A stretch of 63,632 nucleotides of DNA, counting the filler, from Aduncisulcus paluster (Eukaryota): the NCBI GenBank assembly GCA_024181965.1. It is 23 parts of 23 records of this genome, joined end to end, with 100 filler letters (N's around TTAATTAATTAA, not from the genome) between each part and the next. Parts side by side here need not be neighbours in the genome. Positions count along the whole stretch, not along the records: positions 57,758 to 60,836 come from BQXS01010345.1; 22 more parts are not named here. One strand, given 5' to 3'. Position numbers and translations under genes: made by a program. How positions within the stretch are numbered: the stretch's first letter is position 1; each line of letters begins with the position of its first letter. The notes beneath the pieces are model-generated. The model had not been told where the DNA came from. It ran no database searches and saw only the letters and a program-made list of their open reading frames with translations. Positions 1 to 63,632 of the stretch are shown one piece after another.

Positions 1-361
1 GGCAAATGAAGTAACACCTCTTTGTAGAAGAATCAAACATGCGCTGAAGACGCATCGCTTGGAGTTTGTCAAATGTTGACATGGATGATGGAAATAAATC
101 AATGAAAGAATGTACAGAACCTAAAAAACGATAATATGTCAATAAAAAACACAAATAGTAATGCAATTCAATTGTTCAGACCTTCTGAACTGAAAAAAAA
201 AGTTCGGTTCATCTAGCTATGAAAGCTATTAAATTGTGAAAATAAATATTAATTTCAAATAATTTCATCAAAATTTATTTTTATTTTAGAAGGATTATTA
301 TTATTATCATCTTCTCGGTCTTCAGAACAGCAATCTTTCAAACTACCATAGCATTATTATG

Positions 362-3300
362 TTAAAATGAATCATCTTCTCGGTCTTCAGCGAAAACAGG
401 CTCTGGAGGGATATATGGAACTATTTTAACCTCGCCAGAAATTATTTTCTTCCCTGTCTTCCCATGATATACCTTTTCTGTCCCGAATACTCCACTAGGG
501 AGCCTTTTCTCACTTCCACACCGACACAAATCACATTTAGTGGGAATGATTTTAGCATCAATATCTGATATAACGAATGTATCTGGATGCTGTGTTCTAC
601 AGCCGTATAACCTCCCCATATTACGACAATATCCCTCACTGAACCTTGTCACATAACGCTCATCAATTCCACTGTGTGAGAATTTCCTTGAATACTCCCT
701 CAACCGATCTTTTCTCTCTGCTTCCGAAATAACTCCCCTCTTTTCAAGCTCCACCAAACGTTCCATCTCATCTCTCATCATCTTAAAGCTTCTCTTCTCG
801 ACATATCCATATTTTTTTGCGTTGATTGTTTCATTTGTGAAGATCCCATCACACATCTGGATAGAATGGGAACAGGAGAGTCCACATATCATGATAGAGA
901 CAAAGAAAGGACCAATGAACGCAATAATTGACGTGAATTTATGCTTAAACANNNNNNNNNNNNNNNNNNNNAATACTCCCTCAACCGATCTTTTCTCTCT
1001 GCTTCCGAAATAACTCCCCTCTTTTCAAGCTCCACCAAACGTTCCATCTCATCTCTCATCATCTTAAAGCTTCTCTTCTCGACATATCCATATTTTTTTG
1101 CGTTGATTGTTTCATTTGTGAAGATCCCATCACACATCTGGATAGAATGGGAACAGGAGAGTCCACATATCATGATAGAGACAAAGAAAGGACCAATGAA
1201 CGCAATAATTGACGTGAATTTATGCTTAAACAACCACACGACTCTTTCAGTAGAAACCAAGTCCTCAGGACATCCAATTGCCTCGGGATATCCAATCCAG
1301 AAGAAAGGAAGCAATATCCATGCACAAAGGAACAGGAAAAAAGTCAATAGCAAGAGGGAGTAAAAATATCGATAATTCTTGATGGCAACACAATTATTTA
1401 GCCAAACACAATGGTGATCAAATTCTCTCACACAAGCATCACATTCACTACAATGCTTACCCCTTAGAGGACGTCTAATCTGACATGTGACACAATATTT
1501 ATCATCGCTGGAAGACTCATGCGTGATCTCCAGCTCTGTACCAATTTGATCAGGCAATATATTTCCAGGATCAACAAATCCACACCGAACGACACAATAA
1601 AAATCAATCACACCGATTACCAAAAAGGGAATGCCGAGATACCAGAATTTACAAGTTGAAGGCCAGAAATAATCTTTATATACAAATGTAACAAGACAAA
1701 AAATACATATCATGAAGACAACAAACAAATTAAAAGTGCTTTTCTTTCCATCATTTCCAGCATGGCCTCGAATCGTGCAACAAGAAGATCCACGGAAGAA
1801 CTTACCATTTTCAATTTTCTGAAGAATTTTCAGTGCCAAAGAAGATGATACCTCTGATTCTCCCATTTGTTTTGTGGTCAGCTTTTCATCCTTCCTTTCA
1901 TCTCCCCGAATTGAACGTAAGACATCAGTATCTCCTTCTTTCACAGGCTGAATACAACAGTGGCATCCACCCGAAGCTCCTCCTCCTTTTCCACAGAGAC
2001 AAGCAACTCCACAGCTACAGTTACAAAGGCCCTGAGTGCAACAACATGGGATCTTACTGCCAGAATTGGCGTTGCATTCCCCATTTTCAACCCTTTCTCC
2101 CTTGTTAATTAACAAACTCTCGATTCCAGTCAGTTTCTCAAGTTTAGCGACATCAATTGGACTATATCCAAGGCGATTGGCTACAGAAACATCACAACCC
2201 AACCGAATAAGACGTTTAATACTGTGGAATTTATGTGCACGAACACAACACATGATAGGGGTCGATCCATCAATTGCAGCTAAATTTGGATCCGCACCGA
2301 ATCGGAACAAGATCTGCATTGCGGTTTGGTTATCGTCGTGACAAGCCCAGTGAAATGGTGTGTATCCTGAAGAATCTGGATAATTTACACGCCGCACCAA
2401 AGCATCATACAAACCACACTTCGAGACAGGCCAACGTTGAAAGCTATCAGATACTGGGGAAATTGATGGGGGATTAAATAGTTTGAGAGTATTTCTTTTG
2501 ATGTTGTAGCATTTAAAAGCACATTGAGGCATCTTGAAGGGAGAGAAATCAGTCTCCTGACATGCTGGGGAAGTGATAGTCTTTGTGGGCATTGCAGATG
2601 ATGCGGGATTATCTGGACTAGCACCAACATGTGAATCAATTGGACCATGTGAAGCTGGTGTAATCAGAGATAATGATCGTATCGGATTCTCTCCGTGATC
2701 TGAATCATCACTGTCGGACATTGGTCTTTCCAGTTCTTCTTGAGCCTGCCTTTTCTCGGCTTTTCTTTTCCTGCGTTCTTCCTCAACATCGCTGCGAGTT
2801 TTCTCCTTCTTTGAACCAGCAATCTCTTTGGCCTCCTTTGGAGCAACTCTAATTGGTGCCATTTCATGCGATTCAAGAGCCTTTTTTGACACAGCACTAT
2901 TCTTCTGGTCCTTGGAGGAATGCTTCTTGACGTGGGTGAATCGAGCACGCACTATTCCATGCTCATCAACAAATGTTATGACTTTCTCTTGTTTCTTCCG
3001 TTCAAGTCGTTCTTTCTCAAGTCTCTCTTTCTTCTCACTCTGACTACTCATGATGCTATCCTCAACAATCGCGCCAGATTCAATCAAACGAGCAGTGACT
3101 GCCCTGAGTTTGGCAGGACCATCAACTTCTATTGCTTTTCGAGGGGGTTTAGACTTTGTTGGCGACTTACTGATTGATTGAAGAGTTGAGGAAGCCTGGG
3201 TCTTGTCTTCCTCATCATACGAATCGTGTCCATCCTCACTCCCGTCACCAGACGATGAATCCTCAGCGGAATCATCCTCTTCCATAATCATAGGAGTGTC

Positions 3301-4383
3301 AATCTCATACAATCTACCTGCCTTGAACATTGCCATGGTCTCTTTTCTCCAAGTTTTAACCATTTGCAGACGATCTTTTTCACGAACTCGAATAAGGCTT
3401 TTATATTCTTCACTCGCACTTCCAATTACCATGTTGCATAATTTTTTCTTCATTTCTCGAAGAAGGAAACCCAGTATAAAGTTCCTTTTGAACTGGACAG
3501 CAATATGAAGGCAAGAGAGTTTGTCATCTTCTGTCACCGAAAATAATCCCGATTCAGAGAATTCAACCTCAGAAATAGTACTTGAAGGGGAAACAGGAGG
3601 AGGTAAACCGAGGAAAAACTTCACAATGGCAAAATGGCCTTGGGAAATGGCACGATGAAGAGGAGTCCAACCGATTCCATCTCTCAATTCTGGATTCATT
3701 TTAAAGATGGAGTCTGTACCAATCAGAGATTGCACAATTTCTAAATTACCTTCGAAAGCAGCCCAATGTAAGGCGGTCTGATCATGCATATCAACACAAT
3801 CTGCAGGATTAATCTCACATAAGTCAACAAAATATTGGGCAACGTCATAATGCCCAGTTTTTAAGGCAAAAACAAATGCAGGGAAACAAATTCGAGAGTA
3901 TCGACCAAAATTATGCTCATATATTAAGTTTAATCGTTTATATTCAGTTGCTAATAATTTAACTATCACAAGATCACCGGTATGACAAGCACATGCCAAA
4001 GGAGTGAGGGAACGAGAATCAACAGCTGTAAACAGGGCTTTAAGCATAGAATCGCGAATATCATCGGTTACTTCCTTTCCACCAGCAGTGACATATTTAA
4101 GATTCTTTATGGCATCAAGAATAGCTTTTAAAAAACGCTCATAACCAAGAAAAGCAACTTCATGAAGAACTGAAGTGTCCATATCAAGACTTCTTTCAGC
4201 AAAAATATCACATCTCCACTCAGAAAGAACCGGAGTTGCTCCAAATTCTGCTTGAAACGTCATAAAATCATTCTGTCTAATTGCAGTTATGATTTCAGGT
4301 TCACGCATTTCTCGAAGTCTTTTAACGTCCTCTTCAGTGGGAAAAGCTCGTTTTTTCCATCGTTTCAATAAAGTTTCATCCAT
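362..4383 (-). CDS. Ankyrin-repeat DHHC palmitoyltransferase (Akr1/ZDHHC17-like), about 1246 aa after collapsing an assembly duplication
   Basis: Ankyrin repeats (TPLACAC, TALHWAA, TPLHRAI, TPFHWAC), TM segments and a DHHC-CRD (CVTCQIRRPLRGKHCSECDACVREFDHHCVWLNNCV). 691-951 is repeated at 972-1232 across a 20-N gap. Removing one copy plus the gap joins ORFs 889..4383 and 362..892 in frame (3741 nt). Confidence 0.92.
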
Positions 4384-4596
4384 GAAATGGATGTGTGTGT
4401 TACAAAATCAGGAGATATTACAACCACAGGTTGGCAACCATTTATGATTGAACAGTGTGCAGAGAATAATGCAGAAAAATAAGTTTTCAAATAGAAATCG
4501 CGTTATTTTTTATTGATTAATTTCCAAATATTAAAATAGATCATATTTCTCGGGTTTGCCCTTCGCAAATCGATTTTGGTCCAACATCGATTCGCG

Positions 4597-7500
4597 ATGT
4601 CTTCTGAAGATTATGATTTCGTTGTTGGCGAAGATGGAAAGGCAGCCAAGTATGACGATGAAGAAGATGACGATGTTGATGGTTGGAATTTCGAAGTGTT
4701 TGGAAATGACGATGCCATCAAGGAGGCTATCGAAAAAATCCTAGCACAAACGGAAGATCACTCTGAAGAAGAATATGATGAAGGTGAAGAGCAAGAAGAG
4801 AATGTTGAAGAACAACAAGAAGAGGAAGAGGCAGCTCAAATTGAAGATAGAGATCCAAAGCTCAAGCCGGCCTCTAAGATTGATTTCTCTGATCGTACCA
4901 ATCCTGTCAAAGTAGATTGGCCCGAAAGAGATCTTAAAGAAGTCCATATTGCAGAGATAAATGATATTGGTAATAATACTGTCGATTTGTTGGATATAGC
5001 CCAATATATTACCCGTTTTTATCTAAATCCACCCATTTATTTTGAAAAGGAATCTGATTCATTTCAAAAGGACGGCTTACATGATGCTATTATGGGGGCA
5101 TCAATGGATGAAGGAATTGATTCAAAGCCAATCTTCTCCCCCATAAAACCACCTGAAGCTGCTCTGAGAGACCTTCTTGAACTTTTTTGTTGTGGATATG
5201 AAACCCCATATATATGTGAACACGCCATGGATATTGTGAAAGCTATTCAAGGGTCCAAAGATTCTCCTTCAAATGCTGCTGGAAAGAACGATGGAATTGA
5301 TCCTTGGGGAGTTGATACCACCGAACCAGCTACTGGACAGGACGGTTGGGGTGTTCCAGTTGATTCTACCCAGGGAGGCTCTGCTTGGGGTGATAGCGAA
5401 AAGGAAGAGGAAGAATCAGATCAATATGGCAATCATTCAGCCCCTGGTGTTGAGTCTTTTTCTGATTCTAAAGTCCAATCGCTTACATCAGAGGAGGTTG
5501 ATTTGGTATGGCGAATCCGAGATTCTTTTTTTTCCTTCCTCGATCACAAATATTTGTTTCAAGGTGTTTATAAACTCCTGAAAGATCTATCAACTACGAC
5601 TCGTAAAGATCTTGGATTTGTTTTCAGCGAGCAACCTCCTCCAATGTCCGATGAGAAAAAGAAACTTATTGAAGAGCGATTCAATTCTTCTTTCCTCGAA
5701 TTTAAGTCATCTATACGCATTTCTACGAATATTTTGGGTTCTCTTGCAACAGATTCTTCTCCTGACCTCCCTCTTCATGTTCTACGTAGTATTGTCATTA
5801 ACCATGGAAATATCAAGTTCGTATGGACTAAAATCAACGAACACATATCCTCCTTATTCACAGAAATGAAATCGGTGTGGAAAAGGAGTATCAGTGGCAA
5901 ACAGGCCACCGAAATGAATAGGGTCCAGGAATTTCTCAAGGATTCTATTCCTGTCATTTCACAGTCGAGTCTTGCCCCCAGTGATCAGCGTTCCCTTGAC
6001 ATTGCTGCCGACGTTGAACAGGAAGATCTTGAAGGAGCCGACGAAGGTGCGGATGACCTTTTGCAAGATCTGTTTGGGGATGATGGAGAGGAAGAAGAGA
6101 ATGAAAAGGAAGAAGAAGAAGAAAAGCCGATAGACATTCTTCCTGAAGCTGTTGTTAGTGTGATTGATGATCCCATGTCAAGCATATTTGGTGATTCTAG
6201 CAAAGCCATAAAGGAGAAGAAACTCATGGCCATCTTTTCTTCCCGTTTGCAAGCAGCTTTTATTCCTGCGCATGTTGCAGAGGCTCGTCTTCGTGGGTCT
6301 TCCGATATGAGGGCTATTATCAGCGATTATGCTGATATTGCCGCCGATACAATGTATTTAATGCAAGAAATATTCCAAGAAGCTCTCAATGCCATGCATC
6401 GTGAAGAGCCTGATATCGTGCAAGATGTGTTTGGTTTTGGAAAGACCACAAAGAAAAATGCCGAAAATGATGATCTTCTTGAGGATTTGTTTGACGGTGA
6501 TGATAGCGAAATGGATTTGGATATGGACGTTGGAGAATCGGACGAACTTAAACATGGGGAGTTGTATAAGTCAAATGATGCTTATTTAAAGTTCGTTGAC
6601 AAGGCCCTTGTTTTAACTAAATCTCAGATTGCAGAATTGTATGCTGCAATCCCTGCTCTTCGTACCGATGTAAAACAGAAGCTTATGTCCGATGGACTCT
6701 TGGATACAAACCCAAAGAATGCCAAGAGTGCTGATGCCATCACTTCCCTGCATCGCTATATGGTGGTTAAGAGACTCAAGAATGTCCCTCTATCCTCTCT
6801 TTCGCAATGGAGACTCTCAAAGAAGACATACACCCTTTTCACCCTTGTGGCTGAAGCTGTGGACAAGAAGTTCCTCAATGTCGATATTCATCTCCCTAAT
6901 CAACATGAGCAGATGCTTATCAATGAAATCCACTCTGAAATCAACCAAGCCGGAATGAACTATGAACAGAGTCGACTTAATGAAACGACAGAAGTGGGGA
7001 AGCTTCGTCACGATGTTGTACGGGCTGCTGTTGAGCTCATCCGTCACGAATCCATCCAAAATATTAAGAAAGAACTTTATAGTGATTCCCAGAATGCCAT
7101 TGCTACTGTTGTTCGTACCCACATTGAGACAGCTCTCATCCAGGAGCCTTATTCTATTAGCTCCAGTGCCATTCTTTCCATTGACGATGCTCAGCGTAAC
7201 CTCAAATCAATGGTTGAAGGTGGCCTGTTCGATAAGTACGCCGATGATGATTCCATGTATGACCCATACCATCGTTATGTGCATGGATTGGGAGGTAGTG
7301 CATACGAAGGCTTTGAGCTAGACCCGGAGACTATATCCCAGGGTATCAGAGAGGCTGTCTACATAGGAGTGTGCCCCAAGAGTGCCGTGTCTCGAAAAGT
7401 GAAGGAGAGAGATAGAGAAAAGATTGTTGAGTGTCCAACAACTTTTGTGGCTGTCCAGGCTTCTTCTGGTCGATTCATTGATCGTCTAGAGTTACCTTTC

Positions 7501-10305
7501 TTTGCCTATCGGAAGCAACGTCGAGGAGCCATTGGACTGACCGATCGTGAACGGGGAAAGATTGAGGATGATGAGAAATTGAAGAAGTGGATACGTCACA
7601 TCCAGCCCTCAGCCATCTTTGTTGGAAGTTGTGGACCATCTACAAGGCTTCTCGTTGAAGATTTGAGATCTATTGTGATGTCCCTGTCTGCTTTCACTGT
7701 TCAGGAAGAGGACCATGGTTTGGAGGGAGGTTTTAGACATAGAGATGTGTTCTCTGGTAGTTCAAGGGCTATGAGTGCCATGCTGTCATACAATGAGAAA
7801 AAACCTCATTTTATTCTTCCTCATCTGAAGTATATTGATGTCCAAGAGTTCGATCTTCGTCTTGCTAACATTGTTGCAGCCTCCACTTCGATGAGTCTGG
7901 AGCTTCCCACCGAACAATTACACGTCAAACTCGCCCTTTGCATTGCAAGATATGCAGTTTCCCCCTTGTGTCTCGCCTCTGCTGTATGTGCCGAGTCTGT
8001 GATGCTTTGTGCCCTTAGTGATAGTTCTCTGCGTATAAAAAGACGAGCTGGACGAGGATTCAGTGGTTTCAAGCAAAATATATCGAGTAATAAGGCTCTT
8101 TTCAAGGCTATTGCTAGCATTTCATTCCAGAGTCTTCCCTCCAAATACCGTGATGATTTATATTCATTTGGAAAGAACATCCATTTCCATCCTGCCCAAT
8201 ACCTTTTGTCTTCTGAGAATTTGATTCACTCGATTGAACGTTCAATGGTAAACTGTGTTCGTCTTCATGGAATCAGGATTAATTCCTGCCTTGTCACAGG
8301 TTTTGGAGCTGGTTTAGTGGCTTTTCTACCTGGTTTTGGGCCACTTCGAGCCTTCCAGTTCCTGACTATGGTCTTGGAGGATTACGTGCTCTGTCCCGGT
8401 CGTACAAGGCTCTTTGAGGAGAAGTATGGAGCCAAGAGTCGTCGTATCTTTGACAATTTCTGTTCATTTATCCTTACTTCCTCGGAGGTTGTTCCCAGTG
8501 ATATTGTGCGGTGTGTATCGAATCATGAGATACGACAAGGTTGGGATAAGACCTTTGATGACTTCGATTCTGACGAACAATTCGCTGATGTCACGACGAT
8601 TCGTGATTATGCTCTTCGGAGGGATATTTATGACATGAAGGAAGCTCTTCAGACATATCTTCACCTGAAAAACACAGATCAATTTATTTTCTGTCCATAC
8701 TACCATCATTTGTTTATGATAGCTAATGCCTACTTGATTGGACAAAGTGGCGAGGTTACAGAAATGGATGTTGACACCCATCTCTTGTCGGGACACTCTG
8801 TTAGAAGACAAATCAAGGAGTTTATGGAAATGCTATACAAAAAGAAGGTTGGAATGTCTGCCAATTTCATTGACGGATGTATCTCAGAAATTTATGATAA
8901 AGTTAAGGATTCATATCCCTTAATCGGAAGAGATACTATCTGTTTTATTGTATATACCTTGTTGAATCCTCAAAGAAAGCAAGTTAGAATGCAGGGATGG
9001 ATCGAAAATGATGCGATCGATCTCTTTTATACTCGTCAGGGAGCTGAGCGTGGTGAACTCAATGTCCTTCGCCGGAATCTTCTTCTTACACAACGTCAAA
9101 GTGCCTTGTCTGGTGAATTATCTCAATCGTCTGAAATTGATGCCATTTTGATTGACAATTTCTCTGTGTGTGGTGTACTCCCTGTAATGTATATTGGAAA
9201 GTACTGTGTGTGTAGCGTAAAAAGAGAATTGATTTCCAGGCATCAAAGGGGAGAAGAGGAAGATGCTGAGCTTGAGGCCATCAGTGAACGGAGATGGATC
9301 TGTGATATTGAAGGATCTCCTTATTTGAGTGCTATTATGACATCTTCAGTTGGAAGCGAAGATATTTGTCCTGGAAAATGTGCTTATTGTACCATTAAAT
9401 CTATTAATTATTCGAGACAAAATGTTGATCTTGAGCTGATTGATCGTACAATCAAGACATTTTCCCCCCAGGAATTGAACAGGTTTAATCTCGACCATTT
9501 GAACAAGTTGACAAACACTATTCAATGGTTAGATATCCAGCTTGAAAAGAATGATATTCAGAAAAAGACTGACATTCTCTCTGCAGGTACAGAGCAAGAT
9601 GGACTACCGGAGTGGCGAAGGAAGGAATTGTTGAAACAAAAGGTCGGACAGACTAATTATGTGACAAGATCAATTAGAAACCCCAACTTTAGTAACGTGT
9701 CTGTTCGAAAAGCTCTCGATTGGCTTGCTTGTCATCCTCAAGATAGCTACCTTTTCCGTCCCTCCCGGTCTGGGTGTGGATACGTTGTTTTGTGTATGAA
9801 ATTGTTCCAGTTCGGCCCTGAAGGGAGCGTGATTGTTGATTTTAAAATCAAAGAGGATGAGAAGGATGATAATAACCCTCTGACTCTTGGTAAAAAGCTA
9901 TATTTGCGTGGTCAAACGAGAGAATATCCGAGTCTTGATGCAATATCCAAGACATTTGTGAGAGGAATTATGGAAGCCATGAGGGACATTTCTTCCCATA
10001 AAAAGTTCCAGCGATCCCAATCATTGGCGGTCGGACTCGAGGAACTTCATACAAGGAAAGAAACAAATTACGTTATTTTCGCGGATGATAGAACTCACAG
10101 TGGGAAATTTGGGATTGTTTTGACAGCTCCTTCTTTGAAGAAGCCTGTCGTCGAATTCTTTTATCTTATTGGGCCCAAGTTCTTATTATATAGAAACAAA
10201 AGGTTCGAGAAGTTGAATCAGCTTATCTCCTTCTTTAAAAAATCCTTTAAGAAACCTTTCACCGAAAAACTTGTATTCCCAGACTTTGGAAAGGGATTGG
10301 AATGA
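4597..10305 (+). CDS. SPT6: Transcription elongation factor / histone chaperone Spt6
   Basis: Acidic N-terminus, YqgF-like segment (IRHIQPSAIFVG), HhH region (LPGFGPLRA), S1-like region and C-terminal tandem SH2 (NPNFSNVS..A...L, YLFRPS, IKEDEKD..LTLGKKL..EYPSLD). First ATG is at 4597. Confidence 0.9.
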   Translation: MSSEDYDFVVGEDGKAAKYDDEEDDDVDGWNFEVFGNDDAIKEAIEKILAQTEDHSEEEYDEGEEQEENVEEQQEEEEAAQIEDRDPKLKPASKIDFSDRTNPVKVDWPERDLKEVHIAEINDIGNNTVDLLDIAQYITRFYLNPPIYFEKESDSFQKDGLHDAIMGASMDEGIDSKPIFSPIKPPEAALRDLLELFCCGYETPYICEHAMDIVKAIQGSKDSPSNAAGKNDGIDPWGVDTTEPATGQDGWGVPVDSTQGGSAWGDSEKEEEESDQYGNHSAPGVESFSDSKVQSLTSEEVDLVWRIRDSFFSFLDHKYLFQGVYKLLKDLSTTTRKDLGFVFSEQPPPMSDEKKKLIEERFNSSFLEFKSSIRISTNILGSLATDSSPDLPLHVLRSIVINHGNIKFVWTKINEHISSLFTEMKSVWKRSISGKQATEMNRVQEFLKDSIPVISQSSLAPSDQRSLDIAADVEQEDLEGADEGADDLLQDLFGDDGEEEENEKEEEEEKPIDILPEAVVSVIDDPMSSIFGDSSKAIKEKKLMAIFSSRLQAAFIPAHVAEARLRGSSDMRAIISDYADIAADTMYLMQEIFQEALNAMHREEPDIVQDVFGFGKTTKKNAENDDLLEDLFDGDDSEMDLDMDVGESDELKHGELYKSNDAYLKFVDKALVLTKSQIAELYAAIPALRTDVKQKLMSDGLLDTNPKNAKSADAITSLHRYMVVKRLKNVPLSSLSQWRLSKKTYTLFTLVAEAVDKKFLNVDIHLPNQHEQMLINEIHSEINQAGMNYEQSRLNETTEVGKLRHDVVRAAVELIRHESIQNIKKELYSDSQNAIATVVRTHIETALIQEPYSISSSAILSIDDAQRNLKSMVEGGLFDKYADDDSMYDPYHRYVHGLGGSAYEGFELDPETISQGIREAVYIGVCPKSAVSRKVKERDREKIVECPTTFVAVQASSGRFIDRLELPFFAYRKQRRGAIGLTDRERGKIEDDEKLKKWIRHIQPSAIFVGSCGPSTRLLVEDLRSIVMSLSAFTVQEEDHGLEGGFRHRDVFSGSSRAMSAMLSYNEKKPHFILPHLKYIDVQEFDLRLANIVAASTSMSLELPTEQLHVKLALCIARYAVSPLCLASAVCAESVMLCALSDSSLRIKRRAGRGFSGFKQNISSNKALFKAIASISFQSLPSKYRDDLYSFGKNIHFHPAQYLLSSENLIHSIERSMVNCVRLHGIRINSCLVTGFGAGLVAFLPGFGPLRAFQFLTMVLEDYVLCPGRTRLFEEKYGAKSRRIFDNFCSFILTSSEVVPSDIVRCVSNHEIRQGWDKTFDDFDSDEQFADVTTIRDYALRRDIYDMKEALQTYLHLKNTDQFIFCPYYHHLFMIANAYLIGQSGEVTEMDVDTHLLSGHSVRRQIKEFMEMLYKKKVGMSANFIDGCISEIYDKVKDSYPLIGRDTICFIVYTLLNPQRKQVRMQGWIENDAIDLFYTRQGAERGELNVLRRNLLLTQRQSALSGELSQSSEIDAILIDNFSVCGVLPVMYIGKYCVCSVKRELISRHQRGEEEDAELEAISERRWICDIEGSPYLSAIMTSSVGSEDICPGKCAYCTIKSINYSRQNVDLELIDRTIKTFSPQELNRFNLDHLNKLTNTIQWLDIQLEKNDIQKKTDILSAGTEQDGLPEWRRKELLKQKVGQTNYVTRSIRNPNFSNVSVRKALDWLACHPQDSYLFRPSRSGCGYVVLCMKLFQFGPEGSVIVDFKIKEDEKDDNNPLTLGKKLYLRGQTREYPSLDAISKTFVRGIMEAMRDISSHKKFQRSQSLAVGLEELHTRKETNYVIFADDRTHSGKFGIVLTAPSLKKPVVEFFYLIGPKFLLYRNKRFEKLNQLISFFKKSFKKPFTEKLVFPDFGKGLE

Positions 10306-10521
10306 TTGTTGATGGCCACCTAGAAAAATCGTGATATCTCAATATAGTGAGATAAGTAAATCAATATTTTGATAGCAATTCCTCAAATTTTCCTTATTAT
10401 TTGAAATTATATTCTCCTAAAAACAAGAATAATACCGAATAAATCCAAAAATTCCATTTTTTTCGAAAAATAAGATCTCCGAAATAATATTTTATTAATA
10501 TTAAATTAACCTAACTATATA

Positions 10522-13500
10522 ATGAGCGATTCCTATGAAGATAGCTTTTCTGATTCGGTTACGCCTACTGATAGTGAAATACATCAATCTTTTGTAATAC
10601 AGGATGAACATGACCCATTTGAGAGTGGTGAAAGTATAGAAATGAAACATAAAATGCTAGAAGAAGAAGAACCGCCAAATACACCAATATCTCCGGCTAT
10701 TCTCTCAGCTCTAAGAGAAACTTTCGTTACAGCATCTCGAAGTGAAAATTTGGCGACAAAAATCATTTCAACTGTTAATTCTAATACATGCAATGATGAA
10801 TCGTTGGATATACCTAAAGCTCTGCCAGCTCATTCCTCACAGACAACACCTCTTCATACTTCTACAAAACCTACCAAGAAATCCCCAATTATTCCGTCGT
10901 CTCCTTTTTTATCTGGGCATATGGGCAGTACAATTGATCGGATTCGATCAAAAGTTCGGTTCAAAGGNNNNNNNNNNNNNNNNNNNNGAAGAACCGCCAA
11001 ATACACCAATATCTCCGGCTATTCTCTCAGCTCTAAGAGAAACTTTCGTTACAGCATCTCGAAGTGAAAATTTGGCGACAAAAATCATTTCAACTGTTAA
11101 TTCTAATACATGCAATGATGAATCGTTGGATATACCTAAAGCTCTGCCAGCTCATTCCTCACAGACAACACCTCTTCATACTTCTACAAAACCTACCAAG
11201 AAATCCCCAATTATTCCGTCGTCTCCTTTTTTATCTGGGCATATGGGCAGTACAATTGATCGGATTCGATCAAAAGTTCGGTTCAAAGGCTATGGTATCC
11301 CCCGTGTTGTTGATAATAGTATTTATAAGATTATTGAGAATGCTGAAGCAAGTTTTCATGCCAAATTTAGTGCATTTAGTCGGAGAGTACATACATTTGA
11401 TGATAGTTATAGTGATCAGAAACATGTGATTCAAGAGAAACGTTTGGCTCTCCTTCGAAAGATCATGAAAAATGGAGGCTCTCCAATTCCATCTCCAACC
11501 CCTCGTTCTTCGCGGCCACAGCTTTTAGTTGCCAATAAGCGTGAGGTTGAGCGTGGTATGCAGAGACTTCGATTGGCTCCTCGACATAACGCCTTTACTT
11601 TGCAAGAACAGGTTTCGGTCTTTGATAAACAAATCAAACGTCTTGATGATTATCGTCAACATGCATTCGAGAAGGCTAAAATCCGTGTGCCTCGATATAG
11701 TAATATCATTTCCAATTATCTCACCCTCAAATATGCTGCCGCTGTCAAAGAACAGATGTCCTTCGGGTCAATTCGAAAGATTCATCCACAGACCGTATAT
11801 ATTGCCTTTGTCATTCCTGCGTGTGATTTTGGACATAACAAACATATCCTCCTATCCCATACTATCCGAAGTATATGTAGACAACTCAAGACTTGTTTCC
11901 ACTTTCCTTGTATTAATATATGCATGTGTCTATATGGCTGCGGAAAAGGTGGGTCAGATTCCCACGTTATTGAGTTTACTACAGATATAGGGAAGATCTG
12001 TGCTGATTTGAAGGATATTTGCGTCAAAACAGAGGATATCCAGGTGAAAGAGAGGAGAAAGAGAGGGGGAGAATCGTGTGAACTTGGTACAGCTGAATCT
12101 GGCAATATGTCAAGCAAGATCCTCTTCCGTGGACATATCGACAGTTTCTATGACAATCTTCATTCTTCCGCGCTTGATGCAATGTACACTGCTGTAGACA
12201 GAGTTGTGATGAGTCGTGCATATGTCCAACATTCGATAATGGGAATTGAACCACATCCTATGGTTGAGGAGGAGAAGTTGAGAAGAGCAGAATCTCCATC
12301 GTGTTCCATTGTGTTCCATCTTGTCAATTCGCTCCTTTCTTTGGATGACCGTGAAGATTCAATCATTCGACCTGTTCGTGCTCTTGGTGTGGCTGGGATT
12401 GATTATGTGTGTTGGAGTTTTTCTGTGACTCACAATGAGATCCTTGAGGTTCTTGTTAACTCATATACGAAGGGAAAAGAGGATGAACAGAGAAGACAGA
12501 TCGAAGAGGGACATGATGGACAAGTCCATTATGCAGCTGCTTCCCTGATCGATCCCTTGGTATTCTCCGAGAGTTCTCCTCAGCATAGTGTTGTCACTCC
12601 TGCTAAATCAGGAATAGATGGTGCATCTGAGGATCGGCTTTCATCTACACTCGTTCCTAAATCATTATATCTTCGGTCTTCTCTTTTGTCTTATGAACTA
12701 GGTCGTCGAGTGATCGAAACTGCCACCAGAGTATATGGACCTGGAAAATTATGTATCAGAGCTGGAATGCTTCCAATTCGTTCCATGCACACCCTTTTAA
12801 ATATTAATCCTCAAACATTAACTCGTCTAAAGCTCAGTGTTGAAGATATTGAAATTAAAGACCGAAAAAATATTGTTGCTTCATTACCTGAAACGGTTAA
12901 ACGTCAAGTTTTAGGGGTAGCAAAGGAAGACTCTGAACGTATTATTGAATTTCTACGACTGGCTAAGGCTGGCTTTGACGAGTTGCCTCGTTTGAGTCCC
13001 TTTCCATTTCTTATTGGAGTTAGTGAAACCGTTTGTGGAGGAAGTGTGAAACCATGTGTGAATGAAGAAGAGGAATTGAAGAAGAAGCTAGCAGAAAGAA
13101 GGAAGAAGAGAGCTGAGGAAAGAACAAAACGGATTGAAGATGAGAGAAAGAAAAAGAACGCAAAAAGTAATCTTGCGATGAAATTGNNNNNNNNNNNNNN
13201 NNNNNNCTGGCTAAGGCTGGCTTTGACGAGTTGCCTCGTTTGAGTCCCTTTCCATTTCTTATTGGAGTTAGTGAAACCGTTTGTGGAGGAAGTGTGAAAC
13301 CATGTGTGAATGAAGAAGAGGAATTGAAGAAGAAGCTAGCAGAAAGAAGGAAGAAGAGAGCTGAGGAAAGAACAAAACGGATTGAAGATGAGAGAAAGAA
13401 AAAGAACGCAAAAAGTAATCTTGCGATGAAATTGGATGAATTGTTGACACCAAGATCAAAAGCTCAAATTCAAGAAGAATCGAAAGAATCAACAGTATCC

Positions 13501-14979
13501 ACTCCAGTCAGAGATGATGCTCCCATTTCTCAGCAAGGAGTTTCTTCCCCACCAACGTTGTCGTTAACTCATATTCGTCCCTTATGTCTCCTTCCTGTGG
13601 TACCTTCATTGCGGCATCTTCATGCTCAGCTTGCACTGTCTCCCGGCCGTGTTGTAGATGCATCTCTTCCTGCAAGCGTCAGTGTGAATCCCTTGTGTGA
13701 TATTGATACTAGAGACCATGCAAAAGAGAAAGAGATGGCGTCTTCTCTGGCACCATATGTGAGACAGTCTCCTTTGCAAAGTAATCATATATCCACGCTT
13801 CCTATGGCCAAAGATAATCCTGCTTTGAACTTTGGGGCCTATGAAGTGGATTGGATTCCAACAGGAAGTAAGAACGGATGGACAAGAGTCCTCAAATGTG
13901 TTGCCGAAACCATTGTACTCGGACAAGGGCAATATGGTAAGCCACCAGCAGGAGGGGGTGGGACTATGCCTTTCAAGGAATTAATTCAATTGCTTAAAAA
14001 TGTTCGATGTGGATTATGTTCATCGCGAGATAAGATTCCCAACACTCGACAAACGATGTGTCATCTCCAAATCCAGAAACAAGCATGTTATAGAGGACCA
14101 TCAGTCGCTATATTTCGCTGCAGATTGATGGAAGGGCACTCTGGGTTGCCTCAACCTGGAAAATATGTGGTTAAGGTTTTCCATTCACAGCCTCATGATT
14201 GGCAGACATATGCAGAATATGTTGTATGTGCAAGTATCGCAAATACACTTGGTACACAATATAATACATTACTCAAGAAAAGATTACCCAAAAATGGTTC
14301 TTATTTGCGTGTCTTTTTTCCAATGCCTTCACTTATCATTACTGGTGCCCCTGATTTCCCCTTTTTGATTCTTGAACAGCTTGTTGAAGGATCATTGGGG
14401 AGAACAATATGCAAGGATGAGGCGGAAATTGCAGCCGAAAAGAGTTTGGAAGCCTTCTCTCATTTCTCATATGTGTTTTCTCAAAGGAAATTCCTTGTCC
14501 AGGTTACTGATTATGGGTTGATGGAAAGTTCTTACTCAAAGAAGCGCATTTCAAAGAAACGAATGGCTAATTCTGATGTTATCCTCTCCTCAATTCCTTT
14601 TACTTCCACCACTGGTCCCTCTGGCTTTTTACAATCGCCAGATCCTCGGTTTGATTCCATTTCAGTTCAAGGTGGCTATGATTTTGTTCGTCTCCAATGC
14701 TGCACTCCTGTTGTGCACTTTGCTGACCCATGTATTCTCTCCGATCGTACAAGAGAACGCGTTCGAGGAAGTGATTGTGGGAGGGGAGGATGTGGAATTG
14801 CTGGGATATTGACATATTTTACTGTTGTTGATCACTCATGTTCACGGCTTTGTCGAGCACTCGGCTGTTCTCCATTCTCAAGGGAAAGTGTGGAGATTTC
14901 CTTGATTGATGGAGATCAATACACAAAACTTGAACTTGTTGAAAATGATACAGAGTTGGATGTGACTGATGGAGCTTAA
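10522..14979 (+). CDS. vWA-like domain plus alpha-kinase (eEF2K/MHCK family)-like protein, about 1295 aa after collapsing two assembly duplications
   Basis: Alpha-kinase motifs YVVKVF, ILEQLVEG, EAFSHFSY and G.CG..GI..YF...HSCSRLCRALG. Duplications 10666-10967/10988-11289 and 12959-13186/13207-13434 flank 20-N gaps. The collapsed length is 3888 nt, in frame. Confidence 0.8.
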
Positions 14980-14996
14980 ACATCACATATCAACCA

Positions 14997-16385
14997 TTAG
15001 ATGATTGAAACATATAACCTGTCAGGTGATATTGAGAGGACCACTCTTCCGGTTGCAGAGCATATGATTGGTTCGCAGTCAGCTCCGGGACAATACGATC
15101 TTTCAGTAACCTTCCATTTCGATAATTCTGAGGGTCTTGAAACTTCTTCTATATGGGGAAGAATACATACTTGGCCTAGAGAGGTCGTAAGTCCGAGATC
15201 TGCTCCACAGTCAAACATATCCATTATCACACCTCTCATAATACGTTTGGAAGTGATGGGCGCAACCATATTCCTGATATCCCAACATTGCACAACCCCA
15301 TCGTTATCTCCTGTTACCAGAGTTTGATCCGCCCAATGAACACAAGAAAAGGGGGAAGGGGATCCATCAGTTGAATGAATTGAACGTTCAATAGATTTTA
15401 TGCTTGCTCTTTTTCTAATATCGAATAAATGTAACTCACCACCACAGACACAAGCTATTCCTTTGTTCAATGTACCCCTTTCAATGCCATCATCAGAAAC
15501 AATATCAGCCTCACTACCTTCCAAAAATAGGGGATTTGTTGGTGAAAGAACACATGCATCTGTGATTGCCCGATCAAGTCCTTTTGGAACCGGGACAAAA
15601 TTTGTCAGAGTTTTCTGAGTTCCGACGTCAAATAATCTCATAACGCCATCCAAAGATGACGTTACTATATTTCTGCCGCGATCAATTGTACTTAATGAAG
15701 TGATAGATCCTTTATGACCCCGGATGATAGCAGCTTCTTGTTTCCGTGCGAGATCATATATCCGAACAGTCATATCGGAGCAACATGCCCAGCCTACAAC
15801 ATTAGAAGGGAAATATCCAACAGAATTTATACAATATCCCTCTTCTAAACTTGACGAAATGGACTTAAAACTCATTTCAGATGTGTGGTGTGTCGGAAGA
15901 ACTTTGAGAGATTGACCTTGAGAACCTTCAATTAGCTCTGGAAGGGGTGGAAGATCAAGTAATTTTAACTGATTTTCAATTGAAATAAGACAATTTGTCG
16001 CGTTTTTGTGAATACATGCTGATTCGATTCTATGCTTAACAGGAAAGTCAAATATTGGTGGAATTAAAGTTGAAGAGAGTTTGGAAGAATCTTTTAATAA
16101 AATATTAATTTGCAGGGTGTCTATCTGAGGATAAAAAAATAAATGACAAAAAATGGTCAATCAATATAGTACCAGACATTGAAGAAATAATAAAAAATTA
16201 AAACATACATCTGAATGGTTTAACACAATATCCTTTGAATCAGCAATAAACTCCTTTGACTTATATGAAATGGAGAAATGACGCTCATCCCCTAAAGATG
16301 GTGATTTTTCTTCATTCCAGGCACAAAAAAAAGAATCTGAATCTAAACTAAAACATTCAAACCAATCGTGTTGGAATCGAAACAT
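14997..16385 (-). CDS. PAAF1: WD40 proteasomal ATPase-associated factor PAAF1/Rpn14-like; two exons (16385-16209, 16124-14997)
   Basis: N-terminal FRFQHDW (cf. LRIQSDW), WD40 repeats (GHKGSITSL..SSLDGVMRLFD) and C-terminal GADCEP motif. A phase-0 intron 16208-16125 (GTATGT...TCCTCAG) joins the two track ORFs. Confidence 0.8.
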
Positions 16386-16488
16386 AACAGTGCAGAAAAC
16401 GTTAATCCGTTCAACATGTTTTGATCAAGTTAATACTGACCATCGACAACATGACGCTTAGAGTTTAACAATACATATACATATTTAT

Positions 16489-17832
16489 TCAAATTGTTAA
16501 TTCAACATCCTCGCCAAGAATTTCTGAAGCCTCGTCTTCGTTTTCAAGAAGAGCGGCATCATCTTCGATTTCTTCTTCTTCCTTGCTCTTTCCTTCGTTT
16601 CGAGCATCCATTTCACCATGAGATTTGCTGTCGAGAAATTTCAAAAAAATGAATGAGGCTAGTGTAACAATGGTAACTACAACAAAGATTATCTCATCTG
16701 TGGCATAACTGCCAGTCTTTTCTTTAACTGATCCAACAATTGCGTTGAATATACTGCTTGTCAACATTTGGACGGCAGTCATTAAACTAATAGCTGTTCC
16801 CACTTCCTTGAGTCTTACGATAAGTGATGCACAGGACCATACAGTGGCACATATCATACTGTAACTAATTCCGAGTAGTATCATTCCAACGAGAGGATAT
16901 ACATCAGTGAAAGCAAAGAGACAGTGCGCTGGAATAGCGATACAGGTACCAATGATGGCAAGAGATATTCTACGTCCGATAGTATCAACTAATATGCCCA
17001 GAGGGATTGATAAAATAAGACTAACATCGTATACAGCACCACTTATCCATGATGCATGTACATCAGAAATATTTGTCCATTTATCTTGGATATAATCGGT
17101 GGATATTGCAATAAAACAGAATACACTAACATAATATAGGGCCACTGAGATATACAATATCCAAAGGCGAAGGGGGAAATTGAGAACATCGTTAAAGACT
17201 ATTTTCTTTGAGGGCGTAGTGGCAGCTGATCCACTCGTTTTTTCGTAGTTTACATCCATAAAATATACTAATGTCACAGATATTAATGATAAAATACATA
17301 AAATTGACGCAAAAAACACGCTGAAGGGCACACTTGTAGCATTAGTCAACGGGGCCGATATCCAGAAATTCAATACAGATCCTAATCTTGAAGCTGTGAG
17401 AATGATACTAAAGCTCATTCCAAGATGTTTGCTCCCTTTGAAGTAAAAAGCGACGATGGCTTGTTGAACAACAGTTATTAGTCCACCGCCCATACCATAT
17501 ATCGCTCTTCCTAGCACCATAATGCCATATATTTTAATAGTTACACCAATGGCAAATAACAACACTCCAACGTTAACGAGACCTGAAAAAAGAAAGGAAC
17601 ATGCCCTAACACCAACTTTATCGATAAAAAAGCCGCCAAATATCGTTGAAATAGAATTTGCTATGCTATAAGCAGAATATAAATAGGCATATTGTTCATC
17701 ATTTATGCCTGTAAAGGCCTTTAATTCTTTGGAAATGGTACTTGGCTGATCAAAGGCAAAATAACTTCCAAAAGTGAAAAAGCATGCACATATAAGCACC
17801 CATATTCTTAATCTTGTGAATTGAACACTCAT
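16489..17832 (-). CDS. MFS transporter, MFSD1-like
   Basis: About 12 TM helices, FGSYFAFDQP, GGFFIDKVGVR and GILVDTIGRR MFS loops, acidic C-tail with EDDAALL dileucine-like signal. Confidence 0.85.
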   Translation of the reverse strand: MSVQFTRLRIWVLICACFFTFGSYFAFDQPSTISKELKAFTGINDEQYAYLYSAYSIANSISTIFGGFFIDKVGVRACSFLFSGLVNVGVLLFAIGVTIKIYGIMVLGRAIYGMGGGLITVVQQAIVAFYFKGSKHLGMSFSIILTASRLGSVLNFWISAPLTNATSVPFSVFFASILCILSLISVTLVYFMDVNYEKTSGSAATTPSKKIVFNDVLNFPLRLWILYISVALYYVSVFCFIAISTDYIQDKWTNISDVHASWISGAVYDVSLILSIPLGILVDTIGRRISLAIIGTCIAIPAHCLFAFTDVYPLVGMILLGISYSMICATVWSCASLIVRLKEVGTAISLMTAVQMLTSSIFNAIVGSVKEKTGSYATDEIIFVVVTIVTLASFIFLKFLDSKSHGEMDARNEGKSKEEEEIEDDAALLENEDEASEILGEDVELTI

Positions 17833-18317
17833 ATTCAATCAAAACGAACTTCGTTTTGAGTGACTCATCACCGAGTGATTTATGAGTCATAAATATCAAT
17901 ATTGAGTCTTTACAAAACGAGAATTTTATTCGAATTAAAATGTGATTGAATAAACAAGAAAAATCATCAACATGAAGCCAACAAAACTCCGCTCTCTTCC
18001 TACGCCCCGTCATCTCTCACGTGTGACAATGTGAACGTATACTGTGAGTATCGAAACAATATTGTTGTTGTAACACAAAAGAATAAAATCAAAGAATTTA
18101 CAACGAAAGGTATTATTGCTAATGAAAAACAAGACAATGTGGACTCCACATTGTGGAGTCGCCATATTGACTAGCCACACAGGATATAGCAGAGCTACAA
18201 TAGAACCTTTATGGTACCAAGAAAGAGAGAAAGGAATTAAATTATAAACAGCAGGTTCTTCAGGTAGAAAGGGGCAATTTCCACGAATATAATCATTTAA
18301 TTACAATAGATCATCTC

Positions 18318-18815
18318 TTATTTTATATGTTTTCTAATATATTCAAGAATTTCTATTACTCCATCACCAGTGGAAGTACAAGACGGTTGAATGGTTGTAT
18401 TATGCTCACGAATAGAGAAATATTCTCCAATTTCGGGGGCAATCATGGCATCTGGGAGGTCTTGCTTATTGGCCGCAATAACTATTGGTAGAGAGGTGAG
18501 AGATCGGATCATATCATAGATCATTTTTGCCGATTCAATGGATGCTCTATGAGATTCAACAACAAATATAATACTTTTGCAATCACTTATGAAGAATTGG
18601 CGCCATTTTGATAAATCGGGGTTTGTGGCTGAGATATCGAATGACACTAATTCTAGGTTTCGATATTGCAAACCATAGACCAATTCACCGTTTGAATGAT
18701 GATCGAAAAATGAAATTGTGGAAGTTGCAATTGTTTTCAGGAAAGTTTTTTTTCCGGCCATAGGAAGCCCAATAAGTGCAATTTCATTCTTTGGTTTTGA
18801 TATAGCACATCCCAT
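18318..18815 (-). CDS. Divergent Arf/Arl-family small GTPase
   Basis: MGC N-terminus, GLPMAGKKT P-loop, WRQFF, IIFVVES, ANKQDL and SCTSTGDGV. Confidence 0.8.
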   Translation of the reverse strand: MGCAISKPKNEIALIGLPMAGKKTFLKTIATSTISFFDHHSNGELVYGLQYRNLELVSFDISATNPDLSKWRQFFISDCKSIIFVVESHRASIESAKMIYDMIRSLTSLPIVIAANKQDLPDAMIAPEIGEYFSIREHNTTIQPSCTSTGDGVIEILEYIRKHIK

Positions 18816-19209
18816 ATGTTTTAAAAATGTGGATGAAAAAGAAAAAAAAAATCAAACTCTTACAAAAAGGAGGTAAATGACGAGGCGGCAACCGGCGATA
18901 GCGCCGGCGGATGAAAATTGCCAATCTGTTTTTCACAGTTTCATTTGTTAATGCATCTGAATTAATTGTTTACTTGCCTCTCCGCTATCATTAATTTATT
19001 GTAACTTGCTACCCCAAAAAATGGCAAGCATACATTCGACCCATGACTCGTTTCGAAAAGAATATACTGACAAAAAGTTATTGGCAATAGTCACTTCGAA
19101 AAGTGTACTTTTTATTTATATGACGGCAAACTCTACTTCGATGAGTTTAATCAGATTAAGTTTATCTAAAGTCGAATATGTCTCAGATAAGAGTTATGAG
19201 GAGATATTA

Positions 19210-19430
19210 ATACCGTATCTGGTGACCATCTCCTAGATGTCGAGTCGACAGTGTCGTATACCATGATGATGAACTCACATCTAAGACAGTCTGATGTGAA
19301 AAGGTGGAAATCGGTTTATTTCGGAGATTGTGTTCTCATGAGGTGAGGCATGACCATCTCATTTAAGGTTGTTGATCAGGTATGAACGGGGCATAACCTA
19401 TGCTTTTGGCTGAGTGGTTACTCTCCGTTT
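19210..19430 (+). ncRNA. Candidate structured ncRNA, possibly U3-like box C/D snoRNA
   Basis: ACCAT-GATGATGA (19260-19272) and CTGA-GTGGT (19410-19418) form a terminal stem around box C'/D-like motifs. Box-A-like GACCATCTCCTAG, box-B-like CTGATGTGAA and several hairpins lie in an otherwise non-coding interval. Confidence 0.3.
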
Positions 19431-19497
19431 TAAAACCCCAGTTGGCGAGTTGAAAAAAAAAAACTGCGAGAATAATGTGAGCGAAAGAATGTACTCA

Positions 19498-20949
19498 TTA
19501 GTAAATCCCAGGTAATATTCGATATTTTACGATTTTCATGTATTCACGATATCCATCTCCATATTTCTTCAGACATTTCTGTTCATCTCTGAAAGCTCTA
19601 TGAATCAATAGGATGGTTAGGAATATTGGATAGAAGAATGGAAGAAGCCCTTTCTTGAAGCCTCCTAAAAGACCCCAGGACCAAGCGGCGATTAACTCAA
19701 AAACATATTGGAAATGTCTAGCTATTCCCCAAAACCCTGAAGCAAGGAGTTTGGTTGTTTTCACAGAGGAGATACCTGTTAGAGGATCAAGAACAGAATA
19801 CTGCACGTTAACAGCTCTTGCAGGCTTCCCGAATATTTTGACATTTCCATTTTTCTCTCTGAATATTTTCCTCTGTTGATCTGCCCAGTAATTGACAATA
19901 ACTCCAGAAAGACTCGTGATAAAGAATATAATTGCAAGCCAAGACGGAAGACCCGATGGAGTAATCACAGAACATCTCATATGAAGCGTGTAAAGAGCTG
20001 GGACAAAACAAACGCAACCATATCCTTCCATGAACCCATAATAATCCATGACGATATCAATTGATCTCATATATCCAATTTCCCACATGAAAAATTTGAT
20101 CAAATAGATAGAGGTGCTGATAGTGCAGAAGAGCAACCCAAAGTCGACAGAATCGTGGAGTTCAAGAGATTTTGCAAAAAATGACCACCCTGACAACATC
20201 CAAAATGTCATACTAATACGACAATTGATGAATTTCTTTAAATCAACACCTCCAACACGGGGATATAATTCGGTACCTGCGAAGAACAGGAACATGAACC
20301 TAGAATGGCCAGGTTTACCTCCATCAGAGGTTGAAGGGAAATACACTCCTTTAATAGTAATAAAAATAAAGAAAATTAGACCGAATAAAGAAAGAGAGGC
20401 AAGGAATGGATGGAAGACGTCAAAAATAATTGTTGGCTCATATAACTCCAACCCATAAGAACCAAGAAAAAATAGGGCAGAAAATAATACCAAATGTGCA
20501 ACACCATTGTCAGTATATTCTGGGCGGTGACCTGTTTCAGTCAGAGGGCCATAAGCGACGGGACCCGGATAAAAATAGATCAGGAGAGCAATTAAGCAAA
20601 AGCAAGAAAAGAAATTCCAAGAAGCTTTGGTTCCAAGAATATTAGGCCAAATAGCATCCCAAATTGTTTTCCAGAACCCGTTTTCAGCGAAAGAATCCAA
20701 CAAAGCTCTTGGTTTTGAGGAAGGTAATTCAGTGGTCATATAGGACAGAATGATATTAAATGGTGGCACAATGAGGATTAATAACGTAGGAATTACCCAA
20801 AACTTGAAAAACTTTCCAAGGCCGCTATTAGAAACCTTTGCTCCACATGACAATTCGGAGCTCAGGACAGGAGGCACTATCTCTTCAACTGAACATTCTT
20901 GATGTTCAGTTAGACTTTTTTTCATTTCTTTTTTCGTGAAAAGCCCCAT
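19498..20949 (-). CDS. DHCR7: 7-dehydrocholesterol (sterol delta-7) reductase, ERG4/ERG24 family
   Basis: YTDNG, GTELYPR, DLKKFINCR, KFFMWEIGYMRSIDI, LLASGFWGIARHFQY, LLIHRAFRDEQKC..KYG and YRILPGIY. Confidence 0.88.
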   Translation of the reverse strand: MGLFTKKEMKKSLTEHQECSVEEIVPPVLSSELSCGAKVSNSGLGKFFKFWVIPTLLILIVPPFNIILSYMTTELPSSKPRALLDSFAENGFWKTIWDAIWPNILGTKASWNFFSCFCLIALLIYFYPGPVAYGPLTETGHRPEYTDNGVAHLVLFSALFFLGSYGLELYEPTIIFDVFHPFLASLSLFGLIFFIFITIKGVYFPSTSDGGKPGHSRFMFLFFAGTELYPRVGGVDLKKFINCRISMTFWMLSGWSFFAKSLELHDSVDFGLLFCTISTSIYLIKFFMWEIGYMRSIDIVMDYYGFMEGYGCVCFVPALYTLHMRCSVITPSGLPSWLAIIFFITSLSGVIVNYWADQQRKIFREKNGNVKIFGKPARAVNVQYSVLDPLTGISSVKTTKLLASGFWGIARHFQYVFELIAAWSWGLLGGFKKGLLPFFYPIFLTILLIHRAFRDEQKCLKKYGDGYREYMKIVKYRILPGIY

Positions 20950-21923
20950 TGAAGACAATCAAATTGGGCCAAAAAGAATAAAAGAGCAGGTTTCAGTCAA
21001 ATTGCGAAAAACCGGCCAGAGATCCGGCTAAATCAGTCCATAAATAGGTTAAAACATTAAAAACTATTAGTAAAGTTTATTTTTTTCATATTTTTAATTT
21101 CGTGATGATAGACTTTTTTCCTGACCTATTTAAGAAATAGATAGATCTTATTAAGATTAAGATTTCGCTTTTCGATTGCAACCTGCTCGATGAATTTTTT
21201 TTGCGACTATGTCGCACTGCGACTTTTTCAATATTCTAAAAACGTTAAAATTAATATCCTGTGAATACCCTTATTCATTTTTTATTTTTTTTATTTTTAT
21301 CTGCTTGCTTAATAGAGCCATGGAGATGAAAATTAAAAAAGCGTCTGAGTTTTCTGGAATTTTTATAAAATAAATATAATAATTATACACAATTAAACAT
21401 ACGCTGTATTTTTTATTTATTTTTACATCCCTTATTCATTCGCTTCTGGCCCGGAAGTCAGGGGAGTCACCTGACAGAGTTTTGTGCTTTTCCATTAGTA
21501 TTTGAATAATGTTCTTGGAATCAATTCGATGTTTGAAATAAGTCTCATGTGGACCGTTTGGATTTGCAGTGAGAATCATTCTATTGATGATCTATATAGC
21601 GATATCATGAAAGATCATCTTTCATAATGATTATTGTTATTTTGTTGACGAAATACTTGGTAACGTATTATAATTTTATTTAAACTGTTTTATGATTTTG
21701 ATATGATAGAGTCTAAAAGTTTACAGTTGGTCATGCCAACTATTTTTGTCATCTCAATCTCATCGAGATATTTTTCCTTTTTTTGCCCTTCATGTGATCT
21801 TCTTCTTTGTGGAGGGTCGGGTGGGAGTTATTTCAGGTAAACTAAGAAAAAGCCCCTGCTCTTGTTCCAAAATGGATTTCCATTCTGATTATGGAGACGT
21901 TGATCCTAGTGGATGTTTCTCCA

Positions 21924-22195
21924 ACCTGACGTTTCTAAAAAACGCATTTTTCAGGCGGGAGGCTTCTTTTGGTGGTTCTTCAAGCCATGGTGTCCATTTT
22001 TTTTTATTCCCGTGCAGTACAGTTCTTGATCGATTCTGGTTATAGAGTATTATTGTTCCTCCAACTCCAGGAGTTGAACTCCAGGAGTTGAACTCCTCGA
22101 GAGTTACTCCCAATAGATCTCTCCCCTACCTGACGTTTCTAAAAAACGCATTTTTCAGGCGGGAGGTTCTATTGGGGCTCTTCGTGCCATGTTCT
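21924..22195. repeat. Two direct copies of a hairpin-forming element flanking a palindromic 14-bp tandem repeat
   Basis: 39-bp exact repeat ACCTGACGTTTCTAAAAAACGCATTTTTCAGGCGGGAGG at 21924 and 22128, with imperfect extension. (AACTCCAGGAGTTG)x2.4 at about 22063-22096. Confidence 0.85.
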
Positions 22196-23530
22196 TGACC
22201 CGGTCAAGGGTTCTTTTTTTTACTATTTTTACTCACCGCGTGTTTTCACGATGGTGCAATTTGAACAATCTTTTTGCATGTTGTCGCTTTGCGACGCATC
22301 GCAAATTGAATTTGTTCAATTGAAATTTGGATCTGGATGAGAATTCCTAGATGAGTTTCTTCATAATTGAATTTTGTTGTCGCTTTCATTTTTGTTGTAA
22401 ATTTATTAATAAATTATTGAAAGAATTTTCTGTGCAAGAAAACAAGAACATTCGCCGACATTGAGTCAATGCTCTTACAGACAAGTTGTCTGTGCAGAAA
22501 CTGAAATATTCGAAAAAAGTACGGAAGTCTTGTCATTGATCGAACTTTGTCCAGATAATCCAGTACGTTCGTAAGGTCTTATTCCAAGTATTTTCGAACT
22601 TCGAAGAGCTTTGAAGGCTTTCGAGCCTCGAAATTCGAGGAGAGCAAGTAATCTAGCGGGTTTCACGGGGACTTTTCAATTTCTAGAAGGATTTTCGTTG
22701 TTTTTATCTCGTTTTCCTATCTCATGAGAACATCACCGGGTATGAAGACCACCATTGTTCGAAAGCAGAAAAAAAATCAAAACCAAACACCCTCAGCTAT
22801 TTGACTATTTGGGAGTTGGATTTGGTGATGCAAATAGATGATTGGCTTCGACTTTACAGAGATGTAAATTTACAGAATATGATGGGGAAATCAATTCTTT
22901 GTATAGAGAAGGTTCAGATGAGAATATTTCTTTTTGGTGATTTGAAATTATTGATACTGGACCAAATAAATCCATAATTGAGAATATTGTTCAACCAAAA
23001 GAACTCCTTTGGATGAAAATGAGGCACTCCAAATTTGATTCTCACTGAGAAGCAGCTTCTCAGAAGCTGGCAGCCTTGAAATTCCTGGCGATTGCAAATG
23101 TATTTATTTCATTCCATAGATTCTAACAACAGTTTTGAAACCTGTTGTACATTTTTCAACAGACAAATCGGTCGTGGAATTGACAAAACAAATCAAACCA
23201 AATTAAGTTTGCAACCAACATGTTTGTTTTATGATTCGTCGAGTGTTGTACAACCTCCTATTTCATTTTCTTCAATAATGAGATGAAAGAGAGAGCAGGC
23301 CAGAACACAACTGTACTATAATGGAAATTATCATTTGGTCCTGGTACGGTTCAACTAAACGATCCAAATGATATAAATTACCATAAGAAATGACTCAATC
23401 TCGTGAAAAGTACAATTTTGATGTCATAGATAGTTTAACAATCATAGGGATGCAGCTTGTGTGTTCTAAAAACTACTTTCAAAGACAACTTGATGTTTGT
23501 AACACAGGTCTGGAAAGAAAGTCAGATGGC

Positions 23531-24103
23531 TTATGGAACTTCCGAAAATGAATGTAAAGAATGTAATTTTGTGCAATATTTCCCCTTTTCACATATTCCT
23601 CTCAGCCAATCAAGACACACTCCCTTCTTACCCTTTGAACCAAAAATTTCTTTCATCTTTCCTGCCTGTTCTCTTTTAAAATCTTGCATAAGAGTCCCAC
23701 GTTTCTCTTTTTTATCCATAATGAGAGCTTCTGTTTCCATACTTAATAAACTCTTGGTCATTTGTTTGGAGAATTGTTTGGAATCTGAAGAACGGATTAA
23801 TAATGGAATACCATAATCTAAATCTGACAAGCAAAACTGGCAGCAATTCATTCGAAAAGAGCAACGGAAACAGAGAACAGTTTCAATCGGAAACATTTTA
23901 TCATCTTTGACAAAAGAAAACAAGTCAAATTGTCTTCCACATCTTGGGCATACACTTCCTAAGTCTTCTTTGTTCTATAAAAAAAAAAAATGGATGAATT
24001 TTAGATTGATATCCTATCTGCAACCAAAAAAAAAATATTCACGTACAAATTCAATAGTATCATGTTTTCCTACACATTTCGAACAAATATTAACTTGGGC
24101 CAT
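23531..24103 (-). CDS. RBM22: RBM22/Slt11 (Cwc2/Ecm2-related) splicing factor; two exons (24103-24047, 23974-23531), about 166 aa
   Basis: Spliced product MAQVNICSKCVG..TIEF|NKEDLGSVCPRCGRQFDLF...LCFRCSFRMNCCQFCLSDLDYGIP matches the RBM22 N-terminal Zn module, followed by a CCCH finger (CLDWLRGICEKGKYCTKLH). Intron 24046-23975 is GTACGT...polyT-ATAG. Confidence 0.8.
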
Positions 24104-24331
24104 TAGCAAAACATAATTTTTTCAAAATAAGCAAAAATATCTATTTTTATATCCTTGAAACATTAATTTTAATAATTATTATATACTAAATTTTTTGTTA
24201 TTTGAAATTATTTTTTTCAAAAAATATGTTTTAAATTATCTAAATTTAGATATTTTTGTCAGTGTTAGATTCATCCTAACATTATTTGATACATATCAAC
24301 GGATAAAAAATAATTTATTTATTGGCTCTTA

Positions 24332-24888
24332 TTATTCTTCTTCTTCTTCATCTTTGCGGGCAAGCCGTATGGCTTTTCGAAATTGTTCAGCTATATCATC
24401 CAATCTTTTTACAGCTCTACGACAGGCATTTCCCAGGGCCAAATCCGGGGTATACGCCTGAGATATTTCAGATTTATCTTCGGCATCTAATACTTTGAGA
24501 GATTTTCCTGTTGTATGAATCCTTAGTACAATATAAGGTTCTAAAGGATGAGGTTGTTTATAACCAGCAAATAATACTTGAGTTTCTTTTTCATCTCTGC
24601 TTCCAGTTTTCCATCCATCGCGATTTAGAAGTTCGCTTTAATTTAGAGATAGAAATAAACACAATGTTAATCGTCGAAGGTTCCAAAAAAAATCACAAAA
24701 GAACGACAATGAGAAATAATATTATAAAACACATACATTCTAAGAATATTTCCAACTGTATGATCATATGTATCAAGCTTATATTCAGAAGTGAATTCTT
24801 GTTTTTCGATTGGAGTAATTGTAAACCATTTTCCCTGCTGAAAATCATCAGGTTTCTTCATTTTTTCTCTTTCGGGTACATTATCCAT
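24332..24888 (-). CDS. RPB11: RNA polymerase II subunit Rpb11; two exons (24888-24737, 24635-24332), 151 aa
   Basis: YDHTVGNILRI|ELL...QVLFAGYKQPHPLEPYIVLRIHTT...YTPDLALGNAC. A phase-2 intron 24736-24636 (GTATGT...TAAAG) restores the frame. Confidence 0.88.
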
Positions 24889-25101
24889 ATTATTAGTGGT
24901 ATTATATCTTAGATAATAGACAAATTAGACAATCGATCAAGGTCTAGAAAAAGAGGGCGCGAATTATTTGAATACTGATAAATCACACGTTAAACGAGGT
25001 TGATTGTTTTAAATTTAAATTTATTTGTTTTTTCATTCGAGAAATCACGTTTTCCTGGGATTTTTCTGAACTACGCAATATAACATTCTTTTAAATTTAT
25101 T

Positions 25102-27426
25102 ATGGATGATAACAATGATGGTTTAAATCTAAGACCAGCATCTGCACCCTCATCCAGACAGTATAAGGATTTCCCTAGAATTGTTCGTAAGTCTCTCGGA
25201 AAAGAGCAATCTCCCGAAGCAATGTCTATCATTCCAGTTGAAAGTCAGGTTAAACAGCGGCCTTATAGTCAAGAAACTCGAGTTATTACTAGTAGTCTTG
25301 ATTCTGGCGACAGGATAAAAGAAGAGAGTTCTCAATCTGAGGCCAAAGAAAAGGTTCACTTTGATGTTACTGATAAGCATATAGATTATTTTCATACTCC
25401 ATCTTCTAGTACTCCGCAGACTAGGCCAGTTTCTTTGGTTGTGGTTGAGTTTTATGATATTCCTTTACTTATGGATGAAGTGGGAGGTGTTCTATCAAGT
25501 AGTATGTCATTAAAAGATGAAGAGGAGAAAATATCTATTCCACAAAAAGAAATCATCTCGAAACAGATTTCCCACGTCAATTTTGAAGAAAGTGATGAAA
25601 TTGATTTTGGAGATTCTAGTGAGGAAAATCCATTATTTCCTTCCAATAAGAATCGAATTCGGCTCCATTATCCATCATCTGCCTCTATTGATGCCGTGTC
25701 TCATGCTCTGGTTCATGAACTCCCGTCTCATCCACATACCCAAAGTCAAACGTGGGTTTGTGAACAGACTGGCGTGACTGTTCGGGTGGTAACGGTGTTA
25801 GACATGACTCTTGGAGATATTTTAACTCGACTTGGGGTTGAATCAATTGATGGTGTATATTCTATCGGTGTTGTGTGTGGAATTGAGGCTCTACGGCCTT
25901 CTTCTGCTCCATCATTCGATCAAATGGGCTCTGTTAGGAGTAGAGCGACAAGGGAGAGGGTGGGAAAGATGAGAGATACTTTATTGGAGTTTAACCCCCA
26001 ATGATGCACATTCTTGTTCCCTATTTTCTTTCGAAGAGGAGGAAGAGGAAGAAGAGGAGAGCAAAGATGATGGAGTGAAGGATGAAGAAGAAATATTGGA
26101 ATTTAGGAAAGATGAAATTGTGGAGGATAAGACCATTGAAAATACTGTTATCAATTTGGTACCAACCTTATCGAATTCAAGCGAAATCCGTTCTGCAGTG
26201 AGTTCAGCGATATCCCACTCCCTTCCTCCCTTGAATACCTTTGGAACATGTCATGCAGACCCCTTGTTCATGTTCTATTTTAAGGTTCCTTCCTTATTCC
26301 AGGGGCTGTTGAAGATTCCTGAACTTTTTCAGAAGGGAATAACATGTGGCAGTGAGAAATCAGTTGAAATCAAAGATGGGGGCCAATCATATTCTTCTGT
26401 TAAAGGCTCATTTATCAAAGATATGCAATCTGGAGTCGAATACAAACTTGATCTCCGAAGAAGAAGAAGAAGAGGAAGAAGAGGAGGTTGCTTCTTTGGT
26501 GAAATCAAGTTCATCTGCGGATCCAATGCGTTTAAAGAGAGCTTTATCTTGTCCTAAAAAACCTATAAGTGATGTTAACTTTGCTAATTATTCATTTTTC
26601 TTCATAATACATGATATGTACGGTGTTTTGCGTGGTATTCTTGATCGAGCAACAGATCCGCATGCTTCTGCGGCTTTTAGAGTTTTTTTAAGCATGTTTC
26701 GTCTGCTTCCCCATCCTGGATGTCGGCCAGATCGGCCATTGGAAAATCAGGAAATCTGCAAACAAAATAACTCCCGGGCTAGAAATTTAAGGGTATCAAC
26801 GATGCTGATATTCCCTTTGTTTTTACTTTTGTGTCATATATTCATTGATTTAGTGTCTTCTGTCAGTGTTGATCCCCTCGACAATTTATATATTCGAGGT
26901 CTTGCGAGATCTGTTTTATTTTTGACCGAACATCCCGTGTTTTTCTTCTCTTTTGCCATTATATTGTTCGTTCTCCTCTTTGTTATAGTTCTCCTTCCTT
27001 TATATGGAGTGCAATTATCTGTCTGTGGTGTCAGCAAGACGATGTGTGATGTGAGCACTGAAGTAAGCAATGGGTCTTGTGATATCGGGTTTAAGGTTAA
27101 AAGGGAATTTAAGGTGTTGAAGTTGAACAAATTGCATGTTAATGCTTACAAAACATACTCAAATAATCAAAGAAAAGAAGAAGAAGAGGGAAGAAGAAGA
27201 AGAAAATGAAGAGAAACAAGAAGAAAATGAAGAGAAACAAGAAGAAAAGGAAGAGAAAGAAGAGAAACAAGAAGAAGAAGAGAAAGAAGGAGAAGAAGAG
27301 AAAGAAGAACAAGAGGAAGAGAAAGAAGAGGAAAAGGAATCTTCATCGTCAAAGATCATTTCAACAATTATTTCCTCCTTTTTCCCTGGTTTTAATTATG
27401 CTGATGTTCAATCGATTCATGAATGA
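25102..27426 (+). CDS. Hypothetical acidic membrane protein split over four ORFs (frameshifted, intron-containing or pseudogene)
   Basis: Successive same-strand ORFs 25102-26004, about 26000-26557, 26346-27209 and 27136-27426 with similar composition, poly-Glu tracts and two hydrophobic segments. Confidence 0.45.
27170..27340 (+). repeat. GAA-rich purine microsatellite (poly-Glu/Lys tract)
   Basis: Near-continuous GAA/GAG/AAA repeats, including the duplicated unit GAAGAAAATGAAGAGAAACAA. Confidence 0.9.
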
Positions 27427-27483
27427 TGTTTTCATATTCAATATTTAATAAATAATATCGATGAGAATTTTTATCTATAAATT

Positions 27484-28731
27484 TTATCGAAATCCCCTCG
27501 AGTATTGAAATATTTTATGTTTTTTCCTTTCTCTGTTCACCATAATACCATCAACGAATGTACACAACCAATAATTAAACGAACTTCTTGTATTCTCAGC
27601 TCTTCCGTCATTTCCGATGCTTAAAGAGACACAGCCAGCGTCTTCATATTCCCATATTCCATCCGAAACACCTTGATCTTTCCCCAGCATATCCCCACTT
27701 TCGTGGATGTGTCCATGAACAGTAAATGAGGGGGGATGGAGGGGCTCATATTCTTTATCAAATTCATGAATTAATTTCTTTTTGCTATCATTGCTATGGC
27801 CTTTCAGTTCTTCAAGGAGACGTCTCATTCCAACACTTCCATTATGTGCAGAATTGTGACACTTATCAAGAATTCCATGTGGAGGACAGTGGGTAAGCCA
27901 TGCAACGGACCCAATGGGATCATGAGAGTGTTTGATATCTCTGTGAGCGGTTGTATGAAGAGAAAGCATATCTGTTTCAATGCACACATCTCCCCCAAGC
28001 TCACCCTCACTCAGTCCCATCCCATCGCCTTGGGAAACAGAGAATAGTCCATTGCGAATAGCTGGTTCATTTCCTCTGGCTGCAAGATCGTGGGAAATTC
28101 CCAATAAACTATCATTCCAACTCTCATAATCCTTAAATATCTTCCGAGAAACAGGAACATATGGATATAACACAAATCTGAGACCACTGGGACCACGAAC
28201 AATCCCTTGTTCCATGAGAAATACAGAATGTGGATAAGAATGAGCAGATAAAAAGGATGTTATTTTTTCAACTTTACCATCAGTGGAATTGATTCCATTA
28301 GTGTGGGAATGAATTGTTCCATATACAGCATTACTGTGTTGTTGAGTCGTAATTGTATCGTGGTGGCCAATTATTTCTCTAAAACAAATGTTATTTGAAG
28401 AATTGGTGGCAAATTGGAATATCTGGTTATCACTTGGAACAATAACTTCTTTGGGAACAGGAAACTGTTTTTGAAGTGCATTAAATGATACTGAAAAATC
28501 AGTATTTCCAGGAATCATAAGTATTGGACACGGAGAATGGAGAGACAGTTGGTTGATTTGGTGTTTCAGAAAATAAAAAGATGATTCAACTGTGTGCATG
28601 ATTTTTGGAGGTGACAAATCACCAACAATAACAGCAAGGTCAATATCTAAATCCTTCTTCAAAACTTGAGCCAAAGCAAAATAATGTTTCGAGTTCCCAT
28701 GAATATCGGCCGTAAAAAGAATTTTTGACAT
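27484..28731 (-). CDS. Calcineurin-like metallophosphoesterase
   Basis: Metal-ligand motifs ADIHG, GDL, PGNTD, THCPP and HGHIHE. Confidence 0.88.
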   Translation of the reverse strand: MSKILFTADIHGNSKHYFALAQVLKKDLDIDLAVIVGDLSPPKIMHTVESSFYFLKHQINQLSLHSPCPILMIPGNTDFSVSFNALQKQFPVPKEVIVPSDNQIFQFATNSSNNICFREIIGHHDTITTQQHSNAVYGTIHSHTNGINSTDGKVEKITSFLSAHSYPHSVFLMEQGIVRGPSGLRFVLYPYVPVSRKIFKDYESWNDSLLGISHDLAARGNEPAIRNGLFSVSQGDGMGLSEGELGGDVCIETDMLSLHTTAHRDIKHSHDPIGSVAWLTHCPPHGILDKCHNSAHNGSVGMRRLLEELKGHSNDSKKKLIHEFDKEYEPLHPPSFTVHGHIHESGDMLGKDQGVSDGIWEYEDAGCVSLSIGNDGRAENTRSSFNYWLCTFVDGIMVNRERKKHKIFQYSRGFR

Positions 28732-29488
28732 CTTAAAATTTAATAATGGGATTATAATGAAAATAATTTTGGATTGTAAATTCTTATTAGGTGTGAATTC
28801 AGCAAAAAAAAAAAGAAATCATTCAATGTAAGGGTGAATTACCTTCAGCCGGGGATTCCCGGCTGGTTGGGAATTTCCCGGCTACTCGTAATAAGTTTCC
28901 CGGCTACTCGTAAATTCCTTTTTTCTTGGGAAATAAAGATAACCAATTAATATTGTTGGTTATTTTATAACCTTTATAATGGTGGTGGAGCAATTTTATT
29001 AATTATGAATAGAAGAATGCCCGGAGAGAATCAAAAAGTAAACTGAAAATATATACAAAAACTTTCATCTACGATCTCTGGTAATAACGTAGTAATAAAC
29101 ATTCTAATATTGAAATAATTATATTAATTAAAATCCTATTATAAAATATGCGTTAAATATTCAATAATAAAACTTATTAAAGAAAACAATAAAAACGTCT
29201 GCTTTTGGCAACAGCGGTGTTATTCAAACAATATAAACAAAAATTAAAACAATGGATGAGTAATATGTATAGTACAGTATAAAAATTACGAATTCAATGT
29301 GCGGTTAGCATGTATGAGATCATTGTCATTTATGTCGGGATCATTTATGTTGTTTGAAGCTTTTCATTTATCCCCCTGCTGTTTCTTTGAAGCCTTTTTA
29401 TGATTTTCTTCATAATGCTGTGCAGCTATTCGTTTGCTTGTTTTGGAAGTGGCTGAAATTCGGGTACGTCCACGTCGCCTTTTCCCTA

Positions 29489-29588
29489 NNNNNNNNNNNN
29501 NNNNNNNNNNNNNNNNNNNNNNNNNNNNNNNNTTAATTAATTAANNNNNNNNNNNNNNNNNNNNNNNNNNNNNNNNNNNNNNNNNNNN
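29489..29588. other. Artificial contig spacer N44-TTAATTAATTAA-N44 (first of 22)
   Basis: Identical 100-nt spacers start at 29489, 30972, 32484, 33815, 35181, 36776, 37960, 39425, 40847, 42253, 43459, 47308, 48737, 49930, 51175, 52313, 53658, 55118, 56435, 57658, 60837 and 62324. The core gives stops in all six frames. Confidence 0.98.
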
Positions 29589-29855
29589 TCTCGAGTAATT
29601 TTCTACATTATTGGATATAGGATAAGTTGAACATGTTCTTATTTTGTGGAATATTAAGAAATCTAAAAAGTTCAAAAAGTTTCCATGGAAGTTCCATATG
29701 TTTACATTAAGTTATTTTAATGGCCGCTGTTAGAGTAAAAATTAAATTTTATTCACAACAAGATATTTTCTTGAATTATTAATCGTCTTATTGCTAAATT
29801 TCGACCGTTATCAAAAAATCGCTTTCTTTTGATTTTTGGTGCCATAAAATCTCAC

Positions 29856-30971
29856 ATGAAGTTATTATTTGTGGCTTTCCTTGCTCTCTTTGCCATCGCT
29901 TTGGCTAAACCTGTTGAATACCCTTATGCTATGAAGAAAGGTTCTATTGATCTTACAACAACTGCCAACATGTACGATTTGGATTTCCTTGCCACATTTG
30001 AAGATGATGTAATGAAAGTTGCTGATATCTTGGCATCCACTTTCCCCGATTTATTAACTTCTAACTGGGAAGGATACGTTGGATACCAAGAGATCCACAA
30101 TCTCATTGAAAACAATGTGTGGTCCTCAGTCACTGTTAAATATAACAACAATATTTTGTATTTGTATGCTGCTGTCATGGATTTCGTTTGTAGTACTCAA
30201 GTTATTGCTCTCGCTCAGGATGCTCCATACACTCTCCATGGAAACCTCTACAACACCCTGAACTTTGACAAAGCCAACTTTGGTGTTGATTTGAGTATCC
30301 CCCACGACACCTTCGAACATCTCTTTGTTGATTGGACCGTTACTTACAGAACTCAACCATCTGCTAATCCCACTGTTGGAAGAGCCATTGGTATTGTTGG
30401 TCTTCCAGGATTTTACATGGCTTCGACCAATGAAAGCACTTTTACTGTGGCTTCTATCAGTTCTGATCTCGAAAGCCTATACGATAATGGTGGAGTTTAT
30501 TATGCTCTCGACACCATTAGATCTGGTAAGGAGAATGATATTGTCGTGGGAACTTACTGGCTTCGTGACATGATGTTCAATAAGATTGGCAATCCATGTA
30601 CCGATTTGGATGGTATTGCCATTGTTGCTTATGAGTATTTAGTCGCTTGCACTTTTGATGATAGCACTACAAGTCAGATTATTTCTACTGGTACACTCAC
30701 TGATGGTCATTCCATAGCTGATGACGGGGATGCTGTTGCTGCTGTCGCTGGTTACTCCTACTCTGGTGCGTACTCCCGTGACGGATGTGATGACGACTCT
30801 GGCAAACCCTGTGATGCTCCTCCCAGTTACCTCACCTACGATCCTCTTTCCTTCGTCTTCGACAACCTTGAGGGTCGTGGAAGCAAGAAGAACACTGCCG
30901 ATTACATTTCTAACTTCATTTTCAGGTCTTATCCTGTCCGTTATGGTCAAACCGTTGCTTCTGTTTCCATG
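29856..30971 (+). CDS. Secreted protein, acid ceramidase/NAAA-like Ntn-hydrolase (3' partial)
   Basis: Signal peptide MKLLFVAFLALFAIALA. DFVCSTQVIA...LHGN and GLPGFYMA...FTV resemble the CTSIVA..IHGRN and FAGYVG..FS segments. Confidence 0.45.
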
Positions 30972-31071
30972 NNNNNNNNNNNNNNNNNNNNNNNNNNNNN
31001 NNNNNNNNNNNNNNNTTAATTAATTAANNNNNNNNNNNNNNNNNNNNNNNNNNNNNNNNNNNNNNNNNNNN

Positions 31072-31520
31072 CGAACATCAGCAACTATCAATGCGGTCTT
31101 TGCAGATTTCGCGATGATGAACAAACTTCTCGCTCGAATGGCTCTCATAGCTCGATTCTTCAACTTCATTTCATAATGCTGTCGCGCAATCATTGGAACC
31201 GTATGGCACCATTGGACATTCTTTCTGAATCCATTGATAATCATATGGCGCAATCTTTGTTCTTGACATAGAGTATATTTATGCAGAAGATCTTTATCAC
31301 GACGAGCCTTCATATAATATTTTTTAAAACCAATAAAACCTTTGTGGACTAACGATTGAATGTAATGGAGGTCTGCTATCTTTGTTTTTTCCTCCTCAAT
31401 CTTCTTGGAAACCACAGCATTCACATAAAGTGCCGTTATAACTCGTTTCTTTGCCTGCTTAAAGGAAAATTCAACAGCTTTTGCATATTTAATTCTTGAT
31501 TCAGTCGAAAAATCATCCAT
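31072..31520 (-). CDS. Hypothetical helical protein with Sfi1-like repeats (3' partial)
   Basis: ADLHYIQSLVHKGFIGF and ARQHYEMKLKNRAM resemble Sfi1 centrin-binding repeats, but the Trp is not conserved. Confidence 0.3.
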
Positions 31521-31847
31521 ATATATATAAATACTTTGGCAAATGGGGAAAAGAAAATTAGATTTTCGAAAAGACAATTGCACAGGAAATAATTAGCTTG
31601 GATCACTTAATATTTTAATGAAAAAGATAATACAAATTCTAATTATTGATAAAACGGAGTGTATAACGATGTAGAATGCTCGTCATCTTCACCCTCTTCT
31701 ACAAATCCTAAAAGAAATTGTTTTTTTGTGAAAAGAAAATATTTATGCATATTAAGCATAATATCAATAAAATAATTTGTTCTATAATTCAGATCTACTA
31801 TTTAGATTTCACTCTCTCATATAGGGCCTTTGTATATTATCAAGAAA

Positions 31848-32483
31848 ATGGTATGTTATGATTTACTTTTTATATCTGTATTACAATATCTTTTTCAGCT
31901 TATTTAACAGATTGTTTTAAATAGGAATTGTTTAAGCAATTTAATTTTCTTGCACCTAGTATAAGTGATGATATTGACTTAATTTCAGCCAAATCTTTTG
32001 TAAAACCGCCGTATAATATCGTTATTGGTGGTTTAAAAGATGGATCTATTATATTTTGGGATTTACCCTCACCTTTTTTCAGTTACAGGCCTGGAACAGC
32101 TTTTGACAGCCCAAAATTTTTAATTAATTCTACAAAAAAACTTGTTTCATCCGATCTTATTCTGGAAAACAATTATATATCAAAAGAAGATGCCGATACA
32201 ACATTTCCGCTTAAAGAACCTTCCTCAAAAGGTAAAATTCAACTCAATCCAAATATTCATGCACATTCCGATGCAATTACCAGCATCTGTTTTATAAAGA
32301 CTCTATTTTCAAAAGATTCATCGCAATATCTATTGACTTCCAGTTATGACTGCAAAATCAAGCTCTGGCGATTATCCATGGGGCATATTGAATCTAAAAC
32401 CCAATCTAGTTCATCTAAACTTATTTATCTTGATCATATACAAACCATAGCCGAACATTCTCATCCTATTCGCTATCTCATCC
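31848..32483 (+). CDS. WD40-repeat protein (3' partial) with an intron directly after the start codon
   Basis: ATG|GTATGT...TTTAAATAG|GAA TTG (intron 31851-31924). GGLKDGSIIFWD and AHSDAITSI...LTSSYDCKIKLW. Confidence 0.72.
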
Positions 32484-32583
32484 NNNNNNNNNNNNNNNNN
32501 NNNNNNNNNNNNNNNNNNNNNNNNNNNTTAATTAATTAANNNNNNNNNNNNNNNNNNNNNNNNNNNNNNNNNNNNNNNNNNNN

Positions 32584-33735
32584 CTTAATCTCTCAGACAA
32601 TTTCGATGACCTTTTTTGTGGTTTTAACCATACGAACTTCCCCGTTTCAATATCAGGAAGTTTGACCCTCCTTTGTCTTTCTTTTTCATGCCTATCCTGA
32701 ATTTCTCTTGCCAGTTCATGAAATTTATCCAGTTTGTCACGATATGATTTCACAAATTCAATCGATCTCTCCTTAGTTTGTTTGTTGCTTAATTTTAGAT
32801 CCTCGATATGAATAGATTTCTTGAACAAATCCATCATCTCTGTTCCTTTTCGTGCGAAAGCCATTTCGAAAGGAGTGAGGCCTGTACTGCTATTTACTTG
32901 TGTGTTCATATAAAAACGACATATGTAAATAGCTTCATCCCATTCGTCCTTCCTAATCTTCCTTGAACCAAGAATTGCTTTCAGAAATCTTAATAATTCT
33001 TTGTTACTTCTTTCGACAATCCCATTTCCTTGAGGGTTTTCAACAATAACTCGGTGATGCTTGAGGCCAAGGGATTTAATGATACACTCCCATAAAGAGT
33101 TCACGAACTGGCTCCCATTGTCAGATCGTATGATCCCTGGTACCCCATACCTGGTGATAAAACGATTAAGGAGAACCTTTCCAGCCTCTTCGGCTGATGT
33201 TGACTGAATGGGGAAGAGCTCGATAAACCTTGTGAAGGTGTCAATTGCCGACAAAACATATTTGTTTCCCCCAGATGATTCTCGAAATGGGCCGATAGTG
33301 TCAACAGCAATGCAGAAAAACGGGCGATCCTCCCATGTAACAGCTGGTGTAATAGTCTTTGGAATAGACATTCGATCACGTTGACAGATTAAACAGTCAT
33401 GTACAAAAGACGTCACATCTCTCTTCATCCCTTTCCATCTAACATCCAACTCCTTCAGACCACGCAGAGTAGCATTAATTCCAATATGGCGACTATCATG
33501 TACATGCCCAATTAATTCTTTCTTTAAAGGAACCGCCCCTTTCGGGATAAAGACAGAGCCGTCTTTAACATGTAAGCCCAAGTCATTTTGGGGCAAATCT
33601 TTGCATTCAGGGAACTTTTCCTGCTCTTCCACAATTCTCTGAATCCACATAGATTTCGAGTCAAGTCTGGCCACAGATTTCACTTGATGTCTTGGGATCA
33701 ATCCGGTGAGTCGCGACAGACAATCAGCGGCTTCT
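32584..33735 (-). mobile_element. Ty3/gypsy LTR retrotransposon pol fragment: integrase
   Basis: ADCLSR RNase H end, HHCC finger (HDSRHIG...CLIC), and DDE core (IAVDTIGP, IRSDNGSQF, NPQGNGIVERSN). Confidence 0.92.
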
Positions 33736-33914
33736 TGCTCTTATTACTTCCTTTTTAACTTCACTTTCATCAACTCCCCGTGGGGTTGACAGTTGTCTTG
33801 GACCTGATACCTGTNNNNNNNNNNNNNNNNNNNNNNNNNNNNNNNNNNNNNNNNNNNNTTAATTAATTAANNNNNNNNNNNNNNNNNNNNNNNNNNNNNN
33901 NNNNNNNNNNNNNN

Positions 33915-35180
33915 TAATGCCAGCCAAAACGGATAAGAGCGTAAAGAACACAAGAAAGACGAGTGAAACAAATGTACTCTGTTGGGTCATCCAGTTCTTG
34001 TTCTTGGGTTGCAGGGTCTCTACAGGGATACCATATGATTCACTGAGTTGGACAAGGGCACTCTGGACAACAGAATCCATGCTTTGCTTCTTCGAACGAG
34101 TCCCACAGATCTTTTGGCACACACGCTCGACATCTTCCCTTCGAGCCTGGCCGGCCGTCTTACTCTTCAACACGGCAGCAACGGACATGTACGTTACAGC
34201 GAAACGAAGGATATACTGGTGCATACCAACAGTGACAAGCATGATGGAGACCAAAAGCAACACAAGACAAAGGCCTCCCAACGAAGCTGAGAGTGCAAAC
34301 GAGATGGAGACACGTGTAACGACATTTGGTTCGAGTGGGACAATCGAGAATTCATCAATCACAATCGAGGATAGTACGTCACGCGTGATGAGGTGAGCAG
34401 ATAGCATGGGATCATCAAGGTCAGAAAGATCGGAGATGGTTGGGGAGATCGTCGAATCATATGTTACCATTGGTAAGGAAAACCCTTGAGACACCCCATT
34501 ACGATACACTCCACAATACCCAAGAAGGGTCTGAAGATCGCCATATTCAATCATAGACACATCTTTGCAACGCATCACTTCCTGGAAAACATCATTGAAG
34601 AAATCGAGAGTAGAGAGGGCATCTAGATCATCAACGGCCCAGAGATCATCCGTGGAGGCTCCATCGGCGATAAGATTGTCATTCTGACGGTTTATGTCGA
34701 TAACGAAGAGACTCATGGCAAGACGAACAAGTTGGGTCTGCATCTTCTGAAGCTTTGAATTTGTCCTGATGTTGATGCCGGAGTTATTGAAGAAAAATGG
34801 GAACTCGCCCACATCGGCAACTCCTACAACACGACTAAGGGAGAACTTGTCATCAAGGGGAAGTGGACCAAGTGCCTTTTCAGCGGTCACATCCTGTACG
34901 ACAGTCTCATAATCGTTGAAGGAAGGAGAGATGACATCAAAGAGTTCGGATGGGAACACAGGGAAAGAATAGTCAGACAGACACTCATCATTCACATCAT
35001 CATAGTCGTCGCAATAGAGAAGGTTCCGCAGTGGATCATGGCTCGAGTCATTATCGCGAAGGAAAGAGAAGGCATCGACAGTGGACACGAGGGTAATGAA
35101 CGTACAATCACGCTGAGCAGTCTCTGCAACCCTGTTGCGAAGCGTCTCTGCACGTTCCATCCCTTGGTGTAATGTCTTCA
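33915..35180 (-). CDS. Hypothetical eukaryotic membrane protein, internal fragment
   Basis: Open across the whole contig (>420 codons) with two long hydrophobic segments. No family recognised. Confidence 0.6.
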
Positions 35181-35434
35181 NNNNNNNNNNNNNNNNNNNN
35201 NNNNNNNNNNNNNNNNNNNNNNNNTTAATTAATTAANNNNNNNNNNNNNNNNNNNNNNNNNNNNNNNNNNNNNNNNNNNNGGTTTCCTGTTAAAATGTTA
35301 ATAACTCAAATACACTAGATTGGTATACTACTAAAAAAACAAATTAATGGGATTTATTTTATTATCATTCTCAAATCAGGAAGAAAATGATTTTGCTCAA
35401 TATATTTAGAAATGGGTGAAAAAAAAGAAATAAA

Positions 35435-36775
35435 CTACATTTTAGCATGGCATATGGGACAATATTTTACGTTTTTCACGTCTACACTCATTTTAGCACC
35501 GCATTTGTTACATGTCTTTGAATCTGTTGGAGAAACGATAACTCCTGAAGCCGAACAGACGTTACTGACAATTCCGCATCCTCTGCATATTGGATCGAAT
35601 GAATCATTGACAAACCCACACACGCACTCACGTTTAGTTCTCTGAATCTTGAACAAATCACCAACCTCATCATCATGCTCAAACATCCCGTCGTCAAAAT
35701 CTTCACTCTCATCATCAAATTGGTCTATTCCAGATTCCTCCATTCTCTTCCGTTTTTGTTCTTTGGCTTCGAGTTTCTCTTCCATGTATTGCATTCTTTT
35801 CTTCATTTTCTTCTCATGCTGCTCTTTTTTCCTCTCAACTTCCCCATGACCACTGGGAGGGTGAAGAATGAAATACTCTGAGCAGAGACGAATGATCAAC
35901 TGGGTTGACACACGCGATATAAGACGGAATCCATTGACAACGATCGTGTGAGGCCTTGTAGCCACCCCACCAGTAGAGGAAGAGGAAGAGGGGAAGCCCA
36001 AAGAAGGAGAGGAAACTGATGGAGATGACTTAAGAACCTTATCAGGGCCATCTAACTCGCTCTCTATGCCATCCATACCGAGAACTCGCATTACTTTCCC
36101 AAGAATTCCACCAAACTGGCCAGAACTATTGCTGTTGAGACCCAATCCACCACCAAGCGACAAGAGATAGTGTCGAGCAAGTTGAGGGACATCGCATAGC
36201 ATACATAAGTAAACACACAACAAAATAGCATCGGTATTGCCCAGGAGAGAGCTGTAGTGAGCTGACAAAATGGAAGAAGTCAAGGCAGCAGAAATACTAC
36301 TTGAATGGATGAGACGACTTGCGAGTAAGTAGAAATGAATGGCAGATAAAAACGTTGTGAGATGTTGTGGGGATATGTCGGAGGGAAGAGAAGGAAGAAG
36401 GGAGGCATTCGACTCGGATGATCCAAAGGTTCGAGGAGAAGTATGAGAGGATAAACCTTCACTTGCTGTGAGTCTCTCTCCAATCCGATCAGGTCCTCGT
36501 ATCCGAGACACACGAGCGGATGGGACAAGGTCGTCATCGTCATCGTCTTCAAGCATCTTGTCGAACACGCTCATTCGACCTTTGTGAGCTCCCATGGTTT
36601 CCATTTGCAGAGTTCCTTGGATATTGAGGGCAAGAACAGTTGTTTGCTTCGCCTCACTCACTTTTCCCGCAGATAATAAAGACTGAGCATGGCGTAATGC
36701 AAGAGTAACAGCAGGTCCATGGAGATGTGACGAGAGCATGAGTCTGAACGCATGAGCAACGTTATTCTTTTGGTA
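35435..36775 (-). CDS. IFT121: Intraflagellar transport protein IFT121/WDR35, C-terminal part
   Basis: AIHFYLLASR..I..AL..S..LA.Y TPR-like segment and C-terminal Zn ribbons (CVC..CRGC..CSASG..CNKC..YCPICH). Confidence 0.7.
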   Translation of the reverse strand, partial: YQKNNVAHAFRLMLSSHLHGPAVTLALRHAQSLLSAGKVSEAKQTTVLALNIQGTLQMETMGAHKGRMSVFDKMLEDDDDDDLVPSARVSRIRGPDRIGERLTASEGLSSHTSPRTFGSSESNASLLPSLPSDISPQHLTTFLSAIHFYLLASRLIHSSSISAALTSSILSAHYSSLLGNTDAILLCVYLCMLCDVPQLARHYLLSLGGGLGLNSNSSGQFGGILGKVMRVLGMDGIESELDGPDKVLKSSPSVSSPSLGFPSSSSSTGGVATRPHTIVVNGFRLISRVSTQLIIRLCSEYFILHPPSGHGEVERKKEQHEKKMKKRMQYMEEKLEAKEQKRKRMEESGIDQFDDESEDFDDGMFEHDDEVGDLFKIQRTKRECVCGFVNDSFDPICRGCGIVSNVCSASGVIVSPTDSKTCNKCGAKMSVDVKNVKYCPICHAKM

Positions 36776-36875
36776 NNNNNNNNNNNNNNNNNNNNNNNNN
36801 NNNNNNNNNNNNNNNNNNNTTAATTAATTAANNNNNNNNNNNNNNNNNNNNNNNNNNNNNNNNNNNNNNNNNNNN

Positions 36876-37959
36876 GATGGGCACGATCAAAGAGATCAAA
36901 CATGAAACAAGATATGTTAGTGCCATTGTACTGGCCCCAAAGGGGACTGGGATCAGGTTATGTGTGGACTATAGGCCACTGAATGCAGCGACTGTAACCC
37001 TACACCGAGCGGTGGCGAGGGTCGACGAGGTTGTCAGGATGCTGCATGGGAAGAAGCTATTCATTATCCTGGATCTGAAGTCTGGGTACCACCAGGTACT
37101 CATGGATGAAGAGAGCCTAGAGCTCACAACGTTCATCACGAAGTTTGGTACATTCCAATATGTACGGATGCCCTTCGGCCTGAAGAATGCGCCAGCTTAC
37201 TTCACAATGATGCTCGAGGACATCTTGGTGGGACTGGTACGAGTCAGTTGTTTGATATACATAGATGATATCATCGTGTTCGGCGAGACCCTGCCCGAGT
37301 TGATTGACAACTATGTGAAGGTGTTGGGCCGGCTGTCGAAGGCCAACATGAAGGTAAACGTGTTGAAGATGCAACTCGTTTGTGAGGAGGTAAAGTACCT
37401 CGGTGTCATGATTAGTGGAGACGGGATTGCGGCCTCAGAAGAGAAAATCGAGCAACTCGACAAGCTCCACGTGATAACGAACAAGAGTGAGTTAAAGTCG
37501 TTGTTGGGTCTGGCGGCATACCTCAGCCCCTTCATCCCTTGTTATGCAGCCCGGACAAAATGTCTGTCGAGCTTGTTGAAAGACAAGGTTCCTTTTGAGT
37601 GGGGACCTGAACAGCAAGAAGCTGTCGAAGGAATCATAGATACCCTCAAGAAACGGACACGCCTGGCACAGCCAGACCCAAGTGCAGAGTTTCACTTGTA
37701 TACAGACGCGTCGTGTGTGGGTGTCGGAGGTGTACTTTTCCAAAGGAAAGGAGACAAGGAAGATATCTTGGAAATAGTGTCAAAGACTCTATCGGATGTG
37801 GAATCACGTTGGCCCATCATGGAGCTAGAAGCTTATGCAATATTCTATTGCGTAAAGAGGTTAAGATATTTCCTCTTGGGTAAACCCTTCGTGGTCCACA
37901 CGGATCATCTGAACCTAACGTTTATCAAGTCGGCTACCAAAGCCAAGGTTCAGAGGTGG
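36876..37959 (+). mobile_element. Ty3/gypsy LTR retrotransposon pol fragment: reverse transcriptase plus RNase H
   Basis: RLCVDYRPLN, LDLKSGYHQ, MPFGLKNAP, YIDDII, LYTDAS, ELEAYAI and VHTDH. Confidence 0.95.
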
Positions 37960-38059
37960 NNNNNNNNNNNNNNNNNNNNNNNNNNNNNNNNNNNNNNNNN
38001 NNNTTAATTAATTAANNNNNNNNNNNNNNNNNNNNNNNNNNNNNNNNNNNNNNNNNNNN

Positions 38060-39424
38060 ATAAAGAATATCAGCTCCACCTGCAACATCAGCATTTAAAG
38101 AATCATCACCATAGATAACATCTCCCTCAGTTCCACCAGAGATTTCATCATCACCTAGTCCACCATAAAGAGTATCTTCACCAGCATCACCACTAAGTGT
38201 ATCATCATCAGCTCCACCATCTATAACATCTATACCTGAACCACCTCGAATGATATCATCTCCAGCTTCTCCATACAATGAATCTTCACCTATACCACTA
38301 CCACCATAAATAGAGTCATTTCCAGCTCCACCATAAATAGTATCATCATCAGCTCCACCATCAAGAAATTCATAAGTTGTAGAAGTAGTTGCATTGTCTG
38401 TGTTATCTCCACCATAGATGATGTCATTTCCAGCTCCACCTTCGATATGGTCTGTTCCAGCCTCACCTTTTAAGATATTTTTAGAACTATCACCTATGAT
38501 TCTATCTTCGTTTTGTGTTCCTGTAATATTTTCAATATTAAGTACAGTATCATCTCTTACTACAACATCACTATTTGACTGATCTTTAAGTAATAAATCT
38601 TGTGAACCTAAGTTTACATCCACAAAATAGTTTGTATTTGTCACACCACTAAAATCAACAGTATCTCCAACTGTAGTATTAGCTCCACCATCTATGATAT
38701 CAGCTTCAGCTCCAACAGAAGCACTAGTGATAAGGAAAGTATCATCTCCAGCTTTCCCTTCTAGTTTATTACTATCACTGTTTCCTGTAAAGGTATCATC
38801 TCCAAAACTTCCTATAATATTTTCAATATTTCTTAAAGTATCTGGATTTTGTAAAGTTCCTGTAACTGTTACAGCTACATTAGCAGTAGTTGTATTACTC
38901 AAATCTACAACAATTTTATCAGTAGCATTTGTAAGTGATGAGTAATCAACTGTATCATTTTCATCATTGATATTTTCAACGCCTGTAGATAAAACATATC
39001 CACCATCAAAGATATTTGAAGCTGCATTGTTCCCTTTAAAAGTATCATTATATTGTGAACCTATTACATTTTCTATACTTACAAGTGTATCACTTCCTTG
39101 CTCTCCACCTATAGCCTGGGCTATGTTATCAATCCCTAAATCTACATTTACACCAGATGTAGCTTGATTGTAATATGCTGTATCACTTCCACCTGTTCCA
39201 CCATCAAGATAGTCATCACCTTTTCCACCTTCTAAGATATCATCTCCTAGAAGACCTTTTAGAGTATTGTTTTCATCATCTCCATAAAGTGTGTCATCTC
39301 CACTTGTAGCAACTATATTTTCGATATTTGATATTTTATCAACAACAGTTGAACCACTATATCTTACCTCAACAGTATTATTTGTAAGATCCAAAAATAT
39401 ATTATCTGAAGCTTCAGTTCCTGT
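38060..39424 (-). CDS. Bacterial RTX / hemolysin-type Ca-binding repeat protein, internal fragment of a large T1SS substrate
   Basis: Many GGxGxDxUx nonamers (GGKGDDYLD, GGAGNDIIY, GGSGIDVID) and repeated IENVIGS..NDT modules. AT-rich bacterial codon usage. Confidence 0.9.
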
Positions 39425-39584
39425 NNNNNNNNNNNNNNNNNNNNNNNNNNNNNNNNNNNNNNNNNNNNTTAATTAATTAANNNNNNNNNNNNNNNNNNNN
39501 NNNNNNNNNNNNNNNNNNNNNNNNCCATCTGTATAAACAATAAATTTGGCTTAGTTTATTATTGAGCAACAATTATATAATTGA

Positions 39585-39926
39585 ATGCCTGATAAAACAG
39601 TCAAAAAATTGAAGGAAGAAGAGGAAAAAACCACTATTAAGGCTCCGTTTCTGAAAGAACTTTCAACCGAGGCATGGACCGAATTTATGAGGAACTTTGA
39701 TCACTATGCATCAATTGGGGGACACCGTAAATGGCCGGAGATTGTTGATCCAGTTGTCCTTAGCCTCATAAAAGACTTGGCGAAGGTCCCTGACTTCGAA
39801 GCGAAATCCCATCATAAGAAGGCGAGAGCGGCGGTAAACGCGATTTTTGCTTCGACTTCAGACATCTCACTATATGACGACACACAAAAAGAACGATCGC
39901 CAGAAGGAGAGCAACGGAAGGGATAA
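39585..39926 (+). CDS. Possible retrotransposon Gag N-terminal fragment
   Basis: APFLKELSTEAWTEFMRNFDHYASIGG has gag-like helical character. It runs into an unrelated antisense ORF near 39880. Confidence 0.3.
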   Translation: MPDKTVKKLKEEEEKTTIKAPFLKELSTEAWTEFMRNFDHYASIGGHRKWPEIVDPVVLSLIKDLAKVPDFEAKSHHKKARAAVNAIFASTSDISLYDDTQKERSPEGEQRKG

Positions 39927-40846
39927 CGGATATCGCCAATGTCGAATGGCCCAAGTAAACCTTGAATAACAGAATAAACCTGTTCCATACAAAAAAGAAA
40001 ACGGTGTCTTGAGATTACGGACGATTGGACATCGATATCCTTGTAAGTTGAATCGAGCTCTCCAATGAGACTAAGTTGCTCAGACTCGGATTTTCCATAA
40101 TCCAAGACCGTGTCATCTCCACCCATATGATTAGGATTCTTAATACGCAAGGAATCAAGAGTTATTCCTTCTCTTCCGATCCTTGGGTAGACCACTCTAT
40201 TGGCAACCACTGGATTGCTCTCGATCATCTTCTTTGAAAAGGCTGGGTATGCAACACCGGTCGTTGTATGTGGGTTGTAATTGAAAAGCATTCCGGCGGA
40301 ATTCTTTTGTGCCAGCTCCTCCCTGAGTTTCGCCATGTCCTTATTATACAGGGGCTTGGATTTCATATCAAAACCGCTGATCGCAAAAAGATCAGTACGA
40401 AGCACCAATGGTTGCCATATGGATGAAATGTCCATATCCCCATTCCCTTTCGGGCAGACACACAGCGTCAAGGCACGAATAGAAGGCTTCTTGGGCTTAG
40501 TATAAGCAGGGGATGAACCGAAACCACCACCGAAACCTCCAATGGAGAAAGAAGAAGTAACCGGGGGATTGTAATAACAAGATTGCACATTCTCTCTCTC
40601 TGTACCGTTTTCGACACGCACGTATTTGTCAGGGTCAATGGGACTGGGCATAAAAAAGGAAATGATCCCACGTAAATTCTCCAATGAGAGTTTTCCCGTG
40701 GATTTCATGTAGTAGAAGTTCGCAGCCAGTTTCTTAAGGTCAGCAGGTGGGAGTGTTCTGTCAATGATACGGGAACGAGATTCAAACCAAGAAATCTGTT
40801 TGGAACTCAAAGTACGTCTCACGTATTCACAACGATCTTTTAAGGA
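39812..40846 (-). CDS. Hypothetical eukaryotic protein fragment
   Basis: 336-aa ORF open to the contig edge. No family recognised. Confidence 0.5.
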   Translation of the reverse strand, partial: SLKDRCEYVRRTLSSKQISWFESRSRIIDRTLPPADLKKLAANFYYMKSTGKLSLENLRGIISFFMPSPIDPDKYVRVENGTERENVQSCYYNPPVTSSFSIGGFGGGFGSSPAYTKPKKPSIRALTLCVCPKGNGDMDISSIWQPLVLRTDLFAISGFDMKSKPLYNKDMAKLREELAQKNSAGMLFNYNPHTTTGVAYPAFSKKMIESNPVVANRVVYPRIGREGITLDSLRIKNPNHMGGDDTVLDYGKSESEQLSLIGELDSTYKDIDVQSSVISRHRFLFCMEQVYSVIQGLLGPFDIGDIRYPFRCSPSGDRSFCVSSYSEMSEVEAKIAFTAALAFL

Positions 40847-41713
40847 NNNNNNNNNNNNNNNNNNNNNNNNNNNNNNNNNNNNNNNNNNNNTTAATTAATT
40901 AANNNNNNNNNNNNNNNNNNNNNNNNNNNNNNNNNNNNNNNNNNNNCCTTTTTCACTTTTCCTTTTACACTGGACTTTGAAGTTTTCTCACTACGTTTCA
41001 CACGTTTAGTTTCACTTTTAGAAGGTTTCTTAGCACTACCACTTATAATATCACCGGCGTCACTGGGGTTCATCACAATCACTGAAAGTACTCACTTGTC
41101 ACACAACACACAAAAATAAGGTAATTTAAGATAATTTTGATCAAAATGTGGTGTTACCTTAGTTATAAGAATAAAACCAATCTTAGCAAGACTATGCTTG
41201 AAGACAATTTACTGTTTAAGATGAATCAGAATCTCGTTGAAGAAATCAATTAATCAATAATCGAATCAACAATGAAATATAAATAAAATAAATATAAATT
41301 AAATAAAATAAATAAAATATAATTATAAAACAAATAAATAAACAATAATATATCAAAGATTGAGAAAAATTAGAACATCACCACAGATCTATGTAATTCA
41401 GCAATAACATCATCAATTACCTTTCCCCCATCGTGTTTACGCCAAGCCAAGACGTGATTTATCATTTTGACAATATTTTTTAACCCCCCCTCCTCTTGAC
41501 GTTTAATTAGACATTCTCCCATATCGGCTATATATTCCAAGAGTTCTCGATCAGATAGGTCGCGGGATTGCTCGGTTTCCATGCCAAATCAATAAAATAA
41601 AACGAACAGAAACGCTGAAGATAGATCGATTATTCAGGCAACGAATTTCCATATCTTTATTTAAGACTGTTTTTCATATCATTTTATAATTCCATTTTTT
41701 TCTCATTTTTTAT

Positions 41714-42252
41714 TTTGATGATGTCGTATTTATGTCTTTGTATCAGACAGACAGATTTCTGGGAGTTCCGTCATAATAAACTACATAATTTTTTTCATAC
41801 CTTCTATATTACCTTAGATAATTTTTTTCGACCTTGATGATGTTCCTTGTGATGCATTTATTAACCAACTTTTTTTCATTTCATCATTTAAGACCAGTTT
41901 TATAAGTATTTTATTGAGCTTCATTTTCATTTTATTTTATTAAGAGCTGATAATCATTATTATTATTCCGTCTCACCCTTAAGAACAAATAAAATAATAT
42001 TATGACGAATATAATTTTTTTAGGATTTTTACTATGTTTTATAGTGTTAAATAAATATCATTTTTTGATTTGATGATGTTGTATATATGTCTTTGTATGA
42101 GACAGACAGATTTCTGGGAGTTCCGTCATAATAAACTACATAATTTTTTTCATACCTTCTATATTACCTTAGATAATTTTTTTCGACCTTGATGATGTTC
42201 CTTGTGATGCATTTATTAACCAACTTTTTTTCATTTCATCATTTAAGACCAG
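41714..42252. repeat. About 183-bp near-identical direct repeat, period about 355 bp
   Basis: 41714-41896 and 42069-42252 differ by only a few substitutions. The second copy runs into the contig end. Confidence 0.85.
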
Positions 42253-42352
42253 NNNNNNNNNNNNNNNNNNNNNNNNNNNNNNNNNNNNNNNNNNNNTTAA
42301 TTAATTAANNNNNNNNNNNNNNNNNNNNNNNNNNNNNNNNNNNNNNNNNNNN

Positions 42353-43458
42353 AGAGAGCACGAAGAAAAAGAGGAAGAAGAAGAAGACAGATATGAAATT
42401 GAGGAACGAGATGAGGGAAAGGAAGAGAAGGAAGAAGAAGTAGAAGGTCGAATGAAAGATAAAGATGATACTGAGGAAGAGGAAGAGGAAGCGGAAGAGG
42501 AAGAACATGGAAAAATATCACTATCATCTTCATCTTCATCTTCATCGTCATCGTCATCATCGTCATCGTTATCATCAGACGAATATCATATTGTTGACCT
42601 CGTTACACACATATCTCAACTTTCCACCTCTATTTTATCGCGATATTCACACCCCTGTCCGTTGGTGAACTATTTTGAATCGTTGAAATGTGAACTAATT
42701 GCTCAGGTTTCCCAACTTTCAGGGGAATTTTCCACAAAGAAATCTGTGTTCGATAATCATTTCGCTGATCTTGACAGCTCTCTGAGGACTTGTGATGAGA
42801 AGATCATTGGACAACACAAAGATGAGTTTGTATTTGATATTATGCACTCGATTGAAAATGCTTCAGGGATTGCATCGAGATACATGAAGACCGATATTAT
42901 TCCCCTTGCAGATCTTTCCACCCAATTTCATCTACATGAAGCAATAGTTTCACATCTCGCCTCATTAAAGCTGATGTTTGAAGATTTGATCATCCCTACA
43001 ATCAGGAATGTTCATAGCGTATCATGTTGTGCCATCCTTCGTTGTGCTGAACTCCAGACTTTGAGACAAATTATCACACGTGTTCAGCATGGAAAGCGGT
43101 TGTGCAAATTGATCATGGATAAACAAATGACACCAACTCGGAGATTGCTTAGAAAGAACTCTAAAGATTCATTTTTGGTTCAACATCACTATATTGAAAT
43201 GAGTGAAGATGAACTCAAAGGCTTGAAAGAAGACAATATGCGATACAAGAAGAGGTTTTACAAAGATTTGGAGAGTGCATACGAACTGTATAATTGTGTT
43301 CAATATCTGTATCATCATCTTGGATTCGATGAACTTAGAAAGGGTGATCTTAGGGCGTTTTTCATTGAGAATTGCATTGATAGCCATAGCAGCGGTTCAA
43401 CTAAGCCATTGATTCCATTTCTTTATTCTTTCCCTCTCTCAGAGTACATGTTCGATGA
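42353..43458 (+). CDS. Hypothetical eukaryotic protein fragment (acidic/Ser-rich N-part, helical C-part)
   Basis: Long ORF open to the contig end. No family recognised. Confidence 0.55.
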
Positions 43459-43558
43459 NNNNNNNNNNNNNNNNNNNNNNNNNNNNNNNNNNNNNNNNNN
43501 NNTTAATTAATTAANNNNNNNNNNNNNNNNNNNNNNNNNNNNNNNNNNNNNNNNNNNN

Positions 43559-44510
43559 GAATGAAGTGGTGAATGTGCTTGGAATTGAAGCTGCAAGACA
43601 AAGCATTATCTGGGAATGTAAACAGTGTTTCAAGGAATCCAATGTTAACTTTAGACATTTGGGACTCTTGGCCGATCTCATGACTCACCAAGGTCATTTG
43701 ATGTCCATCGAGAGACACGGAATCAACAGAAGAGATACTGGACCCATAAAGAGAGCTACGTATGAGGAAATGGTGGAGATTTTAGCAAGAGCAGCCTCTG
43801 ATGGTATTTCTGATGATCTGAATGGTGTATCCCAACGTATCCTTCTCGGAGATGTCATTCCACTGGGAACTGGTTCATTTGATCTCCTTCTTGATGTTGA
43901 GAAGGTTATTAGCGGAAGTAGTGAAGCCGATGCACATATCATGTCGCACCAAGGAATGGATGGTGATGCGTATGCCACGGCGCTTGCATATGACACGGCG
44001 CATGATACTGCAGCAACTGCAATGGTGGACCGGAATGCCGAGGGATTAGATGATATTCAGTTGAGTGGAGATGATGGTATGTTCGGGGCTGACTCTGCTT
44101 TCACGGCCACTCAAACCGCTCTTCAAACCGCTAATGGAGGTATCATCAGTGCTGGTGTTGGTTACACTGGGGCTGAGTCTGGAACTGGTCTTGAATCTGG
44201 ATTTGATACTGCAATGGGTGGAACTGGGCCAGGAGGTCTTCAAACTGGTATTGGAATTAGTTCGCAGGGAGGATTGACTGCTGATGCAATGATGACTGAT
44301 TTCATGAGTGGATTCCAAGGTGATGGGTTGTACTCTGGAGACCATACCACTGATCTTCGAGATACTTGGGGTCAATCTTCGTCTTCTCCATCAAATCCCC
44401 AATATGCTTCCGCCAGTGAGGATCAGGATGGACTTATTTTGCAATTTGGAGAGGAAGATGATGACGATAAGGACTTTGGAGATGATGATGATGATGCTTT
44501 CTATGTCTGA
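43559..44510 (+). CDS. RPB1: RNA polymerase II largest subunit, C-terminal part
   Basis: VLGIEAAR, VNFRHLGLLADLMT, RHGINRRDTGP and GVSQRILLG..PLGTGSFDLLLD (regions G/H), followed by an unstructured tail. Confidence 0.85.
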
Positions 44511-45471
44511 TTCAAGGATTTTCTGAATAGTAAAACGTTTGTGATCATGAACATTTTTAAGAGAGTTTCAAAGGGTTATTATTATTGATTTTTTTTACTT
44601 ATTCGGTTCTCTTTAGGTAACATNNNNNNNNNNNNNNNNNNNNAGAGGAAGATGATGACGATAAGGACTTTGGAGATGATGATGATGATGCTTTCTATGT
44701 CTGATTCAAGGATTTTCTGAATAGTAAAACGTTTGTGATCATGAACATTTTTAAGAGAGTTTCAAAGGGTTATTATTATTGATTTTTTTTACTTATTCGG
44801 TTCTCTTTAGGTAACATACTATCACGTCATGTACAAAAATTCGACATGTTATCAACTCTCGGGAGATAGGGAACTTTTGAGCTGCAATGTCAATGGCATT
44901 GAATCAACACGTCTTCATGGAAATAATTTGCATTGAAATCATTCGTAAATGTTTTTTGATGCATGAAGATGAATGATATGGATCCTTGAAGTGTCGCTGT
45001 CGAATTTTTTTTTTTTTTTCAAGTTTTTTCACTTTTGGTCGCATTTAGGTGCTATTCGATCAAAACTGATAGTGTCATAGTGGGTTTTAGTGTNNNNNNN
45101 NNNNNNNNNNNNNATTTTTAAGAGAGTTTCAAAGGGTTATTATTATTGATTTTTTTTACTTATTCGGTTCTCTTTAGGTAACATACTATCACGTCATGTA
45201 CAAAAATTCGACATGTTATCAACTCTCGGGAGATAGGGAACTTTTGAGCTGCAATGTCAATGGCATTGAATCAACACGTCTTCATGGAAATAATTTGCAT
45301 TGAAATCATTCGTAAATGTTTTTTGATGCATGAAGATGAATGATATGGATCCTTGAAGTGTCGCTGTCGAATTTTTTTTTTTTTCAAGTTTTTTCACTTT
45401 TGGTCGCATTTAGGTGCTATTCGATCAAAACTGATAGTGTCATAGTGGGTTTTAGTGTGGTTCATCAAAAA

Positions 45472-46557
45472 ATGAAACCACAACTTATACAGCTTCTTCA
45501 TGAAGGAGATGAAAATAGCTGCCCTATTTCAAGAGATTCCCCCAATATTACGAGTCCACAGTTTTTAAGTATCAAAGCTATATATGGAACCAAGGGAAAC
45601 GAGGATAGAAATTACGACCAGAGTTTTGAAGCTCAAGCCATGATGAAAGGGGAATACAACAAGGGAGTATTTACTCATATATCAATACCTTTTAGTTCAT
45701 CTTCCCCAATGAAAGGTGCTTACATTTGTTTACATAGTCAATCGTGGACTTCACCTCCATCACACCTTATCTTCACTCTTACATCTTCAAAGGGCGAAAA
45801 AACATCCAAGAAATACGAATTTCCTGAATTTAAAGGTTTTTATTGGTTTTTCCTTCCTGTTGATCTCTCTGATGTTGTTTTCTGTGAGATTACAGGGAAA
45901 GGAAGAAACGAATCATCGGGAGCTTGTTTTGGAATCCTCTCTCTTTTTTTCTTTCGAAAAGAAACTCACGATGAAATTTTGGTTCGCAAAGCTAGAGAGA
46001 AACAATGGTATGATGCTCCCATTATAAAATCAGAGTTTGTGAAGGAAGCAGATTTTAAATCGCTAGGTAGAAATTCCATTCCTATTCCACGTGGTAATCC
46101 AATGGTTATAAAGCCTTCATTCTCAAGGATAATAGGGAAATGTGAGGCAAGGAGTAAGGAATCTAAAGAATATGATCAAAGTTCAAATGCACGAAGAATG
46201 TTGAAGGGGGAAGATTATGTATCCTTATCACATCTTTCTATCCCTTTCCCGTCACCTAATCCTATGAAAGGTGCTTATATCTGTGTGGATGAGTATAGTT
46301 CACCCTCTCTTCTCTTTACTTTCACTGATTGTGATGGCAAGAAGACATCCAAGAAGTATGAATTTACAAAACCTAAACATTACTATGAATGGCACTTTCT
46401 TCCTATTGATTTGGATAATGTTGTATTGTGTGAGATTGAAGGAGAAGGAAGATGGAAATCTAACAATTGCCGATGTTTCAATATCTATTGCCTTGTATAT
46501 ACTATGCCAGAGGAAACCATTGCAGCTGAACGATTATCTCTTCTTCCATGGAAATAA
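45472..46557 (+). CDS. Protein made of two tandem copies of an uncharacterised ~180-aa beta-rich domain
   Basis: Both halves carry YDQS..A..M.KGE, H(I/L)SIPF.S..PMKGAYIC, F.T...G.KTSKKYEF and W.FLP(V/I)DL..VV.CEI.G.G. Confidence 0.8.
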   Translation: MKPQLIQLLHEGDENSCPISRDSPNITSPQFLSIKAIYGTKGNEDRNYDQSFEAQAMMKGEYNKGVFTHISIPFSSSSPMKGAYICLHSQSWTSPPSHLIFTLTSSKGEKTSKKYEFPEFKGFYWFFLPVDLSDVVFCEITGKGRNESSGACFGILSLFFFRKETHDEILVRKAREKQWYDAPIIKSEFVKEADFKSLGRNSIPIPRGNPMVIKPSFSRIIGKCEARSKESKEYDQSSNARRMLKGEDYVSLSHLSIPFPSPNPMKGAYICVDEYSSPSLLFTFTDCDGKKTSKKYEFTKPKHYYEWHFLPIDLDNVVLCEIEGEGRWKSNNCRCFNIYCLVYTMPEETIAAERLSLLPWK

Positions 46558-46814
46558 TTCAAGAAATGGTGTGAAATGCTAATATTGTGTGAAGAATATA
46601 TATAATTTATATAGTACCTGTTTTTATTTCCGAGGTCTTTATTCTAGATTGTTGGACAAAATCCTATGAGTTGGAAACAGAAGTCGAATGTGATGCATTC
46701 AATGTATTGTCCCGGAAAGAGATCCACAAACGGGGTTTGAGAACTTTGATTTCTGAGCAAGAGAAAATAAATCTAAAAACCAATAAAATCAATTCGTTTG
46801 TTCTTTTCAGGTCG

Positions 46815-46993
46815 TTATTTCTTGATTCCTAATAATTCAACATCAAATATGAGAGTGGAATCAGGTCTATCACCATAACCATAATCAGGATCGATTTGAT
46901 TACAATCGTGGCTCTTTCACCAACACTTAATGTAAGAAAGGCTTCATCCCAAACACTGATAACCATACCCATTCCAACTGCAAATTCAAAAAC
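46815..46993 (-). pseudogene. FKBP-type peptidyl-prolyl isomerase remnant
   Basis: VFEFAVGMGMVISVWDEAFLTLSVGERATIVI [frameshift, AAATC duplication] DPDYGYGDRPDSTLIFDVELLGIKK* matches the C-terminal half of FKBP12. Not in the ORF track. Confidence 0.7.
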
Positions 46994-47407
46994 CTACGAT
47001 ATCACTTTCCATGATTGTCACATTGTCAATCTAGGTGAAATAGCACAAAGCTCAGTATTAAATGTATCAGATGATCAGGATCTGGCATTGGAGTTGGAGT
47101 TGGAGTTGGAGTTGGGTCCGGAATGAAATGGGAGGAGGAAATGTCGTGTTCCATGAAGCATCAGGGGATTAGATTCGTAGTAGTATACAGACATATGTAT
47201 ACCATCATATTCCGAGTTCTTGATATTTTTGATTGTAAGCAAAAGAAAGTGAAAATGAACAGAAAGGCAAGGATAAAGATAGAAATGAAATGGAAATATA
47301 TCCATGTNNNNNNNNNNNNNNNNNNNNNNNNNNNNNNNNNNNNNNNNNNNNTTAATTAATTAANNNNNNNNNNNNNNNNNNNNNNNNNNNNNNNNNNNNN
47401 NNNNNNN

Positions 47408-48306
47408 CCAAAATCTTTCATAATCTCTTTAGTTTCATTTGTATTGTCTAAAAATATTAAAACACCACCTTTATCATCTAAAAAATTAATAGATTTTAAA
47501 ATTGAGTTTAATTTATCCTCATTTAAAAAGAGGTTGATATCGTATTCTACATTATGAAATTTTACTAGTGAAGTTTCGTTTATTTGACCAAATTGAATTA
47601 CTGTATGTTTATTTCCTAAATGATCTTCAAATATTTTCTTACTTACATTATGCGACATAAAAGAAGTTTTTTCTGTTGAAATTTCTTTTACAAGCGATTC
47701 ATGAGCCATTCTGTATTCAACCAAATCAGATATATACACTTGTTTCATAGTGTGTTTTTCTGCAAATATATCAAGATCATCTCTTCTAGCCATCGTTCCA
47801 TCTTCTTTCATGATTTCACAAATTACAGCTTCTCCTGCAAGTCCAGCTAATTTACACAAATCAACACTACCTTCAGTGTGACCTGTTCTTGCTAGTACAC
47901 CTCCATCTTTTGCAATAAGAGGAAAAATATGACCTGGTCGAACTAACTCTACTGCTTTACTAATTGGGTTGGCTAAGATTCTAATAGTGTCATCTCTTTC
48001 ACCGGCACTAATACCTGTACTTGCTTTTGCACAATCTACAGAAACTGTAAACGCTGTTTCATATGATGAAGTGTTTGATGCTACCATTGGATTTAGTTCT
48101 AATCTATTTGCAGTTTCTTTAGAAACAGCTACACATATTAAACCTTTTGCATGAGTTGCCATGAAATTTACTTTTTGATCATCACTTAATGCTGCTGAAT
48201 AAACCAAATCACCTTCATTTTCTCTATCTTCATCATCTAGCATTATTACCATATTGCCTTTTTTGATCTCTTCTATTGCTTCTATTACTCTTTTAATTGC
48301 TGACAT
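47408..48306 (-). CDS. ribBA: Bifunctional DHBP synthase / GTP cyclohydrolase II-like protein (3' partial)
   Basis: DDEDRENEGDL, TAFTVSVD, RPGHIFPL, RTGHTEGSVDL and ICEIMKEDGTMARR. Confidence 0.93.
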
Positions 48307-48337
48307 ATATAATAACCTTTATCATTTAATTAGTATG

Positions 48338-48346
48338 ATTATAGCA
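48338..48346 (-). promoter_or_regulatory. Extended -10 promoter for ribBA
   Basis: TGCTATAAT on the minus strand about 30 nt upstream of the ATG, with an AAGG RBS. Confidence 0.55.
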
Positions 48347-48374
48347 CAAATTTTAAAATTTGTCACAAAAAGGC

Positions 48375-48403
48375 TTGACAAAAAAAAATTTATTTACTAT
48401 AAT
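48375..48403 (+). promoter_or_regulatory. Consensus sigma70 promoter for the tRNA operon
   Basis: TTGACA (48375-80), 17 nt, TATAAT (48398-403). Confidence 0.85.
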
Positions 48404-48431
48404 TCCGACACTTAAAACATAAGTAACATGA

Positions 48432-48506
48432 TGGGGTATCGCCAAGCGGTAAGGCATCAGCTTTTGGTGCTGACATTCCTAGGTTCGAATCCTAGTATCC
48501 CATCCA
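48432..48506 (+). tRNA. tRNA-Gln(TTG)
   Basis: Cloverleaf TGGGGTA/TATCCCA, anticodon arm TCAGC-TTTTGGT-GCTGA, GGTTCGAATCC and encoded CCA. Confidence 0.96.
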
Positions 48507-48511
48507 CAGTT

Positions 48512-48588
48512 CGCGGAATAGAGCAGCTTGGTAGCTCGACGGGCTCATAACCCGTAGGTCGCTGGTTCAAATCCAGCTTCCGCAACCA
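48512..48588 (+). tRNA. Initiator tRNA-fMet(CAT)
   Basis: C1:A72 mismatch, GGG/CCC anticodon stem around CTCATAA, GGTTCAAATCC and CCA end. Confidence 0.96.
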
Positions 48589-48836
48589 AATAAATCATAA
48601 TTTTTTATTATATTTATTACTAGAAATTTATAACATTAGTTATATCTTATCTCCCACTTATTTTATATATGTATATAGAATTTCGCCCCGTAAAGCAAAA
48701 TTTAAAAATAAGGAGAAATAATGTCAATCTTAAACANNNNNNNNNNNNNNNNNNNNNNNNNNNNNNNNNNNNNNNNNNNNTTAATTAATTAANNNNNNNN
48801 NNNNNNNNNNNNNNNNNNNNNNNNNNNNNNNNNNNN

Positions 48837-49138
48837 TAAGTCTTTTACTTAGTTGTGAACAGAGAAAATCATTTGAAAATATTTTTACAAATTGGATTTT
48901 GGTAAAAAAGATTTTAAATCTAAAAGGTAAAAATGGTTACGCGTATAATCATGCTTTTGATCAGATGATTCATAAATATGCAGAACTTGAAGAGGAGCAA
49001 AATGAGTCACATTTATTATCATTGAAAAATATTGTAGCACAAGGAACAATAGAGAAAAATCTTGAAGCAATTAAAGATAAAAATATTTTGATAAATGGTT
49101 ATACTAAATTTAAAATAGAAAAAGCAAAGGAAAAGTGA
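48837..49138 (+). CDS. Hypothetical protein (5' partial), coupled to the PAS protein
   Basis: Open frame whose TGA overlaps the next ATG (GTGATG). Confidence 0.55.
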
Positions 49139-49929
49139 TGGATCGTTATACAAATTTTGATATTGATTTTTTACTTGCTCTTTATGGAGAAAATGTTATT
49201 GCTTCGCTTACTGATTGTAAGGGAATTATAACATATGTAAGCGATGCGTATGTACAAATCTCAGGTTACAGTAAATCTGAATTATTAGGATCTCCTCAAA
49301 ATATAGTAAGACACCCTGATATGGATCCTCTTTTTTTCAAAGAGTTATGGGAAACAATATCTTCTGGAAAAATTTGGAAAGGGGAGATTAAAAATCTAAA
49401 AAAGAATAAAGATTTTTATTGGGTTAAAGCAACTATAACAGCACAAAAAGATAATGAAGGTAATATTATAGGATATGCCTCTGTTCGACAAGATATTACA
49501 GATAAGAAAAAAGCTATCGAGTTACATACTCAGATCCGAAATATGATTGATAATATTGAAGATGGTTTTTTAATTTTTGATAAAAATTTAGAAGTTGAAG
49601 GGAGTTATTCTAAAAGTTGTTTAAAGATACTCAATCAAAATGAACTTTTAAAAAAAGACATATCAGAAGTATTGTTTGACAATGATAAAGAGAAAAAAGA
49701 AACATTTATATTTGGATGTAAACAAATATTTAATACAGAGTGTCAAGATACGAAAGAGATATATCTAAGCTTGATGCCATCTCATCATTTTAATTCTAGT
49801 GGTGAATTTACAATTCATTACAAACTCTTAGAAAATGATAAGTTACTTTTACTATTTAGCGATATTACGCTTCAAGTTCAGTTAGAAAAAAAGATGAAAT
49901 ATGAGCAAAAAAAGCAAAAAATGTTTATC
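49138..49929 (+). CDS. PAS-domain sensor protein (3' partial)
   Basis: Aer-type PAS/PAC (GIITYVSDAY..SGYS..EL.G.PQNIVRHPDM...WKGEIKN...YWV) and a second PAS-like segment. Confidence 0.85.
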
Positions 49930-50029
49930 NNNNNNNNNNNNNNNNNNNNNNNNNNNNNNNNNNNNNNNNNNNNTTAATTAATTAANNNNNNNNNNNNNNN
50001 NNNNNNNNNNNNNNNNNNNNNNNNNNNNN

Positions 50030-51174
50030 CAGATAAACTCTATAAAAGTATCGGATTTGGTATGATAGCCACTACGATTATGCAATCAAGTTCATTGGTT
50101 TCAGTGCTTACAATTTCATTTTTAGGTGCTGGACTAATAGGACTTGCACAAGGTATAGGGATAGTTTTTGGTGCAAACATAGGAACTACTACAGGTGCTT
50201 GGCTTGTAGCAGGATTTGGACTCAAAGTTGATATAGCTGCTTATGCGATGCCAATGCTTGTATTTGGTATTATTCTTATTTTTCAAAAAGCAAAAGGGCT
50301 TAAAGGTATAGGATATATTTTATCAGGTTTAGGGTTTTTATTTTTAGGTATCCACTATATGAAAGATGGATTTGAAGCTTTTAAAAGTACTATTGATTTA
50401 GCTTCATTTGGTGGCACAGGTATCAAATATCTTTTTATATTTACCGGTATTGGTATTTTTGCTACTGTTGTTATGCAGTCTTCTCATGCTACCCTTGTAC
50501 TTATTATTACAGCATTAGCTGTTGGACAAATATCGTATGAAAATGCTTTAGCTTTAGCTATTGGGGCAAATGTTGGTACGACTATTACGGCAATCATTGG
50601 AGCTATGAGTTCAAATATCGCAGGGAAAAGATTAGCAGTAGCGCATCTGATATTTAATGTAGTCACAGGATTAATAGCGATTGTTTTCATTCATCAAATA
50701 ATGTTTAGTGTTGATTTTATTAGTAGTTATGTAGGTATTGCAAATGATGATTACACACTAAAATTAGCTATTTTTCATACTATTTTTAATGCTATTGGAG
50801 TTCTTGTTATGATTCCATTTATAAATAGACTTGTACTGTTTCTTGAATCTGTACTCAAAGAAAAGATACAAGATACAACAAATAAATTACAATATGCAAC
50901 ACCTAAATACCTAAATGTTTCTGTACTAGAACTCCCATCAACAGCAATGGCAGCAATAATTGGAGAAACGAAACATCTTTATGATAACTCATTTGAAATT
51001 ATTACTCATGGACTCAATCTGCAAAGAAAAAGAATCATATCCTCTCTTCCTTTAGATGAGGTGATTGAAAAAGAATATAGTGACTTACCAGTCAATATCG
51101 ATGATTTTTATAATTATAAAATAAAAGGCATTTATGGGGAGATTATAGATTTTTCTACAAAAGCACAAAGTGAT
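50030..51174 (+). CDS. Na/Pi cotransporter family protein (partial at both ends)
   Basis: Two MQSS(S/H) motifs and two GAN(I/V)GTT motifs. Confidence 0.92.
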
Positions 51175-51274
51175 NNNNNNNNNNNNNNNNNNNNNNNNNN
51201 NNNNNNNNNNNNNNNNNNTTAATTAATTAANNNNNNNNNNNNNNNNNNNNNNNNNNNNNNNNNNNNNNNNNNNN

Positions 51275-52231
51275 GCAGAAAAACATACAGAAACTCTAAT
51301 CCCTGGTATGACACATCTTCAACACGCTCAACCGATAAATTTTGGATATCATCTTTTAGCTTATGCCAATATGTTCAAACGGGATTTTGAACGCTTTGAA
51401 AGCTCATATATCAGAAATAACAACTGTCCACTTGGAAGTGCTGCACTTGCTGGTACTCCACATAATATTGATAGATTTAAAACAGCCGAACTTTTAGGTT
51501 TCAATTCTCCAACACCATCAGCACTTGATACAAGTAGTAATAGAGATTTTGCCTTAGAAATATTATTTAATATCTCAACTACTGTTATGCATATAAGTAG
51601 ACTAAGTGAGGAGTTGATTTTATGGTCAAGTTATGAGTTTGGATTTGTAAAAATAAGTGATGAATATGCAACTACAAGTTCAATTATGCCACAAAAGAAA
51701 AATCCAGATGTACCTGAACTTTTAAGAGGAAAAACAGGAAGAGTGTATGGAAATCTCATCAGTTTACTTACAGTAATGAAAGGTTTACCACTAGCATACA
51801 ATAAAGATACTCAAGAAGATAAAGAGAGTGTTTTTGATAGTGTTCAAACCTGTGAAATCTCTTTAGATATTGTTACAGCAGTAATGGATACACTTATTAT
51901 AAATGTAGATAAAATGGAAAAAGCTTGTAAGGTTGGTCATTTAAGTGCAACAGATTTAGCAGATTATTTAGTTCAAAAAGCAAACTTACCATTTAGAAAA
52001 GCATACTATATTACAAAAGATGTAGTAGCCACAGCAAACAAACTTAATAAAGATATGAGCGAATTAACGATTGAAGAGATTCGAAGTTCAAATGAAGAGA
52101 TAAAAAATATTGATAACGAGATTTTAAGCTATTTAGATTTGAGAAATTCAATGAATGCACGAACATCATTTGGTGGAACAAGTACGCAAAGAACCAAAGA
52201 ACAAATCAGCTATTTTAAAGATTGGTTATAA
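51275..52231 (+). CDS. argH: Argininosuccinate lyase (5' partial)
   Basis: [31 protein letters not shown] and [10 protein letters not shown]. Confidence 0.97.
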
Positions 52232-52258
52232 AAAGTATTGCATTTTGCAATACTTTTT
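52230..52258 (+). terminator. Intrinsic terminator after argH
   Basis: AAAAAGTATTGCA-TTT-TGCAATACTTTTT perfect inverted repeat with a T tail. Confidence 0.75.
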
Positions 52259-52412
52259 ACAGATTTTGAAAATAAACACTATAATTACACATAATTAAAA
52301 CATTTGAGGAAANNNNNNNNNNNNNNNNNNNNNNNNNNNNNNNNNNNNNNNNNNNNTTAATTAATTAANNNNNNNNNNNNNNNNNNNNNNNNNNNNNNNN
52401 NNNNNNNNNNNN

Positions 52413-53441
52413 AGCTTCAATTGCTATTTTCCCTTTTGCTATTTTTTCTTTTGCCGATATAATTTTATGTTCATCATTGTCTCCATAAACAAGTTCATTG
52501 ATTCCTGGAACATACGCATTCATATCATGAAAACCTAAAATTGAAAGAGCATAAGGAACTTCGATACTCCAAAGAAATTCATCTGTATCATCACCTATTT
52601 TCTTATCTTCATTTAGCTGTCCAATCGCCACTATACTTGCTCGCTTATGACCATCATATAAACCTTCCATTGCGGCTAATTTCATAGGCTGATGTTGTGC
52701 AACTTGATGTGCTGATTCATCTCCTGATAGTATTAAAAACATTGAAGTAATTAGTCCAAAGGTTGCACCAACAACCATACTTTTTTTGGCTTTTACTACA
52801 TCTTTGTTTTTTAATAAATAATAAGCACTAATACCTACAACAAATAATGCGCCCATCACATAACCACTACCTATAGTGTGTAAAAACTTTGAATAAGCAG
52901 TTGGGTTAAACACTACATCCCAAAAACTTTCCATCTCAAATCGTGCAGAATCGACATTAAATTTCATACCTACAGGATGTTGCATCCAACCATTTGCAAC
53001 AAGTATCCACAATGCAGATAAATTAGAACCAATTGCAACTAACCATGTAGATGTTAAGTGCATCTGTTTACTTACTTTATCCCATCCAAAAAACATAATT
53101 GCAAAAAATGTTGACTCCATAAAAAATGCCATAAGTCCTTCAATAGCAAGCGGAGCTCCAAATATATCTCCCACTATCCATGAGTAGTTTGACCAGTTGG
53201 TACCAAATTCAAATTCCATAATGATACCAGTTGCTAAACCAATGGCAAAATTAATAGCAAATAGAGTCATCCAAAATTTGGTAATCTCTTTCCATATAAT
53301 ATTTCCAGTTTTAACATAAATCGTTTCCATAATTGCAATAATAAATGATAAACCTAATGTAAGTGGTACAAAAAGCCAATGGTATAATGCTGTTAATGCA
53401 AATTGTGCCCTTGACCAATCAACTAAAAGTGTGTCTTCCAT
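52413..53441 (-). CDS. cydA: Cytochrome bd oxidase subunit I (3' partial)
   Basis: SRAQFALT..YHWLFVP, MEFEFGTNW, WILVANGWMQHP and QPMKLAAMEG. Confidence 0.96.
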
Positions 53442-53444
53442 ATT

Positions 53445-53657
53445 TTATAATCCTTTAGTTAAATTTTCTAATACATGAGATGATCTTTGTTCATCTGTAT
53501 CAAAATTGGTTTTTAAAAAGTTTGGGAAAAAGAATATTTTCATAATAAGTATAAATACTACAAATTTAAATGCAATGATTTTCCATAACAGTTTTCCTGT
53601 TTTCATATCTTTAAAACCATCTATATAAAGACTAAAAATATTTCTAAAAATGTTATG
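53445..53657 (-). CDS. DUF4492-type small membrane protein upstream of cydA (5' partial)
   Basis: YIDGFKDMKTGKLLWKII..K......MKIFFFPNFL, translated by hand. Typical position before cydA. Confidence 0.8.
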   Translation of the reverse strand, partial: HNIFRNIFSLYIDGFKDMKTGKLLWKIIAFKFVVFILIMKIFFFPNFLKTNFDTDEQRSSHVLENLTKGL

Positions 53658-53757
53658 NNNNNNNNNNNNNNNNNNNNNNNNNNNNNNNNNNNNNNNNNNN
53701 NTTAATTAATTAANNNNNNNNNNNNNNNNNNNNNNNNNNNNNNNNNNNNNNNNNNNN

Positions 53758-55117
53758 TGTTAATATTTTTGCAACAATTAAAGCTATAAAAACAGTAACT
53801 GTAGATATAAAAAACATCATTAGTGCCATATCAGGTTTAAAAAATGCTCCTAAGAGTAAAGTATAAAAAGGTACTTTTGCTAAACAATTCATATATGGTA
53901 CTGTTAGTATTGTTGCCATTCTTGCACGGTCATCTGCTATACCTTTTGTCGCCATAACTCCTGGAACGGCACATCCTCCAACCATTGCACCGCCTAAAAC
54001 TAGGGGGAGCGTTGACTGTCCATGAAGCCCAAATTTTTTGAAAATCCTATCAAGAATAAAAGCCATTCTAGGCATATATCCAACATCTTCCATAATAGCA
54101 ATAAGCGCAAAAAGTATAAAGAAAATAGGAATATAGTTTGCTAAAGCATTGGCACTATTAACCATCCATATAGCAAAATCAGTAATAAGTGGAACCTCTG
54201 TAAAATAAGCCTTTGGCATAAGATCAATAACAAAGTTTTTAAAAGCAGCTAAAAGTGGCCAAGTATAATCTGTGAGTTTGTATCCATAAACAATTGAGAG
54301 TTCATAAACCAAAAACATAATAGCAAATAAAATAGGCAATGCTAAAAATCTATTGAGAATTATTTTGTCAGCTTTATCTGTAAGTGTTTCTTTCCCTTTA
54401 TTGTTCTCTTTGACTGATTTGTGATAGATTATATCTGCACTATCGTATCTAAATGTTGCTAGAAATGAAACACTATCTTTGTCATAAATGGAGTGAAATT
54501 TATCTTCTTGTTCCTTGGCTAAAGTCTCTATATCATGATATTCTTGTTTTAAATGGCTAATAATAGTTGTATCACCCTCTAAAACTTTTATTGCCATCCA
54601 TCTTTTGTTTAATGAAGATGTTGTATCTTGAATCGTATTTTCTATAATATTTATATGCGGTTCTAACTCTTCATAGTTTATTTTGAACTCTTCATAATAA
54701 CTTTTTGCATTGGCAGTTTCGACGATTGTTTTCATAATCTTTTCACCCCCAATACCTTTAGCACCACTAGCTTCAATAACTGGACAACCAAGCATTTTGG
54801 ATATTTTTTGGCTATCTATATCCATACCTCGTCTTTTAGCTACATCCATCATATTCAGGACAACAATAACAGGCATCCCTATCTCTAGAAGTTGGAAAGT
54901 AAGATAGAGATTTCTTTTTATATTTGAGGCATCCACCACATTTACAATGACATCTGGATTTTCATCTATGATAAACTCTTTTGCAACTCTTTCTTCTAGT
55001 GAGTAGGAACTAAAAGAATAAGTCCCAGGTAAATCAACCATCTCTATTTTTTGCTTGTTGTACTTGAAAAAACCTACTTTTTTATCTACAGTTACACCTG
55101 GATAGTTTGCTATATGT
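53758..55117 (-). CDS. feoB: Ferrous iron transporter FeoB (partial at both ends)
   Basis: ANYPGVTVDKK, VDLPGTYS, NVVDASN..RNLYL, LNMMD and EDVGYMPRMAF. Confidence 0.96.
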
Positions 55118-55217
55118 NNNNNNNNNNNNNNNNNNNNNNNNNNNNNNNNNNNNNNNNNNNNTTAATTAATTAANNNNNNNNNNNNNNNNNNNNNNNNNNN
55201 NNNNNNNNNNNNNNNNN

Positions 55218-55671
55218 CACTCATAAACTCTTGTTCTCTATCCATAACAAATCCGTTTGTTTCACCATGTACACATAAAGGAATATTTAGTTCTGCCATT
55301 GCATTTAATGTTGGAGCTAAAGATTCGGTATCTATTGTTTGTACACCATCATCACTGTTTGTAGTAATACCAGCAGGATAAAGTTTAATCGCTGAAATAT
55401 CATCTTTTACCTCTTCTAAAAACTCTTTTGTATATGGTTTAAAAAAGAGTGTCATAAATGGAGTGAAGTTATCTTTTTCATCAATAGATTCTAAAATTCT
55501 GTTCCTATACTCTACAACAGCTTTTTTTGTATCTACAACTGGTACTAGGTTTGGCATTATAATTGCACCTGCAAATGTTTTTGAAGTTAGTGGGGCAACT
55601 AAGTTTAACATATCAGCATCTCTTAAATGCAGATGCATATCAAATGGGCTTGTAAGTGTAATTTTGTTCAT
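55218..55671 (-). CDS. pyrC: Dihydroorotase (3' partial)
   Basis: DMHLHLRD, IIMPNL, KLYPAGITTNS and CVHGE. Its own TGTTATAAT extended -10 lies at 55704-55712. Confidence 0.95.
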
Positions 55672-55771
55672 AATGAGTAATTCCTAAAATAATTTTATAA
55701 CCTATTATAACAAAAAAGTTATTATAAATTAGATTAGCAATAATTTAAAAGGGTAAAATATATTTTTAAAA

Positions 55772-56296
55772 CTAACTAGCTTTTAATATATCTTTTGAGT
55801 TTTTAGCAGTGATCATTTTATTTTGAATATCAACATTTACAATATAGTTATCAGTATAAGGGATCAAAAAAGTATTTGCATAGTTCTCTTTTACTAGTTC
55901 TTGTTTTGTTTCAATTACTAAATAATCACTTAAAGGCATCCGTTGAATATCTGAAATTTTCCCAAGTATTTCACCATTTTCTTGAAATTCACAATCGATT
56001 ATATCAAACCAAAAATATTGTTTATCACCTAATTTACAGTTTTCTCTTGTATCTTTATCTGATACAAAAAGTTGTCTGTTTGTAAGTCTTTTAGCATCTT
56101 CAATAGTATCTATACCTATAAATTTTACTACACCACTTGTAGCGTTATATGTTTCTATTATAAGTTCTTGATTTTTGTCTGTTGTAAGTTTTGTGTCTTT
56201 TTTGAATTGATCAGGAAAATCTGAATCTATATGTAGTTTTTGTTGCCCTTTAAGACCAACAGTTTTTCCTAGTTTTGCAATATAAATCTTTTCCAT
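55772..56296 (-). CDS. rimM: Ribosome maturation factor RimM
   Basis: AKLGKTVGLKG, A..LTN..L, YFWFDII and FLIPY. Follows the KH-domain gene. Confidence 0.93.
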   Translation of the reverse strand: MEKIYIAKLGKTVGLKGQQKLHIDSDFPDQFKKDTKLTTDKNQELIIETYNATSGVVKFIGIDTIEDAKRLTNRQLFVSDKDTRENCKLGDKQYFWFDIIDCEFQENGEILGKISDIQRMPLSDYLVIETKQELVKENYANTFLIPYTDNYIVNVDIQNKMITAKNSKDILKAS

Positions 56297-56434
56297 TATT
56301 TTGCCATAACTTGAATTTTATACGAATTTCCATCTTTTGCTTTACAACCATTTAAAATAGTTTTAATAGCATTTATCATATTTCCATTCTTACCTATTAA
56401 TTTACCTATATCACTATTGTTTGCAATTATAGTG
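56296..56434 (-). CDS. khpA: KH-domain RNA-binding protein (5' partial)
   Basis: DIGKLIGKNGNMINAIKTILNGCKAK. Its TAA overlaps the rimM ATG. Confidence 0.85.
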
Positions 56435-56534
56435 NNNNNNNNNNNNNNNNNNNNNNNNNNNNNNNNNNNNNNNNNNNNTTAATTAATTAANNNNNNNNNN
56501 NNNNNNNNNNNNNNNNNNNNNNNNNNNNNNNNNN

Positions 56535-56675
56535 ACTCTAAGTACAAGATAAGCATTGAGAATATTACACAATATTCTGACTGCTTCTCTTAGACCTTTA
56601 CAATCACATTAAAGGGCAACTCCCCAGGGTAGGAATACAGCAAGGAACCTTTTTTTGTCGGTGTGTTTAGGTATC
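56535..56675 (+). ncRNA. Putative 6S RNA (5' truncated)
   Basis: Long irregular hairpin (TCTAAG/CTTAGA, AAGCA/TGCTT, AGAATATT-ACAC-AATATTCT), then a 3' strand AAAGGGCAAC..AGGGTAGGAA..AGCAAGGA..TTTTGTCGGT that I recall as resembling epsilonproteobacterial ssrS. Hairpin GGGAG..CTCCC follows at about 56677-56695. Confidence 0.5.
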
Positions 56676-56780
56676 TGGGAGGAGTACTTACTCCCCATCT
56701 AATACAATCCAATAAACCCCATAGTAAAAGCACTCATAAAGAATTAAAACAATATAATAGTCTAACTTAATCTAATACAA

Positions 56781-56864
56781 GGTAACAGAATTTACTACCT
56801 TTATGTTACCCCATACGCTACCTTGATATATTTAGGGAACAATTGGGTAACAAAATAAGGAACA
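56781..56864. promoter_or_regulatory. Putative integrase arm-type binding sites (att-flanking)
   Basis: Repeated GG(T)AACA motif at 56781, 56835, 56845 and 56858, with an inverted TGTTACC at 56804, just upstream of the integrase. Confidence 0.5.
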
Positions 56865-56900
56865 AATTTATATCAAAACCTTGTATCTAAAGGCTTTAAA

Positions 56901-57657
56901 ATGGTTGGAAAACTTACTGATATAAAAATTCGAAATACAAAACATAAAGATAAAGATTTTGTACTAACAGATGGTGCAGGACTTCAAATAAATATTAGAG
57001 CTAATAAAACTAAAAGATGGGAATTGATTTATAAAAGTCCTACCACGAGTAAAAGGCGAAAATTTCCATTAGGGTTATTTCCTACAATAGGATTAAAAGA
57101 TGTTAGAAATTTAAGAGATAATTATATCAATCTAATTAAGCAGGGAATTGACCCAATAGATAAAAAAAGAGAAGATGAAGCAAAAGCAAAACTAAATGAT
57201 AATAGTGATTTTATCTTAATAGCTAATGAGTGGTTATCTTATGAAGAAAAAAGAACAACACCACAAACACATAAAAGAAAAAAGGCTATTTTAGTAAATG
57301 ATAGTTATCCTTTTTTTAAGAATAAATCTATCAATGATATAAATCATCAAGATATTATTAAAGTATTAGAGATGAGATTAAATAAAACTATTTATAAATC
57401 ATCTATAAAAGCAAAACAGAACAATGGAATAGAAACAGCCAATAAACTATTTAATTACCTTGATACCATCTTTAAATTTGCTATAACTAAGGGATTATGT
57501 AAATACAATCCTTTTAACGATATTATCAAAGACTTAGTAATACCAAAAGCCAAAACTGTACATAATCCAAAACTAACAGAAACAACAGATATAAAAAAAC
57601 TTGTAAATGATGTATATAATTATCAAGGTCATTATTCAACTATAAACGCTTTAAAAT
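56901..57657 (+). mobile_element. P4-like tyrosine integrase with N-terminal arm-binding domain (3' partial); edge of a genomic island or prophage
   Basis: KLTDIKIRN...LTDGAGLQI...K.W...Y...LGLFPTIGLKDVR...GIDP, and IFKFAITKGLCKYNP. Confidence 0.9.
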
Positions 57658-57757
57658 NNNNNNNNNNNNNNNNNNNNNNNNNNNNNNNNNNNNNNNNNNN
57701 NTTAATTAATTAANNNNNNNNNNNNNNNNNNNNNNNNNNNNNNNNNNNNNNNNNNNN

Positions 57758-58016
57758 GTTCTTTATTAAAACTTCGTCCACCATAAAGAGGGGAATACTC
57801 TTCATCAAAACCAAAAAAACTCTCTATCTGCGAAAAATCAATATAAGGAAAATATTTTTCTATATAAGAGTGAATAGAGTTATCTTTTGTAATTGTACGA
57901 GAAGATATAGTAAACCTTATATTTCTATTTTTGAAATACTTTATATCTTCAATATCATTAAGTAAATTATTACTTAATGGGATACTACTAAAACTCATAT
58001 TAGTATCTATTTGCAT
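57758..58016 (-). CDS. Hypothetical protein with FGF...SPLYGGR motif (3' partial)
   Basis: Start overlaps the upstream stop. FTISSR and IESFFGFDEEYSPLYGGR look like conserved motifs. Confidence 0.65.
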
Positions 58017-59153
58017 AAACTTTCCTCTGAAAAATCAAAAATATGTCGTGTTAAGACACTACTTACATTTAAAAGTTCTGGCATAGAAGAATCAGGTATA
58101 ACAGCTATATCATATACCTGATCAACATCACCTACAAATTTCATATATGCTATGATAGAATTATCTTTTAAATTAATAACCCATACTCCAGCATAGGTCT
58201 CATCGTACATTTTACTTATAGGTGATGGGTTTTTTATCTCACTTGCACGTACTTGGCTAGTACCTACAAACATAACTCCACCATAAAAGTAAAGCCCTCT
58301 AGTAAAACCTTGTAGTTTTATCACTTCTGTTTTCTCTTTTGTTTTTGGGTTGTATTTCCACACAACCCCTAGTCCAGATTCACATACATATATCTCATCT
58401 TTATATACTTTTGGAGAGTGTGGCATGATCATCCCCTCTATTAGTATCTCATTTGTATCTATATCTATGAGTGTTCCATAATCAATTCTGCCTTGACTCC
58501 ATGAATCTTTTGAATCTTCCATATTAAATGTTGTTACATATTTTGGTTTTCCATTGAGCATAGCCATACCATTGAGATGGCATCTATCTTCTGGTACAAG
58601 TTCACTAATAAATTCAGGTTTCCATCTTGCTACAAATGAGTTATCTGGACTTAGTGTACTTAGACATGAAAAAGTAGAGTTAACAACCCAAAGCCCCTCA
58701 TCTCCCCAAGCTATATCATGGATATTTATCATCCCTGTGGTTATTGATGCTCGATGAAGATATAAGGAGTCTGCTTTTTTTACAGCTTCTATCTCTTCAT
58801 CTCTTTGTTTTTTAAGCTCTTCCATTTGCTCTTTATTTTTTTCAAGAACTTTTTTAGAAAGATTACCAGTACTATCAAGTGAACCTTTTTGGATACTTTC
58901 AAGTATATCATCTGCTCTTTTGAACTCTAAAACTTGATTGAATGTACCTAAAGTANNNNNNNNNNNNNNNNNNNNTTAGACTTGTATCTATATTCTCTCC
59001 ATCACTTCTTATCAAAATCAATCTTCTACTTTGATAGCTTGTAACAGCTAATGAAATATTTAAAGCTTTTAAAATACCTGCAAAATTATCTGTTGATGTA
59101 CTTGAAAAATCAAATGCAGTTTCATTTGACTCTTCTTTGGTTTTAGTTTCCAT
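58007..59153 (-). CDS. TIGR03032 (DUF4915) family protein, interrupted by a 20-N gap
   Basis: ISLAVTSYQS.RLI, TLGTFNQV, ITTGMINIHDIAW, VNSTFSCL, WKP.FISELVPEDRCHLNG, MPHSP and GFTRGL. Confidence 0.88.
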
Positions 59154-60330
59154 GTATCTCCTTTTTCATAGTTTGTATTATCTCCTGAATTGGTTTATTT
59201 TTATTTTGTGCTATTTTTAGGGCTAATAGTCCACTTATAATTGGGGCTGTAGCAGATGTACCACCAAATTGTCGATAAGTTCCATTTTCTTTTGTAGTGA
59301 TTACTCCGCTTTGTATTTTAAAATCCACCATGTCCCCATAGTTACTATACTTTTGTGTAGCACCCACTGTTATCACTTCAGGTATTGAAGCTTCTATAGA
59401 GTAAGGTTCTATCTCTTTTGCACTATTTCCTGCAGCAAATACCACTGCTGTATTTTTGGTAATATTCTTTATCACATCATACACAGGCTCTAACAGTAGT
59501 GGAGAGTTCCAACTACAGTTGATTATATCTGCTCCTGCTTTGTGAGCTACCGTAAAAGCTAATATAGTATCTGAAGTGGTATTTGTAGTTTGTCTTATAG
59601 CTATTAAGTTAGCTCTTGGTGCTATTCCATCTATCCCTATATTGTTATGTTGTGCGAATATTATTCCTACTACTTGCGTTCCATGAGTGTCAACTTTTAG
59701 CTTAGAAGACGAATCAAGGTTTTTATTGTCAGCATCATAAGAAAATAATAGATTTACACCATTTAAGTCTTCATGTTCTAAATTAAATCCATCATCTATG
59801 ATAGCAATATTTACACCTTCACCTTTTGTGGTTTTCCAAATACTATCTAAGTTATATTTTTTTGTTATGTTTTGAGTNNNNNNNNNNNNNNNNNNNNNNN
59901 NNNNNNNNNNNNNNNNNNNNNNNNNNNNNNNNNNNNNNNNNNNNNNNNNNNNNNNNNNNNNNNNNNNNNNNNNNNNNNNNNNNNNNNNNNNNNNNNNNNN
60001 NNNNNNNNNNNNNNGTTTAAAATTTATATCTTTTGTTTGAGATATATTTGGTTGTGCATAGATGATATATTCTTTGTTTGCTAACTCTTGTGAGTAGTTT
60101 AAAGAGTCATTTGAATCTACCAAGTAAAGATTTGAATCATCTAAAAATGCTATCTGTCTTAAAGGTTTTTTCAATCTATTTATTAGTTGTTTTTTAGATA
60201 GTGTTGATTTAACTATCACACTATCTAATATAATAAAATCACTGCACACTTTATTATTAAAATTTGAGATACAGATATCTTTTGACAAGAGAGATGACAT
60301 AAAAATTAACACTCCTAAAACTATTTTCAT
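59143..60330 (-). CDS. Secreted S8 (subtilisin-like) serine peptidase
   Basis: Signal peptide, D/H/S triad motifs (IAIIDDG, THGTQV, GTSATAP) and oxyanion FAAGN. N gap at 59878-60014. Confidence 0.92.
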
Positions 60331-60836
60331 TTATACCTCTTGTTTATATAATCTAATATAGTATTTACATTTTCTTTTAAAGTGTCATTTTTTAAACCTA
60401 TCTCAGGAGTCATCGGTTTTTCATAAACAGAATCTATCCCTGTAAAATCTTTTAACTCCCCTTCTCTTGCTTTTTTATACAAACCTTTAGGGTCTCTTTT
60501 TTCACAAACTTCAAGGGGCGTATCTACAAACACTTCTATAAATTCATCATCATTTACTAAACTTCTAGCATATTCTCTATCTTTTTGAAATGGACTTATA
60601 AAAGCAGTGATAACTATAAGTCCTGCATCTAAAAGAATTTGGGAAAGGTGGGCTACTCTTCTGATATTTTCTTCTCTATCTTCTTGGGAAAACCCCAAGT
60701 CACTATTTAATCCAGTTCTTAGATTATCACCATCTAAAAGATATGTTTTATACCCTTGATTGTGCAATTCTACTTCAAGAGCATTTGCAAGGGTAGATTT
60801 ACCACTAGCACTTAGTCCTGTAAACCATACTATATA
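60327..60836 (-). CDS. cysC: Adenylyl-sulfate (APS) kinase (5' partial)
   Basis: [38 protein letters not shown] and FTGIDSVYE. Confidence 0.96.
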
Positions 60837-60936
60837 NNNNNNNNNNNNNNNNNNNNNNNNNNNNNNNNNNNNNNNNNNNNTTAATTAATTAANNNNNNNN
60901 NNNNNNNNNNNNNNNNNNNNNNNNNNNNNNNNNNNN

Positions 60937-62323
60937 ATCCAACGGTCTATGACGGCAAGATTCCTGTTCGTGCAGTAAATACGCCTCAGTCTCAGGAAAT
61001 AGACGAGGATTCCAAGGTAGACAACCTGTTAAGGGTATTTGAGCATGTTCTTGACGACTCTAAGAAGACACCCATACGCGTTGAATTTCAACTTGAATTC
61101 AATGACCAGGTCGACTTGTATGGGTACTCTGCCGCCCTATCTCTGAGAATTGGTGAAGACAGACTTTATATCGTAAAGGACATAAAGAATTTTCTAAAAT
61201 GTGTGGCGGAAGAAGAGACAGAGTTTTTCTCAAAAAACTTCGAATTTAACGGGAAGATTCACACCTTTGACAGTGCAAGCCTGCAGGCCATAAATATGCT
61301 TGTAGATATATATGAAGACGAAGCCATTCGTGAAAACAGCAGATTTATTAACGATAAAACATCCCATGTCTTTGACAGAAAGCATATACTCCTGTCATCG
61401 AATCGATTTTTAAAGCTTATAAAGCTCGTTAATCACAATAATCTCTACATTACAGATGGAACGAATGTATACTCGGCAAAAATTGTTGAAGATTCTCCAA
61501 GCTTTGATTTCCATATCGATGACTTTGAAGAACAAATTTGTCTGAGACTTTATGATGACTACAAAATCAGACCAGCTGATAAAGCTTTTAAAATACTTTT
61601 TAACGGGCTGGACACTCTTTATTTGACCAAGAGACAAGACCGCAGTGCCCTAATGAAAGTGCATGAACTCTTTCATTTAAGCAGTGAAATTCTCTTGCCT
61701 ATGAACCGTATTGAAGATTTGGCAAATACGGTGTTTCCCGTTCTCAAAAAGGTAGGCAAACTTCATTTGTCGGAGCTTTTATCTGACAGAATGGTGGAGA
61801 GAAACTTAGAAAAAAGACTATTCGTTGATTATGGCAAAGAGGGGATCTCCATACGTGTTCAATTCGCTTATGGGGATGTTCATTTCGATCCGGCAGAGGA
61901 ACGAAGTGATGTTAAACGAAGCAAACTGGAAAAAAGCGATGACATTATAGTAAGGGACACGGCCGAAGAAAAAAAATTCCTGTCACAGTTCAGCAGCAGA
62001 GTTTTTAAAACGACGGAAAAGGGTTACCTTGTATCGGGGGATCATAACGAATATCTATTTTTAAGTGACTATGCTCCAGTCCTTATGGAAACCGCTGTGG
62101 TGTATGCAACAGACGCCTATAGAAAAAAACGGGTCATCAGTGATGCGAAAATTCATCAGAGTGTTCGATTAAGCAGCGGAGAGGACTACCTGGAATATAA
62201 TTTTGCCATCGATGGACTGGGAGAAAAAGAACTTAAGGATGTCTTGAAAGCATATAGACAGAAAAAAAACTACTATAAGCTAAAAGAAGGTGGATTTATA
62301 TCCCTTAAGAACGACAGCTTTGA
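60937..62323 (+). CDS. Bacterial SNF2-helicase-associated N-terminal region (partial at both ends)
   Basis: LSLRIGEDRLYIVKDIKNFL, IIVRD..EE and DVLKAYRQKKNYYKLKEGGFISL, typical of Bacillota SWIM-SNF2 proteins. Confidence 0.75.
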
Positions 62324-62423
62324 NNNNNNNNNNNNNNNNNNNNNNNNNNNNNNNNNNNNNNNNNNNNTTAATTAATTAANNNNNNNNNNNNNNNNNNNNN
62401 NNNNNNNNNNNNNNNNNNNNNNN

Positions 62424-63009
62424 GTCAGAAAAAAAGCAACGAAAAAAAGAACAAATCATACAATGTTCACTAGAACTTTTTTCAAAAAAAGGTTTTTATA
62501 ACACTACTATTCCAGATATTGCAAATGCTTTAAAAATGAGTGTTGGGAATATGTATAATTATTTTAAATCAAAAGATATTTTAGCAAAAGAGATTATACG
62601 ATTTATATCTATTTACTTAGGGAAAAAGCTAAAAACAATCAATGAACAAAATCTAAATACAGAAGAAAAAACAAGAAAAATAGTTGAGATGTACTTTACT
62701 ATTGCAATAGCACATCCTGAAATGATCGATTATTTTCTAAGAATTTATTTGTCAAATAGAGAAATATTTACAGATGGTTGTGAGGGGATGATTTGTGTAA
62801 ATGAGTTTGTAACTGAAATTATGATCTATTTTGAAGAGGGTGTAAGTGCTGGAGACTTAAGAGATCAAGATTTTTTTAGTGCTTTTGGACTTTTTATGGG
62901 ATATCTTGGTGGAATGGTTTTTTTAAAAGGTGAAAATATATTACCTAAAAATCTAGATGAATATATAGATGATATTTCGTTCAACATATATAAAGCATTG
63001 AGTGTATAA
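62424..63009 (+). CDS. TetR-family transcriptional regulator (start codon clipped)
   Basis: SEKKQRKKEQIIQCSLELFSKKGFYNTTIPDIA..L.MSVGNMYNYFKSK HTH. Confidence 0.92.
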
Positions 63010-63014
63010 AAATA

Positions 63015-63632
63015 ATGAAACAAAAAGTGAAAGTGTTGTGGATTACAGGTTTAGCTTGTAATGGAAATACACACTCCTTTTTAAACTACCCATATTTACA
63101 ACAATTTTTAGATGATTTTGAATTTATCTATCATCCTATTATAGATTCACAGTATTCATTAGAACAGATTGTAAATGAAACTATCTCTTGTGATGTGTTA
63201 CTTATAGAAGGCTCTCTTTCTCCTGAAATTTTAAAGGCAGATAAAAAACTTGATGATATTATTTTTAATTATGCAAAGGTTGTTTCAAAGATAATCACTG
63301 TAGGTACATGTTCAACTTTTGGTGGAATATTTAGGCAAAGTGAATACGAACATGTTACTGGTTTACATTTTGATGAGAAAGAGGAAGTAAAAAGATTCCA
63401 TACATTAAAAAATAAATCGATTAGTATCTCTGGCTGTCCTATTCACCCAGAACTATTAGTAAATACTTTATATTCAATCAAAAATGAGATAAGTCTAAAA
63501 CTCGATGAGTATTTAAGACCAAAAGAGTATTTTGCATATACCATACACAATGGTTGTACAAGAAATGAATATTTCGAATATAAAGTAGATAATCATAAGT
63601 TTGGGAAAAAAGAAGGATGTATGTTTTACGAC
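63015..63632 (+). CDS. Cytoplasmic (group 2-type) [NiFe]-hydrogenase small subunit (3' partial)
   Basis: VLWITGLACNGNTHSFLN, LIEGS, VGTCSTFGGI, SGCPIHP, HNGCTRNEYF and GC. No Tat signal. Not in the ORF track. Confidence 0.9.
   Translation, partial: MKQKVKVLWITGLACNGNTHSFLNYPYLQQFLDDFEFIYHPIIDSQYSLEQIVNETISCDVLLIEGSLSPEILKADKKLDDIIFNYAKVVSKIITVGTCSTFGGIFRQSEYEHVTGLHFDEKEEVKRFHTLKNKSISISGCPIHPELLVNTLYSIKNEISLKLDEYLRPKEYFAYTIHNGCTRNEYFEYKVDNHKFGKKEGCMFYD

What the first reader, a model, noticed from the sequence alone, without database searches (positions are those of the whole stretch)
57758..60836. Translationally coupled cysC - subtilase - TIGR03032 - unknown operon: candidate sulfation/processing system for a secreted protein
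Seen: four same-strand genes, each overlapping the next (cysC/S8 by ATGA, S8/TIGR03032 by 11 nt, TIGR03032/unknown by 10 nt). Known: CysC makes PAPS, the sulfotransferase donor; TIGR03032 has no assigned function; a secreted subtilase is not part of sulfate assimilation. Inference: PAPS here feeds a dedicated pathway that modifies and matures a surface protein such as a T1SS/RTX giant protein. The SPLYGGR ORF could be a U32-like, O2-independent modifying enzyme, which is speculative because only 86 codons are visible.
Basis: partly seen in the sequence, partly recalled or inferred. Interest (0 to 1): 0.7.

Follow-up and report, generated by a model that had tools for sequence, protein, structure and literature searches.

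The report
Leader-guided sulfation kit for giant adhesins
Four overlapping genes are a fragment of an undescribed bacterial kit that probably makes activated sulfate, grips a giant surface protein by a conserved leader, decorates its variable tip and then cuts the leader off, which gives two unstudied enzyme families a testable job.

Summary
The four overlapping genes are real (cysC, S8 subtilase, TIGR03032/DUF4915, an unnamed ORF), but they fill one 3-kb contig cut at both ends, so the substrate gene is missing. In 31 related loci S8 lies beside TIGR03032 in 29 and a giant Ig-repeat protein in 27. These giants have Sec-type signals, not RTX/type I features. Behind the signal lies a conserved leader, then a hypervariable Cys/Tyr/Trp-rich tip. 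A predicted complex docks this leader on TIGR03032 (0.86, best control 0.55). APS kinase occurs in 24 of 26 TIGR03032-bearing Campylobacterota genomes against 80 of 359 without; it is often adjacent and away from the assimilation genes. Ten of 22 such genomes show no PF00685/PF13469 sulfotransferase. TIGR03032 is a six-bladed propeller with invariant His / His-x-Asn / His, as in aryl-sulfate sulfotransferases, but homology was not shown. The unnamed ORF is a U32-fold, four-Cys domain outside Pfam, often fused to sulfotransferases. Verdict: probably a leader-directed sulfation and maturation system; no chemistry is shown. The exact gene order was not seen elsewhere. This scan noted DUF4915-PAPS and DUF4915-leader links before on other DNA; its look-ups found no note on the U32-sulfotransferase fusion or on this S8 and leader variant.

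The parts
60327..60836 (-). cysC, adenylyl-sulfate (APS) kinase; 5' end cut by the contig end (169 codons seen); very likely a stand-alone gene heading the operon
   Evidence: PF01583 E 2e-69, TIGR00455 over cut-off. A 95%-identical copy on another contig of the same assembly (L077, 170 of 179 nt) carries the start codon after an intergenic stretch with a TTGACA-16-TATATT site (sites of this kind are no more frequent than in shuffles).
59143..60330 (-). Secreted S8 subtilase, about 350 aa, with N-terminal signal-like segment and intact Asp/His/Ser triad plus oxyanion Asn; proposed leader peptidase
   Evidence: PF00082; motifs IIDDG, HGT, AAGN, GTSAT; 137-N gap bridged by 2 letters in three public runs; 51-80% identical to S8 genes of 12 related loci.
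58007..59153 (-). TIGR03032/DUF4915, cytoplasmic (no signal seen) six-bladed beta-propeller with invariant His, His-x-Asn, His and two Arg; proposed leader-binding modifying enzyme
   Evidence: TIGR03032 303.7 bits; 84% identical to L005 homologue, whose model has pLDDT 88 and propeller matches; invariant columns in 48 sequences; predicted complex with the giant's leader. Unbridged 20-N gap at 58956-58975.
57758..58016 (-). First 86 codons of a U32-fold TIM-barrel domain with C-x3-C-x4-C...C (family absent from Pfam and NCBIfam); probably fused to, or followed by, a sulfotransferase
   Evidence: Homologues fused to DUF4915 or PF00685; the 8 best BLAST hits are all fusions; full-length homologue model matches U32 Mk0906; Cys motif in 131 of 153. 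The Cys motif itself lies beyond the contig end.
57658..57757 (.). Assembly spacer (N44-TTAATTAATTAA-N44): left end of the contig; the integrase fragment beyond it is unlinked
60837..60936 (.). Assembly spacer: right end of the contig

Best explanation
The contig is the enzyme half of a maturation system for a giant Ig-repeat surface protein whose gene lies off the contig. The giant is made as signal peptide + conserved leader (about residues 55-115, ending R-K-E-F-A) + hypervariable Cys/Tyr/Trp-rich tip (35-60 aa) + Ig stalk. (1) CysC turns APS from the housekeeping CysDN into PAPS (family shown; dedicated use inferred from gene context). (2) In the cytoplasm, TIGR03032 binds the leader (predicted complex, not measured) and brings the tip to its His/Arg-lined propeller centre, where a sulfuryl group is put on Tyr/Ser/Thr or on a newly made hydroxyl (inferred; chance that TIGR03032 itself is the transferase about 0.35). 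(3) The optional U32-like Fe-S domain, mostly fused to a canonical sulfotransferase in its nearest relatives, hydroxylates an aromatic group without O2 to give a sulfate acceptor or carrier, the anaerobic counterpart of the Asp/Asn-hydroxylase and PhyH genes in other copies (fold shown, activity inferred). (4) After Sec export the S8 protease removes the leader near R-K-E-F-A and a DsbC-like protein closes the tip's disulfides, exposing a decorated, strain-variable tip (inferred). Three tail-collar proteins, a GNAT and hydroxylases are further optional parts.
For: S8 in 29, giant in 27, three collar genes in 18, Asp/Asn hydroxylase in 15 of 31 loci. L046 is a near-complete twin: AspH-cysD-cysNC-GNAT-3 collars-DsbC-like-S8-[U32-like+sulfotransferase]-TIGR03032-giant. 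A leader HMM hits significantly only the N-termini of giants beside window-type TIGR03032 genes, among 1,128 ORFs; the tip is enriched in Cys (9.5 vs 0.2%), Tyr (5.6 vs 2.1%) and Trp (2.4 vs 0.4%). Predicted complex: 0.86 against best control 0.55 (mark reached by 51 of 78 solved and 2 of 108 mismatched pairs; runs agree in at least 43% of contacts; partner pLDDT 40-42), interface = giant 77-106, the conserved motif. APS kinase in 14 of 16 and 10 of 10 TIGR03032-bearing genomes against 29 of 168 and 51 of 191 (Fisher p 2e-8 and 4e-6, uncorrected); within 3 kb in 8 of 12 full-length Arcobacteraceae carriers, in at least four arrangements and two subfamilies about 31% identical. No PF13469/PF00685 hit in 10 of 22 carriers, two of them single-contig genomes. 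His/His-x-Asn/His order as in ASST. U32-like domain fused to a sulfotransferase in 21 of 122 scanned relatives, with a sulfotransferase gene in 19 of 23 loci. The own assembly holds unlinked pieces of a giant with the leader end, and tandem collars.
Against: No chemistry was measured. The client gene is not on the contig. The four-gene order was not found elsewhere. Within the window's own subfamily cysC lies within 10 kb in only 3 of 31 loci; several of these are Gammaproteobacteria. No sequence homology to ASST (hhalign probability 0.2% and 1%), ASST ranks 17th among propellers (Z 20.3 against 24.7 for YWTD), and the ASST Arg after His-x-Asn is absent. Known ASSTs do not use PAPS. A control with the same partner and an unrelated protein scored 0.55 and the partner is poorly folded. 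Co-occurrence is not corrected for kinship (G164, G248, G442, G485 share one arrangement; 9 of the 31 loci are Pseudoalteromonas), genome size or completeness. 141 of 184 Arcobacteraceae lack cysC, but 29 have it without TIGR03032, so PAPS has other uses. Only 3 of 23 U32-like loci have TIGR03032; 18 sit in lasso-type clusters. 2 of 31 loci (L011, L028) have the leader but no S8 in view.
Confidence: 0.55

Rival explanations
1. TIGR03032 is a leader-binding scaffold, chaperone or metal-dependent hydrolase/lyase (PAL-like: three His on successive blades bind a metal) and does no sulfuryl transfer. It hands the client to whatever enzyme is at hand (glycosyltransferase, GNAT, hydroxylase, sulfotransferase). 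PAPS goes to canonical or undetected sulfotransferases, perhaps acting on a glycan.
For: PAL (3fw0, Z 20.1) and lactonase-type propellers tie with ASST (Z 20.3); PAL is a six-bladed zinc enzyme (its three-His site is recalled). Invariant Asp198, Cys200 and Asn167 could be metal ligands. Neighbours vary widely: TPR, LicD/CTP-transferase, carbamoyltransferase, GNAT. Unchecked earlier notes report GT41/GT9/GT1 partners.
Against: cysC sits next to TIGR03032 in genomes with no PF00685/PF13469 hit, including two single-contig ones. DUF4915 takes the place of the sulfotransferase as fusion partner of the U32-like domain in P0001 and P0002.
Confidence: 0.25
2. Two-step relay: a canonical PAPS sulfotransferase (here the lost C-terminal part of the U32-like gene) sulfates a small aromatic carrier made by the U32-like hydroxylase, and TIGR03032 is a true ASST-like enzyme that moves the sulfate from that carrier to the protein tip, as Cpz8/Cpz4 do for caprazamycin.
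For: U32-like+sulfotransferase fusion directly beside TIGR03032 in L043, L045, L046. ASST and Cpz4 give the longest structural alignments (271 and 267 residues). Cpz4 is a biosynthetic AST (the Cpz8 step is recalled).
Against: 10 of 22 carriers have no PF00685/PF13469 gene, and the U32-like gene was found in 0 of 31 loci, 1 of 5 genomes and 0 of 401 sampled Campylobacterota, so the relay cannot be the general rule.
Confidence: 0.12
3. Mosaic island: S8-TIGR03032-giant is a real unit, but cysC and the U32-like gene are passengers of a surface-decoration island and have no functional tie to it.
For: The four-gene order is unique; the slots beside TIGR03032 take unrelated genes such as RhuM-family, AraC, GNAT and an integrase. 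The U32-like family mostly lives in lasso-type clusters.
Against: cysC-TIGR03032 adjacency in at least four arrangements and two distant subfamilies with different clients (Ig giants; two-partner-secretion and autotransporter proteins); gene fusions of the U32-like domain with DUF4915.
Confidence: 0.08

Closest known systems
Xanthomonas RaxX-RaxSTAB (sulfated, leader-bearing secreted peptide; PMC7777525, passages read)
   Same: A dedicated sulfation step in the cytoplasm on a ribosomal precursor with a leader, then leader removal and export; Tyr as a possible acceptor.
   Different: Here the client is a 1,000-3,300-aa Ig-stalk protein with a Sec-type signal, the peptidase is a secreted S8 and not the ABC exporter's domain, no type I exporter was seen, and many copies have no canonical sulfotransferase.
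Aryl-sulfate sulfotransferases (E. coli ASST 3elq, D. hafniense ASST, Cpz4 9kf6; PF05935/PF14269)
   Same: Six-bladed propeller (Z 20.3, rmsd 3.4, 271 aligned; Z 19.4, rmsd 4.0, 267 aligned); invariant His, His-x-Asn, His in the same order (Dh His220/His283/Asn285/His350; here His154/His201/Asn203/His254).
   Different: No profile homology, no Arg at the ASST place, no signal peptide, and genomic ties to PAPS synthesis, which ASSTs do not use.
U32 family (UbiU/UbiV, TrhP, RlhA; structure Mk0906 5d88; PF01136)
   Same: TIM-barrel whose best structural match is Mk0906 (Z 15.3, rmsd 4.4, 217 aligned; Foldseek E 6e-8) and four conserved Cys; U32 proteins are proposed prephenate-dependent Fe-S hydroxylases (PMC10990095, passages).
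   Different: Below the Pfam cut-off in all 122 relatives scanned (best 16.2 of 22.4 bits); own Cys spacing C-x3-C-x4-C-x16-18-C; fused to three sulfotransferase families, DUF4915 or TPR; context is protein/peptide decoration, not quinone or RNA.
Adhesin-dedicated cytoplasmic modifiers: HMW1C with HMW1, TibC/Aah with TibA/AIDA-I (recalled)
   Same: A cytoplasmic enzyme encoded beside a Sec-exported adhesin modifies the precursor before export.
   Different: Those are glycosyltransferases acting along the whole passenger; here a leader motif, a dedicated protease and PAPS supply point to a tip-limited, sulfur-based change.
PAL, peptidyl-alpha-hydroxyglycine lyase (3fw0)
   Same: Six-bladed propeller (Z 20.1) with His residues at the centre, working after a hydroxylase.
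   Different: No link to PAPS; NHL-type repeats; no residue-level match was tested.

Membership tests
TIGR03032 / DUF4915 | HMM score over the curated cut-off | tested here: met
   303.7 bits against 251.5; PF16261 298 against 35
CysC (APS kinase) | TIGR00455/PF01583 over cut-off with P-loop | tested here: met
   247.5 against 138.7 bits; GLSASGKST in the sequence
Assimilatory cys cluster | cysC beside cysH/cysD/cysN/cysIJ and needed by a PAPS reductase | tested here: not met
   In 5 carrier genomes cysK-cysH-cysD-cysN lies elsewhere and CysH has CC plus CxxC (APS-reductase motif recalled). For the window itself the upstream DNA is missing; the 95% copy L077 shows an intergenic stretch upstream.
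S8 subtilase | Asp/His/Ser triad, oxyanion Asn, PF00082 over cut-off | tested here: met
U32 family | U32 TIM-barrel fold | tested here: met
   On the full-length homologue P0016, not on the window's 86 residues: 5d88 first in both searches; Atlas rows with PF01136 at TM 0.74
U32 family | PF01136 over the cut-off | tested here: not met
   0 of 122 relatives over 22.4 bits; one at 16.2
U32 family | Four Cys that bind a 4Fe-4S cluster | tested here: inconclusive
   C-x3-C-x4-C in 131 of 153, with a further Cys within 35 residues in 127 of these; metal binding not testable; spacing not compared residue by residue with UbiU/V
U32 family | Prephenate-dependent, O2-independent hydroxylation | not testable with these tools
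   needs biochemistry (PMC10990095)
ASST (PF05935/PF14269) | Six-bladed propeller | tested here: met
   shared with many unrelated families
ASST (PF05935/PF14269) | Three His plus Asn at the propeller centre | tested here: inconclusive
   Invariant His154, His201-x-Asn203, His254 at the starts of strands on successive blades; no residue-level superposition was available
ASST (PF05935/PF14269) | Arg about 18 residues after His-x-Asn, and profile homology | tested here: not met
   Thr216/Phe218 there; invariant Arg294 and Arg311 lie elsewhere; hhalign probability 0.2% and 1.0%
ASST (PF05935/PF14269) | Sulfo-His intermediate with aryl-sulfate donors | not testable with these tools
   needs assay
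T1SS / RTX adhesin system | RTX nonapeptide repeats, no N-terminal signal, ABC-MFP-TolC exporter nearby | tested here: not met
   0-2 motifs per giant, N-terminal signal-like segments, no exporter among scanned neighbours (not every ORF was scanned and many giants are cut by contig ends)
RaxX/RaxST-type sulfated RiPP | Canonical PAPS sulfotransferase plus short double-glycine precursor and peptidase-containing ABC exporter | tested here: not met
   Client is a giant with a Sec-type signal; canonical sulfotransferase optional

The most novel reading that the evidence does not exclude
TIGR03032/DUF4915 is a new class of protein sulfotransferase: a PAPS-using histidine propeller that reads a leader peptide, RiPP-style, on giant Sec-exported adhesins and sulfates their hypervariable, disulfide-knotted tips. 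A U32-type Fe-S hydroxylase supplies extra acceptor hydroxyls without oxygen, and a subtilase unmasks the finished tip. Bacteria would thus display libraries of sulfated mini-peptides on Ig stalks.
Probability: 0.3. Interest if true: 0.88.

Novelty: new variant of a known kind. Interest (0 to 1): 0.7.

Why it matters
TIGR03032/DUF4915 is a very conserved family with no paper in the searched library. This work gives it a candidate donor (PAPS), candidate catalytic residues (His154, His201, Asn203, His254, Arg294, Arg311), a candidate docking peptide of about 30 residues and a candidate substrate (the tip), so a one-week in-vitro test becomes possible. If true, protein sulfation in bacteria goes well beyond RaxX, a His-propeller would use PAPS against the textbook split between PAPS-dependent and PAPS-independent sulfotransferases, and leader-directed peptide chemistry would be shown on giant adhesins. 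Separately, a U32-fold family of at least several hundred clusters (883 hits at E<=0.001, 346 at 1e-10) tied to sulfotransferases and lasso-type clusters is a new place to look for O2-independent hydroxylation.

Tried and rejected
T1SS/RTX client: rejected. Conserved four-gene order: not found; the nearest are L010 (cysC-S8-TIGR03032-DsbC-like-giant) and L046/L045 (S8-[U32-like+ST]-TIGR03032-giant). cysC as the tail of a CysNC fusion: unlikely given L077. Broken S8: rejected, the gap is 2 letters. The rest of the U32-like gene was not found in the own assembly or in public contigs, so fused versus stand-alone is open. Sequence search of PDB with either profile gave nothing. hhalign of DUF4915 against ASST-family sequences was negative (the ASST set was 34 mostly similar Campylobacterota proteins, so the test is weak). 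The ESM Atlas gave no named neighbour for TIGR03032. A strict regex for the leader caught only 10 of 29 giants and was replaced by an HMM (19 of the hits were training rows; giants of L029, L031, L032, L033 and the 1,930-aa protein of L034 were not hit). PF03567 was absent from 5 genomes but its control was silent too; PF09037, PF17784, PF19798 and PF06990 were not searched. The U32-like profile rang in 0 of 401 sampled Campylobacterota without a positive control in that set. Public runs with small word shares were not used as evidence; RNA expression was not shown. Literature searches with no relevant hit: 0 papers; 5, judged by listing; 1, by listing; one search timed out. The library lacks most subscription papers and no supplements were opened, so a mention in a supplementary table would have been missed.
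Full report
OBSERVATION. The window is a string of contigs joined by N44-TTAATTAATTAA-N44 spacers, from an assembly of 23,235 contigs that mixes eukaryotic genes (Spt6-like, DHHC, WD40 near the window's start) with short bacterial contigs. The finding is one whole contig of 3,079 nt (G000:C10345, 31% GC). Pfam and NCBIfam confirm APS kinase, S8 and TIGR03032/DUF4915 and give nothing for the last ORF. Both outer genes are cut by the contig ends. The 137-N stretch in S8 is bridged by 2 letters in contigs of three public runs, so S8 is intact at about 350 aa; one of those runs may be the source of this DNA. The 20-N gap in TIGR03032 is unbridged and stands for about 16 codons. A second contig of the assembly (L077) matches the cysC 5' part at 170 of 179 nt and shows a start codon after non-coding DNA, so cysC is probably stand-alone and first in the operon.

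THE CONSERVED CORE. A scan of GTDB genomes with the TIGR03032 protein gave 31 loci, 40-86% identical, in Campylobacterota and Gammaproteobacteria. Clustering their ORFs shows an S8 gene in 29, a giant protein in 27, three tandem tail-collar genes in 18, an Asp/Asn beta-hydroxylase in 15 and a GNAT in 14. Nine loci are Pseudoalteromonas, so these counts are not independent. The 11-nt S8/TIGR03032 overlap recurs in 8 loci. cysC lies within 10 kb in only 3 of the 31: directly before S8 in L010 as in the window, as cysD-cysNC in L006, and on the other strand in L030. The last ORF has no match in any of the 31. So S8-TIGR03032-giant is the core; cysC and the last ORF are optional.

THE CLIENT. The giants (about 750 to over 3,300 aa) are Ig/cadherin-repeat proteins. 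They are not RTX/type I proteins. They begin with a Sec-type hydrophobic segment holding an invariant Pro, carry 0-2 RTX motifs, and end in an outer-membrane-barrel-like tail, a transmembrane anchor or another tail (read from the sequences). After the signal comes a conserved leader (P-F-x-x-F, V-L-x-F-L-x-x-x-G-L-L, S-G-[ED], R-K-E-F-A), then a short hypervariable segment, then the stalk. An HMM of the leader, run on all 1,128 ORFs of the fetched loci, hit significantly only these N-termini; it missed five more distant giants and the clients of other TIGR03032 subfamilies (19 hits were training rows). The 35 residues after the leader are rich in Cys (9.5 against 0.2%), Tyr (5.6 against 2.1%) and Trp (2.4 against 0.4%) in 25 distinct sequences. 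This leader-plus-variable-core layout recalls ribosomal peptide precursors (my comparison). The own assembly holds unlinked pieces of such a giant, with the leader end and a Cys-rich tip (C1712), and tandem collars.

TIGR03032 AND THE LEADER. I folded the L005 TIGR03032 with residues 1-160 of its giant. The score was 0.86, 0.83, 0.86 against controls of 0.00, 0.00 and 0.55; the mark was reached by 51 of 78 solved and 2 of 108 mismatched pairs; the runs agree in at least 43% of contacts; partner pLDDT was 40-42; my alignments were not used. The confident interface is giant 77-106, which holds four of the six conserved leader columns other than the start Met (F83, L84, L89, G102), laid against propeller residues 14-31 and 54-61. 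No solved relative of either chain was found by sequence for TIGR03032, so memory of a like complex is unlikely. The 0.55 control shows the partner is sticky, and the model shows no affinity. Earlier unchecked notes of this scan on leaders beside TIGR03032 (e1-7117004, e1-7277825) steered me to test this pair rather than S8 with the leader.

TIGR03032 AND PAPS. In Arcobacteraceae, DUF4915 was found in 16 of 184 genomes and APS kinase in 43 of 184; 14 of the 16 (12 of 12 full-length) have the kinase, against 29 of 168 others. In a sample of 201 Sulfurimonadaceae it is 10 of 10 against 51 of 191. Fisher p is 2e-8 and 4e-6, without correction for kinship, genome size or completeness. The kinase lies within 3 kb of TIGR03032 in 8 of the 12 full-length Arcobacteraceae carriers and within 9 kb in 3 of 9 Sulfurimonadaceae. 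Many of these belong to a second subfamily (DUF4915-TPR, about 31% identical) whose neighbours are two-partner-secretion and autotransporter proteins. So the link to cysC survives a change of subfamily and of client. In 5 carriers checked, sulfate assimilation runs through a separate cysK-cysH-cysD-cysN cluster whose CysH has CC and CxxC, the APS-reductase pattern (recalled), so CysC is not needed for it. Ten of 22 carriers have no PF13469 or PF00685 hit, among them two single-contig genomes and the genome of L010; other sulfotransferase families were only partly tested. This points to TIGR03032 itself, or an unrecognised partner, as the PAPS consumer.

WHAT THE FOLD SAYS. The model (pLDDT 88) is a six-bladed propeller. 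The best Z scores are YWTD receptors (24.7); ASST scores 20.3 (rmsd 3.4, 271 aligned), PAL 20.1, Cpz4 19.4 (267 aligned), so the fold does not choose. In 48 sequences of 30-100% identity, His154, Asn167, Asp198, Cys200, His201, Asn203, His254, Arg294, Ser308 and Arg311 never vary; the three His stand at strand starts on successive blades. The D. hafniense ASST site is His220, His283, Asn285, Arg301, His350, with His350 as sulfo carrier (bioRxiv 10.64898/2026.10.08.757636, passages): the same His / His-x-Asn / His order. Against membership: no Arg at the ASST place, no profile homology, and ASSTs use aryl sulfates, not PAPS (PMC13426309, passages). PAL also has three central His for zinc (recalled; PMC10303134 passages confirm only the six blades and the zinc site). 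TIGR03032 may work like an ASST; it is not shown to be one.

THE UNKNOWN ORF. Its four longer relatives carry it as an N-terminal domain fused to DUF4915 (2) or PF00685 (2); 19 shorter relatives of 235-331 aa came. A model of one (pLDDT 86) matches U32 Mk0906 first in both searches (Z 15.3, rmsd 4.4, 217 aligned, next 10.5; Foldseek E 6e-8). The profile finds 883 representatives at E<=0.001, 346 at 1e-10. Of the best 150 I scanned 122 (left out: mostly short or partial ones and two already held): none passes the Pfam U32 cut-off, and 21 carry a sulfotransferase domain of three Pfam families on either side. C-x3-C-x4-C is present in 131 of 153. U32 proteins are proposed Fe-S, prephenate-dependent hydroxylases (PMC10990095, passages). 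Of 23 loci (22 metagenomic; 1 genomic), 10 have the sulfotransferase fusion, 19 a sulfotransferase gene, 18 lasso-type genes (HPr-kinase-like, AsnB, PqqD, B2 or nucleotidyltransferase) and 3 TIGR03032. L046 is the fullest twin of the window. The window fragment's 8 best hits are all fusions, but its own end is lost.

MECHANISM. Most likely (0.55): CysC supplies PAPS; cytoplasmic TIGR03032 holds the unexported giant by its leader and the tip is sulfated, by TIGR03032 itself (about 0.35) or with its help; the optional U32-like/sulfotransferase protein adds O2-independent hydroxylation and a second route; after Sec export S8 removes the leader and a DsbC-like protein (4 of 31 loci or L046) closes the tip. 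Shown: families, gene context, co-occurrence, folds, leader conservation. Predicted: leader docking. Inferred: every chemical step and the S8 cut site. Rivals: scaffold or metal lyase (0.25), two-step aryl-sulfate relay (0.12), passenger genes (0.08).

NOVELTY. No paper in the searched library names TIGR03032 or DUF4915 or joins U32, UbiV and sulfotransferase; searches found nothing relevant by listing. Subscription papers and supplements were not seen. The nearest described system is RaxX-RaxSTAB (PMC7777525, passages); adhesin-dedicated glycosyltransferases are recalled. This scan already noted DUF4915 beside secreted giants, beside PAPS genes and with leader tags on other DNA (unchecked notes). 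Its look-ups found no note on the U32-like/sulfotransferase fusion or on the S8-leader-tip variant. I file it as a new variant of a known kind (pre-export modification of a leader-bearing secreted protein) with two uncharacterised enzymes; interest 0.7.

Noticed in passing
L044, L047, L048, L050-L054, L056-L065: The U32-like domain sits in lasso-peptide-type clusters (HPr-kinase-like, AsnB/cyclase, PqqD, B2 protease, nucleotidyltransferase, ABC) with one to several sulfotransferases, sometimes with three tail-collar genes, a GNAT, GT41 or SPASM proteins. No precursor peptide was sought. A hydroxylated and sulfated lasso-type product is possible.
   Followed up: partly
L089-L092, L101-L103, L108: A second subfamily, DUF4915-TPR (about 480 aa), lies with cysC, a small alpha/beta-hydrolase lipoprotein and arrays of two-partner-secretion or autotransporter proteins, most sharing an extended N-terminal signal (Y-x-S-x-F-R-I-L-K-G-G-K-I-S-L). 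No leader of the window type.
   Followed up: partly
P0016 in ESM Atlas: Two of the three nearest clusters of the U32-like domain are mostly phage proteins (83% and 56% viruses), and one structural neighbour cluster is fused to PqqD.
   Followed up: no
L007, L011, L012, L016-L027, L029, L033, L034, L046, L047, L051, L054: Three tandem phage tail-collar (PF07484) genes of about 175 aa, with a GNAT and often DUF6916, recur beside both the giant-adhesin loci and the lasso-type loci. Their role is unexplained; they could be further clients or a trimeric tip.
   Followed up: no
L013:1069-2754; L092:10608-11096; L099:2424-2924; L102:10527-11981: An unnamed domain of about 165 aa is fused to TIGR03032 in L013; unnamed ORFs or N-terminal domains of like size follow it in three other loci. 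Not compared with each other.
   Followed up: no
G000:C6775 (L002) and G000:C3220 (L003): The own assembly holds two more TIGR03032 copies (87% and 69% identical); L002 is followed by a DsbC-like gene as in L010. Several related strains or loci are present.
   Followed up: partly
L100 (G610): Duplicated S8/P-domain proteases and duplicated lipoproteins with Ser runs flank a TIGR03032 gene: another S8-TIGR03032 pairing with a different client.
   Followed up: no
window 1-29488 and 45340-46557: Eukaryotic genes (ankyrin-DHHC, Spt6-like, alpha-kinase, WD40, ERG4/24-like, and a repeat protein without Pfam hit) share the assembly with many short bacterial contigs; neighbours across spacers are unlinked.
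   Followed up: partly
window 56901-57657: Cut tyrosine integrase gene on its own contig, next to the finding only by concatenation.
   Followed up: yes
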